Below, piece by piece: positions 1-20,543 of a stretch of DNA of 20,543 nt. The stretch is taken from the IMG/VR virus record IMGVR_UViG_2734482572_000001; one strand, given 5' to 3'. Position numbers and translations under genes: made by a program. Below the pieces are notes generated by a model that was not told where the DNA came from, did not search any database, and worked only from the letters and a program-made list of their open reading frames with translations. How positions within the stretch are numbered: position 1 is the first letter of the stretch; the number at the start of each line of letters is the position of its first letter. This DNA is from a virus. Its lineage: Duplodnaviria; Heunggongvirae; Uroviricota; Caudoviricetes.

Positions 1-1577
1 CCGTCAACCAGGCTTATCAGCGTGGTGCCGGAGGATGGCAGCGTGATTTCACGGTCGAGCGTCAGCGTCCGGGTCTGGCTGTTTACCGCCAGCACGCGCC
101 CGCCGGTGCTGATACCGGCATAGTCATCATCACAGATTTCAATGACATCGCCCGGCACATGGCGAAGCCCTTCTGCGCCCACGCTGAAGTCCACGGTCTG
201 CGTTTCCAGCAGTTCTGTTTTAATCAGCCACAGCCCTGCGCGGTGTGCCTGCCCCCGGCTGGTACAGCCAAAGGCATCCATCTTCGTGACGTTACGACCG
301 TAACGGGCAATGGCCTGCGTGTCCTCCACAAGCTCTGTCGCCGTCTCCCAGCCGTTGTTCGGGTCAATCCAGTTCACCTCAACGGCATTATGGCGGTCTT
401 TCAGGGCGCTGAAGCTGTAGCGGAACGGCGCGCCATCATCCGGCATCACCACATTACTGCGGTTATAGGTCCACACCTTATCCGACGGTCGGTCCTGCAC
501 GAATGTCAGCGTCTGCCCGTTCCATACCGGCATACAGCGCATCGCCGAGCAGAAATCACTGAGCACATCCCACGCCTTGCGCTGTGTGGTCAGGTACGCA
601 TTACAGGTGATGCGCGGCTCCGTGCCGCCAAAGCCGTCCGGCACTGACTGGTCGCAGTACTGGCCGATGACATACAGCGCCCATTTGTCCACATCCGCCG
701 CACCAAGACGTTTCCCCATGCCATAGCGCGGGTGGGTCAGCATATCCCACAGACACCAGGCCATGTTGTTGCTGTATGCTGGCTTAAACGTTCCGTCCCA
801 GATACCGCTGTATTGCCGCGTCTGCGGGTTATAGTTCGACGGCACCTGCAGAATGCGCCCGCGAAGATGATAATTACGGCTCACCTGCTGGCTGCCGAAC
901 TGTTCCGAGTCCACCTGCACACCGACCAGTGCCGTGTTCGGGTAGCACTGTTTCACATCGATGATTTCGGTGTATGACGACCAGAGCGTTTTGTTCTGCA
1001 GCTGGTCTGTGGTGCTGTCCGGCGTCATCCTGCGCATCCGGATATTAAACGGGCGCGGCGGCAGGTTATCCACCACCACTGAGGCCAGATACTGCGAGGT
1101 GGTTTTACCCTTAATGGTGATGTCTTTTTCCGTCACCCAGCCACCATTACGCTGTATCTGAACCAGCAGGCGGACCTCCGACGGATTCCGATCCCCTTTT
1201 GAGGTGGTTTCCACCAGTGCCTGCACACCGAAGGTAAAGCGCAGACGGTCGATGTTTGCCGACGTGATGGTGCGGGTGATCGGCGTGTCATATTTCACTT
1301 CCGTACCCAGCACCGTCTCGGAGCCGGAGGATTCAAACCCCTCCGGCGGTGTCTGCTCCTGCTCACCTGCCCGGAACACCACCGTGACACCGGAGATATT
1401 GGTATTCCCCTCACTGTCCAGCACCGGCGTACTGTTCAGCAGCACGCTTTTTAACCCATCCACCGGACCTTCAATCGGCCCTTCGCTGATGACATCGATC
1501 ACACTCAGCAACTGCGTGGATTTCAGGTTGTCCTTCGCTTCACGCGGGGTATGCCCCTTACTGCTGCCTTTACCCAT
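1..1577 (-). CDS. J: Tail tip/central tail fiber protein J, N-terminal 525 codons only; gene continues beyond the left edge of the window
   Basis: Minus-strand ATG at 1577 preceded by GAGGA; translation begins MGKGSSKGHTP as in lambda gpJ; reverse complement of bases 1-59 translates LDREITLPSSGTTLISLVDG, in frame with 1577 and matching lambda J. Not in the ORF track because no stop lies in the window. Confidence 0.9.
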   Translation of the reverse strand, partial: MGKGSSKGHTPREAKDNLKSTQLLSVIDVISEGPIEGPVDGLKSVLLNSTPVLDSEGNTNISGVTVVFRAGEQEQTPPEGFESSGSETVLGTEVKYDTPITRTITSANIDRLRFTFGVQALVETTSKGDRNPSEVRLLVQIQRNGGWVTEKDITIKGKTTSQYLASVVVDNLPPRPFNIRMRRMTPDSTTDQLQNKTLWSSYTEIIDVKQCYPNTALVGVQVDSEQFGSQQVSRNYHLRGRILQVPSNYNPQTRQYSGIWDGTFKPAYSNNMAWCLWDMLTHPRYGMGKRLGAADVDKWALYVIGQYCDQSVPDGFGGTEPRITCNAYLTTQRKAWDVLSDFCSAMRCMPVWNGQTLTFVQDRPSDKVWTYNRSNVVMPDDGAPFRYSFSALKDRHNAVEVNWIDPNNGWETATELVEDTQAIARYGRNVTKMDAFGCTSRGQAHRAGLWLIKTELLETQTVDFSVGAEGLRHVPGDVIEICDDDYAGISTGGRVLAVNSQTRTLTLDREITLPSSGTTLISLVD

Positions 1578-1599
1578 TCCTCATGCTCCATAAACGACA

Positions 1600-1619
1600 A
1601 AACCGCCCGCAGGCGGTTT
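1600..1619 (-). terminator. Terminator-like hairpin in the I-J intergenic region
   Basis: Minus-strand transcript AAACCGCC-UGCG-GGCGGUUU followed by UGUCGUUUAU, immediately upstream of the J RBS; function (attenuator or RNA stability element) not determinable from sequence. Confidence 0.35.
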
Positions 1620-1637
1620 CACATAAAACATGTTCCA

Positions 1638-2309
1638 TCAGCGACCAATCACCACGATTTCACCACCATCACCTTCATCAGCTGTACTGATTTCCTGAGA
1701 TGCCACACGTGACCCCACGCGCATTTCACCGTACAGAACGGGCAGAACATTGCCCTGGGCAACCATGTTATCCAGTGAGGAGAAATAGGTGTTCTGCTTA
1801 CCGTTATCCGTGCTGGTCGCTGTGGGCGTCCGGGCTTTCGGTGCCAGCATCTGCGCCACACCACCGAGCACCATACTGGCACCGAGAGAAAACAGGATGC
1901 CGGTCATACCACCGGCCCCAATGGCTGCTCCCCATGCTGCAAGGGTGGCTCCGGCGGTAAAGAATGATCCGGCAATGGCGGCTGCTCCCAGGACAATCTG
2001 GAATACACCTCCGGGCTTGGCCCCGGCGACTCTGGGAACAATATGAATCACAGCGCCATCAGGCAGAGCCTCATGTAACTGCGCCGTTAATCCGGACGTG
2101 CTGACATCCCGCCCGGCAATCCGTACCTGATACCAGCCGTCGCTCAGTTTCTGACGAAACGCCGGGAGCTGCGTGGCCAGCGCCCGGATGGCTTCAGCCC
2201 CTGTTTTCACACGAAGATCGATGCGGCGGCCAAATCGTTGTAAATCCCCGTAAAGGCAGATGCGTGCCATGCCCGGTGACGCCAGAGGGAGTGTGTGCGT
2301 CGCTGCCAT
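1638..2309 (-). CDS. I: Tail tip assembly protein I
   Basis: 223-aa ORF, same length as lambda gpI and near-identical from recall (MAATHTLPLASPGMARICLYGDLQRF...). Confidence 0.93.
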   Translation of the reverse strand: MAATHTLPLASPGMARICLYGDLQRFGRRIDLRVKTGAEAIRALATQLPAFRQKLSDGWYQVRIAGRDVSTSGLTAQLHEALPDGAVIHIVPRVAGAKPGGVFQIVLGAAAIAGSFFTAGATLAAWGAAIGAGGMTGILFSLGASMVLGGVAQMLAPKARTPTATSTDNGKQNTYFSSLDNMVAQGNVLPVLYGEMRVGSRVASQEISTADEGDGGEIVVIGR

Positions 2310-2950
2310 TTGTCGGTGTACCTCTCTCGTTTGCTCAGTTGTTCAGGAATATGGTGCAGCAGCTCGCCGTCACCACAGTAAATGGCGGCATGATTCGGCA
2401 CCGATGAACCAAAGCAGCACAGCAGCACATCGCCCGGCTGCGCCGCTGACAACGGCACCTGATACAGCCCTGTGGCCTCCAGATTATCAAGATAGAGATT
2501 CTGGCCGTTACGCCACCAGTCATCCTCACGATAAAAGTCCGGCATCTCAATCCCCGCCAGATGGTAAGCGTCCCGGAACAGCGTGTAACAGTCCGTCACC
2601 CCGTGCTCAAAGCGCCGCCCGGTGAGATGCGGCACACAGCGGAACTTATGAATCGCCCCCCGGCAGACCAGCCACCACGGCAAATCACTCTGCACCTGCA
2701 GCCGCCGGTCGGCCTCACTCAGCCAGGGCAGACCACCGGGATGACTGTGGACCAGCGCCACAATCTCACCCTGCATTTCTGCCTGCAGCCAGTCCTCCGG
2801 CGACATCCGGAAATAATCCTCCGGCTCACCGGAGATATTCACGCAGGGAAAATATCTTTCCCCCTCCGGCGTTCTCACCACGAAGCCGCACGACTCCGCT
2901 GGCGCACATCGCCGGGCGTGCGCCAGAATCGCTGATTCTGTCTCTGTCAT
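2207..2950 (-). CDS. K: Tail tip assembly protein K (JAMM/MPN HSHP motif plus NlpC/P60-like Cys/His C-terminal half)
   Basis: ORF matching lambda gpK; start chosen at ATG 2950 (MTETES...) just after the L stop at 2955-2957; alternative internal start at 2803 would give the older 199-aa annotation. 3' end overlaps I by 103 nt in another frame. Confidence 0.85.
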   Translation of the reverse strand: MTETESAILAHARRCAPAESCGFVVRTPEGERYFPCVNISGEPEDYFRMSPEDWLQAEMQGEIVALVHSHPGGLPWLSEADRRLQVQSDLPWWLVCRGAIHKFRCVPHLTGRRFEHGVTDCYTLFRDAYHLAGIEMPDFYREDDWWRNGQNLYLDNLEATGLYQVPLSAAQPGDVLLCCFGSSVPNHAAIYCGDGELLHHIPEQLSKRERYTDKWQRRTHSLWRHRAWHASAFTGIYNDLAAASIFV

Positions 2951-2954
2951 GGGA

Positions 2955-3653
2955 TTACTGCGAAAGTTTGTTAATGGAAAGGAAGCCGCCAAAGTTGCCG
3001 ACGTTATTGCGGAACTTACAGCCACTCAGGCATTTGCTGCATTTATCCTTCGTGATATCGGACGTCGGCTGGTCATATTCATCCGCGACCGCCGGACCGC
3101 TATAACCGCACTCATCACCGCGATAGGTCCAGGTGCAGGTGTTGGCCAGCATGATGCGCCCCGGAAAAACAGCACCATCCGTTTCCGTCGGCGTGGACAA
3201 CACAAAGGAGGCACTGACCGCGCTCAGTTCGCTGCACTGCTCGACGCGCCAGCGGCTGATCACCTCCTGCTCCGGATCGGCATCACTGTTTCCGTTGACG
3301 AAATTCACCGCATCCAGAAAACGGGCGTAAACCTTACGCCTGACCACCGTTCCGCCGACCAGACTCTGCAGATCTTCCACCATCCCGGTGACCATACCGT
3401 ACAGGTTAGAAACCGTCAGCGTGGGGCGCGTACTGGTGCCTTTGCCATTCAGTTCAAAACCGCTCCCCTGAATGGGATACGCCTGATACTGTCGCCCCTG
3501 CCAGGTGACCGGCTCACCTTTTTCGTTCTGCTCATTACAGAAAAAATAACGTTCTCCACCGACCTCTGTCAGATCGATTTCCCAGAGCACCACGCTGGCC
3601 GACTGCTCCGCACGGGTGCATTCATTCAGTGTTTCCTGTTGGATATCCTGCAT
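2955..3653 (-). CDS. L: Tail tip protein L
   Basis: 232-aa ORF equal in length to lambda gpL with matching sequence; ATG overlaps M stop (TGATG at 3651-3655). Confidence 0.93.
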   Translation of the reverse strand: MQDIQQETLNECTRAEQSASVVLWEIDLTEVGGERYFFCNEQNEKGEPVTWQGRQYQAYPIQGSGFELNGKGTSTRPTLTVSNLYGMVTGMVEDLQSLVGGTVVRRKVYARFLDAVNFVNGNSDADPEQEVISRWRVEQCSELSAVSASFVLSTPTETDGAVFPGRIMLANTCTWTYRGDECGYSGPAVADEYDQPTSDITKDKCSKCLSGCKFRNNVGNFGGFLSINKLSQ

Positions 3654-3982
3654 CAGTTCACCACCTGTTCAAACTCTGCGCTGAACTCAACACGCAGCAT
3701 ACTGACCCGCGACGACCATTTTGCGCAGGTCACCTTTATCTGCCGCCACTCATAAGGCGGCGTCCACAGAAAGGCTTTCCAGCCCCCGTGCTCAGCCAGA
3801 AACGACTCCAGCGCTGTGGCCTCCCAACGGGGAACAGAAAGCGTCACGCTGTACGTTTTCAGGTCAGCGTTCAGCCCGGCAGGCGCTCGCTGGGAATAGC
3901 CATCACCAAAGCGCACCTTTCTTACGGAAGGGGCCGAAGCCACATCCATACCGGGTTTCACTTTCCAGCGGAAGGTTTTCAT
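3653..3982 (-). CDS. M: Tail tip protein M
   Basis: 109-aa ORF matching lambda gpM (MKTFRWKVKPGMDVAS...). Confidence 0.93.
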   Translation of the reverse strand: MKTFRWKVKPGMDVASAPSVRKVRFGDGYSQRAPAGLNADLKTYSVTLSVPRWEATALESFLAEHGGWKAFLWTPPYEWRQIKVTCAKWSSRVSMLRVEFSAEFEQVVN

Positions 3983-6540
3983 CGTCCACCTCCGGAGAAC
4001 AGACCACCATCGCGCATCTGCCCGGTCACAACATCCATTGCCGCCTTACGGGCTACGTCATAAACAGCCTTCAGTGCCTGTGGCCCTATCTGACCGTTCG
4101 TGCCGTCGTTGTTAATCACCACATGGTTATTCTGCTCAAACGTCCCGGACGCCTGCGACCGGCTGTCTGCCATGCTGCCCGGTGTACCGACATAACCGCC
4201 GGTGGCATAGCCGCGCATCAGCCGGTAGAGATTCCCCACGCCAATCCGGCTGGTTGCCTCCTTCGTGAAGACAAACTCACCACGGTGAACAATCCCCGCT
4301 GGCTCATATTTGCCGCCGGTTCCCGTAAATCCCCCGGTCGCAAAATGGAATTTCGCCGCAGCGGCCTGAATGGCTGTACCACCTGACGCTGATGCGCCAC
4401 CACTGGCAGCACCGCCAATGGCGCTGCCGATACTCCCGACAATCCCCACCATTGCCTGCTTAAGCAGAATTTCTGTCATCATGGACAGCACGGAACGGGT
4501 GAAGCTGCGCCAGTTCTGTTCACTGCCGGTCAGCATCGCCGCCATATTCTGTGCAATACCATCAAAGGTCTGCGTGGCAGCACTTTTAACCTGCGACATA
4601 CTGTCCGTGGCGCTCTCTTCCCACTCACTCCAGCCGGACTTCAGGCCTGCCATCCAGCTCCCGCGAAGCTGGTCTTCAGCCGCCCAGGTCTTTTTCTGCT
4701 CTGACATGACGTTATTCAGCGCCAGCGGATTATCGCCATACTGTTCCTTCAGACGCTGTTCCGTGGCTTCCCGCGCTGCCTGCCGGTCAGTCAGCCCCCG
4801 GCTTTTCGCATCAATGGCGGCCCGTTTTGCCCGTTGCTGCTGTGCGAATTTATCCGCCTGCTGCGCCAGCGCATTCAGGTGCTCCTGATACGTGACCTTA
4901 TCGCCAAGTGCAGCCAGCTGGCGCTTGTACTCCAGCGTCTCGTCTTTATGCGCCAGCAGGGATTTCTCCTGTGCAGACAGCTGGCGACGTTGCGCCGCCT
5001 CCTCCAGTACCGCGAACTGATTCTCCGCCTTCCACAAATCCCGGCGCTGCTGGCTGATTTTCTCATTCGCTCCGGCATGCTTCTCCAGCGTCCGGAGTTC
5101 TGCCTGAAGCGTCAGCAGGGCAGCATGAGCACTGTCTTCCTGACGATCGCCCGCAGACACCTTCACGCCGGACTGCTTCGGCTTTTTCAGCGTAGCTTCA
5201 TAATCCTTTTTCGCTGCCGCCATCAGCGTGTTGTAATCTGCCTGCAGGATTTTCCCGTCTTTCAGTGCCTTATTCAGTTCTTCCTGACGGGCGGTATATT
5301 TCTCCAGCGGCGTTTGCAGGCGTTCGTAAGCCTTCTGCGCCTCTTCGGTATATTTCAGCCGTGACGCTTCGGTATCGCTCTGCTGCTGCGCATTTTTGTC
5401 CTGTTGACTCTGCTGCTCAGCCTTCTTTCGGGCGGCTTCAAGCGCAAGACGGGCCTTTTCACGATCATCCCAGTAACGCGCCCGCGCTTCATCGTTAACA
5501 AAATAATCATCCTTGCGCAGATTCCAGATGTCGTCTGCTTTCTTAAACGCAGCCTCTGCCTTAATCAGCATCTCCTGAGCGGTATCAGGACGACCAATAT
5601 CCAGCACCGCATCCCACATGGATTTGAATGCCCGTGCTGTCCTGTCTGCCCAGGTCTCCAGCGTGCCCATGTTCTCTTTCAGGCGGCGGGTCTGGTCATC
5701 AAACCCTTTCGTTGCGGCCTCGTTCGCCGCCTGCAATGCCCCGGCTTCATCGCCGGAACGCTGCAACTGAGCAACATACGCAATCTGCTCCGCCGTCACG
5801 TTATGGAACTGGCGTGCCATCGCCGTCAGCCCCGACGTCGGGTCTGTGGTCAGCTTCCCGAAGGCTTCAGCGACCTTGTCCACCTCCACGCCGGATGCAG
5901 AGGAGAAACGCGCCACACTCTGGCTGATGGACGCAATCTGAGCCTCACCGCTTACCCCCGCCTTAACCAGTGCGCTGAGTGACTCGCTGGTCTGGTTAAA
6001 CGTCAGCCCTGCCGCCTGCCCGGCTCTGGACAGGACCAGCATGCGATCTGCCGTCAGTCCCGCCTGATTGCCGGAAAGGACCAGCGTTTTGTTGAAATCG
6101 GACAGGGTTGAGTTGCCCTGATACCAGGCATACGCCAGCGCACCGGTCGCCACCGCCAGCGAGGTGGCCCCCACCATCGGCAGGGTGATCGCACCGGCAA
6201 GCCCCCTGAACATGGGGATCATCCCGCCGAAGGAGTCCTTAACCTGACCACCCTGTTGCAGCAGGATCAGCCACGGACTTTGCCCGCCTGCAAGCTGCGT
6301 GGCCACGTCGGTGAACTGTGCAGGCAGCATACGCATGGCGGCTTTATACTGCCCGACGGAAATCCCCGCTTTCTGTGCAGCCAGCGCCTGTCGGCTCAGC
6401 GACTGTTCAACGACTGCCGCTGTTTTTTTCGCATCACTTTCCGTACCGGAAAAATGACGCCTGACTCTGGCCATCTGCTCGTCAAATCTGGCCGCATCCA
6501 GACTCAAATCAACGACCAGATCGCCTACCGGTTCAGCCAT
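3979..6540 (-). CDS. H: Tail tape measure protein H
   Basis: 853-aa ORF, same length as lambda gpH; long alanine/glutamine-rich coiled-coil centre and glycine-rich segment typical of tape measure proteins. Confidence 0.95.
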   Translation of the reverse strand: MAEPVGDLVVDLSLDAARFDEQMARVRRHFSGTESDAKKTAAVVEQSLSRQALAAQKAGISVGQYKAAMRMLPAQFTDVATQLAGGQSPWLILLQQGGQVKDSFGGMIPMFRGLAGAITLPMVGATSLAVATGALAYAWYQGNSTLSDFNKTLVLSGNQAGLTADRMLVLSRAGQAAGLTFNQTSESLSALVKAGVSGEAQIASISQSVARFSSASGVEVDKVAEAFGKLTTDPTSGLTAMARQFHNVTAEQIAYVAQLQRSGDEAGALQAANEAATKGFDDQTRRLKENMGTLETWADRTARAFKSMWDAVLDIGRPDTAQEMLIKAEAAFKKADDIWNLRKDDYFVNDEARARYWDDREKARLALEAARKKAEQQSQQDKNAQQQSDTEASRLKYTEEAQKAYERLQTPLEKYTARQEELNKALKDGKILQADYNTLMAAAKKDYEATLKKPKQSGVKVSAGDRQEDSAHAALLTLQAELRTLEKHAGANEKISQQRRDLWKAENQFAVLEEAAQRRQLSAQEKSLLAHKDETLEYKRQLAALGDKVTYQEHLNALAQQADKFAQQQRAKRAAIDAKSRGLTDRQAAREATEQRLKEQYGDNPLALNNVMSEQKKTWAAEDQLRGSWMAGLKSGWSEWEESATDSMSQVKSAATQTFDGIAQNMAAMLTGSEQNWRSFTRSVLSMMTEILLKQAMVGIVGSIGSAIGGAASGGASASGGTAIQAAAAKFHFATGGFTGTGGKYEPAGIVHRGEFVFTKEATSRIGVGNLYRLMRGYATGGYVGTPGSMADSRSQASGTFEQNNHVVINNDGTNGQIGPQALKAVYDVARKAAMDVVTGQMRDGGLFSGGGR

Positions 6541-6967
6541 ACCGGACTCCTCCTGCGATCCCTTCTGATACTGTCATCAGCATTACGTCATCCTCCGTCA
6601 TGTCCGCTACATCCGGGGAAGCGGGGATAACTTCATTCCCGTCCGGGCCAAAGCGGACGCCTCCGGCAAGCCCTGCCGCTTTCTGCATCAGCACATCATC
6701 TTCAGGCTCTTCGTCAGCCTCACGCCGGTTCAGCAGACTGAAATCCAGCGGATGCATATCCGGATCGCTGAAAAACAGGCTGAGCACGGTGTACGTCAGC
6801 CCGGAAAAGTGCATATCCAGCAGAACATCATGAAAATAATGGGTACTGTAAAAGCGGTGCCAGTCGGCATACTCCGTGGATGACATCTCGGCAAGCATGG
6901 CACGCCAGTCGGGTCGCCCCATCTCTCGCGCCAGTTTCAGGGCAAAACTCAGCTCACCATCGAACAC
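6533..6967 (-). CDS. T: Tail assembly chaperone T reading frame, expressed as a G-T fusion by -1 frameshift
   Basis: 144-aa ORF matching lambda gpT, in the -1 frame relative to G and overlapping its 3' end; slippery heptamer present at 6967-6973. Confidence 0.88.
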   Translation of the reverse strand: MFDGELSFALKLAREMGRPDWRAMLAEMSSTEYADWHRFYSTHYFHDVLLDMHFSGLTYTVLSLFFSDPDMHPLDFSLLNRREADEEPEDDVLMQKAAGLAGGVRFGPDGNEVIPASPDVADMTEDDVMLMTVSEGIAGGVRYG

Positions 6968-7371
6968 TTTCCCGCAGAAACAGGCTCTGCAGGCCCGGCG
7001 TCCTCTGTCTGTTCAGGAGCATCATTCACCACAAACTCATACATACCGGACAGCCGGTACACCACGTTTTCAGCATGAGAAATTGCCTCCGTGGGCCAGG
7101 TGGTAAGCACTTCCTGCTCAATCTGTTTAACGGCTTCATTCATGGAAGGCAGCTTTGTCTTCTTCGGATGGTTATGCCACAGGGACATCGCCACCAGAAA
7201 CGCGCCGGTTCTGATGGCGTCTTCCACAGTAAACTTCCGGTTGCTGTCTGACTCCGCCTGTTCTGCCTGCCGTTTCATCAGGGCGAGATGCTCAATACGC
7301 TGCAGGGCTGACAGTTCAGAAAGCGTGACGGTCACACCGTTATGTTCAAATGATTCGGTTTTCAGGAACAT
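6949..7371 (-). CDS. G: Tail assembly chaperone G
   Basis: 140-aa ORF matching lambda gpG (MFLKTESFEHNGVTVTLSELSALQRIEHL...). Confidence 0.93.
   Translation of the reverse strand: MFLKTESFEHNGVTVTLSELSALQRIEHLALMKRQAEQAESDSNRKFTVEDAIRTGAFLVAMSLWHNHPKKTKLPSMNEAVKQIEQEVLTTWPTEAISHAENVVYRLSGMYEFVVNDAPEQTEDAGPAEPVSAGKCSMVS
6967..6973 (-). other. Programmed -1 ribosomal frameshift slippery site G GGA AAG for the G/GT fusion
   Basis: Plus strand reads ctttccc, reverse complement GGGAAAG, located 6 codons before the G stop and at the start of the T frame, as in lambda. Confidence 0.85.
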
Positions 7372-7386
7372 CTCTGACTCCCCGGA

Positions 7387-8127
7387 TTAACTGGCGGTGA
7401 CGGTGATTTCTGCAACCGCAGCAAGTTCACCATTACCGGATACGACCGGAATGTTGACCTTGCCTGCAGCAACACCTTTCACGGTGATGGTCATACCACT
7501 GACCGACACGGTGGCTTTTGTTTTATCCGCAGACACCGCACGGAAGCTCTTGTCGGTTGCGCCTTCCGGCTGGAATGCCACGGTCAGCGTGGTGCTCTGC
7601 CCTTTCACCACCGAGGTGCTGGCAGGCGTCACAGTCATGCCGGTTGTCGCCGTCACCGTGCTGCGATCTTCTGCCATCGACGGACGGCCCACGTTGGTGA
7701 CTTTCACCGTGCGGGTGATCACTTCCTTCGCCGTCACCGCCTTACCGATACTGCTGACCCAGCCGCGGAACACATCGACCGTGCCGTTCGGGAAGCGGAT
7801 TTTATAGGCTCGGGTATCCCCTTCATTAAACCACGCCAGCAGCGCCTGCTGCCCCTGCTCTCCGGGCATCCACGCCAGCGTGAAGCTGGTATCTCCGGCA
7901 GATTTCTGCCCCTGCCCGGTCGCAGTCCAGTCTGCATCTTCATCATCGAGATAGCTGTCGTCATAGGACTCAGCGGTCAGTTCGCCGGGCGTCAGGTCTT
8001 TAACTTTTGCCAGACGCGACCAGTCAACGTCTGAAAGCGGATTCGCATAAGGGTCACCGCTTCCCTTATAAACCCACAGGGTGGTCCCGGCACCTTTCAC
8101 CGGCATTACAGGATTTGGTACAGGCAT
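7387..8127 (-). CDS. V: Major tail tube protein V
   Basis: Matches lambda gpV; start placed at ATG 8127 (MPVPNP...) preceded by GAGGA, not at the upstream ATG 8157 of the ORF track; C-terminal Ig-like region present. Confidence 0.92.
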
Positions 8128-8134
8128 AGCGTCC

Positions 8135-8530
8135 TCACATTTCATAGGTAATGACATAAGTCAGATCGGCTGAACTCCACAGGCCCGCATCATCGTCGCG
8201 CCGGTAGTCATAGCCGCTGGCCACCATACTGGTGATCAAATCTGACAGTGCCGGGATATCACTCATCACCGGATAAATCCGGGACTCCATCCACGCATCC
8301 AGCTCTGAATCCGGCACCTGAGCAGGCAGGAAAACTTCAATATGCAGCTCCGCCTGCCATGTATCGCTGTCCAGCTCTTCGCCCGTGTATTCAGCGCCGG
8401 TGAGATAAACGGCAACTGCCGGAAAATCCGCCTCATCAAAAACAGCGGGGCGACCATCAAAAAACGTCGCCCCGGTGTCATGCTTCTCCAGTGCATCCAG
8501 TACGGCTGCACGGAGTTCAGTATGTTTCAT
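8135..8530 (-). CDS. U: Tail terminator protein U
   Basis: 131-aa ORF matching lambda gpU. Confidence 0.93.
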
Positions 8531-9105
8531 CGCTTTATTACCATCCTCAGTTGATGCTGCAGCGCATAGCCCAGCTCTTTCGGAAGACGTTCACGCCGTA
8601 TCCGTTCAATATTCTGTTTAAACGCCGTGGTAAGCGGCACCGCCATCGGGATTTTCACCACATCAATGGGGTAACGGTTTTTCCCGGCCACACGCTGCAT
8701 GACATGCCACCGGCCATTTTTCAGTTGCTGAATAAACGCGCCGGGAATACGACGGTTTCCCACCACAAGCACGCTGCCGCCACCTTTCAGGGATGAACGC
8801 TGCCCCTTTTTACGACGTCTGCGGCGGGAAAGGACAACCCGCGCGTTACCCAGCTTGATTACGGGCAAATCCCCCCGGTTAACCCTGATTCTGGCCTGCG
8901 GATTTTTGACCGTGGCCCTTTTCAGCCTGGCCCTTTCCTTTACCAGTTTCCGGCGTACCTTTGTCTCACGGGCAACCTGTGACGCAGACTGCGATATCGC
9001 GGATGACGCAACGCGGTTAATGGCCATTGCGGCGGCACCAGGCACCGCCGTTTTGCTGATACGGCTGAGGTTTTCAACGGCCTGCTCAAGACCTTTTATG
9101 GCCAT
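8527..9105 (-). CDS. Z: Tail completion protein Z
   Basis: 192-aa ORF matching lambda gpZ. Confidence 0.93.
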   Translation of the reverse strand: MAIKGLEQAVENLSRISKTAVPGAAAMAINRVASSAISQSASQVARETKVRRKLVKERARLKRATVKNPQARIRVNRGDLPVIKLGNARVVLSRRRRRKKGQRSSLKGGGSVLVVGNRRIPGAFIQQLKNGRWHVMQRVAGKNRYPIDVVKIPMAVPLTTAFKQNIERIRRERLPKELGYALQHQLRMVIKR

Positions 9106-9116
9106 ACATCCCCCTT

Positions 9117-9470
9117 TCAGCGGCGACGGTTAACGGCAGGCGGCACGCCACGCCCAAGCCAGAGATGACAGCTTCCGCCATCATCCGGCGAAATCCGGTC
9201 CACCCAGAAGTTTTCCTCGCCGATGGTCAGTGTGTCTCCACGCCGCAGCTGCCGCACATCATCAGTCCGGACAAACAGGGACGGGCTGGAGCCTTCAACG
9301 CGCACCCCCTGTCCGGCATAGCTGATATTTTCAGGGTCATCAAAAACACCACGTATCACAGCACCGGACAGCTCACCGGATGTCATGGTGGCTGACGTTC
9401 CCATGTACCCGCGTATCGTTTCATCGGCGCGGGCAATGGCAGCATCGAACAGGTTATCGGAATCAGCCAC
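9117..9470 (-). CDS. FII: Head-tail connector protein FII
   Basis: 117-aa ORF matching lambda gpFII. Confidence 0.93.
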   Translation of the reverse strand: MADSDNLFDAAIARADETIRGYMGTSATMTSGELSGAVIRGVFDDPENISYAGQGVRVEGSSPSLFVRTDDVRQLRRGDTLTIGEENFWVDRISPDDGGSCHLWLGRGVPPAVNRRR

Positions 9471-9481
9471 AGCGCCTCCCG

Positions 9482-9877
9482 TTATTGCATTCTGGCCAGG
9501 CCATGTTCTGTCATTTCGGCTGCCACACCGGCAGAGACACGAAACGCCGTTCCCGGCAGCACAAATGCCACAGGCTCATCCCGCGTGGCGTGAAGTGCAT
9601 CAGTATGCAGCGTCACCAGTGCCACGACCGTGACCAGAGCAGCCGTATCAATCACGGTATCCGGCTGCGCTGATACCACCTCATTTTCATGTCCGGTCAG
9701 CGCATTTTCCGGGCTGACAGATGTGTCCTGACCGGCAGCGTCATCCGTGTCATCAAGCTCCTCTTCCAGCTCTGCCACACGGAGCACCAGTTCTTCTTTC
9801 GTCCCCGTCAGGCTGACATCACGGTTCAGTTGCTCACCCAGCACCTGAAGACGGGCAATCAGTTCATCTTTCGTCAT
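9482..9877 (-). CDS. FI: DNA packaging accessory protein FI
   Basis: Matches lambda gpFI from MTKDELIARL; start at ATG 9877 preceded by GGAGGAG; the ORF-track start at 9916 adds 13 unsupported codons. Confidence 0.9.
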   Translation of the reverse strand: MTKDELIARLQVLGEQLNRDVSLTGTKEELVLRVAELEEELDDTDDAAGQDTSVSPENALTGHENEVVSAQPDTVIDTAALVTVVALVTLHTDALHATRDEPVAFVLPGTAFRVSAGVAAEMTEHGLARMQ

Positions 9878-9918
9878 GGACTCCTCCACAGAGAGAAAAT
9901 GGCCCCGAAGGGCCATGA

Positions 9919-10944
9919 TTACGCCAGTTGTACGGACACGAACGCATCAGGATCAGCCAGCAGCATCAGCGGTGCTGACTGAATCATGGTGAACTCACGC
10001 GCCGGATCGCCGGTGGTCACCCAGTTTTTCGGGTAGCGGGCAGAGGCGTTAATACCTTCGCGCTGTGCGTCCGCATCCTGAATGCAGCCATAGGTGCGCA
10101 GACCGCGTGCCTGAGTGTTCCCCAGCACCATCGTGTTGTCCGGCAGGAAGTTCTTTTTGACGTCGTTTTCCACGTACTGTCCGGAATACACGACGATCGC
10201 CGTATCGCCATACATCCCCTTATAGGACACCGCTTCGCCCAGGTCTTTTACCGCTGTCTCCAGCTCGGAATTAGAGCCGCGACGGGTATCCAGCTTCTCC
10301 TTGACGGCTTTGAAGGAACGGAACAGCGCCCAGCCTTTCGGATCAAACACGATGATATTCACCACGCCGCTGGCGTTCAGCGCATAGGCTTCGATATCGT
10401 CGGTCGGGTCATACGTGGACTTGTCACGCTTGCTCCACTCCGTACCACCGGACTGTGTGATGTTGTTCGCCGCACTGCGGCCCATATCCACCTCAACCGG
10501 ATCGAAGGCTTCACCGGTCATGGTGTATTTGCCCTTAAGCACAGCAGAAACTGCCTGCATCTCTTCGACCTGAGCAATGGCCAGCTCTTCGTCTCGCATG
10601 TTCTGCATGATGATGCGACGGCGGCGGTAAGCCGGGTCCGCCAGATTCTGCGGATCTTCATCCGGCAGGCGACGCAGGGTCATCTGCGGATTCACCTCAT
10701 GCTTGGGTTTGACATATCCCGGCGTAAATTCAGAGGTGGAGCCGCCACGGGAACGGATAACCTCACCGGAAACAATCGGCGAAACGTACAGCGCCATGTT
10801 TACCAGTCCCGGAATTTGTGAGAGATAGACTTTCTCCGTGGTGAAGGGATAGCTCTCACGGAAAAAGAGACGCAGAAACAGCGGATCAAACTTAAATTTC
10901 TGCTCATTTGCCGCCAGCAGCTGGGCGGTTGTGTACATCGACAT
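9919..10944 (-). CDS. E: Major capsid protein E
   Basis: 341-aa protein from MSMYTTAQLLAANEQKFKF matching lambda gpE; start at ATG 10944 rather than the ORF-track ATG at 10971. Confidence 0.95.
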   Translation of the reverse strand: MSMYTTAQLLAANEQKFKFDPLFLRLFFRESYPFTTEKVYLSQIPGLVNMALYVSPIVSGEVIRSRGGSTSEFTPGYVKPKHEVNPQMTLRRLPDEDPQNLADPAYRRRRIIMQNMRDEELAIAQVEEMQAVSAVLKGKYTMTGEAFDPVEVDMGRSAANNITQSGGTEWSKRDKSTYDPTDDIEAYALNASGVVNIIVFDPKGWALFRSFKAVKEKLDTRRGSNSELETAVKDLGEAVSYKGMYGDTAIVVYSGQYVENDVKKNFLPDNTMVLGNTQARGLRTYGCIQDADAQREGINASARYPKNWVTTGDPAREFTMIQSAPLMLLADPDAFVSVQLA

Positions 10945-10964
10945 AAAAAAATCCCGTAAAAAAA

Positions 10965-10978
10965 GCCGCACAGGCGGC
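10965..10978 (-). terminator. Terminator-like hairpin in the D-E intergenic region
   Basis: Minus-strand transcript GCCGC-CUGU-GCGGC followed by UUUUUUU, between the D stop (11000) and E start (10944). Confidence 0.35.
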
Positions 10979-10999
10979 CTTTAGTGATGAAGGGTAAGG

Positions 11000-11332
11000 T
11001 TAAACGATGCTGATTGCCGTTCCGGCAAACGCGGTCCGTTTTTTCGTCTCGTCGCTGGCAGCCTCCGGCCAGAGCACATCCTCATAACGGAACGTGCCGG
11101 ACTTGTAGAACGTCAGCGTGGTGCTGGTCTGGTCAGCATCAACCGCCAGAATGCCAACGGCAGTACCGTCGGTGGTGCCATCCCACGCAACCAGCTTACG
11201 GGTGGAGGTGTCCAGCATCAGCGGGGTCATTGCAGGCGCTTTCGCACTCAATCCGCCGGGCGCGGTTGCCGTATGTGCCGGGTCACTGTTGCCCAGCGGC
11301 TGGTAATGGGTAAAGGTTTCTTTGCTCGTCAT
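11000..11332 (-). CDS. D: Capsid decoration protein D
   Basis: 110-aa protein from [12 protein letters not shown] matching lambda gpD. Confidence 0.93.
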
Positions 11333-11341
11333 AAACATCCC

Positions 11342-11737
11342 TTACACTGGTGTGTTCAGCAAATCGTTAACGGCATCAGATGCCGGGTTACCTGCAGCCA
11401 GTGGTGCCGGTGCCCCCTGCATCAGACGATCCAGCGCAGTGTCACTGCGCGCCTGTGCACTCTGTGGTGCAGCTGCCAGAATGCGGCGGGCCGTTTCCAC
11501 GGTCATACCGGGGGTTTCGGCCAGCACACGTGCCTGTTCTTCGCGTCCGTGAGCTTCCTCACAGTTGAGGATCCCCATAATGCGGCTGTTTTCTGCCGCA
11601 ACCGCAGCGGTGATCTGCGCGTTCACGTCCGGCTGCGCCGCGCTGGCGTTTTCGCCCTCCGTCGCTTGCACCACGTCAGTAACGTCAGCCTGCGAAGCAG
11701 TGGCTGAAACAGTTGTTGATTGAGTCTCTTTGGTCAT
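11342..11737 (-). CDS. Nu3: Scaffolding protein Nu3, nested in-frame in the 3' end of C
   Basis: Internal ATG at 11737 preceded by AGGAGG; 131 aa from MTKETQSTTVSATASQ to the C stop, as in lambda. Confidence 0.85.
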   Translation of the reverse strand: MTKETQSTTVSATASQADVTDVVQATEGENASAAQPDVNAQITAAVAAENSRIMGILNCEEAHGREEQARVLAETPGMTVETARRILAAAPQSAQARSDTALDRLMQGAPAPLAAGNPASDAVNDLLNTPV

Positions 11738-12641
11738 TCGCCCTCCTGAGAGACGGGATTTACGTGCATCCAGTGCATCACGCATAACGGTGATCGCATC
11801 GGTGCTGTTGACAAGTTCATCAGCCAGTCCGGCATCAATGGCCTCCTGACCGCTGTACACTGCAGCCTCGGTATCCAGCACAGCCTGCACGGACAGGCCG
11901 GTATATGCCGACACCTTCTGCGCAAACATCCGGCGGGTTGCATCCATCCGGGACTGCAGTGTCTCCCGGACATCACCCGGTAGATGGCTGTAGGGGTTGC
12001 CATCCACCTTATGGCTGCCGCTGTAAATCAGCGTGATTTCCACGCCCTGTTTCTCCAGCGCAGCGCCGTAATTACTGTGAGCCATCATGACGCCGATGGA
12101 GCCTGTCCGGGCGGTCTGCGTGACCAGACACCGGGAGGCGGCGCTGGCAAGCAGCTGACCTGCACTGCAGTTCATGTCGTTGGCCAGCGCCCATACCGGC
12201 TTTATGTCACGCACACGGGCGATGATGTCAGCACAGTCAAATGCTCCCGCCACCATCCCGCCCGGTGTGTCCATATCGAGCAGAATGCCGTCCACCATCG
12301 GATCGCTGGCAGCCTGTTGCAGACGAGCGATAATGCCGTTGTAACCGGTCATTCCCGAATACGGCTGCAGCGCCCGCGTCCGGCTGACCAGCGTACCGGA
12401 CACCGGCAGCACGGCGATGCCGTTCATGACCTGATAACTGCGGGCCTGTCGTGGTCCGTCATCATCACCGGATAACGCCAGCGCCGCGGGTGCCTCTCCG
12501 GCAGTCAGGCTGTCGCCGGATACTGCATCCGTCAGGCGACTGATCCCAAGCTGGCCTGCAAGCGCACAAAAGAAAACCCGCGCATAGGCGGGTTCAAGCA
12601 TCAGCGGCTCATTAAAGGCCATACTGGCAATATGCGGGAGA

Positions 12642-12661
<20 letters not shown>
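11342..12661 (-). CDS. C: Head maturation protease / scaffold C (ClpP/S49-like)
   Basis: 439 codons matching lambda gpC from (V)TAELRNLPHIASMAFNEPLMLEP; GTG start at 12661 preceded by GGAGGAG; the ORF-track extension to 12775 has no lambda counterpart and overlaps B. Confidence 0.88.
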
Positions 12662-16342
<3,681 letters not shown>

Positions 16343-16368
<26 letters not shown>

Positions 16369-16888
16369 TCAGCAACCCCGGTATCAGTTCATCCAGCGCG
16401 GCTGCTTTGTTCATGGCTTTGATGATATCCCGTTTCAGGAAATCAATATGCCGGTTATCCAGCTCAGGAAAACGTCGCTGCACCGACAGAGGAATACCGT
16501 CGAGAATACTGGATATTTCCCTTGCTATACGCGACAGCACGAAAGTACAGAATGCGGTTTCCACCACTTCAGCCGATTCTTTGGCATTTTTCAGTTCCTG
16601 CGCCGTCGCCTGAGCACGAGTCAGGCGATGGCGCTCAAATTCAAGTGTTCCTGGGTGAAGATCTGCCTCGCTGGCCAGCCGCAGTTCTTCAACCTCCCGG
16701 CGCAGCTTTTCGTTCTCAATTTCAGCATCCCTTTCGGCATACCATTTTATGACGGCGGCAGAGTCATAAAGCACCTCATTACCCTTGCCACCGCCTCGCA
16801 GAACGGGCATTCCCTGTTCCTGCCAGTTCTGAATGGTACGGATACTCGCACCGAAAATATCAGCCAGCTGCTTTTTGTTGACTTCCAT
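16343..16888 (-). CDS. nu1: Terminase small subunit Nu1
   Basis: 181-aa ORF near-identical to lambda gpNu1 (MEVNKKQLADIFGASIRTIQNWQEQGMPVLRGGGKGNEVLYD...). Confidence 0.96.
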
Positions 16889-17110
16889 TGTTCATTCCAC
16901 GGACAAAAACAGAGAAAGGAAACGACAGAGGCCAAAAAGCCCGTTTTCAGCATCTGTCGTTTCCTTTCTTTTCAGGGGGTGTTTTAAATAAAAACATGAA
17001 GTTACGGCGAAGAAGAACGGAAACGCCTTAAACCGGAAAATTTTCATAAATAGCGAAAACCCGCGCGCCTTCCGCCCCGTAACAGGCCGGATCGCCGGAA
17101 AGGACCCGCA
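16889..17110 (-). other. cos site: cosB (about 16889-17065), cosN (about 17066-17077) and cosQ side (about 17078-17110)
   Basis: Reverse complement of 16990-17065 matches the lambda left end after cosN (CGCGGGTTTTCGCTATTTATGAAAATTTTCCGGTT...); reverse complement of 17078-17116 matches the lambda right end (CATCTTTGCGGGTCCTTTCCGGCGATCCGnnnnGTTACG). The 12-nt cohesive-end position reads GGGCGGAAGGCG versus lambda GGGCGGCGACCT. Boundaries are by alignment from memory. Confidence 0.75.
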
Positions 17111-17147
17111 AAGATGAGAATAATTATCACTTGCATTAATATCCGGC

Positions 17148-17319
17148 TTCTTCCACCATCGCACCGGACGGGCGACTATGAGGGACAAAACCGCGCACCA
17201 TAAACGCGGTAAAAACCCGGTGTGCATCGTTTTTGATTATTCCCGCACACTCGCGCAGAAGGAGTTCCCCGTCGGGCTACGGTCATGGTTAATGCGGGAA
17301 TACAGCGACGATACAGCGC
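17148..17319. repeat. Direct repeat copy A, about 172 bp, roughly 93 percent identical to copy B
   Basis: Hand alignment of 17148-17319 against 18933-19103 gives about 10 mismatches and one 1-nt indel; shared core cggtaaaaacccggtgtgcatcgtttttgattat...gttccccgtcgggctacggtcatggttaatgcgg. Confidence 0.85.
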
Positions 17320-17435
17320 ATGATGTGTCAGGCTTGAATACATTTATCCGTTAAAAGGGATATCAGTTAAGTTATCCCGTGTAGGGTATAAGCCATTATC
17401 AAAGCCACTCAGTAGCGAATGGCTTTTGTAATGGA

Positions 17436-17885
17436 CTATTTAATTAGTGATGCTGCGTATTCGATTAGATATAACTTAGGTGCCAACCAGATTTTTAACC
17501 ATGTCATATTGGTTACTACAGCAATAATAAAACTTACCCACAGAACAAAAACTGCTGCTAATGGTAAGATAAGAAAACTAATCTCACCGTTACTTTCCCA
17601 AATCATAGTCGGTTTGTATTTAGGCTTCCCTTCTTCCCATGACCATCCTTCATTATCGAACTTACCAATTTCAACTTTTTGGTACTGTTTCTTCATAAAC
17701 CAAATAACCAGCGGAATTGTTGAAATTGCTATTAATGTTTTAATCAGGCTATCAACCATATTCCATACCAGCAACTGATGAACAACATCCGGAATCTGTG
17801 CCTGACTGAATGCAATGGCGGAATCAATTCCATCGCTGGCCTTCTTCAATAAATCAACAAGAATTTTATTTGCTTCTTCTTGCAT
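17436..17885 (-). CDS. Hypothetical membrane protein, 149 aa, 2-3 predicted transmembrane helices; second gene of the cargo cassette
   Basis: ATG at 17885 with AGGA 8 nt upstream; hydrophobic stretches TLIAISTIPLVIWFM and ISFLILPLAAVFVLWVSFIIAVV; sampled lines are about 33 percent GC versus about 57 percent in the lambda genes; no family recognised. Confidence 0.6.
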   Translation of the reverse strand: MQEEANKILVDLLKKASDGIDSAIAFSQAQIPDVVHQLLVWNMVDSLIKTLIAISTIPLVIWFMKKQYQKVEIGKFDNEGWSWEEGKPKYKPTMIWESNGEISFLILPLAAVFVLWVSFIIAVVTNMTWLKIWLAPKLYLIEYAASLIK

Positions 17886-18009
17886 GTTTATATCCTGTAA
17901 GTTGTAAGCCTGTTCGAAAAAAAATAAACAACTACGAGAGACAGAAAAAATATCTCAGGCTCTCTTTCTATAAGCTTTTAGTTGAGGATGTTCTGCAAAA
18001 CAAAACTGG

Positions 18010-18870
18010 TTAGTTATGTAACTGCTTCCGGAATACAACAGCCGACGTGCTACAACGTAAAATTCGCTTGATTGTGGCAGTTGAGGAAACAGACTTGCAT
18101 TTCTCAACATCATCAATAATGACCACATCCGGTACAGGAATGACGCGGGTATGCAATGTTTTTGCACTAATAACATCACAGCCATTCAGTGGTCGAATAT
18201 CTGCATCTTCAGGCACTACCAGAAGCACACGTTTTTCCGGTGCAGAAAAGCCAGCAGCAAGAGTGCGTGACAATAAAGTCATTCCGCTGCATGGCTTCAT
18301 ACAAATTTCAGAAATATGATTCTTTTCGTCCAAATGATGCTGGACATCATTTTTATCATCACTCAACAACTCTGCTGTTAATACAATCCCTGCTGTCTCA
18401 GATTTCCAGGAAATGCTGATATCCTGATCATCTGCATCAACATCATATTCCATCGAGTAAGGACTAAAGCTACGTCCAACGAACGCATCATTTACCAGTA
18501 CACGCCCACCCTGTCTGACCTGAAAGTCAACGCGCCCTGAAAGCTGATTTGCTGTTACAAGCAATGCCTTTTTTCTTTTTGTTTTATTGCTCATTGCCAC
18601 CAACTGTTCAGCCATCTCTCTTGTCACACTACCAGAAACTCTTTCTTGAATTTTCACAGAAAATTTTCTGGATGTAGTAGCATCGACATTAAAAAATCTG
18701 GATGTCATCAGGCAGTTATTAACAATTGGCATCAGCTCACTTACGATTGTAAAAAATTCCCGGTAAAGCTCATTTTGCTTTTCAACACACAGCTTTCCAC
18801 AATCGTCCAGCTTACGCTCAAGAGCACTTAACCTTTCCATTATTGAATTAATTTTTTGCAACTCTTTCAT
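18010..18870 (-). CDS. Hypothetical soluble protein, 286 aa; first gene of the cargo cassette
   Basis: ATG at 18870 with AGGAGG 5 nt upstream; starts MKELQKINSIMERLSALERKLDD (helical, coiled-coil-like), two C-x3-C pairs (CGKLC, CMKPC), C-terminal VLLVVPEDADIRPLNG...VVIIDDVEK segment. The ORF-track start at 19131 adds 87 codons through repeat B and is not supported. No family recognised. Confidence 0.65.
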   Translation of the reverse strand: MKELQKINSIMERLSALERKLDDCGKLCVEKQNELYREFFTIVSELMPIVNNCLMTSRFFNVDATTSRKFSVKIQERVSGSVTREMAEQLVAMSNKTKRKKALLVTANQLSGRVDFQVRQGGRVLVNDAFVGRSFSPYSMEYDVDADDQDISISWKSETAGIVLTAELLSDDKNDVQHHLDEKNHISEICMKPCSGMTLLSRTLAAGFSAPEKRVLLVVPEDADIRPLNGCDVISAKTLHTRVIPVPDVVIIDDVEKCKSVSSTATIKRILRCSTSAVVFRKQLHN

Positions 18871-18893
18871 CAAAACCTCCTGACAAAGATACC

Positions 18894-18911
18894 GTGCGAC
18901 CACGGTCGCAC
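18894..18911. promoter_or_regulatory. 18-bp palindrome GTGCGACC-AC-GGTCGCAC, candidate operator 24-41 nt upstream of the 286-aa gene start
   Basis: Perfect 8-bp inverted arms with a 2-nt spacer between repeat B and the cassette RBS; a second copy lies at 19114-19131. Confidence 0.4.
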
Positions 18912-18932
18912 GCTCCTGAATACATGCCCTGT

Positions 18933-19103
18933 TTCTTCCACCCTCGCACAGGACTGGCGAGCATGAGGGACAAACCCGCGAATCATTAGCGCGGTAAAAA
19001 CCCGGTGTGCATCGTTTTTGATTATTTCCGCACACTCGCGCAGAGGAGTTCCCCGTCGGGCTACGGTCATGGTTAATGCGGAAATACGGCGACGATGCAG
19101 CGC
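18933..19103. repeat. Direct repeat copy B, about 171 bp, paired with copy A
   Basis: Same alignment as copy A; lies between the DUF4406-like gene and the cassette. Confidence 0.85.
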
Positions 19104-19113
19104 GGTATTTAAT

Positions 19114-19131
19114 GTGCGACCACGGTCGCAA
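19114..19131. promoter_or_regulatory. Second copy of the palindrome (GTGCGACCACGGTCGCAa), about 20 nt downstream of the DUF4406-like stop codon
   Basis: 7-bp perfect arms tgcgacc/ggtcgca; same motif as 18894-18911, placed on the opposite flank of repeat B. Confidence 0.4.
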
Positions 19132-19150
19132 ACGAGAAACAAAGAGATTT

Positions 19151-19462
19151 TTATGCTACAGAGGAACAAGCTGGCGGGTAATTCAGCGTAGTGAATACCG
19201 GCATCTCCATCTTGTATGCGTAATGATACTCAGCAGTTGCTCCAGCAGACGCTTTCCAGCCAGGAAGCATCAAAATAGCATCAGCACAACGAAGCATTGC
19301 AAAGCAAATATCCATGTATTCACGTTGTGTCAGACCATTAGGCAAAGTGGCTGGATTCAAGACAGAGTGACCATGTCGTGACAAACGATCTGCCTCTTTA
19401 TTAAAGGCGTCACGATTAAAGTTCTCATATCCCGTCATTGGCCCGGCAATATAAATTTTCAT
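19151..19462 (-). CDS. Small DUF4406-like protein (nucleoside 2-deoxyribosyltransferase-like fold), 103 aa
   Basis: ATG at 19462, TAA at 19151-19153; N-terminal MKIYIAGPMTG followed by LNPATL and a C-terminal acidic/aromatic segment, a pattern I recall for DUF4406 proteins; assignment is from recall, not a profile search. Confidence 0.55.
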   Translation of the reverse strand: MKIYIAGPMTGYENFNRDAFNKEADRLSRHGHSVLNPATLPNGLTQREYMDICFAMLRCADAILMLPGWKASAGATAEYHYAYKMEMPVFTTLNYPPACSSVA

Positions 19463-19503
19463 TCACTATCCAACAAATTGAGCTCGTTTTTGATACAGAG
19501 GTA

Positions 19504-19941
19504 TTAATTCAGGCATTGCGTCTTGATGTATTCCTGCAAGTAGTTAACCTGCGCAGTTATCCTGTCGATCCCACTTCGGAGACGGTAATAATTGAGTTCA
19601 GCATCTGCTGTAAGTCTTGGGCTTTCTCCATTGCCCATGCCGCTGGCTCCGGTCGTTGACTTTGCACAGGTGGCGGCGACTTGCAGGCGCTTACGCCCAG
19701 CAGAAACATCAGCACGGAGGCTTTCGATAGTCGCGTTAGCATCAGCAAGCTCCTTTGTATATCTGGCATCGAGTTCCGCTACGTCACGTTGACGCTTCTG
19801 CATATCAGCGATTGTGGATGTGGCTTTATCGCGCTGCTCTTTGTAGGCGATGGCGTTATCACGGTAATGATTAACAGCCCACGACAGGCAGACGATGATG
19901 CAAATAACCAGAGCGGAGATAATCGCGGTTACCCTGCTCAT
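19504..19941 (-). CDS. Rz: Spanin inner-membrane subunit Rz (i-spanin)
   Basis: ATG at 19941 overlaps the R stop (ATGA); N-terminal TM helix [23 protein letters not shown] then coiled-coil periplasmic domain; resembles phage 21/DLP12 Rz. The ORF-track start at 19953 is a GTG four codons upstream. Confidence 0.88.
19557..19742 (-). CDS. Rz1: Spanin outer-membrane lipoprotein subunit Rz1 (o-spanin), embedded in the +1 frame of Rz
   Basis: [20 protein letters not shown] lipoprotein signal with lipobox VSAC followed by proline-rich [13 protein letters not shown]; entirely inside Rz. Start could instead be the upstream ATG at 19769. Confidence 0.7.
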
Positions 19942-20435
19942 TGTTGACCCCACAAACAGACTTCACGCTCAATCTCACGACGAGTCATCAGGCCTTTCCA
20001 TTGCTTACCGCCAGCAGATATCCAGCGACGTAGCTGATCACATGCGCCTTTGATATCGCCCTGGTTTATTTTGCGAAGAAGCGTCGATGTTCTGAAATTA
20101 CCAGCACCCACGTTGTAAACGAACGAGTAAAGAGCGCCGCGCGTTGTTTCCGGTATATCGACTTTGATGTACGGGTTAATTTGTCTGGCGACAGTGGCAA
20201 GGTCTTTATTCAGGAGAGCTTTGCATTCTGCTTCGGTATACGTTTTACCAGGCATGATGTCTTTTCCGGTGTGTCCGTGACATACAGTCCATACACCAAT
20301 GATATCTTTGTATAGTATGTAGCTGACACCTTCCAGACCATCGTTACCACCTGGGCCAGTGATTAACACAGATGCTATAGCAACAGCCCCGCCACCAATA
20401 GCAACTGCAACAGCCTTGCGTAATGATGGCGACAT
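19938..20435 (-). CDS. R: SAR endolysin (lysozyme R of the phage 21 / DLP12 RrrD type), 165 aa
   Basis: N-terminal signal-anchor-release segment [23 protein letters not shown] followed by a lysozyme domain; near-identical from recall to R21/RrrD; GAGAGGTG RBS upstream of ATG 20435. Confidence 0.92.
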
Positions 20436-20543
20436 TATTCACCTCTCGCAGCCTTACTAGACTGGCCCCCTGAATCTCCAGACAACCAGTATCACTTAAA
20501 TAAGTGATAGTCTTAATACTAGTTTTTAGACTAGTCATTGGAG

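Follow-up and report, generated by a model that had tools for sequence, protein, structure and literature searches.

The window analysed here, a stretch of 20,543 nt from a Caudoviricetes virus (IMG/VR record IMGVR_UViG_2734482572_000001), carries two accessory genes between long direct repeats, and we consider it probable (roughly 80%) that these repeats are two copies of an element, here called E, that serves as an RNA-structured landing pad for recombination, with the E-cargo-E block moving as a unit and a crossover between the copies deleting the cassette. The sequences show the two repeats to be diverged members, type A and type B, of a single conserved module that does not code for protein. 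The locus is a clean natural example of the modular-exchange model, in which one conserved element anchors a moron hot spot beside cos. A repeat-flanked moron is nevertheless an ordinary kind of phage mosaicism, and the structured element is the more interesting part of the locus.

Comparison of the window with itself by blastn, which the first-pass annotation had proposed, yields a single non-trivial direct repeat, 17148-17319 against 18933-19103, which align over 172 positions at 91.28% identity with 14 mismatches and a single gap (E-value 3.8e-64). The extent and the identity of the repeat are thereby confirmed; the coordinates reported in that annotation were correct, as was its single indel, but the match is slightly worse than its estimate of about 93% identity with about 10 substitutions, at 91.3% and 14 substitutions. 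A separate repeat search splits the same pair at the indel into two parts, D1 and D2. With homologues as a guide the repeat unit runs from about 17141 to 17320 (copy A) and from 18926 to 19104 (copy B), and over this span there are 19 differences between the copies. Copy A starts 34 nt past cosQ and is 113 nt past the stop of the 149 aa gene, and the end of copy B is 55 nt ahead of the start of the 286 aa gene; the copies thus lie outside both cassette genes and bracket them, as had been described. The description of the insert as foreign in composition is likewise borne out, the cargo having a GC content of 36-43% against 50-60% in its surroundings. The features of the region are as follows.

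17066-17107, no strand assigned: cos, with the right end of the virion DNA at 17078 and cosQ (AGGACCC) at 17101-17107, placed by alignment with phage 434, in which the end and cosQ are annotated.
17136-17323, minus strand: copy A of E (cos-proximal), a full-length match to covariance model R1 (219.7 bits), also defined by a 65-homologue alignment and by the self-comparison.
17142-17176 (copy A) and 18927-18961 (copy B), minus strand: 3' domain of E, an H-type pseudoknot predicted from covariation of both stems.
17190-17210 (copy A) and 18975-18995 (copy B), minus strand: variable middle hairpin of E, ACCGCG/CGCGGU and then UUUUG, from alignments.
17224-17314 (copy A) and 19009-19098 (copy B), minus strand: 5' domain of E, a long irregular hairpin predicted by RNAalifold.
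17323-17435, no strand assigned: spacer sp1, in which 17390-17397 and 17418-17425 form a hairpin of 8 bp, an annotated terminator in phage Ayreon.
17436-17885, minus strand: cargo gene 2, 149 aa, probably a membrane protein (two long helices predicted), phrog_3054.
18010-18870, minus strand: cargo gene 1, a 286 aa ORFan with no recognised domain, restricted to E. coli phages, phrog_2571.
18894-18911, no strand assigned: palindrome GTGCGACCACGGTCGCAC, terminator-like on the minus strand in a terminator scan, between copy B and cargo gene 1.
18921-19107, minus strand: copy B of E (lysis-proximal), a full-length match to R1 (209.9 bits), also found in the self-comparison.
19114-19130, no strand assigned: second copy of the palindrome GTGCGACCACGGTCGCAC, between the DUF4406 gene and copy B.
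19151-19462, minus strand: DUF4406 gene (nucleoside 2-deoxyribosyltransferase-like), Pfam PF14359, E-value 3.7e-34.

The palindrome GTGCGACCACGGTCGCAC recurs in related loci. The cargo, an ORFan and a small membrane protein, occupies a classic moron slot of an N15-like phage-plasmid, and it is a reasonable candidate for a superinfection-exclusion or defence module. It does not correspond to a known anti-phage defence system, as there is no significant match to a PADLOC, Pfam or NCBIfam model; searches of these collections and of PDB sequences gave nothing significant, the best scores being to DrmMII (E-value 0.023) and Pan2 (E-value 0.03), and searches of 5.8 billion and 1.8 billion proteins recovered close E. 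coli relatives and fragments only. AlphaFold2 models of the cargo proteins are of low confidence (pLDDT 62 for gene 1), and comparison of the gene 1 fold with the PDB gave only weak P-loop/RecA-like similarities (TM <= 0.28), which we do not trust. The cargo is present in 66 of 5426 E. coli genomes (1.2%), and is complete in 28.

Element E is far more widespread. It is found in 4914 of the 5426 complete E. coli genomes, at 13039 places (91% of genomes), and in 432 phage records at 434 places, among them Stx phages; full-length matches to the covariance model include the lambda-like phage HK629, DLP12 of K-12, E. albertii and Intestinirhabdus. Beyond Escherichia and Intestinirhabdus a pattern scan returned short or chance contigs only, two of which (L147 and L148) lack a match to the covariance model. 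It is normally a single-copy element, and among the 120 or more viral stretches listed by the pattern scan one held two matches. In the 96 cases where it could be placed relative to Rz and cos it lies between them, and in all 126 cases compared its orientation is that of Rz, giving it a fixed polarity. More than 20 gene architectures surround it, with neighbours such as bor, ybcV-like genes, YlcI, TonB-like genes, DUF4406, HNH and a 153 nt ORF. This distribution indicates that lambdoid phages of Escherichia, Shigella and Salmonella have a single E, which most lambdoid prophages, and nearly all lambda-like prophages of E. coli, share at one map position.

Two simple explanations of this conservation fail. 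First, a coding role for E is rejected: the ORFs of 55-58 aa that overlap copy A are broken in copy B by a stop codon and by the frame shift due to the indel, and indels of 1 nt and 10 nt in homologues also disrupt them. Secondly, the regions between bor and lambdap78 in lambda and between borD and ybcV in K-12 DLP12, where E lies at about 46.87-47.04 kb and at 579,006-579,180 of MG1655, respectively, are homologous to E, with full-length matches to the covariance model, and the annotation of HK629 places a predicted sigma-70 promoter for bor inside it. The bor promoter (TGGACA-15-TACAAT, on the plus strand of the window) was therefore considered as the reason for conservation, but it is degenerate in both window copies, which read CGGTCA...TACAGC and TACGGC; unlike lambda and DLP12, the window has no bor gene, and a consensus promoter scan found no promoter in copy A or copy B. 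Moreover, the bor promoter cannot explain the conservation of E because E is also conserved in phages without bor.

What is conserved is a predicted fold on the late-transcript (minus) strand, in which a long hairpin is followed by a variable one and then by an H-type pseudoknot. The long hairpin has a 7 bp outer stem, an asymmetric internal loop, an 11 bp inner stem (AUUCCCGCA/UGCGGGAAU) and, at the apex, the stems GYAG/CUGC and CC/GG; its helices 1-4 are 97-100% paired among homologues, and in the inner stem five pairs have changed on both sides. The outer stem is invariant and therefore lacks covariation support of its own. In copy A the two stems of the pseudoknot are formed by 17172-17176 with 17158-17162 (S1) and by 17163-17168 with 17142-17147 (S2), and these have three and four pairs, respectively, that have changed on both sides, while remaining 91.7% and 96.6% paired. 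The middle hairpin is only 50-77% paired in a fixed alignment because of indels, and its sequence is swapped wholesale in other types of E. A terminator scan gave a match to this hairpin in copy A (17208-17194), but we do not regard E as an intrinsic terminator, as 434-type and Stx-type copies have another sequence in place of the hairpin, with no U tract after it.

Across the element 16 pairs have changed on both sides, compared with 3-10 in slid controls, and the covariation score is 0.183 compared with 0.081 or less in the controls; none of 500 shuffles reached the observed values. The strand assignment follows from the asymmetry of G-U pairs, with 135 G-U cells on the late strand and 18 on the opposite one, and with 93.3% and 83.0% of cells paired, respectively. 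The plus strand, which has the same sense as bor and was considered first, was rejected on this asymmetry, although wobble pairs that would favour it do occur in a few copies from Salmonella. Single-sequence folding energies of E are no better than those of shuffled sequences on either strand (z of about -1). Even so, E is likely to be an RNA element whose late-strand structure has been kept by compensatory substitutions, and it is this covariation-supported structure on the late-transcript strand that upholds the alternative raised in the first-pass annotation, that of a repeated regulatory or RNA element.

Structured RNAs that act in cis are familiar in operons and phage transcripts, examples being the RNase III processing hairpins of T7 and lambda, the put sites of HK022 and the EAR antitermination element of Bacillus. 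Like these, E always points the same way in a long polycistronic transcript, and the likeness extends to its irregular hairpin of about 22 bp with conserved internal loops and to its pseudoknot. The resemblance is one of kind only, and E has no sequence or model similarity to any Rfam family. A search of Rfam 15 at permissive thresholds, with 3.7 kb of the region and with E alone, produced chance matches to miRNA and snoRNA families (10-24 bits, against gathering thresholds of 45-95), and no complementarity was found between the loops of E and the rest of the window. E may act in cis within the Q-dependent late mRNA, for instance as a processing, stability or read-through element. A broader proposal, to which we give a little less than even odds, is that E stands for a class of structured RNAs, about 180 nt long and not described before, that is built into the late operon in most lambdoid phages, those of lambda type and DLP12 among them, with a specific function in cis or in trans in late gene expression, lysis, packaging or phage-host conflict, its use as a recombination handle being secondary. 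We found no description of E in the literature, whether by exact sequence or around borD/ybcV, bor/lambdap78 and lambdoid RNA motifs, nor transcript data. A covariation-supported fold with a pseudoknot, met with some 13,000 times in the 5,426 E. coli genomes and also in lambda-type phages, is absent from Rfam and from the literature searched; if functional, it would be an overlooked regulatory feature of the best-studied phage late operon, and directly testable in lambda.

The occurrence of two such elements around the cargo might reflect a need for both, with each copy a regulatory RNA for the adjoining block of genes, for example in expression of the cargo, and with the bracket maintained by selection. 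Both copies are indeed full-length, high-scoring members of the family, every helix is kept in both through compensatory changes, and all 28 complete cargo copies lie between two copies of E. We nevertheless consider this explanation unlikely, as E is without cargo in more than 99% of its occurrences, being conserved whether cargo is present or not. In addition, homologues of gene 2 occur as lone morons, in L150 next to one copy of E and in L151 in a pL-operon slot that lacks E, and two loci (L002 and L017) keep both copies of E despite decay of the cargo.

Slightly less likely still is a local tandem duplication of E within one lineage, by slippage or unequal exchange, with the cargo inserted later. 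The copies are direct repeats in the same orientation, 1.8 kb apart, and in L134 a longer duplicated unit, E with sp1, is present on both sides, as such a duplication could produce. However, copies A and B have diverged by 8.7%, a distance as great as that to copies in unrelated phages, the E of phage Ayreon being 92-93% identical to either; copy B also has counterparts that are 100% identical at three other loci (L028, L040 and L104). The copies represent distinct types of E with co-adapted stems, CCGG/CCGG as opposed to CCUG/CAGG and UUCCC/GGGAA as opposed to UUUCC/GGAAA, and compensatory changes separate them in both stems of the pseudoknot. Among the 19 differences, six make up three paired changes that keep the pair, one converts G-U to G-C, and four are in a hairpin loop. 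Their outer flanks, too, match different single-copy contexts, namely phages with the order cos-E-sp1 and phages with E, the palindrome and DUF4406. In many phages that lack the cargo, the neighbour of E on the Rz side is usually the spacer sp1 (E, sp1 and Rz occur in this order in more than 40 loci), and DUF4406, the lysis-side neighbour of copy B, is retained in two cassette-free loci, L132 and L152. The copies are therefore not a recent duplication in situ, because of their divergence and because each is of a sequence type seen in other phages.

We favour instead the reading in which two E elements of different ancestry were brought together by recombination. E would be suited to the role of a landing pad for homologous recombination because it is common to otherwise different phages and adjoins cos, where packaging breaks stimulate recombination. 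Accessory genes (morons) flank it on one side or the other, and the joining at E, by Red or RecA, of two phages with accessory DNA on opposite sides could have left the low-GC cargo between E copies of different ancestry. Crossovers within or beyond E would then have spread the E-cargo-E block among backbones, and a crossover between copies A and B would excise the 1.8 kb cassette, shortening the DNA by 1785 bp, with a single chimeric E remaining. De Paepe et al. (2014, PMC3945230) showed that recombination is stimulated next to cos and that sequences as diverged as 88% recombine in a Red-dependent manner, and published data on Red and RecA dependence and on frequency concern recombination of lambda with DLP12, Qin and Rac (PMC3945230).

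The distribution of the block and of its empty sites agrees with this scheme. The E-cargo-E block is present in different phage backbones at L134 and L135, and cassette-free relatives with a single E and the same flanks are present in at least five genomes, as the first-pass annotation had predicted. One of these, L152 on plasmid pZ1323HEC0355-3, has flanks 99.1% and 99.7% identical to those of the window and a single E that is a clean chimera, A to the left and B to the right, with the crossover within 17205-17241, the longest stretch identical between the two copies. In L132, a chromosomal prophage, the single E is also a chimera but the crossover is elsewhere, at 17146-17157, and breaks one pair of the pseudoknot; further hybrid copies are the right-hand E of L134, with a third crossover interval, and those of L007 and L012. 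A clean A/B chimera such as that of L152 could in principle be ancestral and not the result of a deletion, since a circle with a B-left/A-right E would, once integrated, produce the arrangement now seen; a derived state is pointed to by L132 alone, through its broken pair. That recombination at a repeated phage sequence brought in or exchanged the cargo is supported by the shared E, the same block in several backbones, the empty sites and the chimeras; its companion prediction, that recombination between the repeats would delete the cassette, finds its counterpart in two empty sites carrying A/B chimeras with different crossovers, and it is the existence of such chimeric empty sites that lends weight to the earlier reading. 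The same cargo is thus represented by insertions in several backbones, by decayed forms and by putative deletions, the products of which keep readable crossover points.

The places of the crossovers also bear on the least likely explanation, in which both genes belong to a site-specific or transposable element whose ends, or att-like sites, are the E copies: although the cargo is of foreign composition, the same two sequences always flank it in different backbones, and a palindrome of 17-18 bp stands as a direct repeat on both sides of copy B, the ORFs and record annotation reveal no integrase, transposase or recombinase gene in or beside the cassette, its ends carry direct repeats of about 180 nt and lack terminal inverted repeats, E is in 91% of E. 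coli genomes whereas the cargo is in 1.2%, and the chimeras cross over at three intervals (those of L132, L152 and the right-hand copy of L134). Crossovers at differing places in E therefore indicate general homologous recombination and not cleavage at a fixed site. A transposon, IS element or MITE was rejected because no inverted repeat pairs the ends and neither the ORFs nor the record annotation include a transposase, and a site-specific cassette, whether an integron attC or a phage att with integrase, in view of the crossover intervals and the lack of a nearby recombinase.

Among described prophage elements, E might be compared with the small RNAs of pathogenic E. coli prophages (AgvB, AsxR, Esr41, STnc100 and the Pas sRNAs), which are Hfq-dependent, 50-100 nt long and located downstream of PR' and Q, near holin or stx genes (PMC4104026; bioRxiv 10.64898/2026.05.13.724894). 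These too are non-coding and lie at conserved positions of lambdoid prophages next to moron slots, but E is downstream of Rz and about 180 nt long. The papers on AgvB/AsxR and the Pas sRNAs describe other loci, and none of the five prophage sRNAs cited with Rfam accessions matches E.

Another likeness is to the mosaic-boundary (linker) sequences and moron slots of lambdoid phages, where modules are exchanged by relaxed homologous recombination (Juhala et al. 2000, as cited in PMC4104026; De Paepe et al. 2014, PMC3945230). As with those linkers, a short conserved sequence is found at one map position in otherwise different phages, close to cos, with variable accessory genes of foreign composition beside it and with hybrid junctions inside the conserved stretch. 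The shared position of E, its variable flanking genes and its variable crossovers are what would be expected of a conserved recombination linker beside a moron. E differs from lambdoid linkers in being present twice in the genome of the window, where it brackets the cargo, and unlike a gene end or short linker it spans about 180 nt and has an RNA fold of its own that is supported by covariation.

The only direct repeat found in the window by self-BLAST pairs 17148-17319 with 18933-19103, over 172 aligned positions at 91.3% identity with 14 mismatches and one gap (expect value 4e-64), and is confirmed; homologues set the limits of the repeated unit, here named E, at 17141-17320 and 18926-19104. 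The first-pass annotation placed the two copies correctly and was right about the single gap, its estimate of about 93% identity being slightly too high and that of some ten substitutions too low. It had also described the repeats as bracketing a foreign-composition cassette of two genes, as is borne out by the gene order and by a GC content of 36-43% in the cargo between the E copies versus 50-60% around it. The late genes lie on the minus strand of the window, and in late-transcript order the region reads:

19938-20435, minus strand: lysozyme, first in the region
19504-19953, minus strand: Rz, after lysozyme
19151-19462, minus strand: DUF4406 gene (nucleoside 2-deoxyribosyltransferase-like), directly after Rz and followed by E copy B
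18010-18870, minus strand: gene 1 (286 aa), after copy B
17436-17885, minus strand: gene 2 (149 aa), after gene 1 and followed by E copy A
17101-17107: cosQ, after copy A
near 17066-17078: cos cut, together with cosQ
16343-16888, minus strand: Nu1, after cos, with the terminase large subunit next

The DUF4406 gene counts as another accessory gene within the late operon, and in the present data set it is tied to a B-type E in every case. Between cos and Nu1 lies an inverted repeat (16913-16969; 26 nt arms, 88% complementary), which by position and sequence probably represents the R sites of lambda cosB, the sites of opposite orientation that Nu1 binds.

Part of pCAVP367-48 (NZ_CP145143.1), a linear E. 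coli plasmid of 47.6 kb, matches the window with 100% identity; because this plasmid carries a protelomerase, the replication protein CyRepA1, SopA/ParB and a complete virion module of lambda type, it is an N15-like phage-plasmid and not an integrated prophage. Phage PhiR46_1 is 98.5% identical to the window. A RelE/ParE toxin pair is also present on the source phage-plasmid, and plasmid records of 46-50 kb occur among several relatives, both with and without the cargo.

The repeat-flanked moron is a well-documented new example of phage mosaicism of a known kind; it is the nature of E that raises this locus above the ordinary. E was matched in 432 phage records, including lambda-like phages, 434, mEp460, Ayreon, many Stx1 and Stx2 phages and Salmonella S107, and at 13,039 places in E. 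coli, spread over 4914 of 5426 complete genomes (median two per genome). A covariance model built in the present analysis finds full-length copies in E. albertii and Intestinirhabdus, in the lambda-like phage HK629, where E takes up the whole bor-lambdap78 intergenic region (1654-1827 of the compared locus), and in the DLP12 cryptic prophage of K-12 MG1655, where it fills borD-ybcV (579,006-579,180; 2507-2681 of the compared locus). No RNA feature is annotated at E in the DLP12 or HK629 records. In 126 of 126 cases E points the same way as Rz, and in 96 of 96 its place is between Rz and cos. Its neighbours vary widely (bor, ybcV-like, YlcI, TonB-like, DUF4406, HNH, a 153 nt ORF, or nothing). 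E therefore anchors a moron hot spot at a constant position, with the lysis cassette on one side and the packaging site on the other. Across about 150 loci examined it is almost always single, and a functional need for two copies is an unlikely explanation of the pair.

E does not code for protein and has the appearance of a structured RNA. Short ORFs over copy A are not kept in copy B and are broken by indels in homologues. Among 65 distinct aligned copies, one stem changes in compensation (CCGG/CCGG, CCUG/CAGG, UCGA/UCGA), as does the stem interleaved with it (UCGC/GCGA, CCGC/GCGG, CCAG/CUGG), and the stem AUUCCCGCA/UGCGGGAAU shows four kinds of double change. For the minus strand, a non-redundant alignment of 29 sequences has 93.3% of its cells paired; changes on both sides affect 16 pairs (3-10 with partners slid) and 50 cells (6-23 in the slid controls). 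Its covariation score of 0.183 compares with at most 0.081, and none of 500 shuffles reached any observed measure. Single-sequence folding energies were no better than those of shuffles. Wobble pairs are asymmetric (135 G-U cells on the late strand versus only 18 on the other), which identifies the late strand as the RNA strand; in a few Salmonella copies the wobbles fit the opposite strand. Read 5' to 3' on the late strand, E opens with a long irregular hairpin (a 7 bp outer stem that is invariant, internal loops that are asymmetric and conserved, an inner stem of 11 bp, and small stems at the apex), continues with a hairpin whose sequence is swapped wholesale between E types, and ends in an H-type pseudoknot, both stems of which covary. 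The window's own copies illustrate the same pairing constraint: of their 19 differences, six make three paired changes that keep the pair, one turns G-U into G-C, four fall in the loop of the variable hairpin, and only three weaken a terminal pair. Runs of 8-10 C in the copies of three metagenome-derived IMG/VR loci (L046, L056, L087), where other copies have mixed sequence, are probably assembly or sequencing artefacts; the 29-sequence alignment left out L056 and kept L046.

E is an RNA fold that is polar, very widespread and supported by covariation; it includes a pseudoknot, lies in the lambdoid late operon and appears to be undescribed. Rfam 15 holds no matching family, no description was found in the searchable literature, and the prophage sRNAs AgvB, AsxR, Esr41, STnc100 and Pas, five of them with cited Rfam accessions, map elsewhere. 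A sigma-70 promoter for bor is predicted inside E in HK629; it is degenerate in copies A and B and cannot be the cause of conservation.

Copy A with its spacer sp1 (17323-17435) corresponds to the E-sp1-Rz unit usual in many cargo-free phages, and copy B with a palindrome (pal) and the DUF4406 gene is a second natural unit; since each copy belongs to its own unit, the two differ in ancestry and were joined by recombination. Recent duplication is rejected on the same ground, and local duplication of E followed by cargo insertion is unlikely. The earlier suggestion of a duplicated regulatory or RNA element is borne out in that E is a likely RNA element, though its two copies are no recent duplication. 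The cassette-free relatives with one repeat copy that had been predicted do exist, as single-E sites (cos-E-pal-DUF4406-Rz) in at least five genomes. The most telling is the sister phage-plasmid pZ1323HEC0355-3 (Nu1 99.1% and DUF4406 gene 99.7% identical to the window), whose E has all diagnostic bases A-type at the left and B-type at the right, switching within a 37 bp identical stretch (17205-17241). The chromosomal prophage L132 carries a different chimera, switching between 17146 and 17157 and leaving a G-A mismatch in a pseudoknot stem, and further hybrids are the right-hand copy of L134 and the E of L007/L012. These crossovers at several positions inside E favour general homologous recombination, which would generate the chimeric copies, over a site-specific mechanism. 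The 8.7% divergence of A and B is within the range shown experimentally to allow Red-dependent exchange in lambda, and cos breaks stimulate exchange in the very neighbourhood of E (PMC3945230). A clean chimera alone gives no proof of direction, as integration of a circle bearing the reciprocal chimera would leave the same picture; the broken pair in L132 and the coherent A and B types elsewhere lead us to favour deletion. The two chimeric single copies, in pZ1323HEC0355-3 and L132, thus support recombination between the repeats as a route of cassette loss, and with it the interpretation first proposed, down to the cassette-free relatives.

The cargo is rare, some of it being present in 66 of the 5426 genomes and all of it in 28. 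Complete cargo is flanked by E on both sides in 28 of 28 cases, and the block E-sp1-gene2-gene1-pal-E recurs in no fewer than four backbones: that of the window itself; L134, where a YlcI gene and a different small terminase lie towards cos, and sp1 plus a 153 nt ORF towards Rz; L135, with yet another terminase; and another that carries an HNH gene. E is not confined to the cassette, and it is improbable that E forms the ends of a mobile cassette. In YDC107_1 and L017 the cargo has decayed, lacking gene 2 and some of gene 1, with both E copies retained; in L133 copy A is gone together with gene 2 and the larger part of gene 1. Gene 2 homologues without gene 1, 81-89% identical in DNA to 17436-17885, lie beside a single E in L150 (3501-3950) and in a pL-operon slot in L151 (3489-3938), one of them between cIII and N of a lambda-like early-left operon; another is in a further moron slot of L123 (9109-9557). 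Since such homologues occupy other moron slots, the predicted small membrane protein is an independent module; the two long helices predicted for gene 2 fit a small membrane protein. Gene 1 lacks any domain and any relative of solved structure, and searches of 5.8 and 1.8 billion proteins returned only close E. coli relatives and fragments; its structure model is poor (pLDDT 62), with weak, unreliable P-loop/RecA-like fold matches. From its moron-slot position and composition we infer an accessory role for the cargo as a module, perhaps in exclusion or defence.

The perfect palindrome GTGCGACCACGGTCGCA(C), of 17-18 bp, lies on both sides of copy B (18894-18911 and 19114-19130) as a short direct repeat, and may serve as a terminator peculiar to this lineage or mark a second boundary between modules. 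It also occurs at other intergenic sites of related phage-plasmids, for instance with four copies each in L040 and L104, and next to the single E of L024, L099 and L132.

Follow-up and report, generated by a model that had tools for sequence, protein, structure and literature searches.

A low-(G+C) two-gene cassette in the cos-adjacent cargo slot of an N15-like linear phage-plasmid

Introduction

Between its lysis genes and cos, an N15-like linear phage-plasmid carries two neighbouring low-(G+C) genes: do they form one system, or are they independent passengers of the same cargo slot? The question is raised by a 20,543-nucleotide stretch of DNA, analysed as a whole and called here the window, in whose preliminary description a 286-aa soluble protein followed by a 149-aa membrane protein was put forward as a possible two-component abortive-infection or superinfection-exclusion module with the layout of lambda RexA/RexB. 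The case for a new defence system is a weak one, since the pairing on which the proposal was built breaks down. On balance, with the scales only slightly tipped, the cassette appears to comprise two unrelated accessory ORFs placed independently in the slot, with no dedicated two-component system; our best guess is a stand-alone inner-membrane protein of the lytic cycle accompanied by an unrelated add-on gene.

Location and composition of the cassette

The cassette consists of two co-oriented low-(G+C) ORFs sited between Rz/DUF4406 and cos. Both are present where they had been placed, on the minus strand, which is the direction of the late operon. The genes and signals that define the locus are as follows.

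19151..19462, minus strand: DUF4406 gene, a homologue of N15 gene 57, nucleoside 2-deoxyribosyltransferase-like, the upstream neighbour of the cassette
18876..18881, minus strand: AGGAGG, read from the sequence as the ribosome-binding site, which precedes the ATG of the 286-aa gene by 5 nt
18010..18870, minus strand: 286-aa gene (PHROG 2571), ATG at 18870
17436..17885, minus strand: 149-aa gene (PHROG 3054, the Sf6 gene 34 family), its ATG at 17885 separated from an upstream AGGA by 7 nt
17066..17077, minus strand: GGGCGGAAGGCG, presumably the cosN cohesive-end sequence, so taken from its likeness to lambda cos

The two genes are 124 nt apart, and both have ribosome-binding sites, as had been claimed. 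The DUF4406 gene is found in every locus with the 286-aa gene, and also in loci devoid of it. The G+C content is 40.8% in the 286-aa gene and 36.0% in the 149-aa gene, against 55% in the window and 51–55% in Rz, Nu1, and A, while GC3 equals 0.34–0.36 in the cassette genes and 0.52–0.63 in the other three. The drop in G+C described earlier is therefore real, but its size is smaller than the 33% versus 57% then given, the measured values being 36–41% versus 55%.

The cassette occupies a variable position of the bor type, as had been proposed, since other cargo is found in the Rz–cos slot of relatives: the Dcm methylase gene with gp59 in N15, and bor in the lambdoid phage PhiR34_1. The downstream limit of the slot is probably the putative cosN. 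The resemblance to lambda bor and to the gene 58/59 slot of N15 lies in the position and in the swapping of lower-(G+C), unrelated cargo between otherwise collinear phages. However, bor is described by Owen et al. (2020, PMC7067206) as transcribed in lysogens, from its own promoter and on the opposite strand, whereas both cassette genes run with the late operon, no promoter was detected for them, and they share no sequence similarity with bor. The view of the cassette as repeat-flanked cargo of foreign composition in a variable Rz–cos slot is upheld. It is moron-like in being extra DNA of deviant composition inserted between genes that are adjacent in relatives (the empty sites L084, L107, and L135). 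Morons as defined by Hendrix and colleagues consist of such extra DNA together with its own promoter and terminator; in the cassette there is no promoter-like site upstream, and the hairpins downstream lack clear U-tracts. An Rfam search of the region, repeats included, gave nothing meaningful.

Expression

Two hairpins flank the coding part of the cassette.

18893..18912, minus strand: near-palindrome hairpin with an 8-bp stem and a 4-nt loop, followed by GTATCTTTGT, terminator-like
17401..17426, minus strand: strong 10-bp hairpin directly 3' of the stop codon of the 149-aa gene (-22.7 kcal/mol, z -6.1)

The first (-15.1 kcal/mol, z -2.7) is situated between repeat copy A, described below, and the 286-aa gene; the second, devoid of a clear U-tract, may be a stabiliser or a weak terminator. 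A crude consensus scan, which could miss a weak or non-sigma-70 promoter, detected no sigma-70 promoter ahead of either gene. This result, together with the terminator-like hairpin preceding the 286-aa gene, points to expression in the lytic cycle rather than in the lysogen, as judged from sequence. Most likely, both ORFs would be translated during lytic growth from the Q-antiterminated late transcript.

The 149-aa protein and its family

The 149-aa protein belongs to PHROG 3054 (E 1.6e-58, residues 1–149 aligned with profile positions 1–137 of 137), an uncharacterised family. The namesake of the family, the product of Sf6 gene 34, is a true homologue (43% identity over the full length, both proteins with E < 1e-50 against phrog_3054), and the two have in common two TM segments and conserved N- and C-terminal motifs. 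They differ in setting: Sf6 gene 34 is solo, following ral in the early pL operon with no 286-aa gene beside it, whereas the 149-aa gene lies in a late operon. Of the two to three TM helices ascribed to the protein, hydropathy gives two (residues ~46–64 and ~106–124), with which the helices of the AlphaFold2 model agree. The architecture of the family comprises an acidic conserved N-terminal helix, two TM segments, a variable middle (the loop and TM2), and a conserved C-terminal helix with an almost invariant motif, W-L-K-I-W-x-A-P-K-L-Y-L-x-E-Y-A. A simple positive-inside count favours the N-out/C-out topology (211 versus 100 K+R), whereas the default reading would be N-in/C-in.

The ORF is a real gene, with full length kept in homologues and dN/dS of 0.07–0.19 at longer range. 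Selection is uneven along it (pN/pS of 0.54–0.66 in the middle versus 0.06–0.17 in the termini), at least three middle types are shuffled against N-terminal types, and the length of the middle ranges from 12 to ~69 residues in distant members. A single query retrieves 488 clusters and a profile at least 1,582; the family is present in 177 phage records, among them those of virulent N4-like, phi92-like, and Vibrio phages. Temperate as well as virulent phages carry it, and their hosts include Enterobacteriaceae, Vibrio, Pseudomonas, and others. The distant members, from phi92, an N4-like phage, a Vibrio phage, and Proteus, match phrog_3054 as well. A family of more than 1,500 clusters with near-invariant termini, a recombining variable core and no known function is worth noting in its own right, and a function established for Sf6 gene 34 or for the PhiR46_1 copy would annotate a gene carried by thousands of genomes.

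The genomic contexts of the family are diverse. Solo homologues are located in the pL operon after N, sieB, or ral in Sf6 and in Salmonella P22-like and E. coli prophages, among anti-restriction and anti-RecBCD genes. In a virulent N4-like phage the homologue lies near the RNA polymerase genes, in the early/middle region; in a Vibrio phage it is inside the structural operon but on the opposite strand, and it is also present in phi92, where the adjoining gene for an AAA ATPase was considered as a counterpart of the 286-aa protein and rejected. At one locus an Acb2/Tad1-like gene is located downstream. In five genera homologues lie directly 3' of Rz, with a gap of at most 8 nt or an overlap, a position that fits a lysis role about equally well as exclusion.

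Possible roles of the 149-aa protein

The termini of the protein are kept across unrelated holins, replication modules, and lifestyles, and the gene is nearly always solo, from which we infer that it would act autonomously, without a phage-specific partner, and that its target at the inner membrane would be a conserved component of the host. Among the roles of this kind, modification of the envelope or of entry in the infected cell, that is, superinfection exclusion of the T4 Imm, P22 SieA, or HK97 gp15 type, is the mechanism that we prefer, though only tentatively and at well short of an even chance. The latter are small solo membrane exclusion proteins of temperate and virulent phages, often encoded in cargo positions. 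No match in sequence or fold was found between the 149-aa protein and any of the three, and the likeness would be a functional one, by analogy. In such a role the shuffled middle segment might tune the specificity of exclusion.

Rather less likely, the 149-aa protein assists the lysis cassette by timing lysis at the membrane in the manner of P2 LysA, an antiholin, or a releasin; the 149-aa gene would then belong with R/Rz, and the 286-aa gene would be an unrelated insertion between them. In a species-level sample of 24 loci the three genes upstream of the homologue include five Phage_lysis (Rz), one DUF2514, six lysin, and five holin hits, and five homologues directly adjoin the stop codon of Rz or overlap it. 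Moreover, in a Pantoea P2-like prophage a 56%-identical homologue sits between the endolysin and Rz/Rz1 genes, exactly in the slot held by lysA in P2. Such a position is not seen in the window, where the DUF4406 and 286-aa genes separate Rz from the 149-aa gene, nor in the pL-located copies. P2 LysA is a non-essential lysis-timing membrane protein, hydrophobic and with four segments; it is, however, not homologous to the 149-aa protein (hhalign probability 2.9%), which has two TM segments, not four. Most PHROG 3054 members are encoded outside lysis cassettes, the family being found equally in pL operons, the N4-like early/middle region, phi92, and Vibrio structural operons, and the region after Rz is itself a classic cargo hotspot, so that adjacency is weak evidence. 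Finally, the family remains 40–56% identical in phages whose holins are of unrelated families, which speaks against a partner specific to the holin, and the antiholin idea was down-weighted for this reason.

It is unlikely that the 149-aa protein serves host takeover or counters defence by acting on a membrane-associated host system. Its frequent neighbours are ral, abc, gam, and Acb2/Tad1, which together with the occurrence in virulent phages and the predicted expression with lytic genes would agree with such a function. Nevertheless, it has no homology to known anti-defence proteins, the association with these contexts is loose, and the variable middle segment is not obviously accounted for.

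The 286-aa protein

The 286-aa protein matches phrog_2571 over its entire length (E 4.1e-162, residues 1–286 aligned with profile positions 1–291 of 291), and PHROG 2571 is a family of no assigned function. The protein is soluble, as had been stated, with zero TM segments by hydropathy; it is cytoplasmic and built from three modules. The first is an N-terminal coiled-coil hairpin (~1–56), and the second a middle domain (~100–180) common to other late-region cargo proteins, carried by P0145 and P0143, which are both encoded in other cargo slots of late operons. The third (~186–281) is tentatively modelled as an alpha/beta domain of RecA/P-loop-like type. It contains a Walker-B-like VVIIDDVE, but GMT instead of GKT: a search for the Walker A motif GxxxxGK[ST] in the protein found instead the loop K-P-C/R-S-G-M-T, in which M197/T198 are invariant and there is no lysine. 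Compared with the RecA-like domains of SF1/SF2 helicases, the module is much shorter and has G-M-T in place of the Walker A lysine; it gave no significant sequence-profile match, and the confidence of the model is low. Since the domain lacks the catalytic lysine, the 286-aa protein is probably, on its sequence, a non-catalytic binding protein. Of the two C-x3-C pairs pointed out earlier, C24/C28 is conserved, but C194 of the second pair is replaced by Arg in every homologue. A zinc site formed by the two pairs was rejected, as there is no conserved four-Cys site.

The homologues form 15 protein clusters, all from Escherichia, and the gene is present in 2 of 50,697 phage records. When 1.84 billion representatives were scanned in full with HMMER, the 286-aa query added only fragments and two weak partial relatives. 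The 286-aa protein is a young, Escherichia-restricted orphan lineage.

The absence of likeness to RexAB or to any named family, noted from the beginning, held in all the searches made. No Pfam-A family was found at E ≤ 1 for either protein, a scan of NCBIfam with both yielded nothing significant, and PADLOC gave only a chance-level match to DrmMII (E 0.023, 11.5 bits) and nothing of the Rex, Sie, or Abi kind. A sequence search of the PDB returned zero matches for the 149-aa profile and only chance-level ones for the 286-aa profile (P4 packaging NTPase and Wzc, E 0.3–1); the weak matches all had E ≥ 0.02. The AlphaFold2 models are poor, with pLDDT of 46 and 64 for the two cassette proteins; Foldseek against BFVD gave nothing below E 1e-3 for the 286-aa model and zero matches for the 149-aa model. 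The literature, searched by phage names, PHROG ids, protein accessions, and Sf6 gp34, contained nothing about either gene.

One system or two independent genes

The soluble sensor and membrane effector had been proposed to act together, the 286-aa protein sensing infection and activating the 149-aa protein as a membrane effector, in the way proposed for lambda RexA/RexB. Such a module is hardly probable. The genes are, it is true, adjacent, co-oriented and 124 nt apart, they occupy a known cargo hotspot and are of foreign composition, and an intact 286-aa gene is always accompanied by the other: none without an adjacent 149-aa gene was found in ~12 IMG/VR loci, 28 complete E. coli genomes, and 19 plasmids. 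Moreover, the same deletion variants lack both the entire 149-aa gene and the part of the 286-aa gene that encodes the C-terminal domain. The 286-aa gene may depend on its neighbour, but the constant adjacency may also be simple linkage by descent, for which the 286-aa family is young enough. In the other direction the pairing breaks down. The 149-aa family is overwhelmingly solo, virulent phages included, and ~100 times more widespread than the 286-aa gene (at least 1,582 versus 15 protein clusters, 177 versus 2 phage records), so the pair is not conserved wherever either gene occurs. The homology with the pL-located copies is confined to the 149-aa ORF and ends exactly at its boundaries. The 149-aa alleles also recombine independently of the neighbouring gene: beside 286-aa genes that are 94–100% identical, their identity ranges from 84 to 100%, the divergence being limited to codons ~61–128.

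Like RexA/RexB, the cassette belongs to a lambdoid element and encodes a soluble protein and, after it, a small membrane protein. RexB has four TM segments, as compared with two in the 149-aa protein; furthermore, there is no sequence match, PADLOC and Pfam giving no significant Rex, Sie, or Abi hit, the pairing is limited to one young lineage, and the cassette does not appear to be placed for lysogenic expression, for which no promoter was detected. The 286-aa protein also lacks a functional Walker A motif. The proposal of one RexAB-like system is thus unsupported, and nothing beyond shared descent ties the 286-aa protein functionally to its neighbour, which leaves two independently placed accessory genes as the preferred reading. 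A long shot that keeps a role for the pair is that PHROG 3054 is a new and very widespread class of single-protein phage membrane effectors, acting in exclusion or envelope control and with the middle determining specificity, which has recruited the 286-aa protein as a partner in one lineage. If true, the cassette would be a newly formed two-gene system with a degenerate P-loop-like cytoplasmic partner recruited in one lineage of Escherichia phage-plasmids.

As to the 286-aa ORF itself, purifying dN/dS and conserved length make it a real gene. That it is a decaying chimeric remnant without a function of its own, such as a fused helicase-like fragment, is very unlikely: the extremely narrow distribution, the many truncated or fragmentary copies, the degenerate Walker A motif, and dN/dS near 1 in the closest pairs (derived from very few substitutions) would be in keeping with decay, but full-length homologues of 276–286 aa persist intact down to 79% identity, divergent pairs have dN/dS of 0.27–0.47, the AGGAGG ribosome-binding site is strong, and VVIIDD and the C-terminal motifs are invariant across homologues.

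Gain and loss of the cassette

The flanking repeats reported earlier were confirmed as direct repeats of ~190 nt, 86–95% identical, at 17132–17319 and 18917–19103. They belong to a conserved non-coding element which in lambdoid phages is normally present in a single copy just upstream of cos.

18917..19103, minus strand: repeat copy A, a partial copy (the 3' ~190 nt) of the conserved non-coding element
17132..17375, minus strand: repeat copy B, the full-length (~245–260 nt), cos-proximal copy of the same element
19114..19130, minus strand: second copy of the near-palindrome, at the junction of the DUF4406 gene and repeat copy A

The near-palindrome, 17 nt long with 7-bp arms, thus occurs twice, the other copy (18894–18910) lying within the terminator-like hairpin. 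The comparison of loci with and without the cassette, suggested at the outset, was informative. In L084, L107, and L135, which are devoid of it, 482 nt separate DUF4406 from Nu1, which is 1,781 nt fewer than the 2,263 nt here, a difference close to the repeat spacing of 1,784–1,785 nt. In the preferred reading the cassette is gained or lost by homologous recombination between flanking copies of the conserved cos-proximal element. With filled and empty sites differing by about one repeat spacing, the locus is a clean example of the swapping of cos-adjacent cargo via a conserved non-coding element, and two of the empty sites, L084 and L107, carry A/B hybrid repeats.

Genetic setting of the cassette

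The window corresponds to lambda-like late genes in reversed order, with a two-gene cassette coding for proteins of 286 and 149 aa between the lysis genes and cos:

19938-20435, minus strand, R
19504-19953, minus strand, Rz
19151-19462, minus strand, DUF4406 gene
18917-19103, minus strand, copy A of the cos-proximal repeat element (3' part)
18010-18870, minus strand, gene of the 286-aa protein
17436-17885, minus strand, gene of the 149-aa protein
17132-17375, minus strand, copy B of the repeat element (full length)
~17066-17077, minus strand, cos
16343-16888, minus strand, Nu1, with terminase A next in order

A linear E. coli plasmid of 47.6 kb, pCAVP367-48, matches the cassette region (17400-18900) at 100% identity. 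Next to lambda-like late genes it carries those for a protelomerase, SopAB, and a replication protein of the RepA type; the replicon in the window is therefore an N15-like phage-plasmid. The isolated phage PhiR46_1 is 98% identical to region 16850-19520. Among 5,426 complete E. coli genomes, 28 have the full cassette, in many cases on a plasmid of ~46-47 kb, and PLSDB contains 19 plasmids with it. Some copies carry an IS5-family insertion (E. coli CFSAN029787 and VL46, genome matches H43 and H44).

Reading of the sequence agrees with the preliminary description as to the two open reading frames, their orientation, and ribosome-binding sites. The lower G+C content reported for the cassette is also found, 40.8% in the 286-aa gene and 36.0% in the 149-aa gene versus 55% in the window, with GC3 of 0.34-0.36 versus 0.52-0.63 in Rz, Nu1, and A. 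The slot varies among relatives, being occupied by the Dcm methylase gene and gp59 in N15 and by bor in the lambdoid PhiR34_1. The view of the pair as cargo at a hotspot stands, while the two-component exclusion or abortive-infection system of the RexA/RexB kind proposed for it is not demonstrated. The cassette comprises late-region accessory genes already catalogued as PHROGs.

The DUF4406 gene, located directly after Rz, codes for a 103-aa nucleoside 2-deoxyribosyltransferase-like homologue of the N15 gene 57 product, 97-100% identical across every locus with the 286-aa gene and found without that gene as well. It overlaps the Dcm methylase gene in N15, a hint of a nucleotide or DNA-modification role. 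Between cos and the start of Nu1 (16913-16969) there is a 26-nt inverted repeat, 88% complementary with a 5-nt spacer, which gives spurious microRNA matches in Rfam and presumably represents inverted Nu1-binding R sites, as in lambda cosB.

The 286-aa protein

The 286-aa protein matches PHROG 2571 (E 4e-162) and is a young orphan. Its 15 clusters all come from Escherichia and show at least 71% identity, an exhaustive HMMER scan yielded nothing further but fragments and two relatives that match weakly and in part, and 2 of 50,697 phage records carry the gene, one of the two copies being truncated. A dN/dS of 0.27-0.47, together with a conserved length, speaks for a real gene. The protein has no hydrophobic segment; of the two C-x3-C pairs noted in it, the first is conserved, while the second is not, C194 being replaced by Arg in all homologues. 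The P-loop position reads S-G-M-T, without the lysine, and VVIIDD is invariant. Judging from these sequences, this would be a degenerate and probably non-catalytic NTPase-like domain, and the protein probably a non-catalytic cytoplasmic binding protein.

The partial relatives are late-operon cargo proteins having in common with the 286-aa protein its middle domain (residues ~100-160):

L006 5826-6371, P0145 (181 aa)
L008 185-454 and L009 1857-2126, P0143 (89 aa)

Their genes occupy other slots of the late operon, between Q and holin or flanked by the lysis genes and HNH/terminase. P0145 is a mosaic of several PHROGs, joining the middle domain to a C-terminal helical module from PHROGs 2091, 1085, and 36381. 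Sharing confined to the middle domain, together with the module from other PHROGs, suggests domain shuffling among late-region accessory proteins.

The 149-aa protein family

The locus owes its modest interest chiefly to the large and oddly built family of the 149-aa protein. The full-length protein matches PHROG 3054 (E 1.6e-58), as does every distant family member tested, and has no match in Pfam, PADLOC, NCBIfam, or PDB. A single-sequence search returned 488 clusters across Enterobacteriaceae. With a profile built from distant members the number rose to 1,582, every one of them annotated as hypothetical or "Gene 34 protein". By tblastn the gene is present in 177 phage records, including Sf6 (gene 34, 43% identity), CUS-3, N4-like Salmonella phages, phi92 and related large myoviruses (130-150 kb), and many Vibrio phages. 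The 149-aa protein is a member of a large stand-alone family.

The genomic contexts are diverse. In Sf6, one E. coli prophage, and Salmonella P22-like prophages, the gene belongs to the pL early operon and follows N, sieB, or ral. Buttiauxella, Dryocola, Proteus, and Providencia have it directly after Rz (gap of at most 8 nt or overlap), and Klebsiella has it behind a KilA-N gene. In an N4-like phage it lies close to the RNA polymerase genes, and in a Vibrio phage within a structural operon, on the opposite strand. In a Pantoea P2-like prophage it is found between endolysin and Rz/Rz1, the slot of P2 lysA, but the protein has no homology to LysA. In phi92 (gp220-gp221, L045 2477-4054) it is directly followed by an AAA/STAND-like ATPase gene, unrelated to that of the 286-aa protein, and then by one for a CapR/T5orf172 nuclease-like protein. 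In a Pfam survey of three genes on each side at 24 loci (at most one genome per species), the upstream matches included Rz-type (6), lysin (6), holin (5), and N-peptide (3), and the downstream ones Nu1, terminase, Kil, cIII, RecT, and one Acb2/Tad1. The 286-aa gene precedes the 149-aa gene in the lineage of the window only.

The 149-aa protein has two hydrophobic segments. The N-terminal ~45 residues and a C-terminal motif, W-L-K-I-W-x-A-P-K-L-Y-L-x-E-Y-A, are near-invariant, whereas the segment between TM1 and TM2 can hardly be aligned, its length varying from 12 to ~69 residues. A crude positive-inside count (211 vs 100 K+R) speaks for a loop in the cytoplasm and termini that both lie outside. 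Close alleles diverge solely within window positions 17500-17700 (codons ~61-128), with flanks 97-100% identical and pN/pS of 0.54-0.66 in these codons versus 0.06-0.17 at the ends. At least three middle-segment types have recombined with different N-terminal types. Homology to the pL-located copies stops exactly at the start and stop codons, therefore the open reading frame itself is the exchanged unit and takes its expression signals from the host operon.

Relationship between the two genes

That the two genes form a functional pair is improbable. Every intact 286-aa gene has a 149-aa gene behind it, and a recurrent deletion takes away the C-terminal third of the former along with the whole of the latter; such co-occurrence, however, is what shared descent alone would yield, since the 286-aa family is so young. 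Moreover, the two distributions are hugely asymmetric, the 149-aa gene occurs alone in many contexts, virulent phages included, its mobility is ORF-precise, and alleles 84-100% identical accompany 286-aa genes that are 94-100% identical.

Expression and putative function

A consensus scan found no sigma-70 promoter 5' of either cassette gene, and a terminator-like hairpin, formed by a near-palindrome, directly precedes the 286-aa ribosome-binding site. The simplest reading of these two features is that the cassette would be read through from the Q-modified late transcript and expressed in lytic growth, not in the lysogen. A strong hairpin (-22.7 kcal/mol, z -6.1), without a clear U-tract, lies 3' of the 149-aa stop codon. 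The presumed lytic expression and the presence of the 149-aa family in virulent phages argue for a function in the phage life cycle rather than a lysogen-protecting defence.

Most likely, the 149-aa protein would act in lytic development, at the inner membrane and on its own. Its target may be a conserved host component, since the termini are conserved across phages with nothing else in common. Tentatively, and by analogy, we favour modification of the envelope or entry route of the infected cell, i.e., superinfection exclusion. A part in lysis timing seems less likely, and a membrane-directed role in host takeover or anti-defence is more doubtful still.

The cos-proximal element and proposed movement of the cassette

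The flanking repeats of the preliminary description are present as ~190-nt direct repeats on both sides of the gene pair, as is the 17-nt near-palindrome, in two copies. The repeat belongs to a conserved non-coding element of ~245-260 nt, found once per phage just 5' of cos in many lambdoid phages; 434 phage records were matched by a 2.7-kb query that also spans cos and a portion of Nu1, and an exact 23-mer of the element occurs in 98 IMG/VR stretches. Several different 5' flanks all join the element at GCGCTG. The near-palindrome TGCGACC-GT-GGTCGCA (18894-18910 and 19114-19130) recurs at module junctions of the element in dozens of phages (e.g., loci L066, L080, L091, and L103). Its distance from the 23-mer is -60 and +160 nt, while a truncated class has it at +60. 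Some phages show no more than repeat, palindrome, and cos, in that order. Only one copy of the palindrome is terminator-like. Its recurrence coincides exactly with mosaic boundaries.

Three loci (L084, L107, and L135) show the order DUF4406, palindrome, one repeat, cos, Nu1, with a gap of 482 nt versus 2,263 nt in the window. The difference, 1,781 nt, is close to the 1,784-1,785 nt by which the repeats are spaced, and the repeats of L084 and L107 are A/B hybrids. Homologous recombination between copies A and B would yield such empty sites.

The element may function as an RNA or as a DNA site related to packaging, or may just mark a recombination boundary. It has no match in Rfam and its covariation is weak overall (-0.68). 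In an alignment of the element (A5), RNAalifold predicted an 11-bp stem (UAUUCCCGCAU/GUGCGGGAAUA), for which 6 of 49 sequences show a compensatory change from C-G to U-A; a hairpin discerned by eye, ACCGCG-loop-CGCGG, with a variable loop and one compensatory variant, was not predicted. In one IMG/VR variant (L099) a third open reading frame (197 aa; ~600 nt extra) follows the 149-aa gene, ahead of the cos-proximal repeat, and widens the repeat spacing to 2,702 nt.

Follow-up and report, generated by a model that had tools for sequence, protein, structure and literature searches.

[quoted passage not shown] As tabulated in a paper that we reached by a full-text literature search with the 18-mer described below (PMC7205306, Table 4), IR1 and IR4 both read GTGCGACCACGGTCGCAC, and IR2 (GTGCGACCTCGGTCGCAC) and IR3 (GTGCGACCATGGTCGCAC) have TC and AT, respectively, at their centre. 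N15 SopB forms foci on an array of IR sites (PMC7205306). On a 4×IR array, it also silences a weak promoter ~50 bp away in a dose-dependent manner, and, according to the title of a 2008 paper, late gene expression is facilitated by the N15 Sop system. The SopB protein of the F plasmid binds parS and acts as a CTP-dependent clamp, with up to ~250 dimers and an enrichment that decays over ~15 kb (PMC12477601). The F sopC site reads TGGGACCACGGTCCCA, and its central purine-pyrimidine is required (PMC3177203). Each half-site of the N15 sites departs from that of F at a single nucleotide, and specificity is set by residues 179-200 of N15 SopB.

The window, a stretch of 20,543 nucleotides from a Caudoviricetes record (IMGVR_UViG_2734482572_000001), contains a pair of palindromes, here called pal1 and pal2 (Table 1). 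In pal1, two 8-bp arms, GTGCGACC and GGTCGCAC, form a perfect inverted repeat around a central AC, and pal2 departs from it solely in the outermost base, where C is replaced by A. These were the only matches in a search of the 20.5-kb window that allowed up to three mismatches, and 100 dinucleotide-preserving shuffles of the window sequence gave 0.00 matches to the 18-mer. The late genes of this region are all on the minus strand. Along late transcription, the endolysin and Rz-like genes (20435 to 19504) and the DUF4406 gene are followed by pal2, repeat B, pal1, an AGGAGG motif, a cassette of two genes coding for 286 and 149 amino acids, repeat A, cos and the gene of the small terminase subunit. 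As the first-pass annotation had correctly noted, the two copies are ~220 bp apart and flank repeat B; its distances are also right, with pal2 beginning 20 nt beyond the stop of the DUF4406 gene immediately upstream, and pal1 lying 24-41 nt ahead of the ATG of the 286-aa gene (18870, minus strand) with AGGAGG in between.

Table 1. Features of the pal1/pal2 region, with the N15 sites and the chromosomal loci used for comparison. Positions refer to the window unless another sequence is named.
Feature	Position	Strand	Remarks
pal1	18894..18911	.	GTGCGACCACGGTCGCAC; 18/18 match to N15-type SopB site; 0 expected by chance
pal2	19114..19131	.	GTGCGACCACGGTCGCAA; 17/18 vs pal1; 16-bp core TGCGACCACGGTCGCA intact
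DUF4406 gene, homologue of N15 gene 57	19151..19462	-	Pfam PF14359, E=3.7e-34; 82.7% to N15 gp57 (tblastn)
Repeat B, duplicated non-coding pre-cos segment	18917..19103	.	bracketed by pal1 and pal2; direct-repeat families D1, D2
286-aa cassette gene	18010..18870	-	phrog_2571 (unknown-function family), PHROG match E=4e-162
149-aa cassette gene	17436..17885	-	phrog_3054 (unknown-function family); ORF list, PHROG match
Repeat A, native pre-cos copy adjoining cos	17132..17319	.	no SopB site beside it in the window
Probable cosN, 12-nt cohesive end	17066..17077	-	GGGCGGAAGGCG on the minus strand; inferred; ~1.8 kb from pal1
N15 IR1	33479 (N15 genome)		within repA
N15 IR2	35930 (N15 genome)		past Q-like gene 40
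N15 IR3	41124 (N15 genome)		directly ahead of the annotated late promoter
N15 IR4	45561 (N15 genome)		past DUF4406 and dcm genes, ahead of gene 59 and cos
Chromosomal loci with orphan sites	L358 20035-20272 and L364 (NZ_CP083701.1, ompW prophage); L359-L361; L363

The pal1 18-mer is identical to IR1 and IR4 of N15, both of which have been used in experiments, and it is the same as the N15 genome site at 45561-45578. The N15-type site, defined as GTGCGACC-NN-GGTCGCAC with the 16-bp core TGCGACCNNGGTCGCA, is matched throughout by pal1 and at 17 of 18 positions by pal2, with the core intact. The central dinucleotide on the + strand is AC in both, a purine-pyrimidine of the kind that the work on F SopB calls for. 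Pal1 is perfect in every relative checked, and the plasmid relative pCAVP367-48 has the same pal2 variant as the window. The positions are equivalent as well: in every N15-like locus with a DUF4406 gene, a site follows this gene at a distance of 20-53 nt, or of ~1 kb if dcm lies in between as in N15, which makes pal2 the positional counterpart of N15 IR4. We conclude that pal1 and pal2 are very probably N15-type centromere (parS/sopC-like) sites, predicted from their sequence to be recognised by SopB.

In the N15 record, the position of IR4 is annotated solely as a putative rho-independent terminator stem-loop, an annotation in favour of a different reading, in which the palindromes are hairpins of the late transcript and serve as terminators, attenuators, RNase III sites or mRNA stabilisers. 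The first-pass annotation had set hairpins aside on the grounds that a 2-nt loop is too short. This dismissal was wrong, because opening the central C-G pair leaves a 4-nt loop on a 7-8 bp stem, and the resulting RNA hairpins are both stable, with folding energies of -14.5 kcal/mol for pal1 (z = -2.9) and -8.1 kcal/mol for pal2. In a loose terminator scan, pal1 passed with 5 T in 8, fitting a weak intrinsic-terminator pattern on the minus (late-transcript) strand, but pal2, which has no U-tract, failed. Further support for a hairpin comes from the integrative phage 2B8, which carries two symmetric substitutions (GTGCAACC..GGTTGCAC) that leave the site palindromic (GTGCAACCACGGTTGCAC; L002 93-110, LR595859.1 48654-48671), and from another contig (L197) with a single-change, G-U-compatible intermediate, GTGCGACCACGGTTGCAC. 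The 2B8 variant could reflect chance, self-correction of the palindrome or selection on a hairpin. Against a role in RNA, the 16-bp core is invariant across contexts, with no covariation, one site falls inside the coding sequence of repA, and the sites are found in either orientation with respect to transcription. In N15, the central dinucleotide varies (AC, TC, AT) but the stem does not, which is the known pattern of SopB sites. There is no match to an Rfam family: a scan of positions 17500-20543 at E<=10 returned noise matches to eukaryotic families only. A hairpin function of the palindromes is, on this evidence, very unlikely.

A scan of IMG/VR with GTGCNNCCACGGNNGCAC gave 138 matches, 62 of them the exact palindrome, which is far commoner than any other variant. 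In N15-like viral contigs, the exact 18-mer turns up in both orientations and next to at least 12 unrelated kinds of flanking sequence, often several times per contig; these contexts include positions within repA, after the Q-like gene, ahead of the late promoter and, presumably, after the capsid gene. The motif is therefore not specific to the cassette. When genome contigs were scanned with the 14 specified bases of the core TGCGACCNNGGTCGCA, the matches listed were just chance palindromes in GC-rich genomes. A perfect SopB site immediately upstream of a GCCCGCAGCAGCGGGTTTTT terminator was seen in L049, L079 and ~12 other N15-like contigs of IMG/VR. In L079, this site lies ~7.6 kb beyond the IR4-like site, and thus, judged by distance alone, downstream of the major capsid gene, where N15 has no site.

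These contexts bear directly on the interpretation offered by the first-pass annotation, namely an operator for a dimeric DNA-binding protein with possible looping, for which it proposed a search for further copies of the motif and for a cognate helix-turn-helix regulator. Both are found: the copies in the N15-like contigs described above, and the helix-turn-helix protein in SopB, a ParB-family protein encoded together with SopA in the closest relatives of the window. The part of the claim that stands is a site for a dimeric helix-turn-helix protein encoded elsewhere, which would by its sequence be SopB; the part that does not is an operator dedicated to the cassette. Such an operator, at which a regulator would loop the 220-bp interval and whose main role would be control of the 286-aa and 149-aa genes, gains some plausibility from the placement of pal1 24 nt upstream of the cassette ATG, from the fact that pal1 moves with the cassette into integrated prophages and is intact there, and from the silencing by N15 SopB of a promoter near an IR array, which makes an effect on neighbours physically plausible. 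It should, however, overlap or adjoin the cassette promoter and co-occur specifically with the cassette, and this is not what was found. Besides the contexts unrelated to the cassette, including the one within repA, there are cassette-free loci that have the site, such as N15 IR4 and the cos-adjacent site of 2B8-type phages, and some loci have retained the cassette with a degenerate pal2. No sigma-70-like promoter was predicted on the minus strand from pal2 to the cassette start (19150 to 18871). We regard a dedicated cassette operator as very unlikely.

An N15-type centromere requires a partner protein, and the nearest relatives supply it. In complete E. coli genomes, each of the six best whole-window matches is a record of plasmid size, and the top match is the linear plasmid pCAVP367-48 (98.9% over window bases 1-20428). 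Phage PhiR46_1, with annotated telL and telR ends, is 96.7% identical to the window. Both encode a protelomerase, an N15-type RepA replicase, SopA and a ParB-family protein. NCBIfam places their SopA in the equivalog PRK13705 and their ParB in PRK13698, and the latter is 73-74% identical to N15 SopB, with a nearly unchanged helix-turn-helix region. Each of the two relatives has five sites, one in repA, one after the Q-like gene, one ahead of the late promoter and the pal1/pal2 pair, and thus dispersed single copies at conserved N15-equivalent positions. On the linear map of pCAVP367-48, the five sites all fall between 7.9 and 18.8 kb, on the side of repA, with sopAB at the far end. The window is most likely part of an N15-like linear phage-plasmid. 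The sopAB genes lie outside its 20.5 kb, so that the cognate protein is inferred from pCAVP367-48 and PhiR46_1, which have the genes for SopA and ParB, and the assignment rests on sequence identity and on these relatives.

If the replicon of the window likewise carries sopAB, a SopB dimer would recognise the 16-18 bp inverted repeat through its helix-turn-helix and, by analogy with F SopB, would switch to a CTP-dependent clamp, spread on the kilobase scale and build a partition complex. At cell division, the SopA ATPase would rely on this complex for segregation of the linear plasmid prophage, which has a low copy number. Within the dispersed set of five sites, pal1 and pal2 would be the two that lie in the lysis-to-cos interval, and would bind SopB and act in partition as such.

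The last ~86 nt of the window (20458-20543) correspond to a very high-copy element present at 26,321 places in 5184 E. coli genomes, in at least 5000 plasmids, and at 100% identity in Shigella dysenteriae plasmids. They are most likely the end of an insertion sequence, presumably of an IS2-like element. This end lies just upstream of the endolysin gene, where relatives have the holin, so the prophage may be lysis-defective. The exact endolysin/IS junction at the right end of the window was in no record of the searched collections, complete E. coli genomes included.

The 301-bp pal1/pal2 locus is also found on chromosomes, which account for ~11 of its ~25 full-length matches in complete E. coli genomes. 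One copy that is 100% identical lies in a prophage integrated at ompW, which has an integrase and lacks ParB, SopA and protelomerase (Table 1). As an identical locus exists in an integrated prophage without ParB, the presence of the sequence does not prove its use, which is a weightier objection than the hairpin. The sites in the replicon of the window might then be functionless relics of an exchange of lysis-to-cos modules between N15-like and integrative lambdoid phages, the 18-mer merely marking mosaic junctions. The sequences flanking the site on either side do vary independently among loci, and the site hence coincides with mosaic junctions, whose exchanges it may even promote. In integrative phages the sites have decayed or been deleted, and the insertion-sequence end at the holin position of the relatives indicates that the element may be defective. 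Against this stand the plasmid-sized N15-like replicons, up to 98.9% identical, that make up all six of the best full-window matches, and the two 16-bp cores, which are both intact in the window. We therefore consider it unlikely that the pair is a relic.

Pal1 is perfect in all five chromosomal loci checked, which could be due to recent transfer or to a second role. Pal2 has decayed to GAGCGACCACGATCGCAC in three of the five, all of one lineage, whereas it is still perfect on a plasmid that shares their flank variant. Among 2B8-type lambdoid contigs, the pre-cos site is decayed (TTGCGACCACAGTCACAC) in 11 and deleted in 4; 2B8 itself encodes an integrase and no ParB, and most lambdoid contigs that have the repeat have no site. 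In this small sample, the patterns are consistent with maintenance of the site by selection in the presence of SopB and with drift in its absence. Orphan sites might also titrate SopB from a co-resident N15-like plasmid.

The two repeats provide a possible origin for the pair. Repeats A and B align over 172 nt with 91.3% identity. A reading of this ~190-nt repeat as a gene (58-aa ORF, 17178-17354) was rejected because of an in-frame stop in copy B and a frameshift between the copies. The repeat is a conserved non-coding segment and very widespread: 3181 of the 5426 complete E. coli genomes contain part of it, with 4891 chromosomal places in total. Its match in phage lambda lies at ~46868-46974, with bor and lambdap78 on either side, and N15 lacks it. 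The position of cosN given in Table 1 was deduced from a neighbouring CGCGGGTTTTCGCTATTTATGAAAATTTTCCGG block, which also served to mark cos in the relatives, on the basis of lambda/N15 cos homology. Just after repeat A, an inverted repeat followed by TTTTG (17388-17439, + strand) runs antisense to late transcription; it is kept in 2B8 and YDC107_1 and resembles the terminator of a short + strand transcript.

In 2B8-type lambdoid phages, the order is repeat, site, ~90 nt and cos. The number of sites in the lysis-to-cos interval turns over among relatives, from one to three: in two IMG/VR contigs (L024 and L232), a third SopB site, again perfect, follows repeat A ~120 nt before cos, and in L232 and L214 pal2 is degenerate (GTGCGATCGTGGTCGCTC). 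Given the order in 2B8-type phages and the third site at repeat A in L024 and L232, the window looks like the product of a unit duplication. A unit consisting of the pre-cos repeat and its site would have been duplicated, with the two-gene cassette placed between the copies; pal1 would be the extra copy, which arrived with the duplicated unit when the cassette was acquired, and the site beside repeat A would since have been lost in the window. The cassette itself (17436-18870, minus strand), flanked by the 91%-identical direct repeats, is carried both by N15-like plasmids and by integrated lambdoid prophages that differ in their head modules, and is partly deleted in YDC107_1. Its 286-aa and 149-aa proteins have no match in Pfam or PADLOC, and it is a candidate accessory or defence module.

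The placement of one site 24 nt before the cassette start, and of the pair ~1.8 kb from cos, might point to roles of the lysis-to-cos SopB sites beyond partition, in silencing or insulation, as recombination junctions that move modules, or as chromosomal orphan decoys. Since N15 SopB silences a weak promoter near a 4×IR array, a side effect on the cassette is conceivable, and in the plasmid-prophage state SopB nucleated at the pair might shut down or insulate the cassette together with the late and packaging genes. The 18-mer, invariant as it is, could likewise serve as a junction at which modules of site and cassette recombine between N15-like plasmids and integrated lambdoid prophages, and orphan sites on chromosomes could act as centromere decoys that destabilise incoming N15-like phage-plasmids. 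We view such additional roles as unlikely.

The identification as N15-type centromere sites gives the palindrome pair a concrete and testable identity. Annotation pipelines either give such sites no label or, as in the N15 record for IR4, describe them as terminators. Their recognition is of use in distinguishing plasmid from integrated prophages and in mapping partition-based incompatibility. The palindromes are most likely, judged by sequence, elements of a known kind, with only minor details that are new. The novelty is modest and consists of five sites in the lineage instead of four and of a duplicated site-plus-repeat unit around an accessory cassette; also new is the circulation of intact orphan copies in integrated prophages that have no ParB.

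Compared with known systems, the locus is closest to the IR sites of N15. It shares with them the 18-bp sequence of IR1 and IR4 and the arrangement as single dispersed sites rather than tandem ones, as well as the location of IR4 after the DUF4406 module, between the lysis genes and cos; the other three sites of the relatives are at the IR1, IR2 and IR3 positions. In contrast to N15 with its four sites, the replicon family of the window has five, and the lysis-to-cos interval holds two of these, 220 bp apart and bracketing a duplicated pre-cos repeat. N15 is also without the two-gene cassette that adjoins the sites here, and the cognate ParB of the relatives is just 73-74% identical to N15 SopB. 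The F sopC site (TGGGACCACGGTCCCA, against TGCGACCACGGTCGCA here) is similar in its 7-bp arms, its central A-C and its recognition by a helix-turn-helix, and F SopB spreads and can silence neighbouring genes. However, sopC consists of 10-12 tandem 43-bp repeats at one locus beside sopAB, whereas the palindromes are single copies far from sopAB, 220 bp apart and with no 43-bp periodicity; moreover, one base per half-site differs, and N15 sites are not used by F SopB. The chromosomal parS sites of ParB/Spo0J resemble the palindromes as 16-bp inverted repeats of which several copies are scattered over the origin-proximal part, but have another consensus sequence and belong with another ParB subfamily. 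Intrinsic terminators, finally, have in common with pal1 and pal2 a GC-rich stem of 7-8 bp with a 4-nt loop, and N15 IR4 is annotated as one; they differ in the U-tract, which is absent at pal2 and weak at pal1, whereas the palindromes keep an invariant sequence across contexts and orientations.

Follow-up and report, generated by a model that had tools for sequence, protein, structure and literature searches.

Between the spanin gene Rz and a long direct repeat, the 20,543-nucleotide stretch of tailed-phage DNA analysed here (the window) carries a small gene of the DUF4406 family, and beyond the repeat follows a two-gene cassette. This arrangement raises the question of what the small protein does and whether it acts together with the cassette or is independent of it. 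A first-pass annotation of this DNA had reported a 103-aa open reading frame at 19151-19462 that begins with MKIYIAGPMTG and lies between Rz and the repeat named repeat B. Both the frame, which is read on the minus strand, and its placement are borne out by our analysis, and the start codon lies 41 nt past the stop codon of Rz (Table 1). The minus strand of the window carries the final part of a late region of lambdoid type, in which lysozyme R, Rz (with Rz1 embedded), the DUF4406 gene, the 286-aa and 149-aa ORFs of the cassette, Nu1 and terminase A follow one another in this order.

Table 1. Coordinates of the DUF4406 gene and of the features around it in the window.
Feature	Position	Strand	Remarks
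Terminase A	14443-16368	-	
Nu1	16343-16888	-	
Right ~188-nt direct repeat	17132-17319		Between cassette and cos/Nu1
Two-gene cassette	17436-18870	-	286 aa at 18010-18870 and 149 aa at 17436-17885; PHROGs 2571, 3054
Second palindrome copy	18894-18910		Just upstream of the 286-aa gene start; terminator-like on the minus strand
Left ~188-nt direct repeat (repeat B)	18917-19103		Repeat families D1 and D2
17-nt palindrome GTGCGACCACGGTCGCA	19114-19130		20 nt past the DUF4406 stop
DUF4406 gene	19151-19462	-	103 aa, N-terminus MKIYIAGPMTG; ortholog of phage N15 gene 57
Rz-DUF4406 spacer	19463-19503	-	41 nt; weak GGA Shine-Dalgarno ~8 nt before ATG
Rz (i-spanin)	19504-19953	-	Pfam Phage_lysis, E = 8e-37; upstream neighbour of DUF4406
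Rz1	19557-19769		Embedded in Rz
Lysozyme R	19938-20435	-	

Family, fold and relatives of the 103-aa protein

The Pfam profile of DUF4406 (PF14359) matches the 103-aa protein with a score of 117.4 bits (E = 3.7e-34; gathering cut-off 22 bits) over profile positions 1-90 of 91, and a precomputed PF14359 match is present in every listed homolog. PHROG 355, which bears the name 'nucleoside 2-deoxyribosyltransferase', matches with an E-value of 3e-45. The Pfam profile of the nucleoside 2'-deoxyribosyltransferases (NDTs) themselves, Nuc_deoxyrib_tr (PF05014), gives 20.7 bits, which is under its cut-off of 28.8 bits, and the DUF1937 score is also below threshold. No match was found when the protein was searched against the NCBIfam profiles or, as a single sequence, against the PDB; a PDB search with the DUF4406 family profile returned NDT matches only, all of them sub-significant.

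The AlphaFold2 model of the protein, for which 59 homologs were used as input, has a pLDDT of 94.3 and a pTM of 0.87. Strands and helices alternate in the predicted core (four strands and three helices), the chain stops ~12 residues past the last strand and its tail is predicted to be disordered. Comparison of this model with the PDB using Foldseek retrieved NDTs, the DUF1937 protein 1t1j, MilB, BcmB, BlsM and DNPH1/Rcl only, all with a probability of 1.00 and a query-normalised TM-score of ~0.7. The Rossmann-like alternating fold superposes on solved members of the NDT/DNPH1/MilB superfamily, which gives membership at the level of the fold. The earlier assignment to DUF4406 and to an NDT-type fold is thus confirmed by the Pfam profile, the AlphaFold model and Foldseek. 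The protein is a minimal, standalone member of this superfamily with a core of ~90 aa and, as judged by its sequence, falls outside the NDT family proper (PF05014).

Among the solved relatives, the NDTs of PF05014 (T. brucei 2a0k, Leishmania 6qai and L. leichmannii 1f8x) give the best Foldseek E-values (2e-4), and the top matches are mostly nucleoside-specific NDTs. The N-terminal IYIAGP motif and the catalytic Glu of the DUF4406 protein align with those of the NDTs. However, the DUF4406 protein is ~50 residues shorter, is without the C-terminal contribution to the active site, has Ser in place of an Asp and remains under the Pfam threshold. It shares ~20% identity, with no significant sequence match, with DNPH1/Rcl (2'-deoxynucleoside 5'-phosphate N-hydrolase) and with MilB/BcmB/BlsM (N-glycosidases of CMP or hydroxymethyl-CMP), and is ~40-60 residues shorter than these enzymes. 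In DNPH1/Rcl a C-terminal extension donates a Ser across the dimer, whereas DUF4406 has no such extension. DUF1937 (PF09152; PDB 1t1j, P. aeruginosa APC5043) is 20% identical to the DUF4406 protein and likewise uncharacterised. In the literature on DUF4406, N15 gp57 and NDT-like proteins of phages and mycobacteriophages, we found no functional study.

For this large family, 633 phage records and a minimum of 6,685 protein clusters were counted. Of 5,426 complete E. coli genomes, 38 carry the gene of the window at 99-100% DNA identity, and in these it is annotated 'DUF4406 domain-containing protein', and the genes of RefSeq DUF4406 proteins from E. coli prophages and phage-plasmids (e.g. WP_001555423.1) reach a DNA identity of up to 100%. 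Sixteen of the 41 genomic places of the gene in E. coli are ~46-kb replicons labelled plasmids, which is consistent with N15-like linear phage-plasmids. The copies in PhiR46_1 and YDC107_1 (the latter a Ravinvirus) are 99.7% identical in DNA and encode a protein 100% identical to that of the window. The product of N15 gene 57 (NP_046953.1) is ~84% identical, of equal length, and occupies the equivalent slot between the lysis genes and cos (the N15 gene order is holin, lysozyme, gp55, gp56 and then gp57, with cos beyond). The neighbours differ, as N15 has the small gp56 upstream of gp57 and a C5-cytosine methyltransferase (gp58) and gp59 downstream, whereas in the window Rz/Rz1 lie upstream and the two-gene cassette downstream. 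The gene of the window is the counterpart of N15 gp57, an already catalogued DUF, and as a gene it is nothing new.

The dN/dS ratio of the gene is 0.02-0.09 where it could be estimated against orthologs; against N15-type and Klebsiella-type orthologs, dN is 0.1-0.15 and dS is saturated. The gene is conserved and under purifying selection. Because of its Pfam and PHROG scores, its thousands of homologs and its dN/dS, the ORF is far beyond a chance reading frame. One copy (locus L024, 6001-6309) has a premature stop at codon 48, with the cassette still downstream, and is probably a pseudogene.

Position after the spanins and the variable slot downstream

The proteins of the window and other neighbours were mapped on 80 viral contigs that encode a relative. 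In all 65 loci where the relative is at least 69% identical and the upstream side is visible, the DUF4406 gene lies directly 3' of the spanin genes. This position is kept across three unrelated lysis-cassette types (lambda R/Rz, N15 gp54-56 and the Klebsiella type with separate i- and o-spanins) and with both packaging types (lambda-type Nu1/A and HNH-plus-TerS). On the downstream side, 12 loci carry the full cassette, 4 carry only a 286-aa gene cut down to its N-terminal 193 aa, 1 has the 149-aa gene alone, 9 have nothing before Nu1 and 7 (N15 included) have a C5-cytosine methyltransferase; in other loci the HNH gene follows directly or one of at least five further unrelated ORFs is present. 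The interval from DUF4406 to cos/Nu1 is a hypervariable slot. The gene had earlier been described as inserted directly after Rz. The position is correct, but the DUF4406 gene is the conserved element, orthologous to N15 gp57, and the variable insert is located downstream of it. Across loci L001-L063, at least 10 alternative contents of the slot between DUF4406 and the packaging genes can be told apart; N15 gp59, a Phage_Tail_Tip-like ORF of 280 aa and several orphans of 227-313 aa are also among the occupants. The PADLOC defence models matched none of the slot occupants.

In N15-type phages a DNA methyltransferase gene begins within the DUF4406 gene (gp57/gp58 of N15; L087 2734-4042), and a similar overlap is present in the distant actinophage WheatThin of Gordonia (gp64/gp65; L095 1492-2585). 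A partnership of DUF4406 with a DNA methylase, as these two pairs (N15 gp58 and WheatThin gp65) would have it, was considered and rejected since the association is inconsistent, being seen in 7 of the 65 close loci and in 1 of 7 distant phages. The overlap may be coincidental; a connection with the metabolism of methylated nucleotides or of SAM/SAH is conceivable.

The first-pass annotation had also raised the idea that the DUF4406 gene acts with the cassette, and in the strongest form of this idea the DUF4406, 286-aa and 149-aa genes would make up one three-gene system. The window and PhiR46_1 indeed have the three genes adjacent and co-oriented, as do no more than 25 of the 38 gene-bearing E. 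coli genomes, and the cassette adjoins the DUF4406 gene in G749 and CFSAN029787. However, the DUF4406 gene is found at the same position with or without the cassette, which is one of the outcomes that the first-pass annotation had named as a refutation, and a check of co-occurrence gave all combinations: the gene alone, the gene with a partial cassette (a truncated 286-aa gene, or the 149-aa gene alone) and the cassette alone. The gene occurs without the cassette in loci L010, L014, L016 and L022, in the N15 group and in the Klebsiella group, and without the full cassette in at least 13 of the 38 E. coli genomes (a bound obtained from the counts, as 3 of the 28 cassette genomes are outside the 38), and at least eight unrelated downstream genes are found behind it. 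In turn, the E. coli strains EC12 and TUM1886 have the cassette but no DUF4406 gene, and in them KilA-N or other small genes precede it. Moreover, the DNA between the two contains a conserved palindrome as well as a repeat prone to recombination. Because either occurs without the other and the cassette has a direct repeat of its own, DUF4406 and the cassette are independent modules, and our data show that DUF4406 assorts independently of the repeat-flanked cassette. A three-gene system is therefore hardly credible, and it is the only one of the rival readings considered in this work that is actively contradicted by the data. Pfam and PADLOC searches of the cassette proteins found no family; by eye, the 149-aa protein resembles a membrane protein in its hydrophobic stretches.

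From the DUF4406 gene to the cassette, the DNA contains, in order, the palindrome, repeat B and the second palindrome copy. The two ~188-nt repeat copies that bracket the cassette are 86-95% identical. In cassette-less phages the gene is followed by one palindrome, a single, partly hybrid repeat copy and then cos/Nu1; of these, L010 and L016 each keep one repeat copy, and that of L010 is a hybrid of both. Comparison of the repeats indicates that the cassette is gained or lost by homologous recombination between them. The right repeat overlaps a small plus-strand ORF (17178-17354), which RefSeq places in the YlcI/YnfO family in TUM1886.

On the upstream side, alignment with PhiR46_1 and YDC107_1 reveals a sharp mosaic breakpoint at ~19536, inside the 3' end of Rz. 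An identity of ~97% to these two phages extends from the DUF4406 gene across the spacer into Rz, where it takes in the last ~33 nt (11 codons) and then collapses; the spacer by itself is ~97% identical although most of Rz differs. Rz alleles that are 99% or about 58-60% identical at the protein level stand beside DUF4406 proteins that are 100% identical. Since the breakpoint lies within the 3' end of Rz and a conserved palindrome is present on the far side, the DUF4406 gene is a mosaic module of its own.

A 14-nt perfect palindrome, GCGACCACGGTCGC, is located at 18896-18909 and 19116-19129, where none is expected by chance, and is present in 57 of the 92 fetched loci (e.g. L087 4064-4077, which is N15 45563-45576). 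It is conserved in sequence at module edges, with matching placement in the three groups (E. coli, N15-type and Klebsiella-type phages). One copy is located ~20-25 nt past DUF4406 or, if a C5-methyltransferase gene intervenes, past that gene, and most loci have a further copy ~3 kb upstream. The palindrome next to the DUF4406 gene of the window marks the distal edge of the lysis-DUF4406 block. In N15 it is annotated as a putative terminator; we do not adopt this annotation, as its RNA stability does not exceed that of shuffled sequences (z = -0.06) and a U-tract is missing. The palindrome may be a protein-binding site or a recombination boundary site.

A scan of the minus strand between Rz and DUF4406 found no promoter-like or terminator-like site (the scan used the sigma-70 consensus only, and expression in the lysogen may also occur). 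As neither a promoter nor a terminator separates the two genes, DUF4406 is presumably read through from the late lysis transcript, of which it would be the last gene. Late expression is no general trait of the family, because homologs of 63-68% identity occupy early regions. In other enterobacterial prophages, such paralogs (L071 and L081) belong to the early region, downstream of replication genes and DUF977 and upstream of Ead/Ea22-like genes.

Candidate active site and proposed activity

In an alignment that reaches vibriophage, Pseudomonas and actinophage members, the residues Y4, G7-P8-M9, G11, N16, N36-P37-A38, W69, S72, G74-A75 and E78 are invariant, so that Tyr4, Ser72 and Glu78 are present throughout. 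Within the enterobacterial subfamily, the conservation of Asp51 is at least 90%; vibriophage and actinophage members have E, R or K at this position. In the profile alignment, E78 coincides with the nucleophile Glu of the Leishmania NDT (GTAFELGYA) and Y4 with the NDT Tyr. Alignment of DUF4406 with rat Rcl using hhalign pairs Y4/Y13, D51/D69, S72/S87 and E78/E93 with negligible statistical support; the numbering of the Rcl sequence in this alignment fits the published residues. The equivalences of residues between DUF4406 and the characterised enzymes rest on motif spacing together with the fold match.

In human DNPH1 the catalytic triad is formed by Y24/D80/E104. S98, which precedes the nucleophile by six residues, binds the 5'-phosphate together with a second ligand, S128', which comes from the C-terminal helical extension of the partner subunit (PMC10603095). 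The spacing of Ser72-x5-Glu78 in DUF4406 is the same as that of the phosphate-binding Ser and nucleophile Glu of DNPH1 (S98/E104). NDTs, which use nucleosides, have at the position of S98 an Asp (D92 in L. leichmannii) that binds the 5'-OH of the nucleoside, and the general acid is an Asp both in NDT (D72) and in DNPH1 (D80). DUF4406 thus carries an invariant Ser72 where NDTs carry the 5'-OH-binding Asp, six residues before the nucleophile Glu. In the model of the DUF4406 protein there is no segment equivalent to the C-terminal extension of DNPH1 with its second phosphate-binding Ser, and the phosphate pocket would therefore be incomplete. In contrast to the DNPH1/MilB group, the general-acid Asp is not conserved family-wide in DUF4406.

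The domain is also found in fusion. Gp162 of the Mycobacterium phage Wanda (L085 1986-2711) joins DUF4406 to a MazG/PRA-PH domain and is annotated only as 'MazG-like pyrophosphatase'. In a survey of fusion partners with a diverse alignment, the best 120 of at least 6,685 matches were almost all standalone proteins. PHROGs 12019 and 15484 also contain a DUF4406 domain; PHROG 15484 was considered as a second type of fusion and dropped, as the example checked, WheatThin gp64, is standalone. The label 'deoxycytidylate deaminase', which recurs in actinophage records (Shambre1 gp62, Arthrobacter, L086 1992-2321), is attached to plain DUF4406 proteins and is likely a misannotation.

The spacing of Ser72, the glycine-rich loop Gly7-Pro8-Met9-x-Gly11 and the DUF4406-MazG fusion point to a 5'-phosphorylated substrate. 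We consider it probable that the protein, as an ortholog of N15 gp57 encoded in a module of its own, is an N-glycosidase acting on a 5'-phosphorylated nucleotide; the activity of DUF4406 would in this sense be predictable in kind. In such a retaining N-glycosidase, Glu78 would attack C1' of the sugar, Tyr4 would position the sugar and Asp51 would serve as general acid in the enterobacterial subfamily. The substrate would be a nucleoside 5'-monophosphate (dNMP or NMP) and the products the free base and (deoxy)ribose 5-phosphate, by which the nucleotide pool might be adjusted or sanitised during phage development. A fusion of the Wanda type would perform two steps, from NTP/dNTP to the monophosphate and from there to base and sugar phosphate.

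The PHROG 355 name, the NDTs at the top of the Foldseek matches and the many phage records so annotated (PHROG, SEA-PHAGES) suggest another reading, in which the protein is a true nucleoside 2'-deoxyribosyltransferase that swaps bases between free deoxynucleosides for salvage or depletes one deoxynucleoside. Active NDTs have been found in dZ phages, and depletion of a deoxynucleoside was proposed there (bioRxiv study), but these belong to PF05014 and not to DUF4406. Further, the Pfam NDT model stays sub-threshold, the position of the 5'-OH-binding Asp is taken by an invariant Ser as in the nucleotide-specific DNPH1, the C-terminal part of the NDT active site is absent from a protein ~50 residues shorter, and the MazG fusion points to nucleotides. 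We therefore regard a true NDT as unlikely. It can also be asked whether the fold has been kept while the chemistry was lost, which would leave a non-catalytic nucleotide-binding protein acting as a sponge or regulator. The very small size of the protein, which is without the C-terminal elements of the characterised enzymes, and the variation of Asp51 across the family agree with this. However, Glu78, Tyr4 and Ser72 are invariant even in very distant members, which is typical of retained catalysis and makes a non-catalytic role very improbable.

Conflict-related substrates and meaning for phage biology

DUF4406 belongs to the same broad fold class as the NDT-like effector of retron Ec86 (Eco1) and the TIR-domain NADases, which perform N-glycosidase chemistry on adenine nucleotides. 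The previously suggested link of the fold to conflict systems holds for this wider class (TIR domains and the Ec86 effector) but not for the DUF4406 protein, for which a PADLOC search that included the retron NDT-like effectors gave no family at E <= 0.1. Unlike the retron effector, DUF4406 is phage-encoded and standalone, with no reverse transcriptase, ncRNA or sensor. The fold class nevertheless raises the possibility of a counter-defence or exclusion enzyme, which would cut the glycosidic bond of an immune signal or cofactor (NAD+/ADPR-derived signals, cyclic nucleotides, SAM/SAH) or of a modified nucleotide of a competitor phage (hm-dCMP or hm-dUMP, for which the structural relatives MilB and DNPH1 have a preference). 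Besides the missing PADLOC match, we found no support for it in the literature. The late-operon position is ill-suited against early-acting defences, the consensus scan detected no promoter for lysogenic expression, and the adjacency to methylases is inconsistent, as described above. This reading is therefore doubtful, and we rate it as unlikely. A wider version of it, in which a DUF4406 N-glycosidase with such a conflict-related substrate (an immune signal or cofactor, or hm-dCMP/hm-dUMP of a competitor) also marks a defence hotspot, is quite unlikely. If it were true, the fixed gene and the palindrome would define the entry of a hypervariable defence and counter-defence hotspot between lysis and packaging genes in N15-like and related phages.

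The finding is an ordinary one, since RefSeq already has identical entries for the gene and N15 gp57 is its ortholog. For studies of the cassette it provides negative evidence, and the 286-aa and 149-aa genes can be treated as a self-contained module without DUF4406. The DUF4406 gene together with the palindrome makes a handy landmark for the variable moron slot in N15-like phage-plasmids. Among the small phage enzymes that are uncharacterised, DUF4406 proteins are some of the commoner ones, in temperate as well as in lytic phages, and the Ser-x5-Glu motif and the MazG fusions offer for them a concrete and cheap hypothesis, namely that they may act as nucleotide N-glycosidases.

Follow-up and report, generated by a model that had tools for sequence, protein, structure and literature searches.

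The window, the whole 20,543-nt stretch of DNA that was analysed, is the complete draft contig CWZK01000078.1 of a Shigella sonnei assembly (GCA_001252455.1). Close to its right-hand end, on the minus strand, lies the endolysin gene R, followed by an Rz spanin gene of the N15-like plasmid-prophage type with Rz1 embedded in it (Table 1). R belongs to the Pfam family PF00959 Phage_lysozyme (E = 1.8e-44), the GH24 lysozymes, and its residues 1–165 match over their full length a chain of PDB entry 3HDE (E = 1.3e-103), which we take to be the phage 21 SAR endolysin, and entry 4ZPU, ‘Lysozyme RrrD’ (E = 1.7e-104). Judged from its sequence, R combines a GH24 domain with an N-terminal Gly/Ala-rich signal-anchor-release segment, and its release from the membrane is predicted. 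This exact R protein is recorded on just two contigs, under the source name ‘lysozyme [Shigella sonnei]’.

The 108 bp that extend from the start of R to the end of the contig (20436–20543) have a GC content of 40.7%, falling to 27.8% at 20490–20543, against 55% for the whole window. In this region many stop codons interrupt the reading frame that is in phase with R, and a 64-aa open reading frame on the minus strand (20344–20538) passes through the R start out of frame. An earlier note, made from the letters alone, had described the locus as a SAR endolysin with no adjacent holin, preceded by AT-rich, non-coding and palindromic DNA; R, the 20-bp palindrome, the pair of ACTAGT hexamers, the reading frames and the low GC content that it listed were all reproduced at the same positions. 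Its description of the 108 bp as non-coding holds for most of their length. It fails for the part nearest to R, where the minus strand reads GTAAGGCTGCGAGAGGTGAATAA and encodes the genuine last seven codons and the stop codon of a holin.

This remnant, 22–23 nt long, is identical to the intact holin–R junctions of Escherichia coli CFSAN029787 and phage cdtI, in which the holin ends in ..EDKRKAARGE and a stop codon. The intact holin at both junctions is a 71-aa protein of the family PF04971, ‘Bacteriophage P21 holin S’ (E = 1.5e-34). The TAA stop codon of the holin overlaps the ATG of R as TAATG, and the remnant contains the R ribosome-binding site, GAGAGG. When positions 19900–20543 were compared by megablast with phages and E. 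coli genomes, homologues of the lysis cassette aligned up to position 20457 and not beyond. Of a class II holin, just the final 23 nt adjoin the start of R.

The next base begins a different element. Positions 20458–20543 constitute the first 86 nt, the left end, of IS2, an insertion sequence of the IS3 family; they are identical at 86 of 86 positions to two annotated IS2 copies of E. coli 042, and the identity to these copies ceases precisely at 20458. The 108-nt sequence used as a query gave matches at 20,770 places, which include 3,725 on plasmids and are distributed over 4,678 of the 5,426 E. coli genomes. Such a spread is the signature of a mobile element, and the annotated feature neighbouring such matches is an ‘IS3-like element IS2 family transposase’. 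IS2 thus interrupts the pinholin gene, at a point five codons short of the stop. The ‘insertion boundary’ that the earlier note had offered as one reading is thus located: IS2 starts 23 nt upstream of the R start, within the 3′ end of the pinholin gene.

Table 1 Features at the right-hand end of the window
Feature	Position	Strand	Basis or remark
Rz spanin, N15-like plasmid-prophage type	19504..19953	-	PF03245, E = 8.1e-37
Rz1, embedded in Rz	19557-19769		
R, phage-21-type SAR endolysin, 165 aa	19938..20435	-	PF00959; PDB 3HDE and 4ZPU
143-nt stretch of R common to both parents (switch interval)	20107..20249	.	Site-by-site comparison
3′ remnant of a phage-21 S / EssD-type class II (pin)holin gene, ..(R)KAARGE and stop	20435..20457	-	Identity to intact junctions
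Right-hand copy of the 5-bp IS2 target duplication, GTAAG on the minus strand	20453..20457	-	Five S. sonnei records
IS2 left inverted repeat (IRL), 42 bp, begins TAGACTGG, outer end TA	20458..20499	+	Identity to annotated IS2 copies; PMC3219604, PMC3299598
20-bp palindrome TATCACTTA-AA-TAAGTGATA, IS2 nt 33–52	20490..20509	.	Inner IRL end, protected 10 bp and first promoter bases
Protected 10 bp TTAAATAAGT, IS2 nt 39–48, containing the OrfA repressor site TAAATAA	20496..20505		Position match to the footprint in PMC3299598
Weak extended -10 promoter P_IRL of IS2, TGATAGTCT; TGAT is IS2 nt 48–51 (20505-20508)	20505..20513	+	PMC3299598, PMC3219604
5′ leader of IS2 orfA: two ACTAGT (SpeI) sites and Shine-Dalgarno GGAG (20540-20543)	20514..20543	+	Comparison with full IS2
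ACTAGT hexamers	20518-20523 and 20530-20535		IS2 transposase leader

The IRL of IS2 has been described as 42 bp long (PMC3299598), and a terminal repeat of that length is present in the window. It is identical at 41 of 42 positions to the IRL printed in PMC3219604; the one change, A>G at IS2 nt 32, also occurs in both E. coli 042 copies examined. The footprint and OrfA repressor site of IS2 (PMC3299598) and its weak extended -10 promoter, P_IRL (PMC3299598, PMC3219604), find their counterparts just inside the IRL, at IS2 nt 39–56, as sequence matches to the published positions; the exact extent of the P_IRL hexamer within 20505–20513 is our own reading. P_IRL drives orfA/orfAB rightwards, away from R, and the element as a whole has the plus-strand orientation, the reverse of that of R. 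PMC3219604 mentions that a SpeI site lies downstream of the IS2 promoter. A full IS2 copy reads GGAGAACAGATG, in which GGAG is followed by 5 nt and then by the orfA ATG, so that the orfA ATG would fall 6 nt past the end of the window. In the E. coli 042 copies the annotation pipeline PGAP labels a ‘programmed frameshift’; another IS2 copy is flanked by a 5-bp duplication, GTGTA; and the same 86-nt end is found elsewhere inside a porin gene and on plasmids. Each feature by which 86 nt can be recognized as IS2 is found by alignment at 20458–20543, and the others are found at the same junction in finished genomes.

A generic sigma-70 promoter and terminator scan of 20300–20543 returned nothing on either strand and so provides no evidence of an outward promoter driving R. 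P_IRL escapes such a scan because it has no -35 element. An Rfam scan of the whole window returned no family.

The palindrome occurs once in the window, and no match to it was obtained in any of 100 shuffles. It lies directly upstream of R, and its TATCAC half-sites resemble lambdoid operator half-sites; both points are in keeping with the third proposal of the earlier note, an operator-controlled lysis module in which a phage regulatory site for the lysis genes is formed by the palindrome and the two ACTAGT hexamers. That proposal is now extremely improbable. Palindrome and hexamers are accounted for by the terminal repeat, OrfA operator, promoter and leader of IS2, found at 20,770 places, and thousands of IS2 copies that have no link to lysis genes share these 86 nt, among them those in the porin gene and on plasmids. 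Intact phage-21-type cassettes, in which the holin overlaps R, have no such sequence. A lysis operator should be conserved with the lysis genes of relatives, whereas the palindrome is present in every IS2 copy examined, whatever its context, and footprinting has attributed the site to the OrfA protein and the transposase of IS2 (PMC3299598).

The far side of the insertion was sought by means of a fusion query, consisting of the holin through K66 followed by the predicted read-through into the right end of IS2, in a large protein collection. The top match, P0001, is a 91-aa protein named ‘lysis protein S [Shigella sonnei]’ (97% identity, 97% coverage) whose C terminus, ..REDKRKWICPYISRHLLSLNPLQARCRRYSRGER, is exactly as predicted, and which is present in 234 blocks of the collection. 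Ten long S. sonnei records (L008–L017), retrieved via the fusion protein and among the longest contigs in these blocks, all show the order truncated holin, IS2 orfB, IS2 orfA, R (165 aa) and Rz, with orfA assigned to HTH_Tnp_1 and orfB to rve at this junction. In the five S. sonnei records that were checked base by base, IS2 measures 1331 bp and stands between two copies of GTAAG, and the 108 nt that precede R agree at every position with those of the window. The 5-bp target duplication is thus complete in the S. sonnei records, and the window has its right-hand copy only. The PF04971 body of the holin lies across IS2 in the S. sonnei genomes, 1.3 kb away in finished ones, which bears out the suggestion of a holin displaced in a defective prophage. 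The outcome that the earlier note had set against its own reading, a holin a short distance upstream behind a spacer conserved in related phages, is borne out for the holin and not for the spacer: the intervening DNA is a mobile element rather than a conserved phage intergenic region.

Two sets of nucleotide matches were considered as further instances of the junction and rejected. The top ‘porin’ matches (106 of 108 nt) have IS2 in a different gene with a flank that is similar by chance, and in the ‘two-piece’ matches (E. coli 042 and others) IS2 lies ~700 bp upstream of an intact essD-rrrD. The exact junction, searched as a 46-nt pattern, had 0 matches in a one-genome-per-species collection, where, following GTDB, Shigella is presumably not separate from E. 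coli; the same IS2/holin junction is absent from all 5,426 complete E. coli genomes as well. Support for the junction thus rests on the S. sonnei records found via the fusion protein.

An IS2-split holin fits the documented expansion of insertion sequences in Shigella, in all of which IS1, IS2, IS4, IS600 and IS911 have expanded to a total load of 229–348 insertion sequences per chromosome (PMC7373316). In the S. sonnei chromosomes, an IS110-family element and IS3-family elements stand no more than a few hundred bases from the split holin, on its upstream side (L008–L017, 2000–5800), and in most records they take the place of the Q/late-promoter region. The chromosomal S. sonnei prophage is thus heavily degraded, and its lysis cassette looks cut off from the late promoter.

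At its right-hand end the contig stops at base 86 of IS2. A second draft contig from another assembly (GCA_001254455.1), CXLG01000179.1, begins at this same 86th base; two drafts that stop at one base within the multi-copy IS2 point to a repeat-induced assembly break, and the contig end would accordingly be an artefact of assembly and not a biological boundary. IS2 being multi-copy in Shigella, a short-read assembler would be unable to extend through it. The other end of the contig (window 1–1600) lies inside the tail-tip gene gpJ, ~1.58 kb into a gene that is 3.4 kb long in the E. coli plasmid pCAVP367-48, and is probably another break, at sequence common to lambdoid prophages.

The window itself shows 86 nt of IS2, and the full element and the holin body in this strain are extrapolated from other S. 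sonnei genomes. Conceivably, this strain could have a fragment of IS2 only, or could have undergone an IS2-mediated deletion or inversion in which the holin body was lost rather than displaced by 1.3 kb. Shigella insertion sequences are a frequent cause of deletions and rearrangements next to them (PMC7373316), and in E. coli 042 an IS2 copy stands beside a truncated gene near essD. We nevertheless regard such a loss as very unlikely. orfA and orfB lie between the holin fusion and R in 10 of 10 long S. sonnei records, the five base-checked ones retain a 1331-bp IS2 with an intact 5-bp duplication, the holin::IS2 fusion protein recurs in 234 blocks, and with a unique fragment two drafts would not have broken off at one and the same base.

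The remainder of the contig has a different origin. Positions 1–20428 align with 98.9% identity to pCAVP367-48 (NZ_CP145143.1), a 47.6-kb linear E. coli plasmid, in an alignment that starts 7 nt inside R and runs through the terminase, head and tail genes into gpJ. The plasmid encodes protelomerase, RepA and SopAB, which identify it as an N15-like plasmid prophage. In this plasmid family a 90-aa putative holin directly abuts R. The 90-aa protein at this position (L003, 2722–2994; L029, 9729–10001) is annotated as ‘hypothetical’ and scores 25.3 bits against PF16080 and 22 bits against PF04971, both below the gathering scores; it is likely to be a holin by its position and hydrophobic core. N15-like plasmids in S. 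sonnei were also sought in the literature, and the eight best-ranked of 46 papers included none on S. sonnei.

The change of origin falls within R. Nucleotides 1–186 of the gene are of the S. sonnei chromosomal type and nucleotides 330–498 of the N15-like plasmid type, and the informative sites are of the S. sonnei type at 24 of 24 positions and then of the plasmid type at 11 of 11. The two parts are separated by the 143-nt stretch common to both parents (Table 1). Positions 20250–20543 are identical to the S. sonnei chromosome; from 20106 leftwards there is no mismatch to pCAVP367-48 over ~1–1.1 kb, the Rz region included, in a base-by-base comparison that covered 1,500 nt starting at the window end. 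By this matching, 20250–20543 is assigned to an IS-riddled chromosomal prophage of S. sonnei and 1–20106 to an N15-like linear plasmid prophage.

The reciprocal chimera of R, with a plasmid-type 5′ part and an S. sonnei-type 3′ part, was constructed and looked up in the collection. It occurs on exactly one contig, CWZK01000061.1 (L029, R at 10001–10498), from the same assembly as the window. This contig carries the plasmid early region, a methyltransferase gene, the 90-aa holin gene and R, followed by the S. sonnei Rz156, a VTT-domain gene and a Terminase_3 backbone. The switch in its R falls in the same 143-nt interval, as a mirror image. Upstream of R this contig differs from the plasmid at 1 of 2,900 nt, and downstream of R it differs from the S. 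sonnei chromosome at 1 of 4,002 nt. The N15-like phage, which fills 98% of the window, has its own normal holin–R junction on CWZK01000061.1.

An assembly swap and a true reciprocal recombination predict these same two contigs. The mosaic is very likely to be a swap, in which two contigs were cross-joined via the 143-nt stretch of R. This reading is favoured because a shared segment of 143 nt forms an X-shaped node in the assembly graph, whose wrong resolution gives both crossed products. If the mosaic were real, a reciprocal homologous crossover within the 143 nt would have fused the N15-like plasmid prophage with that of the chromosome. The assembly does contain the two reciprocal junctions, each with a clean switch, as a single crossover would also yield, and recombination between lambdoid prophages is common. 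A real crossover is nonetheless improbable on several counts. A circular chromosome that recombined once with a linear plasmid with hairpin ends would become linear. The standard arrangements are those of all ten long records from S. sonnei and of the nine contigs of plasmid type that were inspected, and the plasmid-type R protein is found on 997 contigs, whereas chimeric R proteins occur in two short-read drafts only, whose record names point to a single sequencing series. At 143 nt, the shared stretch exceeds the apparent k-mer overlap of ~86 nt and is thus an ambiguous node in the assembly graph; and the R of the second draft, CXLG01000179.1, has a plasmid-type patch of five SNPs typical of collapsed alleles. 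Had a crossover taken place, the lambda-like late operon of this strain would sit behind an IS2-disrupted pinholin, and the outcome would be a chromosome that is linearized and capped by phage telomeres, or else a stably integrated telomere phage; an outcome of this kind is very unlikely.

The five-SNP patch in CXLG01000179.1 (L005, 487–527, corresponding to R nt 379–419) lies in an R gene that is otherwise of the chromosomal type. It changes Y127D, C136R, T139I and Y140S and is found in 0 of the 10 long S. sonnei records. Allele collapse during assembly or gene conversion could give rise to it, and its form suggests collapsed alleles.

Two further sets of repeats were observed in the plasmid-derived part of the window. 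A direct repeat of ~188 nt (17132–17319 and 18917–19103; 86–95% identical) lies on either side of a 1.78-kb cassette, whose two hypothetical genes encode 286 aa and 149 aa and which is situated between a DUF4406 gene and the small terminase gene. Two relatives (L018 and L026) have one copy of the repeat and are without the cassette. Examined as a possible structured RNA, the repeat gave a fold z score of -1.03 and no Rfam match. A 26-nt inverted repeat (16913–16969; 88% complementary, with a 5-nt spacer) closely precedes the small terminase gene (16343–16888, minus strand), where one would expect a cos site.

Taken together, the 108 bp are, with high confidence, the 3′ end of a pinholin gene and, after it, the opening 86 nt of IS2, where a draft S. 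sonnei contig stops, joined to an R that is probably cross-assembled. IS2 inserted itself into the holin gene at five codons from the stop and duplicated 5 bp (GTAAG). Three pieces in succession are the result in S. sonnei chromosomes: a holin that has 28 IS2-encoded residues in place of its last five, a 1331-bp IS2 transcribed opposite to the lysis genes, and the holin tail with R. The palindromes would serve the self-regulation of IS2 and not the control of lysis. The assembler most probably joined the wrong arms of two elements across the 143 nt of R. The lysis cassette of the prophage is presumed to be silent. Whether the mosaic is read as a swap or as a crossover, the missing holin beside R is explained without new biology.

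The locus thus serves as a caution: what seems to be a holin-less endolysin with an operator-like palindrome has three ordinary causes, namely a well-characterized IS2 terminus, a repeat-induced contig end and, probably, the chimeric joining of two prophages with 143 identical bases in common. It documents one more prophage lysis gene inactivated by an insertion sequence in S. sonnei, and it raises no new question.

The IS2-split pinholin and the IS2 terminus are both of kinds already known, with nothing outside them. Compared with the lysis cassette of phage 21 (pinholin S21, SAR endolysin R21 and Rz/Rz1; essD-rrrD-rzpD in DLP12), R matches the structures of R21 and RrrD over its full length, the retained 23 nt encode an S21-type C terminus (..KAARGE and stop) with the usual TAATG overlap, and an Rz with embedded Rz1 likewise follows R. 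The holin, in contrast, is broken by IS2, its tail swapped for 28 IS2-encoded residues and its body 1.3 kb off. Compared with N15-like plasmid prophages, the position of the holin in the window is taken by a segment of the S. sonnei chromosome consisting of IS2, the pinholin tail and the 5′ part of R. Compared with known IS2 copies, the window holds the first 86 nt only and has one IRL base variant, whereas the protected TTAAATAAGT, the TGAT, the SpeI sites and the Shine-Dalgarno sequence are all at their published positions.
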